From assembly GCA_002104945.1 (NCBI GenBank), contig MCFH01000010.1, positions 372,001 through 436,000 of the forward strand: a DNA stretch of 64,000 bases, written 5' to 3'. Source of the DNA: Piromyces finnis finn (taxonomy: Eukaryota > Fungi > Neocallimastigomycota). Positions 1 through 64,000 of the stretch are shown here, one piece after another. A program made the translations under genes and the position numbers. The notes beneath the pieces are model-generated. The model was not told the origin of the DNA and did not search any database. It saw nothing but the letters and a program-made list of their open reading frames with translations. Numbering within the stretch: the stretch's first letter is position 1; every line of letters begins with the position of its first letter.

Positions 1-429
1 TAAGTGTTTACAAAAAAAAAAAAGGTTTATGATAATAATAATTATAATGTTCTTATATTATTAATAATAATTTAATAATAATATATAAATAAATATAAAA
101 ATTAGCAATATAAGAAACTTTTTTTTTTTAATTTTTTAACAATATGACTTTCAAAACTCTACGTATAAACATTCTATATTTTTTTTTCTATTAAATATAG
201 GTTTCTTTCTCGTTAGAATTGATGTTTACAATCATCAGTTATTGTCTGATAAAATGCAAATATACAAACATTAACATATTAATTATTGATACAAAATAAA
301 AAATGTTTTAAAAAATATAGTTTATTAAGAAATATTATTATAATAAGAATTAAATAGATATATATTTTTATATTATTAATACTTTTTGAATAATTATTTA
401 TATTGTGAATTCTTTTTCTACATGTTTTA

Positions 430-531
430 CTTATATATATATTAAAAAAACTTATTCTATTTCCTAAGAATATATTAATACTTATATATATAATAAAAAA
501 ACTTATTCTATCTTCTAAGAATATATTAATA
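430..531. repeat. 51-bp tandem duplication
   Basis: Two adjacent copies, cttatatatatattaaaaaaacttattctatttcctaagaatatattaata (430-480) and 481-531, differing at about 3 positions. Confidence 0.8.
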
Positions 532-1548
532 AAATAATTATTTTTATATTTATCACAATAACATTAAAATTTGAATTAACTTTATTATAATTTAATTATA
601 AAGTAAATACATTTAAAATATGAATATTAACATTAATCATTATTAAAATAGGAAGAGTTTGAGATTTTTTATTTTATTTTATTTTATTTTTTTTTAAAAA
701 AAAGTGATAGTAAAAAAAAAACTTGAAATATGTATTAAATTTATTCTATAATTTAACATTTCATTTTTCTTTTTCTTTTTTTTTTTTTTTTTCTTTGAAA
801 AGTTATATAAAAATTATAAATTATAAGTAATCATTATGTATTTACATTCATAACACTCATTCATTATATAATTATATAATGATACAATAATACATTGATA
901 CATTTTTTACTTTAAAAAAAAAATAAAAAGTATAGTTTTTTTTCTTTTCAATTAGTAATAATTAATTTAAAAATATTATTTATATATTAAAATTTTAAAT
1001 TTTTTTTTATTAAATTAAGCATTCATTTATGGAATTCTTTTTTTTTTTTAAAAAAAAAAAGAAAATATATAAAAATAATTTTAATATTATGATGCAAACA
1101 ACCATTTTGATATATGTGTCATATAATTAAAATAAAAGAATAAGAAAATCTTTTCAACGAGATAATATCGAATCATTTTTTATAAATGAAAGATTAAAAT
1201 ATATAATTTATAAGAAATAAATTTATTTATGCAAATATTTATTAATTAAAAAAGTTTTATAAAGTGTCACTTTAATTTTTAAGCATAATAGAAAATAATA
1301 AAAATTATAAAAAATTGTAATTTTATAATCTTATTAACAATATAGAATATCTTAGATACATCATTATATCATTATATATAGCAAGAAAAATCAATTTCCT
1401 TTTTTTTTTTATTATTAATAATTATTTAATTTTTGTTATAAATAATAGTAACAATAATATAAAATAGTAACATCAATAACAACAATAAAAAATAACAACA
1501 ACAGCAATACAAAACAATAGAAAACAAGAAAGATAAAGCAAATAGAAA

Positions 1549-2654
1549 ATGGCAAATATATCATCATCAAATATAATACGAATTTCAATATTAATTGCAA
1601 TCATTATAATATTTATGGTACGAGAAGTTTATCATGGATATTTGATTGAATTGGATAGATTTCAATCTTCTACTGTTCTACAAGGTAATATAGCTACACG
1701 TTGGATTTTAAATGAAGATAAGTTAAAATGGTTTAAAAGAAAGGAGGATAGTAAATATGTAAGTTTTCAATGAAATTTCAGTATACCAATAATTTTGAAG
1801 TTGTTTGTCCATTTTTAAACTTTATCCATTTATTTTATTTATAGTATAATGTGTTGCATTTAGGTTGTGGTACAGGTGATAAGCAATTAACGTATAGACC
1901 ACCTTTAGAAGCCTATAAATATTATAAAAAACACTTATCAAAATATGCAAAGGATAAACCTATGAGATTAATTGTTTTTTCAGATAATGAACGTTTTGCA
2001 ATAAATAGAAATTGGTAAATTAAATATTTAATAGATACTTTTAATATTATAAAATAAATGCAAAGGTAATTAATATTAAGTATTTTTAAATAATATATCT
2101 TAAAGTGGTTTTCAATGGCATAATTTAACTATTAAAAACAATATACCAGAGCCTTCTTTTCATTATCATTCTATACCAATTCAATTCTTACCCACTAAGG
2201 ATTTAGAAGGAATCCATTCAGTTGATATGGTAATAGGTAAAGTATATTACTAATATATATATATATAATACTATAATAGTAGTTGAAAAAATAATAAATA
2301 GTCTTATTAAAATATATTAATAAACTATGTTAATTATAAATGTATTGTATACAAAAATTATATATAAAAAAATATCATTTTCTATATCAATAATAAAATA
2401 ATGCATAATAATATATTATAGATTCAATATCATATACAGCACCATCTACACATATTCCAAGAAATCTTAATCTTTTTTCAAATATTTTACCATCCGGTGG
2501 TGTTTATTTTATTGCTAGGTCAAATATCTTGAGCAATAAAGTTCGTCTTAATGATACTACAAAAATCGATAATCAATTAGAAAGTATAAAATATATAAAG
2601 AAATATAGTTTTAAGAAATGTCTAAAAATGGGATGCATATGGAGATTGAATTAA
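1549..2654 (+). CDS. Class I SAM-dependent methyltransferase-like protein with N-terminal signal anchor (4 exons, 247 aa)
   Basis: Exons 1549-1758, 1845-2014, 2106-2236 and 2422-2654 join through GT-AG introns in phase (744 nt). The protein has hydrophobic ISILIAIIIIF, motif I YNVLHLGCGTGD, a motif II-like SVDMVIDSISY and a motif III-like NILPSGGVYFI. Confidence 0.7.
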
Positions 2655-3890
2655 TCTAAAAATAAAAATGATGTAATATTAAAAAAGTATAGAATTAAAA
2701 AGAATAAAATAATAATATTATTATTAATTATTAAGAAACTCAATAATATTAATAACAAAGAAAATGGTATTATTAAATAAATAATATATCAACTGATAAT
2801 AATTGTAATATAAGTAATTTTTATTAAAATATATATATATTATAGATATATATAATATTGATAAATAAAAAAAGAGAAATTATAGCCATCAAAATAAAAT
2901 AATTTAAACTATCCAAAAATATTTATGTAATTTTCATTCATATGTATATAAATTCATGAAGCTGTATAAAATGTGTTTTATAAATATATTGAAAAGTATG
3001 ATCTTAAAATTAATTTTCTTGTATAAAATGGTTTACTAAAGTAATATAACATTATTGTAATAATACAGATTTTGATATAATATAAAGTATTCGAAAGTAC
3101 ATTTTAAAATTATAGTAAATAATGTAATGTAATTTATAATAGAAAATGTATTACTTTTGTATTTTCATGAATAATATCTAATGTAGAAATAAAGAATCTA
3201 TATGCTTACTTTTAAAATAGACAATAATCATATTATCTTTTAAGAATAAAAAAATAAATAAAAATGTTATTTATCTCTAAATATTTTTAACCATTGCCAG
3301 ATAATTAAAATTTTAATTTATTAAGCCATCCTTAATATTTTAATTTTTTGTGAAATAAAATCATATTAAATTTTTATTAAATCATGGATAATCCTTAATC
3401 CTTAAATATTCTATTTAATTATTATTAAATTAATAATAGTATTTAAATGTCAAATTTTTAGTAGTATAATTACAATTAATTAAATAAAATATAATAAACA
3501 ATAATAATATAAAATAAATTATTATTTTGTGTTATACAATTTTTCTTTATTTTTTTTTGTATTTTTATATTTAACTTTTTGGATTTTATTTTAAAAAATA
3601 AAATAAAACTCAATTAAAATATATACTATATAAAAAAAAAGTAATAAAATAAATTGTAAAAAAAAAAAAGTGTAAAGTCTGAAAAACAAAAATAAAATAA
3701 TAATAATAATAAAAAATAGCAATAATAGTAAAAATAATTAAAAGTAACAATAAATTGAAAATAACCAAAGAAATTATTCAAATATATTTATCATTTGTTA
3801 GTTTACTTCTATATAATAAAGGTAAATGTAAATACATGCATTTTTTTTTTTTTTTATTTATTATTTTTCATTTTCTTTTATTTTTTTATA

Positions 3891-3928
<38 letters not shown>

Positions 3929-4357
3929 TTTCAATATTAGACGGAAATTTTAATTATAAGTAAATAATAAAATGAAATGTTATATTGAAAAAAAAAAAAG
4001 AATAAAATCATTAGTAAGAAAAGATAATTTTAGTATTATTTAAAATAGAATTATTAGTTATTTCCATGTTATAGCCTTTAGTATTAAAATTGTTATACTG
4101 AATGATACAAATAATAAAATAATAATAATATTAATAATAATAATAATACATTTATAATAATATATATATAAACAAGAAAAAAAGAATCAAATGAACAAAT
4201 AATGTAGAAATAAAAAATATTAAAAAACTAAAATTATATTTTTATTTAAATGTACATAGTATACATATTGTTAATAAAAAAGTATTACTAATTATAAATT
4301 ATATTTATACCATATTATACTATTGAAATAATAACTACAATAATAATAAAAAGAAAA

Positions 4358-6066
4358 ATGAGTGCCTTAACTGTTATTAAGTTTTACTGTGATGATGAAA
4401 TTAAAAGAATTCCAATGAACAGAAGTTTGGGAGAATTAACGTATGCTGTTTTTTTCAAATTAATTAAATATTAATATAAATAATAAATACATATTGTCAA
4501 AATATAAAAATAATAATAATTTATTTTTTCAATTATGATTATTATATTTTGTAAATAAAAGTTACGACGAACTCTGTGTTATTGTTCAAAGAGTTTGGAA
4601 ATCAAAGTTAAGTACCGATATTAATAATCTTGTTTTAAAGTATGTTGATGATGAAGGTGACCAAATTTGTCTTGAAAGTGATATTGATGTTACTCATGCT
4701 TTAGGTTTCTCTTCTTGCTTGTAATTGAATATATTTTTATCAATAACATATTATATATATATTTTATATAATAATACCTAATAAATTTATTGAATTTTAA
4801 TATTTATAATTACAGAAAGGTTCACGTTTATGATAAAGAAACTATTCCAACTAATTCAGGATCAGTAATCTCAAACTTAACTTTAGAAGAAAAGTCACTT
4901 GAATCTATTAAGAAAGTTGTTGAAAATTCTCGTGATACTTTAAATAAGGTTCTTGAACAATTAGAAAAGGTTAAAATCGAACAAAATAATACACCAGCTG
5001 AAAAGGAAATTAAGCCACTTTCTAATGATGAATTAAATGAATTCCTTGGCGAACAAGATGAAACTGCCACTAAGACAACAGCTGAAGGTAATCTATAATT
5101 TTTTTCTTTTTTAAGATTATCATTTAATATTAAAAATATATATAACTAATTACTCTATTTATTTTTAAAATTAATTTTTATGTTTTGAAAATATAATAAT
5201 AATTATAATTATCTTTAAATTTAAAAGAAACTGAATCAACTCCAGCAGTTCCTGCTGATCAAACCTTATCCTCTGCTCCTCCATCAGCAGTTGCAACAAC
5301 TAACATTGCACCAGCTGCTCCACCAGCCACAGAACAAACTAATCTTCAATCAGCTAGTACTCACCAAGGATCATTAGTTCAAACTCCAAACTCTATTCAC
5401 CCAACTTTAACTCCACAATTATCATCATACAATCAAACTACCACTCCACAATTAAGTCAAGCTTTACCAGCTAGTGCTGTTAGTAATCAATCATACGCAT
5501 CCCCATCAACTGCTTATCCACCATCAAGCTCTCAAGCCACTGCTACACCAACTATGAATGGTCAATCTGCTTATCAAAAGACAAACTCTTATTCCAGCAA
5601 TATGTCTACTCAACCAGTAAGTCAAGCTTCTGCAACTTCAAGTAATATGTATGCTTCTGCTCCACCAACATCCTATGGTACATATTCTTCTACTACATCC
5701 GCACCATATGGTAGTACTAGTGCAGCTACTAGTGTTGCACCATCAACTACAGCTGCTAATCCATATGCTCCAACTGCAGCCTCTACTGCTTCAAATTCAT
5801 CATCTTATCAAAGATATCCACAAACCCCAACATATGGTAGTAGCGGTATGACCGGATCCACTGCTCCACCACCACAAAATAATGCTTATGGCAATCAACA
5901 AAATATGCAAAAACCATATGGTAATTCACCATACGGTGCTCCATATGGTGGTACTTCTTCTTCTACTTATGGTAATAATCCATACAATGCCTATAACAGC
6001 CAAGCTCAAAATGCTTATTCTAGACCAAATAATGGTTATAGCCAAAATCCAAACCCATATTATTAA
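4358..6066 (+). CDS. TFG: PB1-domain protein with coiled coil and P/Q/S/Y-rich tail; TFG-like
   Basis: Exons 4358-4440, 4562-4720, 4816-5087 and 5228-6066 are in phase. N-terminus IKFYCDDEIKRIP...TYDEL...QRVWKSKL...LKYVDDEGDQICL matches the TFG-type PB1 pattern (IRRIP..ITYDEL..MQRVF..KYKDEDGD). It is followed by a short heptad segment and a tail with PYG repeats ending NPNPYY. Confidence 0.7.
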
Positions 6067-6621
6067 ATAAATTAAATTCTAAAGTAATAAATGGTAATAT
6101 AATATATTTATTCATTTAATTTATTGATATAATTCACATGTAAAAAAAATAAAATAAAATTTCAGTAAGCATTTACCATAGTATATAAACATATTATTAT
6201 TTTTAAAAGTTCGATAAATATAATAAGAATATAAAAACTTTTCTTTTCTTTTTTTTTTTTTTTTTTTTCAAGGTTTAATATTTAATTAATTTGAAATTAT
6301 TAAATAAAAGGAAAAAAAAAAAAAAATAAAGGATTAAAATAAAACTTATTATATTAATAAATACATATGTAAAGGATGAAAAAAAAAAAAAGAATAAATG
6401 ATAATAAACAAAATACAAATATTTTATAATAGAATAAGAATAAATAAAAAGAAAAAGAAGGGAACTAACTTGTTAAAAATAAATAAAAATTGTGATATTA
6501 AACAAATAAAAAGAAAATTAATTTAAAATACTTTAATGGAAATTACCATATTATATCACTATAGAAAACAAATTTTTAACATAAAAAATGCTAATTTTTT
6601 TTCTTTAATTTTATTTTAAAG

Positions 6622-6654
<33 letters not shown>

Positions 6655-7234
6655 GCTAAAAATAATAAAGTTTCTAAAAAGTTTTTCTTATATTTTATCT
6701 TCTTTATAACAAGAAAAAGCAATTATAATAATAATTGTTCTAATAATAATAATATATATTGAGGATAATTAATTACAATTTTAATTAAAATGATTTTTAA
6801 CTATTTTATTTTTTTAACTATTATTCTATATCTTCTCAAATAGTTTAAAAAAAATAAGCATCATATTTTTTTTAATGAAGAAAGTTTACATTCTTAATCT
6901 TTATATTTTATAATTAATAAAATAAAATATTATTACTATTTCTATTATAAATATTATAATAAACCACCGTAACATCAAAACCACTTATATTAATTTAAAA
7001 AAAATAATAAAAATAATTAAAGTATTTTTTTTAAAATTTATTATAATATATTACTTTTAAAGATTTGAATTTTTTTAACCAATCAAATTTATATTATCAA
7101 TAATTTTTTTTTTGTATGAATTATTTTTTATTTTTTTTTTATTTTTTTTAACAAATAAACCGAATTATTGTTAAAAAAAGCAATAATCATTTGAATATAT
7201 ATATATTTTAGAAAATAAAATAAAATTATTCAAA

Positions 7235-9143
7235 ATGTCTTCAGAATTATCTAAAGTAAATTTACTAATTAATATTAATTAATTCAAGAATATGTTTAAA
7301 AATTCAAAAAAAAAAAAAAAAAAAGAATTAATAGAAGGATAATGGTTATAAATCAATATTGATAATCTGGAATATTTATTTATTACTTATAATGGAAAAG
7401 ATAGTTGTCGTATGAATTTTAACTAATTAAAAGAAAATAAAAGATACACACAATAATAAAGAATATTATTAAACATATATTTTAAAATTCGTTAATGTGA
7501 CCCATTTATGTAAATTCAATAATATTCAGTTTATTATTATAATCAATTTTGAAATCTCAATTGAGAATAAATGAAAAAAAAAACTCTATTAATGATTGTG
7601 AAAAAGAAAGAAAACTATTGATATTAATAATAGAATTATTTTATATTATTATTATTATTTTTTAAAAAAATAATTTGTTTTTAAAATAACTTTTTTCAAT
7701 TTTAATAAAAAAAAAATAAAATTTTGAAATCGGCTATTAATTCACATCAATGTATATTATATTATTGAAATTCATTAATTAGGAAGTAATCTCAAGTTCA
7801 GAAAGTGAATATTCTGGAAGTGATTCAGAAATGGAAACTGGAAATGGCAACAAGTAATTAATATAAACTATAAATTTATTTTTTAGATAAATTAATATAA
7901 TTCTAAAATATAAATATAATCTTTATTATTTATACATTTTTATGTTTTATCTTTTAATTTATATTTCAATTTAATCTTTAAAAATATTCTAAAGTACTTA
8001 TAAAATACCAATGGGATATGCTAAAGAAAATGTTTTCGTAAATAAGAAATCATCTTTATTTGAAATGTCAAAATTAAAGAACAAAGAATTATTCCTTATT
8101 AGAGTTCCAGTCGATGTAATTAAAATACTTTCAATATAAAACAACAATAATAAGATAATAAAAAATATGTATTATATATTTAAAAGTATAGTTATTAAAC
8201 ATTCATTATATTAAATTTTAAATATAAGATTCCAGAATCAGTTCTTGACGGTTTGACCATTAAAATTGGTGATAATGTTAATGAAAGTAAACCATTAAGT
8301 AAAATTACTTTAGAAGGAAAGAAAAAGAGTGAAGATAGTGAATATGGTATTTTCCAAATTGATGCTTCAAGTGATAAGAATAGTAAGCAAAATTCAGATA
8401 TGTCACAATTATCTTGTATTATACCTGAACATAAGGAAAAGAATGATGATGGAACTCTTGTTATATGTAAGCTTTAGAATATTATTGACTTTTTTCCTAT
8501 TCTCCCATACTATTAATTAATATATGATAATGTGCTTATTTGGAAATTATTAATATAATTTTAAATACTTTTTAAATCAATTATGAATGTTATTGCTAAT
8601 TAAGCGGAAAAGCCATTCTCTCGTTTCTTTGTTGTTAAGCCAGTAGAAAAATTACCAACAACTGATGAATTAAAGGAAGCTGGATCTGCTCTTAAAGATT
8701 TACCATTTAAAATACGTGAACAACCAGAAGGTTTATCTATGAGTTTCACTCCATACGGTTTTAATACTGGTAATTAAAAATTATTTAGATAATTATAATA
8801 TGCCATTATAAATATTCAAATAGAAAGTTATAAAGTAATTGTAAAGCTATAAAATTAATATAAATAATATTATATCATTTTTTTTTTATTATTATTATTT
8901 TTATAATATATATATGTATTTATATGCTTAAATTCAGAAAATGAACCATTAGTTGAATCATTATCAAGATATGAAAAGTATAACATGGATGACAAAAAAA
9001 CTAAAAAGGACAAATCTAAAAAGGAAAAGACTGAAAAGAAAGATAAATCAGAAAAGAAAGCAAAAAAAGAAAAGTCAAAGAAGAGAAATAGAGAAGAATC
9101 AGAAAAGAAGTCATCTAACAAGAAAAAGAAGGAAAATAAGTAA
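7235..9143 (+). CDS. RPA34: RNA polymerase I subunit A34/PAF49-like
   Basis: Six exons in phase. Contains ELFLIRVPVD and EQPEGLSMSFTPYGF, both typical of the Rpa34 family, and a Lys-rich C-terminal tail (KKDKSKKEK...KKKKENK). Confidence 0.75.
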
Positions 9144-10088
9144 ACCATGAATTAACAAACCAAACAAAATTAAAGTATATCATAGAATTATCAAAATTTT
9201 AAGAACAATTTTAAGATCTAATTATCATTTTTTAATACAAAATTCTTAATAAAACCTTTTTAGTTATTTATAGATTATATATATATATAAATGCTTATCT
9301 TTAATGGACTATTTTTCATTTATTTATAATTGAGATATTTTAAAACCATAAAAAAAGTTCAATACAAAATAGAAATATATATATATTTTTTTTTAAAAAA
9401 AATTATGTATATTATATATATAATTTCATTTTCATTTAAAGTTTTTAATTTATAATTATATTTATCAAGGAAAAAAATTAATAAAAAAAAATTTAATATT
9501 TGTTTTTATTATTATAATATTTTATTTTTGAAAAAAAGGTGTTTGAAACAATTGTTATTAAAAAAAAAAAATGTAGAAATGTGTTAACACTATATATAAT
9601 TTATAGCAATGAGACAAACTTTAAATACTTTTTTGAATTAAATTATTTATAATTCCTTAAAAAAAAATCTTTTTTTTTTTTTTTTTTTTGTAATTTATTT
9701 GTAATTTCAATTTTTTTGTTTTTATTGTTTTTATTAATTATAATATATAAATATAAAATAAATATATAAATAAATGTTTGAATTTAACGACATTATAAAA
9801 ATAATGGTATGAAAAAGAAAAAAGAAATAATTAAAATATTAAATACTTATAACATTAAAATAAAAAATAATTATTTTTTAATTTTTAAATTATTTAAATT
9901 AAATAATAATAGTTATATATATATATATAAAACAAAACAATATACAAATATTTATAATATTTATAAATGCATAAAATGATTTTTTTTTTTTTTTACTCTT
10001 TTTTTTTTTTTATATTATCATTTATTGACTATTCTTTTAAAGTAGTGTATAATATTTATTATAAAACCTTGGCATATTTTCACCCCCC

Positions 10089-13000
10089 TTACTTTCTGGA
10101 AATTACTCTTAAAACCTTTAAGATATATTTATTTGTACTATCATATTTAAATCCATTTTCTTTAAATATCTTACTGTTATAGAAGTTGTGAATATTTTGG
10201 ATATTCATTTCTTTAGCCTATATTATTATAGTTTAATTAAATTAATAAATTGAATAATATAATAATTACTGTCGATTTTTTTTTTTTTTTTTTTTTTTTT
10301 TATCTTGATCTATTTTTATATATTTTATAGTAATACTGAATTATATAATTAATTGATTAATTACCTTCATTTCAAAGACTTCAGAATCAATTTGTACATC
10401 ATTTGGTAATTCTGATGTACCTTCACGATAACTGTATAAACGTAATTGTTCCTTGACTAAGTTCATTAAAATGTGGTATAATAATTCATCATTATCACTG
10501 CTAAAGCCAATATACTTAGCAAAGTGCTAATATTATATTTATTATTTTTGTGATATAATAATTATTATATTATTAATATTTACCTATTTTAATAAATCGT
10601 TAATATAAATATTATATAAATAAAACTTATATTTTACCTTTCTCATAGATTTTGTAACTGAATATTTTTGGGCATTAATGAAACTATTTAACATAACACT
10701 AGTAGCTACATTAACATCTTCAGATAATACATAATCTCTAAGATGCATACGAGCATGTGCTTCTGCCATTCTTACAATAGATTCCAAGTGTCTTACAGTA
10801 ATTGGAATACTATCACCAACCATAGATGCACGACGAAGATCTGAATATAAACTAGAAATTTTATCATGATCTAAAGATCCTATTTTTACTTGAACCTTAT
10901 CTCTTGCATACATAATATACTTTTTAAGTAAATCTTGTGGAATAATCTATAAAATCATTTAAAGTTTATAAATTAAATTTTTAATTATTATTTTTTATTT
11001 TAAATTAATGTATCATTATTGCTTTCTCATAAGACTATTATTTATAATTTTTTTTTTTTTTTTACTTACATCTGGATCAACACTTTCTGAAGTTTCTTCC
11101 ATATCTCCTTCCATAAATAATGGATGACTTCTTACATGACTATCTACAACAAATTTTGCTAACATACCATCAGTGATTGGATCAACATTATCCTTAACAA
11201 CACATAAAACATCAAAACGTGAAAGAATTGGTTCAGTAAGTTCAACATTTTGTGAAAATGGAATTTGTGAATTATATCTTCCACGAATTGGGTTAGCAGC
11301 AGCAATAATAGCACAACGTGCTGATAATGTTGTAACAATACCAGCCTTTGAAATAGAAATAGTTTGTTGTTCCATAGCTTCGTGAATACTTGTTCTATCT
11401 GCATCATTCATCTTATCGAATTCATCAATAAGGCATACACCTTTATCAGCTAAAACTAACGCACCACCTTCTAAAGTCCATTCTCTAGTAATTGGATCTC
11501 TTCTAACTGAAGCAGTTAAACCGACAGCAGAAGCCCCTTGACCAGTGGTATAAACAGCTCTATGTGCAGTTTTTTCAACGTATTTTAAGAATTGTGATTT
11601 AGCTGTACCTGGATCACCAAGCATTAAAACGTTTATATCACCACGAATTCTGTGCTTTCCGGCAGGATTCTTTGGAGTACCACCAAACATAGATAAGGCA
11701 ATTGCTGTCTTTATATCTTCATGACCATAAATAGATGGTGCAATACTTTTTATAATCTATTTTTTTTTATTATTATATATAAAAAATAATAACAAGAATA
11801 TAATTTATATAATAAAACCGTTTTTTTTTTTTTTTTTAATTTAAAATTTATATATTAAGTAGTCATTATAATACATTTTATTCAATATATCACTAGTTAC
11901 TTACTCTTTTACTAATTCTTTCGTCTTTAGATAATTTTAAAATTTCTTTTTTATCATCTTCAGTAAGTCTGAAACTTGCAAAAATATCTTGCTTCTTTGA
12001 TATATAATTGGCTTCAATAATAGTAGCAAATACTGGAAAACCATTCTTTGTATTTAGAGCTGCATCGAAGTTATTACGATAAATACCAGTTACTTCAACT
12101 TCTTCACCTGGTCTAGCAGAATCAATTAAATCCCATAATAAAATAACTTCACGATGACGTGGAAGTCTACCAGCTGGAACAGATCCTGGACTTTCTTGAA
12201 GTGTCATTTTTTGGTAATTTCTATATATAGTCTACAGTTTATTTTAAAAATATAATATATATTTTGTATTAATATTATTATTCTTTATGTATTATATTTT
12301 ATATGTCATATATATAAAAACTTACTTGTTCAGAGTTAACATTGAATGGACCTTTTGAAGAACAACTTGGACAATTTCTAATTCTAATTTCATTTGTAGT
12401 ATCTTGGTAAAATGGTCCAATTAAAGCTCCACATTTTGCACAATCATATTTTACATATTTAAGTTGAGAAAATACACCTGTACGTCGGGTAACGACACCA
12501 GAGATTCTTACTAAACAGTTTAAGTGATTTTGTCTAAAATGAATTAATTTTTAATTCAGTTATATATAAATTTATAATATTTTTAATTATATTACTTTAT
12601 ATATTAACAAATTATAAATTTAACTAAACTATATTAAATGATTATTGATTATAATAATAAAGTAAAAATAATAACCTTAAATCACGTAAAGAATCATTTG
12701 ATGGTAAATCTGTAATTCTAACGTGAATTTCACTTTTAATTCTTTCATAACCTTCATAAATTGAGTTTACGACTTCAAAAGCAACATTATCGAAAATTTT
12801 TAATACTTCTAAAGGCGAATTAGCTAAAAATACAGATAAAACTGGTTTTCTTAAACTAAGATGCTCAAAGGAAACTTCTAAACTTTCACCATTAGCCTCA
12901 CACATTTCCTTCATTTTTTGACCATATACAGATTCACCCTTTTCATTAATATATGTTGTTAAGAAATCGTGAAATTCTCTTTTGATAGCTTGACGAGGTC

Positions 13001-14312
13001 CTTCCATACTAATCCATTCTTCAAGAGAATGTCCCTTAATATCCTTTAATGATTCTAATGATGGCGCAGGAATCTTTTTAATATAATAAATATATTAAAA
13101 TTAAAGTCAATTTTATTTTATTATTTAATTATAAATAATACGCACTTCACTATCAACAAGCATATCATCATAAGCTTCATCAGCTTGGTGTCTTCTTCTT
13201 CTTACAAGCATAGAAGCCATATCATCATCATCATCTTTATTTTATTTATTATAATTATATAATATTTATTAATAATACATATAATAAATTTTAATTGAAA
13301 ATTTTGATTATAATAAAAAAGAAAGCTAATTCTTTTAAGTACTTACCATCAATAAAAGCAGCTGGAAGATGTCCTTCAAGTCTGGCTTTTTCTCTATCTC
13401 TTTTATTAAGTTTAGCATCTACAATAGCTCTTTCCCCAATATCAAGTTCATTGTATTCATTATCATCAATATCGACTGCTTCATAATGATCTTTTTTTGC
13501 ATTTTCTCGATAATCTCTATCAAATTAATAAAATGAAGAAACATTGATTTATATTAAATAATTAATGAATATGATGTTTGTATTTCAATTTATATCAATT
13601 TCTTATTATTTAAAATTAAGATAAAATAAAATAATTCAATGAATATATATAAAGAAAGTCATACTTTTCCATATTATCACCAAATAAATCAACACCTTCA
13701 TCATCTTCAAGTTCATCATCATCTGGTAAATCTTGATATTCAGATGGTAATTCATTGACTTCAAAATCACTATCTTCTGAAAATGGTGGTAAATCAGTTG
13801 TTGGTGGTGGACTACTTGATTCCACTGTCGCTGTTGATTCTAATTCATCTCTAGTTCTCTTAGAATTTCCTCTTGATGACTGATTAGTAGTATATTTTAT
13901 TTAAAAGAAAAATAAATATATATATATATATATATTAATTATTTTCTCGTTTCATTTCATTTATTTTCAATTATTAGATTATTAATTTTATATTTTTTTT
14001 TATTAAAAAGTCATTTACACATATATTATAATCCAAATAATTTTTAATTTTATTAAATTTCTGAAAATAAAATTATTGTACTTTATTATTATTAAACTTA
14101 TTTTATTTATTTTAAATTGAAAATAAATGCTATTAGATAATAAGGAATTTGATGAATTTTTATATTGTTATCAAATTTATTGCAATAAGAAATTTAATTT
14201 TTATTAATGAAATGTATTTTTTTTTTAAATATATAGAATTAAACAATTTAAATATATTTTTTATTTTTTAATTTACATATCGTTTGTTGAATTCTGAATT
14301 AACATTCTCCAT
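10089..14312 (-). CDS. MCM2: DNA replication licensing factor MCM2
   Basis: Multi-exon gene. Acidic N-terminal extension ([13 protein letters not shown]), Zn finger CAKC...CPSC, Walker [17 protein letters not shown], arginine finger SRFD and ITVRHLES. The 12-codon first exon (14312-14277) is inferred from a phase-0 GTAAAT donor and is less certain than the rest. Confidence 0.97.
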
Positions 14313-14585
14313 TCATTATAATAGTTTAATTAATTAAAAACGAAATAATTTTAAATTCATATGCCTATGTGAAATAATGAATTAACATTTACCATTTTAA
14401 TCAAATTATTAGGATATTGAATTTATTTGAAATTTGAATTATATAAAATGTAAGGTGGTTTAAATAATATAAATATGATATATTAATTGTTTAAATATTA
14501 TAATTTTTGTAAAGAAAGTCTTTATTTTTATAGCTATTTTTTTATTTGTAATATTTATAATAAAGTTTAAAATTATTAAATATAT

Positions 14586-14630
14586 AGAAAGACTTTTCTT
14601 TATTTTTCATGAATAAGGAAAAGTCTTTTT
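14586..14630. repeat. 17-19 bp near-perfect hairpin upstream of MCM2
   Basis: aaagacttttctttatt (14588-14604) pairs with aataaggaaaagtcttt (14612-14628). The single DNA mismatch is a U-G wobble on the + strand; loop tttcatg. Confidence 0.8.
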
Positions 14631-15468
14631 CAAAAAGGAATAATAAATTAAAATATTAATAAATGGTAGGTCATATATATTTTTGAATTATCCATTGAAA
14701 TATTATATTTTGATTGGATATATATTATATTCATAATATATTAGATTATTTCAAAGTTTTAATAAATTTTAAAAGAAAAGTTTTGTAAATTTTGTTATCT
14801 TGTAATTATATGATTTATGTTAATGAAAATAGATACGATAAATAAGTAGTAGTATCAACCAAAAAATATTTTTTATTCACTAATTTTTATAATAATTATA
14901 CATATAATTTTAAAAATATCTTAATTATTAAAAGATAATTATAGTATATAGATAAATTTTTTAAAAAAATTGAAAAAAAAAATATAAAAAAATATTAAAT
15001 AGTTTTCTATAATTTCAAAAAGAAAATGTTTCAATTTTTATGAAAAATAAAAATGTTACACAAAATCTTTTATATTTTATTTTTATAGTAAACGTAATAT
15101 TTATTTATTATTTTCACTTTGTGGTTGAAAACTTTTTTTTTTGAATTATATATAAAATTAATATATAATTTATTTAAATACTTTGGGTAATCATTTTTAT
15201 TATATATTAATAAAATAACTAACATTTAAAATAAAAATAAAAAAAAAAGGAAATTATATATAGAAAAAAAACACTTATTTAAATATATGCATATTAATAA
15301 TGATTCACAAATAAAAAAATTTTTTTTCTTTTTTTAAATTTTTAAAAATTATTTAATAAATAATAAAAATTCTGATTACCATTTTATAAAATATATTTAT
15401 ATTTTTTTTAATAAAAAAAAAAAAACATTAACAATAATAGTAATTATGAAAATATAACATATAATTCA

Positions 15469-19890
<4,422 letters not shown>

Positions 19891-22670
19891 TTTTAATCAC
19901 TTATTTTAATATTTCAAATTTTTCAATGATTGAGTTTTATTTCTAATTATAAGTATAATTTAAAAATTTTCAAATGTTAAAGAACTTTAAGAATTTATAT
20001 ATTATTTAAAAAAAAAAAAGTGAACTAATTTATTTAAATCTTTAAAACAAAGGTATATACTTACTATTATTATTATCTAATTTACAAATTTTAAATAAAA
20101 TATTTCTATAATTGTAATGTAACTCGCTTAAACATTAGTATTATAAATTTAATAAATCCGCTTTTTATATATAATTAAAAAGCTTATTTATTTATCTTTT
20201 AAAATTTACTTATTTATCTTTTTATTGTTAATAACTCTTTAGATTTTACTTTTTCCGCATATATATAATTTAAAATAATAAAATTTTATTATTTTCTTTT
20301 ATAATAACTTATTATGTAACAAAATAACTACTCTGGTTTTTCTATATTTATTAACCTTTAACAAAAAGTTTTCGGTATAATTAATAATTATTTTAAAAGT
20401 AATATTTTTAATATATATTTGTCTATCCGATTAAATACTTGTATATAAATTGGAAAATTAAAAAATGTTTACTAAATATTTAAAATAAATATTTTTGTTA
20501 TATTTTATAATTTAAATTTCTTGCGATTTTTATAAAAGACATATTTATATGTTATTTTATATATATAAGTATATATAAATAAAAATATTATTAATTACTA
20601 TAATTGTTTTTATTTATTATTTATTATTTATTTAATGTTGTTTCCTTTTTACTATTATGTGTGTATTTACTTTTTTTATTTTATTTTATTTTTTTTTTAG
20701 TTTGCTTTTTTTTTTTTTGGAAATTTGAATTTTTAAATATTTTACATAAATATTTTTTGAATGTATTTCTTTTATATTTTTATAATCTTTTTTTATTTAA
20801 TTATATGTAATCATATATTTATTTTGAAATTATAAAGAATGAAAAGAAAAGAAAAAAAAAGGAATGGTAATTATTTATTTACCATTATCTTTTGAATATT
20901 TACTTTAAATATATATAAAGTTTATTTAAAAGATATTAAAAGAAGTATATATTATATATACTTAAATTTTACTTTTATTTTTTTTACTTTTTTTTTTTTT
21001 TTCTAATTACAATTAAATTATATGATTAACATTAAAATCATTCATTCTTTTTAAACTTTTATTTTAAAAGAGAATTTATAATCCAATCTTTAAAAATTTT
21101 TTTATTATAGTTGATAAGTAAATATAAATAATATATTTACTTATTATATTAGAATACATTAATATATATTAATATTAATTAAATTTTAATTTACAAATTT
21201 AATTTTAAAGAGAAGAAATATATTATTATATTAAATCAATATAAATGTTTACGATTTATTAAAATAAAATTAAAAATTATGAAATAAGCTTTTACATAAA
21301 TTGATATATTATATTTCGAAAGTTTAATTAATATAATAATTATAATATTATATATAAAAAAAAGAATTTGGAATTTTTTTAAAACATTGAAATATTTTTG
21401 TGAAATAAAATATCCTATAGAACTTTTATATTATCTATGACCTATTTTTTTTTTTTTATTTCTTTTATATAAAAATTATAAGATATAAAAACATATTTAT
21501 AATATTTTAAAATTTGAGTACTATAAATATATTTTTTCTTTCTTTTTTTTTATTTTATAAATATTTAATCTATAATAAAATAATAACATTACATATATAA
21601 TATAATTTCATTGCTTTTTTAATACAATTATATTTTTAATGGAAAAACATTAAAATATAATTTTTTTCCCTTATCTTTAAATATATATATTATTTTTAAA
21701 TAAAATCTATAGTAATTCTATTCTAAAAAAATCGAAATTTACAATAATAGTATTAAAAATCATCATTTTTACAATTAAACTAAAAAAAGGTCGGATTTAA
21801 TTCTGTCCTTATGATTATATCAACTTTCTAGTATTAAAGTTCTTTGAACTCTTAAAGTATCAGATTGTTTACCTAATAAATAAGAATAAGTGCTAGATTT
21901 AATCCTCCATAAGACAGGATAGTTTTATACTACTAATAACTACTAATTAAATAGTAGATTTAAAAAAATGATTTATTATTTTTTATTATATCCATTATAT
22001 TATTCATATTATATATATGAAATCTTTAATTAATAATATAACATTACTTCTAATTTAATTCTATATTTTGATATTGATATAGAATTTCTTATTAGTGTAA
22101 TTTTCTATAGATATTTATACACAAAAGTAAATGATAATGATAGTTATAAACAAATTTAATAAAATTTAATAATAATTATAATATAATATCCTTTGAAAAA
22201 TATATCGAATAGTTTTAAAAAAATTAATAAGTATAATAACAATAAAAGTAAAAAAATAATTTTAATAAATAATTAAATTTTTTTTTTTGAAAAAAAAAAA
22301 AAAGGAATAAGAAAAGAAAGAAACATGAAGTAATAAGTTTTTTTTTTTTTTTTTTTTTTTGTAATAAAAAAAAGAGAAAAAAAAGTTTGATTAATACAAA
22401 ACATTTAATACATTTTAAATAATAATATCTTTTAAGAAAATATTTATTTTAATTACCAAAATCTAATATAAAATAATACATGTATTATTTTATATAATAT
22501 ATATATAATATATATAGTTAAAATGATTGGATTATTATGGACATAAATAGAATTCTAATTAAAAATAATATTTATTTAGTTATATTTATTATAATATAGA
22601 AAAATAACTTAAAATATACCAAATAAGTTCTAAATACATTTAATATTAATTATTTTATTATGAAGAAAAA

Positions 22671-25600
22671 ATGGATAAAAATTCTATTACTCATTTATAT
22701 GAATTTTGTCAACGAAAAAATTCAAAAGTAACATTATCTGATTTGACATTTGAATATTGTATGCGCTTATAATAATTTAACATACTTCTTTCCATAATTT
22801 AATAATTATAGAATATATTAATTAATTTATTTCAATACAAAAATATTATAATTACTTTACATTTTTTATTATTCATAATAATAAATGATTATTTTTTATA
22901 CTCTATTTTTAACAATTACTTATAACTATTAATAATATACAGTAACTGAAAATCAATTATATAATTGTAAAATTAAGATTTCAAATAAATGTATAAATAA
23001 AGAGTATTATGATTTGTCATTCTTTTCCAAGAGTAAAAAGGAAGCAAAAAATAAAATAGCGGAAGTGGTATACAAGGATTTAATTACAAATGGAGAATTA
23101 AAGTATATTCCATTTTCCATATTTGTATTATTTGTATATTTATTAATATTATATTAAATGCCGTTGCTGAAATAACATTTTTTATTAATATAATAAAATC
23201 AATATAGTAATAATAACGATGAAGATGATAATAAAAATTATATTGTAAAATTAAATGAATATTTACAGGACAAAAATACAAGTATCAATTTATCTGACGT
23301 TTCATTTATTTATGGTTGGTATTAATATTTTTTAATATAAATTAATATTACTATATTATTATATTATTATTTCATATTAATTATAAAAGAACTTATTAGA
23401 TATAAATAGTAATGATGGTACATACAATTGTATTGTAAAAATTGAAAAACGTAGTAAGGAATATAATTTTCATCTTCATTGTAAAAGTAAAAAAGCAGCA
23501 AAGAATGAAATATCTGAACATGTTTATAAAGCACTAACTGAAAAAACGTATTTACCATAAATAATATTGATTATAGATAATATTAATTATTTTATCTAAA
23601 TATCTAAATTATCTATTAATAATAAATATTTATTATAATACTAAATAATATAGAGATAATGATTTATTCAATGAAAGTATACGGAATATATTGTCAAAAA
23701 ATAGTATTAATATTGATGACTTAGAAATTGAAATCATGGAAGATAAAGATGAGGAGGAGGAGGAGGACAATCCAATAAAGTTAATATGTTTAATAAAATT
23801 TAAAAAATTTCCAAATAAATATTTTTTGAATATGGAACCCTTAACCAAAAATGAAATAAATGAAAATTTTATGGAATATCTAAGAAAAAATGATGAATTT
23901 ATATGTAATATTGAAAACAATAAAAAGAAAGGTAAGAGCAAATAAAAATATTATTATAAATAACATTTAAAAGTCATTATTATTAAATATACTAGATATT
24001 AGTTAGATAATAACCTAATATATTTTATTAATTTTTCTTTTTCTTTCTTTTCTTTTTTTTTTTATTTTATTTTATTTATAAAAAGAAAAAAGCGAATATA
24101 AAATAGAAGATTATGAGAAAATACATGGTATAAAATGTGAATTTAAAGATAATGATAATATTGAAGTCGGAAAAAAGAGTGTAAAATGTAGATATGAAAT
24201 ATTAGGAATTCTCTTAGGAGAAGGGAAAAAAAAAATTCATCAAAATTCAGATATTCAATTCTTAAAAGTGGATGCAGAAAAATCTGCCAAAGCAAAGGCG
24301 TTGGAAAAACTAAAGCAGCTAGAAAATAGTAGCCTTGATGAAGAGAAAGCCTTTATTTTATATAAAAATGAAATTAATTTGAAAATTAATAAAGAAATAT
24401 ATTATATAGCAATTAATGAACAAGAAACACAATATAATAGTTATATTCAAAATATTACTCAAAACTTTACATCAACATCATCTAAAAAAGAAGAAAAAAA
24501 ATACTTAAATGATATAAATAATATAATAACTGAGGAAATGAATAAAATAAAAAAAGAGAAAAAGTTCAATGGAAGTTATCTTATTAAAAAAATTAATAAT
24601 TACGAAGTTTGGAACTTAATTAACTATGAAATAATCCTTTTTATTGAATTCCAAATTCAATATATTAGTTATTGTAAAGAAAGAATATATAATGCTATAT
24701 GTTATAAATATAAAAAAGTGTTAGATGAATGTATGGAGGATGAAAATTTTGAAAAGGAAAATAAAATAAGATTTAGATTAAAAAATGGTTGTACTTTTTC
24801 AATATATATTGGATCTTCCTTATATGATAAATTATTAACAAAGCATATCATTTCATTTAAGGGATGCTTAGATATAGAAAGAAAATATATACAGTTTGTA
24901 ATTTTATGGTCTAACCTTGTATTATATCAAAAATTTGACGATAAAAAATACAGGGATTATTTCAATTTTCTCAAAGAGCAAGAAAGAATATTCACTACTT
25001 TAGCTTTATTTTCATGGGATTATACCATAAAAGTCATGAAAGTAATATTAATATTATCCTTTTTTAAAAAATTATTAAATAATACTAATTAAAAAAATTA
25101 TAATCAATTAACTAACTTATTATTATTATTTCATTTAATAATTTACTAATTTATAAATTTAAAATTAAAAAAAAGGAAATTGACAACAAAAATAAAAAAA
25201 ATATTTATATATATTCATTTATCACATTAATTAATGTTATTTTGAATTATATATCTGCAGAAATTTGCTGGTATGAGATTGAAAATATTAAACCTCCTTA
25301 CCTTATTGATCCAATATCTAATAGAAATTTAATAACATCTAAAAACCAATTTATTTGGAAAGCATATAAAAAATATTGCGAAAAAATTTATAATAAAGAT
25401 ACTAAAAGAGTTATATTATTTTCAGATGACAATAAAGAAAATGAGTATAAAATTTATTTCCAACCATATATTCAAGATAAGGAATCTTTTAATATTGAGC
25501 AAGTTTTCTTTAAAGTAAATTATAAAGAAAATATCATCACAGTAAAATCATCTTTATATCACATTCCGAAATATTCAAGAAACAAAGAAAAATTAAATGT

Positions 25601-26004
25601 TATATTCAATTCTCTACAATCTTACTTATTATTGAATATATATAATTCGGATAATTCTATTGAAATCCAGAATTTGAATAATGCAAAGGATGTTTTAAAA
25701 TTCGAGTAAGAAAAAAAAATTCTACTAATATTTTATTTATTTATTTTAATTTATATTAAATTTATTTAATATTAATATTATTGTTATTATTATTAATATA
25801 CAAAGTGATCTTAATAAAAGATTAACAAAAGAACTAAAATATAGAATTAAAGCATTTTTTACTAATTTCATAAAGGAAGATAAAATTAAAGAGAAAGATC
25901 CAGATGAATTAATGGAATTTAGGGACTATGAAAAAAATATATTATACTTTATTCTTGGTAATAATACAAATGTATCCATTACTATTATTGTGAAATTTAA
26001 ATAG
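22671..26004 (+). CDS. Multi-dsRBD (double-stranded RNA-binding) protein with unassigned C-terminal region (8 exons, 821 aa)
   Basis: Exons 22671-22758, 22943-23102, 23208-23314, 23400-23547, 23654-23931, 24086-25041, 25176-25705 and 25806-26004 are all in phase (2466 nt). dsRBD1: ITHLYEFCQRK...SKSKKEAKNKIAE. dsRBD2: YIVKLNEYLQ...CKSKKAAKNEISE. A further degenerate copy: CRYEILGILLGEG...DAEKSAKAKALEKL. Confidence 0.75.
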
Positions 26005-26168
26005 ACGAAAACATTATAATATAAATAGTATATATGCGTAGTATGTAAATAATATATATTATGAATATATGCTGTTTATATATATATTTATATTCTTAGT
26101 AATAATACAAATGTATCCATTAAAATAGACTAAAACATTATAATATAAATAGTATATATGCGTAGTAT
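25951..26168 (+). repeat. Direct duplication of the dsRBD gene's 3' end
   Basis: Copy A 25951-26044 (includes the stop codon) and copy B 26092-26168 share attctt(g/a)gtaataatacaaatgtatccatt...aaatagac(g/t)aaaacattataatataaatagtatatatgcgtagtat. Copy B lacks about 17 bp. Confidence 0.9.
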
Positions 26169-26195
26169 TATCAACTAATATTATATAATATCAAG

Positions 26196-26243
<48 letters not shown>

Positions 26244-26279
26244 AACAGCATATATTCATAATATATATTATTTACATAC
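26041..26279. repeat. Perfect 46-bp inverted repeat with 147-nt spacer
   Basis: 26041-26086 (gtatgtaaat...gctgtttatatatata) is the exact reverse complement of 26234-26279. The spacer holds duplication copy B and a ~31-nt poly-A run. Confidence 0.92.
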
Positions 26280-26339
26280 ATATTGATACAATAAATAATA
26301 AATAAAAACAATAAAATATATATAAATAAAAATATAAAT

Positions 26340-28550
26340 ATAAAATAATTATTTAAGTTGCATAAAAGTTTAATGAACTCTGCAATTTGTACTGTGTGGG
26401 ATTGGTCCCTACCTAATAAATTAAATGAAATAAAAAGAAGGAACATCAGGTATGATAGTGTGGTGTCACTAAACTCTCCCATGAGTTCATAATGTTTTCA
26501 TTCGATGAAATACTAACATTGAACCCTATGTACGGAACACTGAGAATATTCCTTTGCCATATCGGTACGATGTCGGCGCTCTTGATTACGTTAGGTGTCT
26601 TACTAAACCTACCAAAAAATAGCTTCATAGAGCTACTAATGATAGGGATTATTTTAGTAAGAAAAGCCGTGAGACCCTCTACATATGGAACATGAGACCC
26701 CGATGAACTGTAAAGTTGTTCATTCAAATGTCTTTGTTCCACCTTATCGATTTGTAGCTCATCATAAGCTAAAGTTCCACCAAGAAGGAACGTAAAAATA
26801 TAGTTATAAATTGTTTTTCTTACTTCCGTTTCGGGGAGTAAGTATGTGATGAATTGATTCTTATATTTATTGTAAAAAAGGGTAAAAAGATCGTCAAGAA
26901 AGCTGAGTAAAGAAGTTCTGTACTCAGAGAATGCAAAACATTCTAATATCCAACGGTAAAAAGATTGTTCGTCATATCCGCAACATGGACAGACATGAGG
27001 GCAGTTAGGAGTAACTCTATTACTGGCAATAGCAATTCGGGTAGTGTATTCATAACCGCATCGAATACGAATAATCCAGGTAATTCCTAAATATAAGTGA
27101 GGCTTGTTGAAACCGATATGCATTGGACGATTTGAATTAAGGAATTTGTTGTTAGTATATCTGATGGCTTTATTTCCATCATTTAGGCTACCTATTATTC
27201 CAATAATATTCTCTAATATCTTTAGTACTTTTAATATTTATTTTCATAAGCTGAACAAGATTCTTTGGCCCAAGAGTAATGAGACATAGGAGGAATAGAT
27301 CGGACGAGATTTTTAATAATGCAATTTAATTTTCTCCATTTAACAAAGCATTTCACTTGTTGCACAGCACAAATACCTGAAAGGGTAGGAATCTTCATAT
27401 CTCTTGTAAGAGCATACAGACTAATAAATGAATTTCGTTCAAAAGCAAAATCTTTGTTGTTAAGAATTTATTTCAAAAGACATTTCATTTAAATTAGCCT
27501 AATCAAGGACTAGATTGAGCATCTTTTGAAGGTTCTTCTTGCTAAGAGCAATCAGAACAATGGCATCAGCGAAAAGGCCACCACAGCAACGTTTATTTCC
27601 TAAGCTAACTCCAAGCCTTTCACATTTATTTAAAATATAATTGATGAAGAGATTAAATAGAATAGGAAAAAGAGGATATCCTTGTCTTACACCACGATTG
27701 ATAGGGAATTCAAAGAAGAAAATTTAAAGGAAAAGTCACTTATGTTACTTTTCTAGACCTTAAAAAAGCATACGACTCAGTTCCTATTTTTAATATCCTT
27801 ACAAAGTTATATAAATTAGGTATACGTAGTAAGTGTTTTGATTTTCTCAATAATCTCTACTCTATCCCAAAAGCTCGTGCATGTTTCTTGGATATGCTTT
27901 CTAATGGAAATAAATAAGCTAATGCATTCTTCTTTATTGCGAAAACCAAATTGCTCAGGTCTTATAAAATTATGAGAAAGAACATACTTTGAAATTCTAT
28001 CAGTTACGATTTTTGAAATGATTTTAAGACCTACGTTGATGAGAGAAATTCCACGATAATTATTACAATCTGAAAGATCGCCTTTCTTTGGAATAGAAAC
28101 AATGGAAGCAGAGTTCCATTTCAAAGAAAAGGATCCATTCCAGATTATATTAAAAATTAATTTAAGACAATTTCCAGAAGACTTATGTTCTTTTTCCAGT
28201 TCTTTGTTACAAAAGAAAGCTTTGAGGAATTCAAAGCTTCAGGATTGGCACGTTTATGTACTGGTTTATAGTTCAGCAGGTATGGGGAGGAAATTGCATT
28301 ACCACAGAGGAATTGGCTGTTACCTACTTCTTGAAGGCAGACACATACAGGTTTGAAAACAGAGATGAAGTATAAAACACCGTCCTTTTTCTCAGGGTTC
28401 CAACCATTGATGTTCCAGCAAATACATAAATTGAAAAAGGAAGCATTAGAACTTAAGTGACTAAAATAGAAATCGTCAGAGAGTGGACCACGACGTAAGG
28501 TAGGTACAGTACAATTGGTATTGTTCATTTTGAAAGAACTTATTATGACA
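26340..28550 (-). mobile_element. Degenerate non-LTR retrotransposon (LINE: APE + RT + C-terminal Zn motif), internally deleted, with an inverted segment
   Basis: APE start CWNINGW...CLQEV; RT segments KWNSASIVSIPKKGD...NYRGISL...EQFGFR, FLDLKKAYDSV (on the + strand), RGVRQGYPL and LFADA (second catalytic Asp lost); CPCC...WILEC. Contains stops, frameshifts and deletions. A gggaccaatccc stem-loop follows the ORF. Outer boundaries are approximate. Confidence 0.93.
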
Positions 28551-29217
28551 ATAGATATTAATAAATTGAAGTATTGATATATTGATATAAATAAGATAAT
28601 AAAATAAAATATATAGTAAAATAAAAAATAATAATAGTAAAGACGGATATATTAAATAGCTAGTGGATTATTTGTCAAACAATATTTTAAATTTAATACT
28701 GGAAAAGTGGCTAAGTTGTTGACAAACTTAGTTCTAACTCTACTGAAGACTTTAAACGGGAAAATAAATTTTGAATATCTATCACTTTGGATTTCTGTAT
28801 TATAACTGTATTTTGAAAGCTCTTTATATTAATAAGAATTGTATAATTTATTGGATGATTATTGTATTGTGTTGATTCTGATTGTTGAAATTGAACATTC
28901 ATATAGGTTGTTTATATTGTAAGGTAGAGAGATAATAAGAGTGAAAAGTTGTTATATCAAAAATAATGGAAAAAAGTTGAAGAATTTTAGGTAAACATAA
29001 TAAAAAAAATTTTTTTTAAAGATAAAATTGAAACAAGAGTAGTATTTATAATATAAAAATAGAATACTCGATTTTCCAGGATAAAAGCTTTGATAATAAA
29101 AATGTTAAAAAAAAGGTGTTAATACTTACCATAATAGTCCATAATAAACCTAATAAAGTTATACAAATATATAAATATACATATAATATAAAGTATAAGA
29201 AATATATATATATATAG

Positions 29218-29400
29218 AAAAGAGATAGAAAAAGTATACAAAAGAATGTTAGTAGAAAAGAGATTCCTTGGAAAATCTAGAGTTACAAAAAATAAGAAAT
29301 AAAAAGATATTACTAGAATCATATAAAATCATAAAAGAAGAATAAAAAAAGCCGCGCCCCTCGAAAAAAATAAAAATAAAAATAGAAAAAATAAAAAGAT
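29218..29400 (+). mobile_element. Probable 5'-truncated 3' end of a second LINE family
   Basis: Short reading EIEKVYKRMLVEKRFLGKSRVTKNKK*, then a purine-rich UTR, a GC-rich terminal motif aagccgcgcccctcg and an A-rich tail (aaaaaaataaaaataaaaatagaaaaa). Confidence 0.45.
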
Positions 29401-29709
29401 TAAATATGATTATAGTAATGAAAGCCGCACCCCACAACGAAACTCAAGAATAAATGAAAGGAATAACAAACTAACTGAAAAACAAAACTATCTGACTAAT
29501 CAACATATAGAGAATAAAAAGGAATAAAAGAACAAAGAGAATAAGTAGTAAACTGGGATAACAAATTATCAATGAAAGCTAAAATAAAAATGAAATCAAA
29601 AAATATTCAGAATCAGTATTTAATACTACCAAATCAAACAATTTTAAGTTTAAAAATGATATGTTATAAAAGTTGTTAAAGCAACTACTATCTAAAAATA
29701 AGTTGAAGG

Positions 29710-30091
29710 TGTAAGGGATATATGATATAACAACTAACACTCAAATTATCGACTCTATTCGCTCAGTACCATGAGCTTAGTCCTAATAATATTCCCAAGT
29801 AAAGACTAACCAAGCATCCATTGCGCAATACTTGGATTTAATTCTTTCTACTCTCTCAGTACCATGAGCATGAGTAGAGCCCCTTGAGAAATTCCATTTA
29901 TTAAATAAATGAAGGCACGTTCCCAAGGGGGAAGGAAAATATGGTATAACAACTGTCACTCAGATTACCAGTCGAAAATTATTGCCTTTTCTTACCAATG
30001 TTTCAGAAACCTTTTTTCTTTTAATTCCAATTTATTATATTATAGCTCTTTCATGTAATATTTAATATTTAATAATTTTATACTCTTATCA
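29710..30091. other. GC-elevated repeat/hairpin island (solo-LTR-like or structured ncRNA)
   Basis: Starts TGTAAGGG and could end at ctcttatCA. Contains two copies of ctcagtaccatgagc, two copies of atatg(a/g)tataacaact..cactca.atta.c and four hairpins. No target-site duplication found. Confidence 0.4.
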
Positions 30092-30139
30092 AGAAAAGTT
30101 TTTTTATTATATATTAAACTCTTTTTTAAAAAAAAAAAA

Positions 30140-30223
<84 letters not shown>
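30140..30223. repeat. (AAT)~28 microsatellite
   Basis: Uninterrupted aat run following a poly-A stretch. Confidence 0.97.
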
Positions 30224-30224
<1 letters not shown>

Positions 30225-30511
30225 TACCTTAAACTATAAATAAAAGAAATATGTTTAAATTTTTATTTTATTATCATTGTATATATGTATATATATATAT
30301 ATATATTAAAAAAATTGTTTTATTTTATTACAATCAATAATTATGTTAATGATATTATATATTATATATTATATATCATATTATTATTTATATACTTATA
30401 AAAAACGTATATTAAAAGAATTAAAATTTTCAAAAATTTATTGTTATTAATAATATTTTTATCATTTATAATCTATCCATATTCTTTATTAAATGATCAT
30501 ATTAAAATCAT

Positions 30512-33500
30512 TTAATCATCCTCTTCATCATAGAAAGATATATTATCACTTATTAAATTATTATCATTATTCATTTCAAAAAGATCATCTGATTCTAGAG
30601 AATCTAATTCTTCTAAAGATACTTTTCTTTCATTTTTTGAACTATTTTTTTTGCTTTTATGACTTTTTTCATTTGACTTTCTCTTTTCGATATTATATAT
30701 ATTAAGAATATATCAATGAATTTTCAAATAAGACTGAAATACTATTTTTTCTTATTTAATTGTTAATAAAGCAATTAGCATACCTTTGATTGGGTATTTT
30801 TTTGTTCATTTTGAACTTCTTCATTAGCTAAATAATCATACATTTTTTCTGCATATTTTTCCCAATTACTAGTATAGTCAATAATTAAATAATAAAAAAT
30901 AATAATTAATTTCTTTGCTTTTTTTTTTTCTTTCGTTTATATTTCATATAATTATTTAATATATAAGTTTTATATTAATTAAATATAAATTTACTTTAAT
31001 TTTCTTTTTCTTAATTTGATTTTTAAATCTTTAAAGAAATCTGAAATAGAATTTAATGGTACAGATTCTCTAATCCATATTTCTTCAAAATAGCCGAAGT
31101 AATCAGTCTTTTTTAACAAATTTTCATATTGACGAATATCAAAAAGCATATTAAAGAATGTTGTTGAGTTTTGAGATCTCTTTAAATCAGATAATGAGAT
31201 TTTATTTGGTATTTTTGGTTTAATCATATCTAGCCTTTTATATAGGTATAAAAAATCATTTATTAATTAACATTTTATTAATATTTATTGATAATTATAT
31301 TGGTTTTTATCAATAATTTTATCTGTTATTATATTATCATGTAGATATTTACAAGTTACATAAATAATCAGGGAATGACCAATAATCAGATATATGTAAA
31401 AGAACCATGTGTTTGCATTGTTCAATATAAAACTTTTCTATCTCATAGATACTAATATAGCCATCATCATCTAAATCAATACATCTAAACCAATATTCTA
31501 TAGCTTCTGGAGAATCTTTATTTTCTCTGGCCAACATAAACCCTAATTATATTAAAGTAAATATATATATTTACATTTTTTATTATTAAATATTACTAAT
31601 ATTATTTTAAAGATAATTATTTAAAAAATCTATTATATTGATATTAATTTATAAAAAAAAATTACAAATGAAGTCTCTAAAATGAAATATAGATTGGTAT
31701 TGATATATATTTGAATTTTTCAAGGTTTTGTCTGAAACTACATTTTTCATTATTGTATTGGAATATTCCGCATATGTAATATCATTACTCATATGATTAA
31801 AATTCAATTCGTTTAATAATGTTTTTTTACCATAACCCTTTATTATTCTTTCGATAATAAGAGTATTTAAACTATAATGATCGTATTGAAATAGAGAATA
31901 GCAATTTATAAGTAAGTCATGGTCTGAATCCAATTCCCAAAATTTACAATAGATAACATAAAAATGCTTATAAGAAAATAAATTACGATGCTTTTTTTTT
32001 TTTTTACAATAATAATAATTATTGTAATTATAATAAAAGTATATATATTTATATTAATAGTTAAAACTAATTAAATAAAGTATAAATATTATTATTTATA
32101 ATATATATTACAATATTAATATCATCATCGATTTGGAGATATAATAAATTTTCTAAAAAATTAGAATTTCTATATTCGTTAAGGGTCATTTTTCTATTCC
32201 AGTTTTGAGGTTTATGATAAAATAATTGTTCAATAACCGATTCAGCTGAATTTTTGAAAAATGCAATAAAATAAAATAATAAAAATGTTTTATTATTTTT
32301 AGTTATACATCTATATATATTATATATATTTTAACATACAATATCTTTGTTGAAATATAGGCATATTGATTAAGAACTTTAATCCAGGATGATATCTTAC
32401 TACATCTTTTTTTAAAAAAAAAAAAAATAAATTATCTAGTCATTACTATTGTTTCATTATTTAAATTACATATTAAAAATATTTCTTTTATTGTAAATAC
32501 CATTTAAAACTACCATGAAATCACTAGGAACTAAATAATCTAAATAATTTCTTAATTTATCAGTATTTTCATCGTTCTTTAATATATAAAAAGATATATA
32601 ATAAATATCTTGTGAATCCTTTGCAATTGATTCCCAATATCTATTAATATAAATAAAAAAATAATAATTAATTTAAAAGTTCTATGTTTCATTTTTCAAT
32701 TATGATTATTAATTTTGAATCATACTCCATAAAATCATCATAGCAAACAACGGAATCATTTGGTATAATACAATTTTCTAAATTAAATTGCTTTAATTCC
32801 TTTAATTTATTTTCCAATTGTATTAATTTTATTGGAACTGTTTTCTTAATACTTCCTTTGGGATTTAATTTTTTTGAAGAATGATGCTGTATATTAGGTG
32901 AAATATTTTCATTATTTACTTCAGTTTCATCATTGTTACTTTCATTTATATCATTAATAACTTTATTTTCTTTCTTTTTTTCAGTAAATTTTAAGACTTT
33001 TCTAAATAATGCACCATTTAGATATTTTGGTAAATTACATTTATTAGTAACATTGTTAAATTCCAATTCATTTAATGGTTTATTATTAAAAACATTTTTT
33101 ATTTTTTTCTATTAACCATTTATTGAATTTAAAATGAAAAATATATTAGTTAAATAATTATTTCTTTATAACAAAATATAACGTTAATTTTAATAATAAT
33201 AATTATTAACCTGAATTTGAATAAAATATTCCTCATTTGATACATTAGAATATTTATTCCCTTTTGGAAAGTAAAATTGAGGTATTATTTCCTTCTGCTT
33301 TGAATTTAAAAATATATATAATTAATGCGATTAATATATAATATTAGTTTTAATTATTAAATGATTAAATATTAGCCAAAGTTTAATAATTACTTTAAAA
33401 TTCTTCTCTTCCTCATATTCATTAAGAATACTAGGTAAATCTACACCAGAATCTTTATACTTTTGATTTTTTAATTTAAAGAGTTCACTTAATTTTTGAT

Positions 33501-33597
33501 TATCTTTTCCCTCATTTAGCTTACAGTCACTCATTTTTATATTATTTAAATCATTAACATTAAATTCTTCATAATGATTTTCCGTTGTTTCGATCAT
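30512..33597 (-). CDS. PPP2R3: PP2A regulatory subunit B'' (PR72/PR130 family, EF-hand)
   Basis: Multi-exon and in phase: IPQFYFPKG, HPGLKFL, FSYKHFYVIYCKFWELDSDHD (EF1) and IEYWFRCIDLDDDGYISIYE (EF2). The last exon is ambiguous (stop at 30512 or 30585). Confidence 0.9.
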
Positions 33598-36500
33598 TTT
33601 TAATAAAATGATTATTTAAAGTAAAATTTTTTTCCAGAAAAAAAAATATAATAAATAATAATAAAATTTTATATTGATTATAATGGGCTGTTTTTATTAT
33701 TTTATCTTCTTCAGATTAAATTTTTATAAAACAAATATTATATTTTATTTTAATAAAAACTGAATAAAATAAACTTTGGTATTTATTGAAATAAATTGAA
33801 AAAGAAATATCAAAATACACCTTTTTGTTAATCCTATAAATTTCAATGTTTTAGTTTTATTTTTTCAAAAAAAAAATAGTTTAGAAAAAATAATAATTAT
33901 AAAAATACCAAATCTTATTATATACTTTATATATACAAAAAAATTTGATTTTTTTTCTGGTATATATATTATAACAATTAATATTTAATTATTAAAATAT
34001 ATTAAATGTGATTTGGTTTTGTTAATTCTTGCTTTATGAGGAATTTAACAAATTAGTTATTACATATAATATAATAAATTGTATAACTAATTAATATTAT
34101 TGATATTTTGTTTTATATACAACTATTTACAAGTTCTTTTCTGGTATAAATATACATATTAATTATTAATTTTATGAGATTATTTTGATTTGGTAATTAT
34201 ATAATTATTGATAGCTTTTTTTGTTTTTGTTTTTGTTTTTGTTTTTGTTCTTGTTTTTTTTGCGATTTTGAATTATATATAAATATATATTGGGTATTGA
34301 TAATAAATGATTTTTATTATTATATATAAAATATTTGTGAATTTATGAGTTTCTACGTTATTAATAATTATATATTATGATTTATTTGATTGATATTGTT
34401 TTTACTTTTTTTTTTTTAGTATTTAATATCTTTTTTTCTCTGTATTTATGTTTAATCTTAATGTACGATTACTTAAGATTAAACAATAAATGTATAATTT
34501 TTACCAAAGATCTTGTAAAAAATATTGATGATATTTGAAAAATGACTAACAACCTGTAATAATCAGATATTGTTAATATGAAATGATTATAATTATTGTA
34601 TTACAATGGAAATTTGTCTTTATATATATATATAAAGTTATTTTTTTATTATTATAATTTATATAAAATATGATTAGATGTATAGTTATAAACGTTATTT
34701 GAATAGCACATTAATGTTATAAGATTTTACAATATTATAAAACAAGTAATTAGTAATATTATTAATAAATTTTTAATATTATAGAAAAATAAAATTTTTT
34801 ACTCTTACAATTATAATTATATTTCACTATAGAATATTGATTTTATTTAATATTTGACGCTTTCTTTAATAAATTAACAACTATATATTATTTTTTTAGG
34901 AAATTTGATTTATTATTAGTAAATAAAACAATTTTGAAATATATCCTTTCTTTTTAAAAAAAATAAAGATGATTATTTCAGCCTTTGGAAAAAAAAATAA
35001 TATATATTAGGGAATTTCAAAAATAATAATTTTTTTATAAATAATAATATTATTATTGTTTGTTGTTGTGTATGGTTATGCTGTTTTTTTAATATTAAAA
35101 CCTGTATTATATTTAAAAATATGAAAGATAGTTTAATATTTTATAGTATTTATAACATTTATTAATAGTCCATTTTTATATGTATATATTATATAAATTA
35201 AATGGTTTTAAGATAAGCTACTATACCTTTTACATATTATATTATTAAAAATAATATTTTAAAAAACTTTTTTTATTTCATTCATTATTTCTAATGAAAT
35301 AGATTTTCCTTTTTATTATTTTATTCTTGTTCTTACTTATTCGAAAGAAAAATATATTCGTTAGATGTATATATATAATATACATTTAATTTAATAGATA
35401 GAAACAATAAATTTAAATAGAAGTATGTATATATATTACTTTTATTTATTCAAGTTATTGTTGTTCCTTAGGACTATCTTGGAATGGAAATGGACTCCAA
35501 ATTTTTACGTTTTTCTAATTTACAGTATTTAAAATATAAAATATAGATATAAATATTCTATTTTAATAAAAATAAAAGTAAAAGAAAAAGAAAAAAAATG
35601 AAAATTATATAACACTTTTTCATTTACTATTTCATTATATTTCCTTTACTAATATTATATATTTTTTAAACTTTAATATTATTTATAATAAATCAATTAA
35701 AAAAGAACGTTTCTTCTTATTTGAAAATATTTTTAATAATACATATTGTATTATTTTTTATTATTGTATTTATTTACTTTGTAAATAAAATAGATGAATA
35801 TATATTTATAATTTCTGCTTCATTATATATAAATAATATATAAATAAAAGAAAAAAATAAATATTATGAATAGGGTATTATTACAATTTTTCTGGGAGTT
35901 TTTGTTTAATTTTTTTTTTTTTGCTCTTTTATTATTGAAAAAATTTCCCTTAATTTCCAATATTTTTTAAAATATATTAATTTACTAGTAATTTATTATT
36001 ACTAATAAAAAAAAAATATAAAAAATTACTTTTTTAATTCTTTAATAATTTAAGATATTTTAAAAGTGATTTTTTTTATTTTTTTTTTTTTTTTTTTTTT
36101 ATTTCTTTTTTAGTAACTCTTTTTATTTTAAGTTTTCAAATAACAAACATAACATTATTAAAAAAAGAAAAAGGAAAAAAAAAAAAAAAAAAAAAAAAGA
36201 AATAAAAAAAGGAAAAAAAGGAGAATAAACTATGAAAATATAATGTATTCGAATTAGGATAACATATGTATGTATATACTTATTATTATCTTTAATTTTG
36301 ATGGTTATAATTATTAGAATACATCTTTAATTAATTAAAATTTTAAACATTACTTTTTTAATTTATTTTTTTTTAATTAATGTATAAATCTTAAAATATA
36401 GCATTCAATTATACAATACATGAAAACTAATTATTAAAATTAGAAAAAAAAAAAACATAACAAAATATAAAAAAGTATAAAACTATTAAAAATTATAATA

Positions 36501-36742
36501 TATTTAATAAAAGTATATATTATAAGTACTTTTTTTAAATATAATTAAAATTTAATGAACTGATTTATTGGATAATCAATATTTAAACTTTTATATATGA
36601 TTAATATGATTATATTTTTAAATTTCTTTTTTTCTTTTTCTTATATACTACCATTATAAAAAACGTTTTTATATTTAATTTATATTAAATTTTAGATTTT
36701 AAATTTGTTTATTTAATATAATCTAAAATTTTCATTTATAAT

Positions 36743-36778
<36 letters not shown>

Positions 36779-37304
36779 TAAATTTATTTAATAGATGAAA
36801 AAAAAAAAAAAAGTTTTAGCTTGTATGAATAATACAAATAAAAAATGTATAATTCATTGAATTCAACAGCATTAAATATAAAAGGAAATAATGTATTAAT
36901 AATTTAAATAGAAATAAATATCTAGTATATTTTCAAAATATTCTTTAATATGTAATGGTATCACCAATCCTATATATAACAAAAAATATTTTTAAGTTTA
37001 AGCAATAAAATTTCATATTCAAACAAAATGCTTTAATACGGCTTTTTTATTTTAAATATTTGAATATTTATAATTATTTTTCGTAAAAAAAGTAGAAAAT
37101 AATGTTATACTTTTATGAAGACAACATAATATTTGAATTAAATACTTTTATTTATTGGGATAAATTGTGTTACATAAAAAAAAACTTAAAATAAATTAAA
37201 GTTTTTAATACTAAAAAGTATAATCTTGTATGAGCTTAATAAAATTCATTATTCAAAAAGTAATGTTAATATATATACTTAAACAGTAATTCCAATAACT
37301 TATT

Positions 37305-37311
37305 ATTATTA

Positions 37312-37352
<41 letters not shown>
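37305..37352. repeat. (ATT)n microsatellite
   Basis: Near-continuous att run in intergenic DNA. Confidence 0.85.
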
Positions 37353-37355
<3 letters not shown>

Positions 37356-37832
37356 CAACATAACAATAATAATATTGTTTTTATAAATAACTTAAAAATA
37401 CTATCATACATGATATTGTAAATGTATATTATCTTCATCTCCATTATCTACATAATAAAAAAAGAATAAAAAAAAAAAAATTGAAATATATCTTCGGAGT
37501 TTTAATTAATGGTAAATATAATCTAACCCTTATCATTTTAAAAAGCAAATATGAAATCAAAATACACTTTATTATTCTAACTATGAATATAACCTTAATA
37601 TACTAAAATATTAATTACTTCTTTGTTCTATGATATTATTTTCGATTTTCTCAATTATCTCGATTTTTAAAAAAAAAAAATTTATTAATTTATTAAAATA
37701 TTATAGTATTTTTTTTAACCAATAAAAACATTTGTTAAATAATTAGAGCATTGCTTCTATACATATATCTTTTGGTATTTATATTATAGTATAACTTTAT
37801 AAATCGAATTTTCTGAATCTTTTTCCATTCAT

Positions 37833-39047
37833 TTAAACTTTTGAAGCAAACTTAAGACCATAAGCAAAGTGTAATAAACGAGCATCAACAGCATGAGTTG
37901 TTTTTTCCTTTTCTATAATATATTGATATTAATATATAAAAATTATAATATTATAAAATTAATAACAAATCATTAAAAATAAAAGAAAAAGAAAAAGAAA
38001 AATAATTTTAAGAAGGAATATATAATTACCGATTAAAAAGTCATATAAATTATTAACTGGAATATGGAAAACATCAATAAATTCACCTTCATCAGGAACA
38101 GCAACAACATTTTGATTAATTTCTAATGATCTATCAACCTAATTATTATATATTTACAATTATTTTTATAAGTCCCTATTATATCAAATAATTTAAAATG
38201 ACTTGATATAAAAATAATACTAAGAATTAATACATACATCCATAACAACAAGTTTCATGTTGGCATTGGTAAGTCCTGGATCAGAGAAAATGATTGGAGA
38301 AACTTCTCTAACAACACCACAGTAACCAGTTTCTTCCTTTTAATATAGTTATGTTAAATTATTATTAGCAATTAATTTTTTTTTTTTTTGATAAAAATTA
38401 TATTATTATTAATAATATATAACAATAGAATCATATAGTGTTTTTTTGTTTTTTTTTTTTTTTGTTTTTTTATAATATTATTATTTATTATAATAAAGTA
38501 ATCATTTAGAAATTATTCATATGTCCATATACTTATACTATTTAAATTTCAACATCATTTCATTTAAATATTAATAATCAATGAATATAAATTTATTAAA
38601 AAAAGTTTTTTTCTTTAAAAAATAAATTACCTTTAATTCACGAACAGCAGCTTGAGCAGCAGTTTCACCTTCATCAATTAAACCGGCTGGGAATTCGAAT
38701 GTTAATTTACCAACTGGTGGTCTGAATTGAGAAACAAGAAGAGTTTCTTCTGGCTTATCTTCTGTAGCAGATAAAATAGTGAAAATAGCAACAGCATCAC
38801 AATCACCTTTTCTAGAGGTTCTGTGACACATTTCCCAAACCTTTTTTTTTTTTTGAAAAAAAAAAAAAAGAATTATTAATAATTCTAATTCCATAATTCA
38901 ATAAAAATGTATATATTAATTAACTGTTCATTTCAATTTTACTCTCTTCTTTCCAGATGGATCTTGATATTCAATTTTATCTAAAGCAACCCATTTGGAT
39001 TCATTGTTGCTCATTCCAGTAATATTGAGAATTTTAGCTCCACTCAT
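37833..39047 (-). CDS. YSA1: ADP-ribose pyrophosphatase (Nudix hydrolase, NUDT5/YSA1 family)
   Basis: Five exons. Nudix box GLIDEGETAAQAAVRELKEETGY is split by an intron. Also SKWVAL, QFRPPVGKLTFEFPAG, DPGL, EGEFI and VDARL. Confidence 0.92.
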
Positions 39048-40210
39048 TTTATTTATATGATGATGCTAGTAAATATATTTAAAATTATATAGAATTGTAT
39101 AAAAAAATATAATTTTATATAATATTAACAATATTAATAAATAGTAGAAATAAAAGAAAATTATCTCAATATTGAAATTATATATATATATATTTTTTGG
39201 TGAATTAATAATTAATTGAATTGAATATGAAAGTTTACAATATCTTTTATTTCATATAACTTATTTGTTTTTTTTATATTTAATAATTGACTTGATTTAT
39301 GGAAGTAATTTTTTAATAAAATATTTTTGTTATTATTCAACAGTAATTTTAAATTATTACAATTTTTATATATTGAAATCATTTTCTAACATTTCCTATT
39401 TCATATTTGAATATACATATATTTAAATTTTGTTTTTTATTTATTTTGATTATCGATATTTTAAGAAAAATAAGTTATATATTAATTACAATATTATTAA
39501 CTCTTATACATTAATTTAAAAAAAAATATATTCAAATATATTCAAACCATCTTAACATTTACATTTTATTTATTTCTTGTTGAAAATTAATTGATTTTGC
39601 TTTTTATTTATACTATTTTATATTTGGTATTTTGTAAAAAAAAAAAAAAATTATTATATAGTAAGATTTTAGAATTTATTCATTATATCCATAAATATAT
39701 GTTAAATAATAATTGATATAATATGGATTTCATATGGATCATCCATAAAAAATATATATATAATTTTTAATTTTTATAAATATACTTTTTTTGAATTATC
39801 ATAATAAATTGAATTTTGCTTTTTTTATACATAATCATTTATTCATGACATTATTAATGCACGTTTTAATTGAACTAAAAATATTAATAAAAATATTTAG
39901 TATTTTAAAGAATATAAATATATCATAATATATATAATATTTGAAAATTATCATACTAATGAAAAACTAATTTAATACACTATTCATATAGTTAAAAAAA
40001 ATTTTTTAAATCATTTATATATTTTTTTTCCTATAAAAAGTTTTATAATATATATATAACATATATAATAAAATTTAATAACAATAACAACAACAATAAT
40101 AATAATAATAATAAAACAATTATCACAATTGCAAATATTTTTATTATTCTCTTATATTAAACAAATAAGTTATCAATTTAAAGTTTTTTTTTTTTTTTAG
40201 CATATTGAAA

Positions 40211-41591
40211 ATGGCTTCATCACGTTTGGTATATTAAATGAAAAGGATTATATAATTTTAAATATTTAATGATTAATCATATTAACTACAAATGTCTTCT
40301 TTTATCTTTATGTATAAAACAATATATTTTACATACTCTTATATTATAATTAACATTAAAACATTATTTTATAAAAAAAATGAAATTCGAAATGATAATA
40401 TGAAATTAATTATTACACAATAATAATAATATTGGAATTTTTTTTTTTTTTTCAATTTTATTTTTTTTTATTATTCCTTTTATCCTTTGTAAATTAAAAA
40501 AAAAATCTTTTTTTAATAAAAATCAGACACCTATTATAAAATGTAATAATTGTAACAATGTAACACATATTATTGTTCAATCGCCTACAGAACAATTATT
40601 GTCATATATGGAAATAATACCAACACCATCATCTCCTGCTCAAGCTAATGCTGATACAACAGGAAATTTAAATCATGCTATTTTAAAATTAAAGAAATTA
40701 ACAGTTGAACCAACGAATAATGATATTTTTTTCAAAAAAACTATTATTTGTCCAAAATGTGCTAAATTTATGGCTACTGAATTTTCTTATCATAATATGG
40801 ATGAACCAGGAATGAATGCTGTTATTTCAGCCATTCAAGAAGCTTCCAAAAAAATGAATATAACAGGTTAATAATGAAAAAAAAATATTCATTTAAATAT
40901 TTTAGTTTCTTATATTTTATAAAAGAAATTTATATTAAATATCTATTATATAAATACATAATCTTAAAAATAAATATTTACAAAAATTATTATTTAACCA
41001 AAATTAAAAGAAATATTAAAAGGACCAACACTTTATGAAGATATAGTTAATCAAATTAAGGAAAGTGATAATAAAATGATATATTTCGTTCTTCCATATG
41101 AAGATATTACTCCTTTATTAAAATTAAATGAGGTATTTATTTTAATTACTCTATCTTAATATATAAAATAAAAATTTAAATAATAAAACATTTTGATTTA
41201 TTAATATGATAAATAAAAAAAATTTCTGGTAATAATAGATCGCTGAAAATCAACAAATAAATTTAATTATTGAGAACTTAGTAGTACCTTCAGAAGAAAA
41301 TTCACCATTTACAGAAAATAGTAATATGTTACAACAACAACAACAACAACAACCATCTCCATCATCATTAAATAGTCCAACCCAAGATAAACAATTAACT
41401 AAACTTAACACTCAAGATATAAAGTAAGTTAAATTTAATATTATATATTTTTTTTCTTTTATTTAATATTATCAGGAAAAAATACTAATATTTCTAATCT
41501 AATTAAATTTTATTATTTTTACAATAGCAATAATAATAAAAAGAAAGAACATATTGCAACACAACATTTATTTGTTTCAATTAAAATATAA
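40211..41591 (+). CDS. Uncharacterised protein with two CxxC motifs and a poly-Q tail
   Basis: Five exons with in-phase GT-AG junctions. CNNC and CPKC are 65 residues apart; the C-terminus contains QQQQQQQ. Confidence 0.65.
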
Positions 41592-43209
41592 TTTATTTAT
41601 TTATAATAATTATTTCGAAATAAATAATATTCAGAATTTATGTCTTCATAAATAAAAATTTTCTATTCATAATATAATTATCTTTAATTAAAATAATAAA
41701 ATATACATAAAATTTCTTTAATACTTTTTTATATGTTAAATAGATATAAATTATATTAAAAAAAAAAAAAAAAAATTAAGAATTATATAGTAATCATTTT
41801 TCTTACTATTTTTCTATATTATGTTTTAAATTTATATTATTATCATTGCCATTATTATTCATTATAATAATTGCTTTATTTATATTCATATTTTTTTTTT
41901 ACCAAAAAAAATATTTAATAAAGTTTAAAATATAATATTTAAAATTATAATAATAAAAGTGTAAAATAATTAAAATAAAATAAAATATAAGGAAATGGAG
42001 AAAAAAAAAACATAACAGTTATAGTTTAATATAATTATAAACTCTTTAAAAAAAAATATTTTATTATTATAATTAAGGCTATTTAAATTTAATGATTTAA
42101 TAAAAAAAAATTATTTTATTATATATTAATACTTGTTATACATCAGTTACTTTATATATGTATATATCATTTAACACGATAATAAATAAATATTATTATA
42201 AAAAGTTTTTTAAATCAATTGAAAAAATAATAAAATAATAATTGTAAAATATTTATCATGACTTTACATAAAAATCTAAATTTCAATTAAGAATAGCTAA
42301 TATATAGTAATTAAGTATTTAAAGTTTATATGCAAAGCATAATTTAAATTAATAAAATCTAACCATTATAATAAATTAAAAATTTTTATTCTATGTGAAA
42401 ATTTTGTTTAAACCCTCAAATCAATAATAAATTATAGAAAAAATATAAATAGTATACTTGCTTTTTTTTAACGACAGCAAATATTCTAAAGCTTCTTATT
42501 TTAATTAAAATTACATATATTTAAAAATAAAAATTTAAAAAATAAATTTAATTAAACACAAGAGTGAAAGAGTGAATAAATAAAGTAAGAAGGCTACTAT
42601 TTATACTAAAGTATAATCATCGTATTTAACATTTAAATACGATTGTCTTTTAACAAAATTATGATCTTCAGTGGTTGTTCTGACCTTGTTGGTTTGTTAT
42701 ACCTTTTTTTTTTTTTCAGAACATTGTCATTCATAGTTATTGTTTTAAACCTTTTGAACACACATTTACTATTGTTGATTAATACCAAAAAGTTTGATTT
42801 TGGTTAGAAATTTTGCATTTATTGTAAAAAAGTGGTGATATTTCATAAATGCTCGATTTAACTTGCAAAGTTCTTTTTATTCCCTTGAATTAAAACTTGT
42901 TTAAAATTTTTTCCCAAAATAATGAATTTAGGTGTGTTTTTTTTTTACACATCAATCATTCATTAACTATTTATGTTAAAATAATTATTCAAAATTTACA
43001 CTAATTTTTAAAATTTATAATTAATTTTTAAACCATAATATATATATAGTGATTTTTTTTTTTTTACATAATTTTATTAGAAAAATGAAGTTTAATTTTT
43101 ATAATTTAAAATTTAAAATAATATTAAAAAATTTAATTTATTATGATATATAATTTATGTATAAATTTTTCTTTTAGCTTTTTTTTATATTTTTTTATAT
43201 AGATAAATA

Positions 43210-44594
43210 TTATTGGATGTCTAAATTATAAGTTATTCTTATTTATAATTTCGATCATTAATATTAATTTAACTATAGTGTAACATGAATTTTTCTTCTT
43301 GAGTCAAATCACGATATAATGGGATTTTTGATTTTGAGTATGAAGAATGACTCTTAATTGCCTTGAAACGGATGACTATGTAGATAAGAATTAAAACAAC
43401 AGCTAAAGTAATTAAAGATTCAACTAAACCGAAAACCTTCTTTGTAGCCTATTTTAAAAATAGTTTTTTTTTATTAATAAATTAATAATGTTTTATTTAA
43501 ACTAAAATATTTTATTTATTATTAAATTTACCTTAGCAACAATGTTTGGTTGCTTTGGTGGATATGGTGGTTGTCTATTGTAATTCTTTGGTGGAGTGTA
43601 CTTTGGTGGAGCATTCTTTGGTGGAACATATTTTGGAGCTTGTTTAGTTCTCTTTTGGTTTCCTTGTTGATTCTTTGGTGGTCTTTGTTGTTTTGGAGCC
43701 TTTCTTTGGGCTTGTTGTTGTTGGTTTGGTCTGTTTTGACGTGGTGGATTCTTTGGATTTTTTGGATCATTGTTATTGTTGTTTTGGCTTCTCTTTTTTG
43801 GTAATTGCTTGCTTCCTGGATTTTGTTGTTGTTGTTGACTGTTTTGTTGTTGGTTTTGTTGTTCGTAATCATTCTTGTTACTCTTTCTTGGCTTATTTTC
43901 TTCAATTTCATTTTCATAAACAACTTCTTCAACATAGACAGTAACTACTTCTTCAACAACTTCTTCAGATTTGGAACGAGCAACTTGTTCTTGGACAAAA
44001 GTGAACATTTCGTTAACTTCATGGTTACCGAGATATTCTTCATACTTTTGACCGTTTTCATAACTAATTTAATATTTTTCAAAATTTAAAAAAACATTTA
44101 ACAATTTTAGTATCTATTTGATATACAATATTACATTTTCCATATTTTACTATTTTTAATACTTACACATAGATTGTTGGGAAACCGTCGATACCTTGGC
44201 TGGTACAGAAGTCCATATCCTTAGTACATTCAACCTTAGCAATGTTAATATCCTTTGAAAGATTTTCAGCACGAATTCTAGTTTGAAGACCTAACCATTT
44301 TGGTGTTAACTTTTGAGTATATTTACACCAGTTGGCACCATATAAAATAATCCAAAGACCTTTATTGATGTGTACACTGAATTCAGCTGGGCTAATAAAA
44401 CGAATGTGTCTATCAGCACTTTCAGCCTTTAATCTTCTTGATTCATCAGATTCTTGAGCATTTATAGAAGAAACTATCAAAATATTTTTTTTTCATTAAT
44501 ATTGTTATTTTTTTTAATAACTATTTAATTTTAAATACTTACTAGCTAATACAAAAAGTAAAGCTAAATAGAATAATCCACTTATAGACTTCAT
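43210..44594 (-). CDS. Type I membrane protein: signal peptide, thioredoxin-like domain (WCKYT), Q/P/K-rich stalk, TM helix
   Basis: Spliced signal peptide MKSISGLFYLALLFVLAISSINA; PDI-type domain LYGANWCKYTQKL...IAKVEC...FC...GIDGFPTIY; low-complexity stalk; TM LITLAVVLILIYIVI. The final exon is uncertain. Confidence 0.8.
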
Positions 44595-47418
44595 TTTGTT
44601 ATTCTTTCTTTTATTATTTTTTTTATTATATTAATTTATTGGTTTTTTTATTTGTTTTTTAAAATTTATTATTGACTATAAAGAGAAATTTTATTTTAGT
44701 TTATTATTTTTATATTTCTAATATAGATAATTTATTTTCTTTTAAAATAACTATAACAATAATAAAAGTTTAAATATATCGAATATTTAAAAAAGAGTTT
44801 TTTATTATTATTATAATTATTATTGTTTAATATGATGTTTTTTTTTTATTATTTGCTTTTTTTGTATAATTATAATAAAAAAAGATAAAAATTAGTTTTA
44901 AATTGTTTACCAATCTTTAATCTTTTTATTTAGAAATATAAATAAATAACAAAAGATGTTCCTATTAATTTATACTTACTGTTTAAAAACTTTCCTTTAT
45001 AATTTTCTTTTTATATTTTTTATTTCTTTATTATATAACTATTTTTTTTTAATTAATATAGTAAAATAAAAATAAATAAAAGAAATAGAAAATTTTTTAA
45101 AACAAAAAAAGTTTTTTTTTTAAAAGTATTTTATTTTATATTTATAGTCGAATAAAAAAAAAAAAATAGAATTAATAATCAAAGTTTTTTTTTTATAATT
45201 TTTATTATTTAAATATAAATAGTAAATATTTAATATAATTAAGGATGATAAAATTAAATCATAAATCAATAGAAATATATAATTAATATGAATTATAATA
45301 ATAATAATAATAATAATAATTAATTTCTCTTATTAAGCCTTCTTTTTTTTTTTTTTCATTACCACCACCACACCATGAATAATATATATTATTTAACTTT
45401 AATAAATATATTATTAGAATTTATTTAATTTATTAATTATTCATTATATTGTTTATAACAAATTTATTTAAAATTATAATAATTCATTTATCTATTTAAT
45501 GTGAATTTATTATAATTCCTATTAATTTACAGTTCGTTTTCCATTTCATCCTATAAAATAATGCGATTTATTATTATTCTAAACAGTTAGAATTAATAAT
45601 ATAATAAGAATAGTATTTATTATATTTATTTGAATTAATGTTTAATATAAATTAATATACTAATTAATATATTTTTATTTATTTGTGTAATTCATGATCT
45701 TTCATATTAATAGCTATTAACATTATACTACTTTTGAAAAAACTTTGTTATTAAATAATATATTGTAATATACAATATTAATGAAATATATTTTAATATA
45801 TGCTAATATTATATTTACTAAATAAAATTAATATAAATGACTAAAATGGTTTAATACAGATTTAATATAAATTAAAAAGTCATTTAATATATTAAATTCA
45901 TTAAAATATCATATATTACTTGATAATTTATTTTAATTAAATTATTTATTTATAGCAAATAAAAATGTAATACAAATAACAATTTTGTCCAATGAAATAT
46001 CTATATACTACATAATGTATGTTGATTATTTTTAATTAATTAAAAAGATGAATGATTAAAGAGAAAAAAATAAAACTTTTGCATTTTATAATCTAATAAA
46101 ATAATAATGATGCTATTTATATCTTAATTTACAACTTTTAATATAACCATTTATTTGTTTAATTAAGTCATAAATACATTTGAAAAAAGAAAATTGTTTA
46201 ACGTTATTTTAAATATTTTTTTTTTTAACAAGCCTTTTATTGATATATATGAATTATTTATTAATATGTTTCATATTTCCTCAATATTATGGTAATATTT
46301 ATGGTATGTATCAATCAACGATAGAATATTTATATAATCCTAATTATTCAAAATATTTATTGTTCATTTTAACATTATATATTATTATAATATTTAAATA
46401 ATAAGCGCTACTTTTTCAAAGTTTTTTTTTAAATAAAAAAAAGGTATTTTCATTGTGGACTTTTTTTATTATGATAGAGTTTTAAGCATTTATAATATTG
46501 AAACATCATTTTTTATATATTATTTTTTTTATATATTATTATACTTGTTGAGTTACCATTTCTATGATATACAAGATTCAAATGATACATTCATGGAGGA
46601 TAACCAAACCTTAATTAATATAATTCATTTTAATATTAATTAATTAAATTATTTACATGAAATGTATTATATAATATATTTAAAATTTCAATGAATTATA
46701 ATTTAACAACATCATATTTAATTATATGAATAAGGAAATATTAAATTAATTTCTTGTATTACACTAAATTTAATATAGATTAAAAATGTTTTTTTTTTTT
46801 ATTTATTAAAAAGGAAAATATATTAAATAAAGTTTAAAAACGAATAATACAATAATTGATTTACAACCACCGACACATATTATGGTTTAAACAATACATC
46901 TATGAAAAATAACCAAAGAAAATAAAAAATTTTACCCCTAATCATAATTATTTTTATATGATAAGAACTTAAAAACAACATTTTAATTCTAATTGTTTTA
47001 ATTTCAATATTTATCAATTCTATAAATCTTTATATTCAATTAATAGCTTTTAGAATTAAACAAAAATATTTGAATTGAAATTAAAAAGTCTAATGAAAAA
47101 AAACAATATTCGGATTAAAAATTGAAGAGTTTAACCATTTAAATATAGAAATAAAACAATTACTATTTATATAAATGTTAATAATATAGAATTGCGAAAA
47201 AAGAAAAATAATAAGATAACCAGGATGATGAATATGTTGATTTTTCATTATAATTTTTATTTCCATATATTGATTTTTTTTTATTTTTATTTTTTTTTTT
47301 TATTTTGGGGTTCTTCTATAATTAAAAATACCTGGAATATTCCTGTCGTTATGAAAAATAATTTTGATAAAATAATATTAGTCAGACTATTTATAATAAT
47401 ATGTTATATTTCTTATTT

Positions 47419-50400
47419 TTACCATTTAAATTCTTTTTGGGATATATTATTATTTTGTTGGTTTAAAGCCCATAATCTTGCATCTAGAAACAAATTTCTA
47501 ACCGCCATTAATCGGTATTTTCGTAGTTTTTGCTTTTCTTGAGTTGCATTATCAGAATTAGTAAATTTGGTTTTGGGTAATGAAGCTAATTCATTATGCT
47601 TATTTGAAAGATGACAAGTAATATAGGATGGAAGACAATTATCATCATCCATTTCCTTAGTTAATCCATATATTATTTTATAGTAGTAAAGAGCTTCTTC
47701 CTTATTATCATCATGAATAAATGAATCAGAACAACAAGTACAAGTCCATAAATGAATATCGTTATTATTTTTTCTTGTCATGTCTGTATTGATCGGGATT
47801 AATTCATAACTCTTTTTTTTGTTTATTAATTGTGTTAATGATGAATCTGAATTTACTTTCTCATTTTCAATAGAAATGTTAATTTTATTCTTTCTATTTT
47901 TTGTATTGTTATTGTCATTATTATTTTCACTATTACTTAATTGCTGATTATAATATTGAATTTTATTATTAAGGATATTTTTTTTCAGTATTAAGCTACA
48001 TATTACTTTTTTAATTATATCATTTTCTATATTAAGATAAACTAAGAAATCTTTTATAGTTTTTATTATTGTCATGTTTCTTTTTGAAATATTAAGACAA
48101 TCATATGTATTTATAAGTCGATTATATTGAGAATAGTAATAATTATTAATTACATTTATTGTATTAATCTTTTGGAAACATTTTTGTTCTTTGGTATAAT
48201 GATAAGGTTTTTTTCTAATGATGATAGTATATCTTTTTATTTTATATTTATTTTCAACCTTTTTGAGCAGAAAGGATTTAAAGGAAGAATTGCTATTTTT
48301 TTTGAAGCTAAATGGGTTTATAGGGGAAGGTGGAATAAGATGATTGTTATAATGCTTTTTTTTATTAGATATAGGTTTAGTGAATTTAAATGTGTTATTA
48401 TTGTTAGTAGTGTTACTGGCATTACTACTACAAAAACTTTTACTTGTTATTTGAGTTTTGGAACTTGGTGATTTTAAATTATGGGATGCTTTTGAATTAT
48501 TACTATTTACTTTCAAAGATATTCCCAGATAACTTGGACTAGTGGATATATAGGAATTTGATGCTTTTCTACCTTCATAATATGATTTTAAACTATAATG
48601 AGATGTAGAGTTTAAATAGTTTCTTTCGTTGATGAGAGAATTATAATTCATCTGATTTCTGAAACGAAGAACATCCAAATTTGTTTGTGAGTTACGACGT
48701 TTCCTATATTGATTATAGGTACTTGAAATAGTTGAACTTGATGGGGATATGGATGTTGGACTATTGTGACTGTTAAGATATGAAATGATAGGTGCTGATG
48801 TAGACGTTTCTTGGCACCGATTGGGTTGAAGATATGAGGATGATGATGGTGAAAAATAAGAAGGTGAAAAAGATAAATGATTAGGTGCGGCAACCTTATG
48901 AGATACCTCTTCTTCAATAATTATACTATTAATCATAGTATGTTTACGTTCATTAGGTGATGGTGAATGGATATAATTTCGATCAGATATATTTTGATGA
49001 TGATATGAATTAAACGAATTAAATGATCGACTATATTGATTATTATGGGTATGAAGGAAATTATTTGGAAATGAAAAGTATTTATTATTATCATTGGCAG
49101 AATTTATTTCTTTTACATCAGCAGTATTCATATCTAATGAAAATATTAAAGGACTTGTTAGGGAATTATTATTATCATTAATATCATGAGGTATTGTTAC
49201 TTCAGTATTTAATGATAAGGGTATATTTTTCCTCTTAGATGAAGAATCTAACGACATTGAAAATATTAAATCCTTATCCTTTTCATTTTTTGAAATATTA
49301 ATTTTGATACTTTTTACTTCTTTATCTACAGACCTTGATGTTGATTTCGAATTATTATTTGTATTGTTATTGTTAAATTGTTTGGATTCTATTAAAACTA
49401 TATTATTATTTAATGCTTCAGATACATTATTCGAAAGCTCCTGTTTTATACTATTTGTGTTAATATGGGAATGACGATAGGATAAACTGTTTTTTCGTAA
49501 GTCATTATGTTGTGGTGATGTTAATGAAAAATCTTTTACATTTTCAAAATCATTTTTTATTGAATAGTTAGTAATTGTTTTTGAATAATTATTACTTTTA
49601 TTCGATATTGGTAGTGAATGTTTACTTATATCACTAAATTGATTTGATGTCGACGATTTAACAGAAAAATTATCGATAAAAGAAAAATCACCAATATTAC
49701 TATCAGTGTTACTAATAGAGTAGATAGAATTCTCATCTCCTTTTTCTTTACTATTTCTTTCTAAATTTTCTTCATAATCACTCAAAATAAAAGAATTAGT
49801 AACAGGTACATATGAGCCATTTTCAATTGATTTTATTGATATATTATCATCTTTGAAGTTTGTTTGTGGAGAGGGATTTAATGATGGTGAAATGCATGTC
49901 CAATCACCATTATTATTGTTATTATTTGAATTTGAATTTGAAAGAAATTGCTCTTTTGGTGATGCTGATGATAACAATAGTGGGTTTTCAGTATTTTTTG
50001 GGGAATTTGAAGATAAAAGAGAAAGGGATGATTTGAGAGTTTTAGTAATATTAAAATTGGGTAGTTTTGAAATTAAATTTGATGCTTGATCCTGGGTATC
50101 ATTTATATCATTAATTTCATTTATTGTTTGATTATTATTGGTAGTATGATTTTTTTCATCGCTCTTGTCTATTTTTTCATCATTTTTTTTATTTGAACAT
50201 GGAATATTATCATTCATTTCAAAACTAGATAAATAAGATGATGAAAATTCGTGACTTATAATAAAATATAGAAAATAAAAACAAAAATCAAAAACAACTT
50301 CGTCTCTTGTCATACGATCTGATAGTAAATGACTTTTTATTATAAAAATGATAAAATATTATAATAAAATTTATTAATTCCATATAAACGTACTAAACAT

Positions 50401-53400
50401 TAATTTTTTCTTTTTAATAAAGTATTTCATTACCAAAATGAAAACCAATCGTATCCGATAGTTAAATATAATATTTCTTCAGGATTTAATGAAGTATGTA
50501 TCTATATAGGCATGATTTAATTATAATATATAATTAGAAACGGTTATATTTTGATTTTACAATTTTTAAAAAATTTATAATAGTCTTTACTTCTCCATCC
50601 GCCCATAGTGAAAGCCTTAATAAAGAAATGAATAGTGGAGTCCTGTCCCAACCTGAGATACAATGTACTAATAATCCAGAATCCAATCCAATATCAAATG
50701 ATTTTTGTTGTAAAAGATTGACAAACAATTTCATATAATTTTGAGTTAATGTTACTAAATAAATTTTATTAGTAGTTATTCATGATGATTAAATATAAAT
50801 TGGTAAGAATAAATATATATATATATTTGTTATTGTTATTTTAAATAATTTTGTATAAACGTATAAACAACATACTAAAATCCCATGATCTATATTGATT
50901 CCAATTAATATTTAGATAATTATGATCATATAATGGAAAATTTAATTCACTATTAATAAAATTTAAATTCCAATCAACTTCTAGTTTCCTTGCTATATAT
51001 TATTTTTGGTATATAATAGTTAACAAAGATAATGCAACAGATATATTTTTAAATTTCATTTTTATTTATCCTTAATTATATTTTACCACAATAATGATTT
51101 AATTTAAAATTTCTGAAATATTCTGATCCAGGATATGGTACTACAACAAGATGAATTCCAGATTGTTCATATTGACAGTGGGGTTCACATTTCTCAGATG
51201 ACGATACGGTAAGACCATATTTAATTTTTTTTGTTTCTACCATTAAATCAGATATATACTTAACATTTAATTTCCTTAATAATTCAATATCAAATTGTCT
51301 ATATTGAATAATAGATTTTCTAAAGGAAGTTTCAGAATTTGGATTATCACTTATTTTCATTATTTTTATAATTAAAAACAATAAATAACAATAATAAAAA
51401 TGAAAGGAAAAAAAAAAGTAAGAGATAACAATTACTATAATATTTGTATTTATATTTTTTTATTACTATTTTTTTTATAATAGAGTATATAAAAACACTT
51501 TATTTAAATATTTTTAATTATTTACTATACCTTGATATTCCATAAATCATTTCTTTAGTTTTAGAATTAAGGGTATTTAACAATATTTCTGGTTCAAGAC
51601 TTAAAGTTCCAGATCGACAAATGTTTTTATTTTTATATAAAATTACAGGTATAACGAAACGTGATCTAACTCTTGATAATTTTGATTTCATAAAGTATTT
51701 TTTTAATTTTTCAGTATCATTAACTTTAAATATGTCGTTTTCGGGAGATACATTATTTATAACTGTATTTTTTTTTTCATAATAAGTAGGGGATTGAGAT
51801 GGTTTATCGTTTGAATTTTTAAGATTATTAGGCAATTCATCATCTAACGCATATTGCAGATCACTTATTAAATTATCAGAGTTAAAACTAGTTTTATCAT
51901 TTTCATTCTTAATAATTATTTTATTATCATTTTTGTTATTATTATTGTCATCATTAATATGATCATTGCCTAATTCATCGCTATTTGTTGAAAGTTCCTT
52001 AAGATTATATTGATCCATTGTAGGAGTATATAAATTATAATCTAAAATCGTGTAAAAAGAATACATAATCATAATAGTATATAATTTATTTATTAATACT
52101 TTTTAAATTACAATAAATTTATATTAAGATTATTTAATATATATATATATACCTAATAGTGCTTTAAGCGATTTATCTTTGTTGGTATCATATTTAATCA
52201 TAGAATCATTTTTTGGTAAAGAAAATGAAAAATTATTGTTAATTGTAGATTTAAATTCTGCATCCCCATAATTCTGAATAGAAAGATTTGTTAAACTATT
52301 TTTAATTTGAGTTAATGACCAATCGGAGAAATCATAATCATTAGTTGAAGATTTAACATCAATGGGTAATGAATTGTTAAAATTACTTAGACCTAAAGGG
52401 TTTGTTGAATTTTGTGAAATAGAGTGTTCATTATCAATGATATCATTATTTTCATTAATAATAGATTCCAATATAATATCATTTTCTTTTTTTATGGTGG
52501 GATAAGATTGATTTTGATGATGCTCAGTAGTAGTAGATAATGGATTACTTTGATCTCCTTCATGAATGGTTGCATTATTGGAAGAAAAATATTCTACATC
52601 ATCCATTACAAAAGGCATATCATCATTGTATGAAGCGTCAAAATTACTTTTACTAATATGATAATGAGAATATAATGGACTATAATTATTATTTTCATCC
52701 ATTTTCTCTTCTACTTGAAAATTTGAATTTAGGGAATTTACTAATGATCCAGATTGTGTATCTAATACCGAAAATTTATTTTTACTTAAGGGTATAGTGG
52801 TATTTAGTTTTTTTGTTATGTTCTTTTGTTTTGGATGATGGTGATCATTTTGCTGTATTTGCATCTTGACAAAAGAGTTTGGTGAACCTAAATTAATATG
52901 AGAGTCATGATCAATTTTTGGAGATTCTACTGCACCATAGGATATCAATGAAAAAGAATACGAATTATTATCATCAACAACTTCATTCACTTTATCATAG
53001 CTAATATTATCAAAACTAATATTACAATTGTTTTCTTCTTTATGAATATAATTAACTATATTATCATTATTTTTTATATTATCATTAGTCTTTATAACCT
53101 CATCGATTTTCCATGTCATATTTTTACTAGATGAATTTATATTTGATTGAAAAGGAAATGATGGTGGTAATTGTGATGCATAATTGTTTATTGTTGGATT
53201 AAAAGAAGTAACAAATGTATTTTTAGCATTTGAATTTTCTTTCTCCTCCAAAAAGCTATTCTTTTGAATTTTTTTTGGTGAATGTAAACCCTCATTGTTA
53301 ATAATATGCTCGTATTCTTCTTCTTCTTTTTCTTCATTACTATTTTTTCGTTTCATTCTATTTACTGATAATTTAGTAATATCTTCCATCTTATTACCAT

Positions 53401-53996
53401 TTTTATCAACATTTTTACTCGCATCTTTAAAAATTTTTTTTCTGATATCTTCCAACTTTATTATTCCATTTTTTTTCTTGTCCTTTTCCTTTTTTTCATT
53501 TTCTAATATAACAATTTTTTCTGGGTAAGTATCACAATATTCTCCTTGTTTATTCGATATAATTCCAATTTGATAATCTTTTTTAAATAATTCAATACAC
53601 GTTTCTTGTATTAAAGAGGTCTTAATATTAATACCATTTATGTTAATTACCAACCAAAATGAAGTTATATCATGATATATAATATATTATCGTAAGAAGA
53701 AGAGATAGAAAGAAAGGATGAATAATGAATAATAATATATAAAAGATAAAAAAAAAAAAAAAAATTATTTAATTGTTTTATTAATATTATTCTTTATTTT
53801 TTAACGAAAGAATGTATTTATTTTGAATTATAACTGTTAATTAATATTTTTATAAATATTATTTATTATTAATATTAATATTTACATATTTTTCTTTTTC
53901 CAAATTTTTATTTAAAATGCTTCTTCCATTTCTATCAGATATTGAATAAAAATATAATAATTCTTTTAGATTTTCTAAATTCACCACACTTTCCAT
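47419..53996 (-). CDS. MTMR14: Myotubularin-related protein 14 (Jumpy/EDTP) phosphoinositide phosphatase with large low-complexity insertions
   Basis: Catalytic LLVHCISGWDRTPLFISLLRLSLWADG. Also CIELFKKDY...YPEKIVILE, RSRFVIPVIL..KNICRSGTLS, LMVETKKIKYGLTVSSSEK and IHTSLNPEEILYLTIGYDW. Introns are in phase; first exon 53996-53886. Confidence 0.92.
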
Positions 53997-54788
53997 TTAA
54001 TACTGCTATTTTTACTTTTTTATTTTCAATAACAATATTTCTATCTTTTATTATTTTTTTTTTTTCAATATGTATCTCCTTCCTTTTTATTATTATTATT
54101 ATTATTATTATTTTATTGATACTTTTTTTTTTTATTTATTATACTCCTGCTATTTCTATCTCATTATTTAAACATGAAATATTTTGTTATTGAAATCATT
54201 AATAATAATTTGAAATAATAAAAACAATATTTATTATTATTATTAAAGAAATACTAAATTATAATTGATTGTTTTTATTACTATTATGGTTAACTTTTAA
54301 AAATAATTTTATAATATTCCTTTTATTAAAATTTAAAAAATAAAATTATTTTCATTTATATATTAAAATAAAGTTTCTGATTTATTAAAATTATAGTAAC
54401 CTATAAAAATAATAAAAATAAAAAATATCCAATTTTAATAAACATTTTTTTTTTAAAAAAAATAAAGAGAACATTTGAAATTTTAATTCTTTGTTTAAAG
54501 GTTTTCTATTATTAATAATATTATTTTATTTTATTTATTATATTTATTGTATATTATTTTTATTTTTATTCTTATTTTTTTCCTATGCGGTTTTATTATT
54601 TATTTTATATTTAAATTTTATTTTTATTTTTTATTTTTTATTTTTTTTATTTTTACTTTTGTTTTACTTTTGTTTTATTGTGTATAAATTAAACATTTTG
54701 TATTGTATTATAAATTTAAATTAAATTAAATATAATGTATAAATTTGTGATTTAACAAAATTAAAATTATAATTTAAATTTGTTGGAT

Positions 54789-54819
<31 letters not shown>

Positions 54820-54843
54820 TTCTTTAAAATTCATATTAAAACT

Positions 54844-55427
54844 CTATTTTGTTTTCTTTTCTTCGGTTTCTTCTTCTTCTTCTTCTTCTTCTTCTTCATT
54901 TTCCTTTTCGGCATCTCTAATAGCCTTTTCATTGTTCCATTCATATAACCACCTTTAAAATTATATAAATTTATTATATTATATGTAGAATAATTATTTC
55001 AAATTATATTATACAAATACAATTAACATTAAATTATTAATATATGCCGAAATAAAAAAGATTTAAAAATAAAAAGTCCATTAATTTTTGATATTTACCA
55101 TTCTAAGGTGACACAAAGAGCAATAGAAATTATTAAAAGCATAATAATATGAATGTTAAAGTGAGTAACAAATAAAAGTCCAATTAAAGATAAAAACAAA
55201 CAGACAAAAGTTATACGAATTAAGAGATGAATATTGTCATCAATTCCTTCATGGAAAATAGTGTAAACGATAGATTCGAGCATTGTACGTTTAACTTCTT
55301 CAACAATTTCTTCTTCTTCTTCTTCTTCTTCTTCTTTTTTTACTTCATCAACTTTATCTTTGATTTCATCTTTAACTTCAACATCTTTATTAGTTTCTTC
55401 AATTTTTTGTTGTTCTAAGTCAGTCAT
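54844..55427 (-). CDS. PKR1: V-ATPase assembly factor Pkr1-like ER membrane protein
   Basis: Two exons. SIVYTIFHEG followed by two TM segments (...FVCLFLSLIGLLFVTHFNIHIIMLLIISIALCVTLEWW) and an acidic tail, matching the Pkr1 pattern (SIFTPG...SIHF...INWF). Confidence 0.7.
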
Positions 55428-57011
55428 TTTTATTCTTTTTTTTTAATATCGAAAATTTATTATATGAAATTCATGAATTATTATTATTTTTTTATTATAT
55501 TATGAATATTGAATAATATAGTTTTTGTATTTTATTTTTTTTTTAAAAAAAAATAAGTAATAAATTAGTTTCCTTTTTCAAATAATTGTATATTCATTTC
55601 TTAACAATACAAATTTAAAAAAAAAAAAGATTATAATGAATCATAGTTTTTTTTTTTTTTCAGTTATAATTTATATATAATTAAGTATTATATAATTGAG
55701 AATATAATGGGCATACTATGTTGTTTTATTTAAAATATTTAAATAATATTGACTATTTATATATTTAAATTAAACATTAAATACTTACATGTTATTTATT
55801 TATTTATTATTATTTTTTTACTTTTTAAAAATTTTGAATTTAAAATTTAAATTTTATAAAAAGGTGTTTTTTTTTTTTTTGATTTTGATTTTTAAATCAA
55901 ATGATTATAATTAAAATTACAAGCCATAATAGAATTTTTATCTTTAATTTCTTTAATGTGGCGCATTATAATATTAAAAATGATGTCATAGTGGTATTAT
56001 TACATGTGAAAAACAATAACAAGAGGAACAGGAAAACAAAAAGGGGACAGTAAATTTATCGTTAGATCCTAAGCATATATTCTTTTTTCTTCTTATTTAC
56101 AATTATTATAATTGTATTATTAGAAGAAAATAAATAAATAAAAGATGTTATTAAACAATAGAATATATTCCTTTAATTATAGTAATTATAATATAATAAT
56201 ATCTTTACAAAGTCCAATATATTATAACAATGATAGTACTTTTTACTAATTATTAATAAAAGATGAAATATTTAATGAGTTAAAAAGATATAAATTTTAA
56301 AAGAATGAATTGATGAAAATGAATTAGGTCTTTTATAAAAAAATTAATCGAATAACTATTAATAGATAGAAATAGTAAAATAATAAACATTCATTATTTT
56401 TAATGCAATTTCAATGTTTAATATACAACACTATATGCTACTACTACTGCTACTGCTGTTGTTACATAAAAATTTAAAGTTTTATTTAATAAATTGATAT
56501 ATGAAAAAAAAAAAAAAAAAAAAGGAATTTTGACCAATTTTTTAATTATAAAAATTTTAAAAAATATATAATAATATATATAGTAATATATTCTTCAATT
56601 AATTTTTATATATACTTTATTTTATTTGATGAATAATTATAGAAGAAATATTAAAAAAAAAAAAAGAAAAAGTATCCTTTTATTTAAAAAGTATCATTAT
56701 TATAAATTAAAAGGTATTTTAATTATAACGTATTATTATTTTTTTCTAGTATAATTACGATAATAAAAGAAAGAAAAAGTGTTAATAATGAAATTATATT
56801 TTCTTTTATTAATTGAAATTATTTTTTTTTTAAATATCTTATGTAATAAATTTTCCTCAAAAATCAATATATAATATTAAAATTTCAAATGAAATTTCAA
56901 ATGAAATTTCATTTATTTCATTTTAAAAATTTTATTTTCCAAAAAAAAAAAAAATAAATAAAATAAATAAAATAAAATAAAATAAAATAAAATAAACAAA
57001 ATGTTTGTAGA

Positions 57012-58900
57012 ATGAGTGATTCAAAAGGAAAAAATCCAGAGGATTCAGTTAATGAATCATTAACCCAAGAAGAATTTAATGAATTATATGGTGAAGATGA
57101 TAATGAAGAAGTATTTGTTGATATCAATGATTTAATTGAATCAGGAACAAAATTCTTTGCATTACAACAATATGATATGGCTATTGATCGTTATAGTAAT
57201 GCTCTAAACATATTGTAAATATATCAATATACTTTAATATATAAATAATGAAAAATCTTCAAATTTTAAATGAAATATTAATTTAATATTAATTTAAATT
57301 TACTGTTTTTCTTTCCTCTAATTTTATTTTATACTTCTTCTTCGTATTTTTTTTTTATTTATTTTCTACCAATTTAATTATTAAAAGAGTAAACCAATAT
57401 GGTGAATTTTCACCAAATTGTGCTCAAGTATATTATTTATATGGTCAAACACTTTTACAAAAAGCTATTCGTCAAAGTGATGTTTTTGGTGAAAAAATGG
57501 GAGAAAATGTTCAAGTTCAAGAAAAATCAAGTACATAGAAGCACAAATGAAATAATATAATTATCTTTATTATCATTTCAATAATTTCAATTTACTTTAA
57601 TTTTATATACTAATTCATTTAAATAATTTAAATGTTAAAATTGCAATAAATAAAAAAAAAAAAATTACTTATTTTTAAATAATAAAAGATGATATTATAC
57701 CAAAAAAATCAATGAATCGTTTTTCATTCCAAGGTGATGAAGAAGACGAAGAAGAAAATGAAGAACAAGAAGAAGACTTATTTGAATCAGCATGGCAAAT
57801 GTTAGATTTATGTCGTATTATTTACGAAAAAGATACTACAGTTGAAGGTCAAAAGAAATTAGGTGATGTCATTAAAACCCTTGGTGATGTTCATTTAGAA
57901 GATGGTAATATAAAAAATGAATTTTATGTGTTTAGATAAAAGTTTTTTAGTACATAAAATCATTGATTTTAAAATTATTCATATTTTCAAACTTTATATA
58001 TTAAGGTAACTATCTTGAAGCTGCGAAATATTATGAAGATGGACTTGAAATCTTAGAAAAAGTATTAGAACCAGACAATAGAACATTGGCTGAAGCATAT
58101 CCTTAATTATTATTATTATTATTATTATTATTATTGTTGTTGTTGTTGTTGTTGTTGTTAATGTTAATGTTATTTTATATAAAATTTTATTTTAAACTAA
58201 TTAAAAATTATAATTCCTTAATTCAATTTTTTTTTATTTAATATATTATTTATAAAAATTCAATATTTTTAATTTGATGTAAACACTCATTATAAATTAG
58301 CATTAGCATTAGAATGTAATGAAGAAGGTGAAAAAGCTGTTACTCATATCAAAAAGGCAATTTTAGTGTTTAAGAAAAAATTAGAGTCATTAGAAAAAAT
58401 GAATAGTGATAATGGTAAAGGTAAAAAAGCTGCCGACACAGAAACTATTAATGCTCAAGAAGAAATTGAAGGAATTAAAGAACTTTTAGTTGATATGAAG
58501 AAAAAGGTTTTTTTTTTTTTTTTTTTAAGAAAATATGAAATTTAATGAAATGAAATATATTATGGAATAATATGTTAATTTTTAATTTCATTTTATTTTA
58601 AAAAATAATGATAATGAATTACCCAATATTATAAAGTTGGCAGAATTAAAGGGAAGTTTGAAAAAGAATCTTGATGTAAAGCAAATGTTATCTAATTCAT
58701 TCAAGCAATCAACTAATGTTAATACTTCTCAACCTACTCAAATTAATGATTTATCTAGTTTAATTAAAAAGAGAAAAGTAGATGATACAAAAGAAAATAA
58801 GGAAAAATCTGATGATAAAAAAGAAGTAAAAGAACCAGAGGTAAAAAAAGTAAAAGTTAATGAGGAATCAAAAGAAGAAAAGGGAAAGGAAGCTCTATAA
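57012..58900 (+). CDS. NASP: H3-H4 histone chaperone NASP/Hif1/Sim3 (SHNi-TPR)
   Basis: TPR1 (GTKFFALQQYDMAIDRYSNAL), VYYLYGQTLL, acidic insert, DLFESAWQMLDLCR, LGDVHLED.NY, RTLAEAHYKLALALE and a C-terminal LIKKRK NLS. The model requires an AT-AC intron. Confidence 0.92.
58097..58286 (+). other. U12-type (minor spliceosome) AT-AC intron
   Basis: 5' splice site ATATCCTTAA at 58097, TTCCTTAAT at 58214-58222 and 3' AC at 58285-58286. Removal restores GCT|CAT = LAEAHYKL in frame. Confidence 0.88.
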
Positions 58901-59575
58901 AAAGAAACTAGATAATTTTATTTTTTTCTAAAACGAATTATTAAAATAATAATTCATTATTTGTATATTTTCTCTATTATAATAATTAATCATTAAAAGG
59001 ATAATATAAAAGAAAATAATCATAATTTTGTTGTTGTTTATTTTAATTATTATAATACATGTAATATACAAAAAAATCAAATATTTTTATTTTTATTAAT
59101 TCCTTTTATTTCATTATATAAACAAAAATTGTCATATTTTTTATTTTAATGTTGTTTTTCTTATTTTTTTTTTACTATAATAATAAATAGATTATTTATA
59201 ATATATTTTAATATTAATAATTAGTGATTAATTTATAAATATACATTTTTAAAATTTATTTTATATAATAAAGAGTAAAATAATTATCAAGAAAAAAAAA
59301 AAAAATTTTTTTTCCTATATATTATTATTTTATTTATTATTTTTAATTTATTAAAGAAAATAAAGGTATAAATAATAAATAATAATAGTATATATGCATC
59401 TATATATTTGTAATTTTGTTTATTTGCTTGTTTAATATTTATGAGAATAATTATTCTTAAATGTATAGTATTATAGAAACTTTTAAAATATAAAAAAGAA
59501 AATAAAGATAATTAAATTTAATTATAACAATATTTATTTTTATAATATTGCTTTTTTTTTTTTTTTTTTTTAATT

Positions 59576-61380
59576 TTATGCCCATATTCCAACAATTGCC
59601 ATAGCAGCACAACCCATATAAAATGAACATAATTGAATAAATTTACTAAATCTACTCATATTATTCCATTGCTTTGATGATGTATAATTATATAAAATAT
59701 TTACTAAAGAATCATAAATTAAAAGACCTGCAGCTACGGAATCCAATACGCCTTGAACACTAGTCATTATTTTAAGATTACTTTTATTAAAATTATAGAT
59801 TATTAAGCCACCAACACCACCTAGAGGCATAGTTAGGGTATAAAAGATGACCATAAAAATTAATGAAGAAAAATTTTTAAATTTAGCTTCAATAACTACT
59901 GTTGATAATGCAATACCCTTTTTTTTTAAAAAAAAAAAATAAAATAAAATAAAAAATGAAAATATTTGAATTATAAATTATATGTTAGAATTAATAGAAT
60001 GAAAAAATGGATATATAATTATAAAATTATGGAATTACCCCTACTTACCTCAAAGAATTGATGTATCATTAATGCAATAAGCAAGAAATTTATATCATTA
60101 TCAAAATTTGTTCCAAATGCAAAACCAATTAATATTGAATGTAAAGAAACACCAATTTCTAATAAATAACTAACAATTTGTTTATCAGTGGTTAGGAATA
60201 AGGCTTCAGAATGGCAACCTTTATTATCTAAATTTTCATGATAAAGTTCATTTTGAGTAGAATTGTAATTATTATAATTATCTATTATTTTAATATTATA
60301 ATTAATTAAAATTTTGTTAATAATAATTAAAAATTAAAAATATATTAAATAATTATTATAAAGTATCCACGAAAAATGAAAAAAAAAGAAAAGGATTTAC
60401 TTGACTCTTCTTCCTTAATTTCTATATCTTTATTTTTACCTTGAGATAGTAATGAATCTGTTTCTGTTGAAGATGAATGAATCGAACCATTAAGTAAATT
60501 TGAATTTGAATGATGATCTAATAGATATTTTAACATTGGAATATTAAAGCAATATTATTAATATCTATTTTTGGATCAAATTTTGTAAAAAAAAAAAAAG
60601 GTTATATAACAGCAATTGTATAAATCTGACATTTACCTTCAATTTCATTATAATTTGTCTCTTTATTTTTATTATTAAAATAATCTTTAACAATAACTTG
60701 TATACCATGACTAAGTATAATTCCTAATACTGCAAAAACACCCGAAAATGAATCATAATTTTCTTTGAAAATATCAGGAGCATCATCTCCAGATAACATT
60801 TTATCAGCCGGTGATAACATATGAACAAATGCAACTGTAACAATTACACCTGTACCAAACATTTTTAATGAATTAAATAATGTACTTTTAACTGAAAAAA
60901 ACGACCTTTTTATTTTAATATATATAAGAATGTATGCATGTATTAAAAAATTAGTATATTAGAAAGAGTATTTTTAGCGTATTAATTATTTTTTTTTTTT
61001 TTTTTGTATTTACTTTTTTTTTAATAATATTGGAAATAGTGTTCCACAACCAGACGATACAATAATTAATAGTAGTCCATAGAGATGAAAGGGTACTCCA
61101 TATTTAGTATCATCTTTTGTATCTATTTCTATTAAAGAATTAGACATGTAAGAAAATATTAATATATTTCAAAAATAGAAAATATGAATTAAAAATTGAA
61201 ATTCCTTAATTATTCAAATTTTTTTCTTTCTTTTTTATTATTTTTGAAGAATTTTTATGATTTGTTTTAATTACATTTTAAAAGATATATACCTTTACTT
61301 TTATCATTAGCTATTGCTCTGGTATATACATATGGAATAAATAACAGAGCCGAGAGTATGTTTCTTATTGATATAATCAT
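59576..61380 (-). CDS. ZIP-family (Zrt/Irt-like) divalent metal transporter
   Basis: MFGTGVIVTVAFVHML, LLEIGVSLHSILIG, LMIHQFFE|GIAL and AAGLLIYDSLV. An upstream exon (61380 to about 61293) encodes a signal-peptide-like sequence and splices in phase. Confidence 0.92.
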
Positions 61381-63186
61381 TTTTTGAATTATTATAATGG
61401 TATTCGTAATGAGTTTTATATTACTTTATTATGCAAATATTATGTTTTAAAAAAATAAAGAGCTAAAATTTTATACTATTTTTTTTTATATACTAAAGTT
61501 TCAATTGTTTCATATACTACAATTGTTGAAGCTTTTCTATTTTATCTATCTATATATAAATATTTACAATTTGTTTTGATGTTTTATACTATTATTTTAT
61601 AAAATATATTCTTTTTAACAAACAAACAAACAAACAAAAAATCTTTTTTTTTTATGTATTTATATATAATAATCAAAAAATATATATTATTTTCTTTAGT
61701 TTCTTTTTATTATTGACAAGATAACTAATGTTCATTTTTATTTTTACTTTAACCATCCATTATATATTCTTCTTGTCCTTTTTTATATACAATTAAATAA
61801 TCACACTTTTAATATAAAAATGTCACCATTTAAAAAAATAAGATCATTTATTATATATTAGAATGTATAATTATTATATTAATTTAAATATATTATAATA
61901 TATTATATATAGAAATTAAATGATACCTAAATTAAAGAATTGGTAATTATTACTAATTTAAAACTAAGAATTAGCAATAAATTAAATTATTATTTTCACG
62001 TGTACATAAGAATAATCATCTGACAAGTTTCTTGATATATGTTTCTTTTATGTTGTAGCAATTTAATATTATTTTATTTATAATTTATTATATTAGATGA
62101 ATATATTTTATTATTTCATTCTTCTAACAATTTCACTTCTTTAATTATTATATTTAATTATTAATTATAAAGCCTCTTCTAATGAATTATTGAGCATGAA
62201 TGGTATAGGAATGAATAAATATTAATATATAATATTAATATATGAGAATGTAATGAAATATGTACATCTATTCTATAATTAATATATAACTAATGTATTA
62301 TAATATATATCAATTATATTATTATTATTATTATGAAATATTTGATATAAATTTTTAAATCTGAAATTGACTATTTTAAATAATAAAAATTATTTTAAAT
62401 AGGACTAAAGGGTAGCTAGACATATGAGTTTCATATCATTCTTTATGGTTCAATTTTATGATTATTAGAAAAATAAATATTGACATAGAACACCATTTAA
62501 ATATAAAAATATTAATTTTAATTACCATTAAACCTTAAAAATTTTAAACTACGAGTTTTTGAGGAAATAATTGGATAATATTTTTTTTTTTTTTTTTTTA
62601 TCTTTATTATCACCATAAAAGAAATGAAATCTTAAAAAAAAAAAAACCAAGATTTATAGTATTTTACTATTTTATTACTTTGGAAATTACTTTTTTTTTT
62701 TATTAATGTTTTATTCTTCAATAAATAGTATTTATATATATTTTTTTACTTTTATTTTCAATAATTTAATATTGAATTTCTATTAGAAACGTTGTTTCTA
62801 TTTCCAATAATTTAGTTTATGAATTAATTATTTCTAATGTTATTTTTAATTTTTATATTTATACTAAATATTATTAAAAATTTTACTTCTAAAATGTATT
62901 AAATTATCATCATTAGAATAATAATAACAACAATAAAAATTAAAATAAATCTTGCAATTTATTACTTTATATTGATTTTTTTTTTTTTTTTTTTTTTTCA
63001 ATATTATTATGTGAAGGAAAAAATGATTAAAAAAAAAAAAAAAAAAGATGGGAATTATGAGGTTATTCAATTTAATCATTTTCACTGTATATAGTATATA
63101 AATAATAATTTAAATTAAATATAAATTAGTAAAAATTTTTTATTATTAAAATAAATTTTTATTATTTATTCATTTAGTTTAAAAAA

Positions 63187-63885
63187 TTACTTTTTTAATA
63201 GTTTTAATAGATTATTAAGATATTGTGGATAAGAAGGAGCATATTCATGTCTATCTTCAATAAGATTTGCAAAGAAACTACGCTTTAATAATTTCTGACT
63301 ATTTTCTTTAACAATGTATAGAATTGGATAGCAATTGCCACACAATAAATGATGACTTCTAATCTTATTTATTAATTTATGTATTATGAGAGAATATTCA
63401 TCTTGTGGTTTTGGTAATTCCATCTTTTAATTATTATAATAAAGATATTTTAATATATATTAAATTTTATCTTTTTTTTTTTAATAGAAAATAAATTTAT
63501 ATTATATAATAAAGGATAATTTATCAAAAAACTATAAAAAAAATACCTTTCCTGATAAAATTGAATCATAGTTCTTATTGAAAAGGGATTGAAGAATTTC
63601 TGGTTTACAATTTTTACCAATCCATATAAATAAATTTAATCCATTATCAATAAGATATATGCCACTGCCTTCAATACGATCGCTACATAAATTTTGTGCA
63701 TTTGGGAAATTAATAGATTCCTTAATATCCTCTATTGGCTTACCAACTTTAGAATTCAAATTATCAAGACGGTAAAACCTTGGTATTACCATATTTATTA
63801 CACTATTAATTGATTTTGAATAGAGCTGATTTAATACATAGGATTTCATATCGATAGATGATAATTTACTATTACAAATAGCCTC
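63187..63885 (-). CDS. SEC24: SEC24 COPII subunit, C-terminal exons (gene continues beyond the window)
   Basis: PRFYRL...QNLCSDRIEGSGIYLIDNGLNLFIWIGK (gelsolin-like domain) and FFANLIEDR...SYPQYL, both typical of the Sec24 C-terminus. Confidence 0.9.
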
Positions 63886-64000
63886 CTATTAAAGAATTAT
63901 TATTATAGATATAAAATGAATAGTTATAATTTAAAATATTTACCAAATATATGTATTATGGAAATAAAATATAAATTGATTTTAATACATTATTTAATAA

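Follow-up and report, generated by a model that had tools for sequence, protein, structure and literature searches.

The window analysed here, a 64,000-nt stretch of Piromyces finnis contig MCFH01000010.1 (assembly GCA_002104945.1), contains a six-exon gene for a histone chaperone of the NASP/Sim3/Hif1-like SHNi-TPR type (Table 1). The G+C content of the window is 13–29%. Introns 1–3 and 5 of the gene are GT-AG, as an initial annotation of this DNA had stated for the other introns that it traced in the window, and the exon limits are consistent with the transcript alignments of relatives. The 378 residues translated from the six exons are those of the public protein P0103, except at one residue. 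The exons were searched singly, and whole-protein comparisons were performed with the natural proteins P0001 and P0103. P0001, a 382-aa ortholog that reads ...EPENRTLAEAHYKLALALE, was found by the exon 3 search and shares 90% identity over this exon. Over the TPR region, it resembles the Arabidopsis NASP-like protein (7w5m) with an E-value of 4.5e-30 and human NASP with an E-value of about 1e-25, which places the gene close to the NASP, Sim3, and Hif1 H3–H4 chaperones. This homology covers the TPR domain with its interrupted acidic TPR2, and the acidic stretch DEEDEEENEEQEED is situated in exon 3. The difference from these chaperones lies in the PF10516 (SHNi-TPR) score, which is 18.3 bits in P0001 and 16.3 bits in the ortholog P0093, below the 21-bit cut-off. 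Distant fungal homologs have precomputed PF10516 SHNi-TPR matches, and one of them is named HAT1-interacting factor 1. Pfam scans conducted exon by exon returned TPR matches that were weak only, because single exons are too short. The homolog alignments indicate that the gene is intact and conserved.

Table 1. Features of the NASP-like locus (window coordinates) and minor snRNA genes of the P. finnis assembly (contig coordinates); a slash marks a splice boundary
Feature	Position	Strand	Remarks
NASP/Sim3/Hif1-like SHNi-TPR histone-chaperone gene	57012..58900	+	6 exons, 378 codons; public model BCR36DRAFT_581635 (P0103), Piromyces finnis
Exons of the NASP-like gene	57012-57214, 57388-57530, 57689-57904, 58006-58096, 58287-58506, 58637-58900	+	Read from sequence
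Exon 4	58006..58096	+	..G/NYLEAAKYYEDGLEILEKVLEPDNRTLAE + GC of split Ala codon
Exon 5	58287..58506	+	T of Ala codon + HYKLALALECNEEGEK...DMKKK
Intron 4, very probable U12-type AT-AC intron	58097..58286	+	190 nt, phase 2; sequence signals, homology, relatives' transcripts
5′ splice site ATATCCTT (consensus /RTATCCTT)	58097..58104	+	Complementary to U11 5′ end AAAAAGGGC
(ATT)10(GTT)8 microsatellite	58106..58159	+	(ATT)10 58106-58135, (GTT)8 58136-58159; missing from orthologous introns (alignment gap in L031, L036, and L037)
Putative distant consensus branch site TTCCTTAAT(TC)	58214..58224	+	Motif 58214-58222, branch A 58221, 65 nt before 3′ splice site
Degenerate branch-like motif TTTTTAAT	58266..58273	+	A at 58272, 14 nt before 3′ splice site
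3′ splice site CAC/	58284..58286	+	First YAC downstream of distant branch site; decoy AAAC ends 58284
U12	C189:428380-428555	-	66.6 bits (Rfam gathering 53)
U6atac	C112:211500-211648	+	52.1 bits (Rfam gathering 33)
U4atac	C90:253883-254011	+	49.2 bits (Rfam gathering 53), about 4 under
U11	C152:317514-317628	+	38.2 bits (Rfam gathering 39), about 1 under

Intron 4 departs from the GT-AG pattern of its neighbors. Exon 4 ends in ...TTGGCTGAAGC (...GCTGAAGC) at 58096, and exon 5 starts with TCATTATAAA at 58287; the intervening intron starts with ATATCCTTAA and terminates in ...GTAAACAC. The translation of exon 4 ends in ...EPDNRTLAE and that of exon 5 (HYKLALALECNEEGEK) reads HYKLALALE..., with the split codon GC/T encoding Ala. 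Read-through past 58096 meets a TAA stop codon at 58102–58104. No AG dinucleotide is present anywhere between 58097 and 58286, and the three AC dinucleotides within these limits end 89, 2, and 0 nt from the intron end. A search around intron 4 for an in-frame GT/GC-AG junction as an alternative to AT-AC found none. The first AGs beyond the intron lie inside exon 5 (58299/58300, 58305/58306, and 58311/58312) and need a phase-1 donor, and the only nearby exonic GT, at 58062, is in phase 0; consequently, no pair of this kind keeps the frame. The octamer RTATCCTT occurs 10 times in the window against 8.2 expected and is not enriched. Its weight comes from its exact placement at the sole junction required by homology, not from its frequency. 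The AT...CAC termini and the YAC 3′ end are those of a U12-type intron, and the orthologous introns end in TAC/ and CAC/. The (ATT)n(GTT)n microsatellite noted in the initial annotation is likewise present in the intron.

The human and plant proteins define how the two flanking exons must be joined. The alignment of exon 3 with human NASP (chain 7v1k_A) ends at residue 127, with E-values of 2e-5 to 7e-5, and exon 5 aligns with human NASP starting at HYQLGLAY, chain residue 160 (top match, E 0.07). The gap between them, residues 128–159, is filled exactly by 32 residues: D, followed by 29 from exon 4 between the split-codon residues G and A. The Arabidopsis NASP-like protein (7w5m_A) is colinear as well, with residue 29 of exon 4 corresponding to residue 173 and residue 2 of exon 5 (Y) to residue 176. 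Furthermore, the alignment of P0001 with the NASP structures is ungapped across the intron 4 junction. By these alignments, the NASP/SHNi-TPR frame is kept by 58096^58287 and by no other join.

RNA from relatives bears directly on this junction. P0001 and P0093 are encoded by unbroken 1149-nt ORFs on 14 short contigs (L007–L020; JGI samples, Logan assemblies of sequencing runs), which we regarded as spliced transcripts because all five introns are missing from them. These sister-taxon transcripts align to the window over 58005–58096 and then resume at 58286/58287, and the nucleotide identity between the sister-taxon exons and the window is about 83–90%. Three of the transcripts (L012, L013, and L020) are 100% identical to the genomic metagenome contig L031 over most exons, and they join GCTGAAGC/TCATTAC. 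The sequence that they lack is a 155-nt intron at L031:1963-2117, ATATCCTTTA...GGAATAAATAC, which ends in AATAC. The comparison shows directly that the sister taxon splices out the orthologous AT-AC intron at the same codon position. In a third taxon (L036/L037:2321-2484), the intron is 164 nt long, ATATCCTTTT...ATAAACAC, and ends in AACAC. In a fourth (L021 and L035), GCTGAAGC/ATATCCTTTACC is located at the contig end, and P0105, a transcript-derived protein of this taxon, reads ALAEAHYK. The 5′ splice site motif is also kept as ATATCCTTT in four further contig sets. For P. finnis itself, homology and the sister taxa together point to 58096^58287, the junction that had been proposed from the sequence. 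The comparison of intron positions among orthologs suggested at the same time gave a divided answer: intron 4 is common to at least four anaerobic-fungus taxa, and two other fungal orthologs (GCA_025677805.1 and GCA_025677815.1) have no intron at this site. An ancient intron position is thus unsupported, and a recent gain is equally not claimable.

The RNA components of the minor spliceosome were searched in the P. finnis assembly (56,455,805 bp, 232 contigs) with Rfam models, and the matches were judged by the gathering thresholds. U12 and U6atac score above their thresholds, and U4atac and U11 score just below (Table 1), so that the set of minor snRNAs on which the initial annotation had made its reading depend is represented in the genome. 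The U12 of P. finnis retains AUGAGUAAGGA and the Sm site. The Rfam match to U11 seemingly lacks the GGG of the 5′ splice site-binding end, and AAAAAGGGCTTATG was found 120 nt upstream (L002:1380). The fold of L002:1380-1615 (236 nt) has a z-score of −5.25; its 5′ end is single-stranded, the Sm site is free, and the helical parts are a closing helix (GCUUAUG/CGUGAGC), the conserved GGAAUCGAUAUCAAGAGAUUUCG hairpin, and a terminal hairpin. With an AU-rich insertion of ~120 nt, the P. finnis U11 reaches a length of about 236 nt; the insertion hides the canonical 5′ end AAAAAGGGC and thereby leaves the Rfam match just under the threshold. Stem II of U4atac/U6atac is complementary as judged by eye, with CGUCCUUAUCU pairing with AGAUAAGGACG. 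U6atac is present in a single copy in the P. finnis genome, and its 5′ splice site-pairing box is GCCGA, not AAGGA. We rejected the GCCGA box as a lineage-specific anomaly, since 13 metagenomic contigs with an otherwise canonical U6atac have the same variant. As for the proteins, there is one match to the CHHC zinc finger (zf-U11-48K), a domain that is not specific, and one match of 35 bits to PF18036, which we take to be a SNRNP25-linked domain. A search of P. finnis for PDCD7 (PF16021) gave no match, and the search control was silent as well. The two sequence signals also occur together across the genome: the counts of ATATCCTT followed by TTCCTTAAY, with those of the reversed control in second place, are 15 and 3 at gaps of 10–70, 22 and 5 at gaps of 71–131, a range that includes intron 4, and 13 and 8 at gaps of 132–192.

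The passages searched in a published survey report minor introns and minor snRNAs in Piromyces finnis and Neocallimastix californiae (Larue & Roy 2023, PMC10639083). The organism and the intron class are the same as those studied here, and our Rfam searches reproduce the snRNA calls reported in those passages. The minor spliceosome proposed for this fungus in the initial annotation is therefore correct, and it was already in print. The same passages of Larue & Roy 2023 (PMC10639083) are without per-intron detail for P. finnis or branch-to-3′ splice site distances for the clade, and the NASP intron, the distant branch motif, and the 2-nt model error are undescribed in them.

Intron 4 contains both of the branch-site candidates that had been noticed in its sequence, a consensus motif and a degenerate one, at 65 and 14 nt from the 3′ splice site, respectively. 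Duplex energies with the U12 segment AAUGAGUAAGGAUAA of P. finnis were computed for every 12-mer of each intron. The best duplex of the window intron is formed by the distant motif (UCCUUAAUUC, −9.0 kcal/mol), and the next site reaches −5.9 kcal/mol. In L037, the distant motif is likewise the best (−6.5 kcal/mol); in L031, it ranks second (−4.9 kcal/mol), 0.3 behind an overlapping site. The motif TTCCTTAAT is complementary to U12 in the manner of UCCUUAAC, and in L031 and L037 the distances of its counterpart TCTTTAATTC (TCTTTAAT) are 75 and 77 nt, compared with 65 nt in the window. By chance, TTCCTTAAY is expected 0.005 times per intron of 190 nt. Between the distant motif and the 3′ splice site used, there is no YAC or YAG in any of the three taxa, and the only decoys are AAC. 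The microsatellite is not the source of the long spacer, because this window-specific repeat sits 5′ of the distant motif. We also considered an RNA structure that brings the distant branch site near the 3′ splice site and rejected it, as four spacers folded no better than their shuffles (z of −0.36, 0.07, −0.86, and +1.05). On the strength of the U12 pairing and its recurrence in orthologs, the distant motif TTCCTTAAT is the putative branch site and more likely than not the one actually used.

The spacing of the distant motif gives reason to consider the near one. Functional work summarized in a human-focused review places the branch site of minor introns 10–20 nt from the 3′ splice site, with an optimum of 11–13 nt (PMC8199999). 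The distant TTCCTTAAT lies outside this range, in which only the degenerate TTTTTAAT at 14 nt is found. The same U12-type intron could accordingly have its branch point at A58272, in a motif whose pairing with U12 would mostly be by G-U wobbles, with the distant TTCCTTAAT serving as a relic or an auxiliary U12-binding site; we regard this arrangement as possible, though doubtful. The distance of 14 nt fits the published optimum and range, and it is constant in the three orthologs (TTTTTAAT, TTTTTGAT, and ATTTTAAT). In the three-taxon alignment, the final ~40 nt of the intron are the best conserved part besides the 5′ splice site, and other AT-AC introns of P. finnis show short distances. However, the duplex of TTTTTAAT with U12 is weak, at about −3.5 kcal/mol against −9.0 kcal/mol for the distant site. 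The version in L031 is TTTTTGAT. In this AT-rich genome, TTTTTAAT itself is frequent (8.3e-4 per nt, equivalent to 0.014 in a 17-nt window). The rarity of accidental TTCCTTAAY matches argues against the near branch point as well, as does a second AT-AC intron (L051:7022-7161) that is without any near motif.

The other AT-AC introns of the genome provide a measure of the usual spacing. The sample consisted of the 15 ATATCCTT...TTCCTTAAY loci with a gap of 10–70 between the 5′ splice site and the branch site, and it is biased to short introns. Introns were taken as credible when a long, GC-richer open frame lay upstream, read-through met an early stop, and an in-frame YAC was followed by a long open frame. 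About 11 of the 15 loci look like real AT-AC introns, and in these, the consensus branch site is 10–37 nt from the inferred 3′ splice site; at one locus (L076), the branch site is present in three copies, and about 10 nt separate the final copy from the intron end. The machinery therefore normally acts at short range. An unbiased 264-kb scan, which covered the window and a further 200 kb of contig C2, yielded two convincing AT-AC introns, intron 4 and L051:7022-7161. The latter is 140 nt long; its motif TCCTTAAT lies 63 nt before the TAC end, with no AC or AG between the motif and the end. Combined, this small and partly biased sample comprises two introns with a distant branch motif (intron 4 and L051:7022) and about 11 with a short distance.

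The public gene model (NCBI/JGI model BCR36DRAFT_581635) reads LAETHYK at the junction, with Thr218 encoded by ACT at 58285–58287. It implies an intron at 58095–58284 (GC..AC) and the mRNA sequence GAA/ACT, which corresponds to the AT-AC intron slid 2 nt upstream with the frame kept. The expectation in the initial annotation that GT-AG-only prediction would truncate or frameshift the gene did not hold for this model, in which a single residue is apparently wrong. That the public model is right after all is very improbable, in spite of its open frame. To our knowledge, GC..AC, the pair of ends implied for its intron, does not occur among known splice sites. In the alignment of 11 homologs with P0103, the junction residue is Ala in 10 and Leu in one (P0005), and the six closest relatives, which come from short transcript-like contigs, have Ala in all six cases. 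The intron of the model starts exactly 2 nt upstream of the consensus ATATCCTT, and the sister-taxon transcript and genome show the AT-AC join directly. The public model thus appears to mis-call residue 218, with T in place of A, because the AT-AC ends are unrecognised in it. The junction reads predicted under the two joins are GAAGCTCAT for the public model (GAA/ACTCAT) and GAAACTCAT for the AT-AC join (GAAGC/TCATT). Least credible of all is that the sequence is an assembly artefact, a pseudogene, or a non-canonical intron of the major (U2-type) spliceosome. RTATCCTT alone is at chance frequency in the window, but the intron is AG-free with no in-frame GT/GC-AG pair, independent assemblies of relatives share its ATATCCTT and AC terminus, which are spliced in RNA, and the gene is intact and conserved.

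The sequence signals, the junction required by homology, the sister-taxon RNA at the orthologous junction, and the four minor snRNA genes all support the reading of 58097–58286 as a genuine U12-type AT-AC intron of the NASP-like gene, which we consider very probable. Together with the following mechanism, this reading is the best explanation of the data and remains highly probable as a whole. The 5′ end of U11, AAAAAGGGC, would pair with ATATCCTT. U12 (..AUGAGUAAGGA..) would pair with UCCUUA[A]UUC at 58215–58224, leaving A58221 bulged as the branch point. The second step would then join exon 4 to exon 5 at the first downstream YAC (CAC, 58286), 65 nt away, across a spacer that is AU-rich and without AG or another YAC.

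The canonical U12-type AT-AC introns of animals, plants, Rhizopus, and Phytophthora have the consensus /RTATCCTTT and UCCUUAACU (PMC2846911, PMC8199999). Intron 4 shares with them the ATATCCTT 5′ splice site, the AT-AC termini, the YAC end, a non-zero phase (2), a consensus branch motif complementary to U12, and a genome with all four minor snRNAs. It differs in that its motif is placed at 65 nt instead of 10–20 nt, beyond the branch window of −40..−5 to which the classification method of PMC2846911 confines its scan. The missing 10–20 nt distance makes intron 4 an atypical member of the U12 type and does not exclude it.

With the minor spliceosome of P. finnis already known, as the searched passages of PMC10639083 report, intron 4 adds one more well-supported minor intron. 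The public P. finnis model carries the apparently wrong residue T218 instead of A, and surveys that score snRNAs as present or absent should take the U11 insertion of ~120 nt as a warning. Beyond these points, intron 4 is a well-documented case, with sister-taxon RNA and three taxa, of a minor intron whose sole consensus U12 branch site is placed 65–77 nt before the 3′ splice site. It is an even call whether the minor spliceosome of anaerobic gut fungi has ceased to tie the 3′ splice site strictly to a branch point 10–20 nt away. On the same balance, U12 may bind the consensus branch site and the 3′ end may be set by the first downstream YAC or YAG, even 60–80 nt or more away. Such loose coupling would be possible because extremely AT-rich introns hold almost no AC or AG. 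Since introns with a distant branch site fall outside the −40..−5 window (PMC2846911), they could be under-counted or mis-modelled. If branch mapping confirms the distant site, the constraint described in PMC8199999 would fail in this lineage, and minor-intron classifiers would need wider branch-site windows for AT-rich genomes.

The public P. finnis model of the NASP-like gene, BCR36DRAFT_581635, places both ends of the AT-AC intron 2 nt upstream, yielding a GC..AC pair. Residue 218 of this model is Thr, while the AT-AC join yields Ala (window 58094-58096 + 58285-58287), and the corresponding residue is Ala in 10 of the 11 other homologs aligned. The (ATT)10(GTT)8 microsatellite within this intron is specific to the P. 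finnis genome: in three related taxa the orthologous intron lacks the repeat. In other fungi, many fragments of homologous ORFs end directly after GDVSLE(S/T)G; judging from these sequences, the GT-AG intron 3 of the gene appears to be widely shared.

The table lists two of the AT-AC introns elsewhere in the genome, one of them putative. The intron on contig C124 contains three copies of the branch-site consensus TTCCTTAAY, of which only the last, ~10 nt before the TAC 3' end, lies at the canonical distance. In the putative intron near the start of C2, whose boundaries we infer solely from open frames, TCCTTAAT lies 63 nt upstream of the TAC 3' end; neither AC nor AG occurs between the two, and a branch-like motif is absent near the 3' end.

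Features of the P. finnis assembly (G000; C, contigs; L, excerpts of these contigs)
Feature	Position	Strand	Remarks
Intron 3, NASP-like gene	window 57905-58005		GT-AG; after ...GDVHLEDG|
(ATT)10(GTT)8 microsatellite	window 58106-58159		
Second AT-AC intron, putative	L051:7022-7161 = G000:C2:7022-7161	+	140 nt, phase 1; open frames
AT-AC intron	L076, G000:C124 about 498041-498275	-	235 nt
U11 snRNA	L002:1380-1615 = G000:C152:317393-317628	+	canonical 5' end AAAAAGGGCUUAUG, conserved core
SNORD14-like C/D box snoRNA	L002:2162-2325	-	52 bits, below gathering score 64
U6atac	L003:1501-1649 = G000:C112:211500-211648	+	single-copy

The U11 gene appears to be ~236 nt long, with an AU-rich insertion of ~120 nt apparently separating its canonical 5' end from the conserved core. 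The alignment to the Rfam U11 model is limited to the last 115 nt of the gene and scores 38.2 bits, just below the gathering score of 39. The SNORD14-like match, which contains a 73-nt insertion, lies ~550 nt downstream of this gene.

Instead of GAAAGGAGAGA, the Rfam consensus, the P. finnis U6atac carries GAGCCGAGAGA, a difference of three positions in the box through which pairing with the 5' splice site is expected. An identical GCC variant is found in 13 metagenomic contigs (37-46% G+C) whose U6atac is otherwise canonical. Since it recurs in this context, the GCC form is a natural variant of U6atac.
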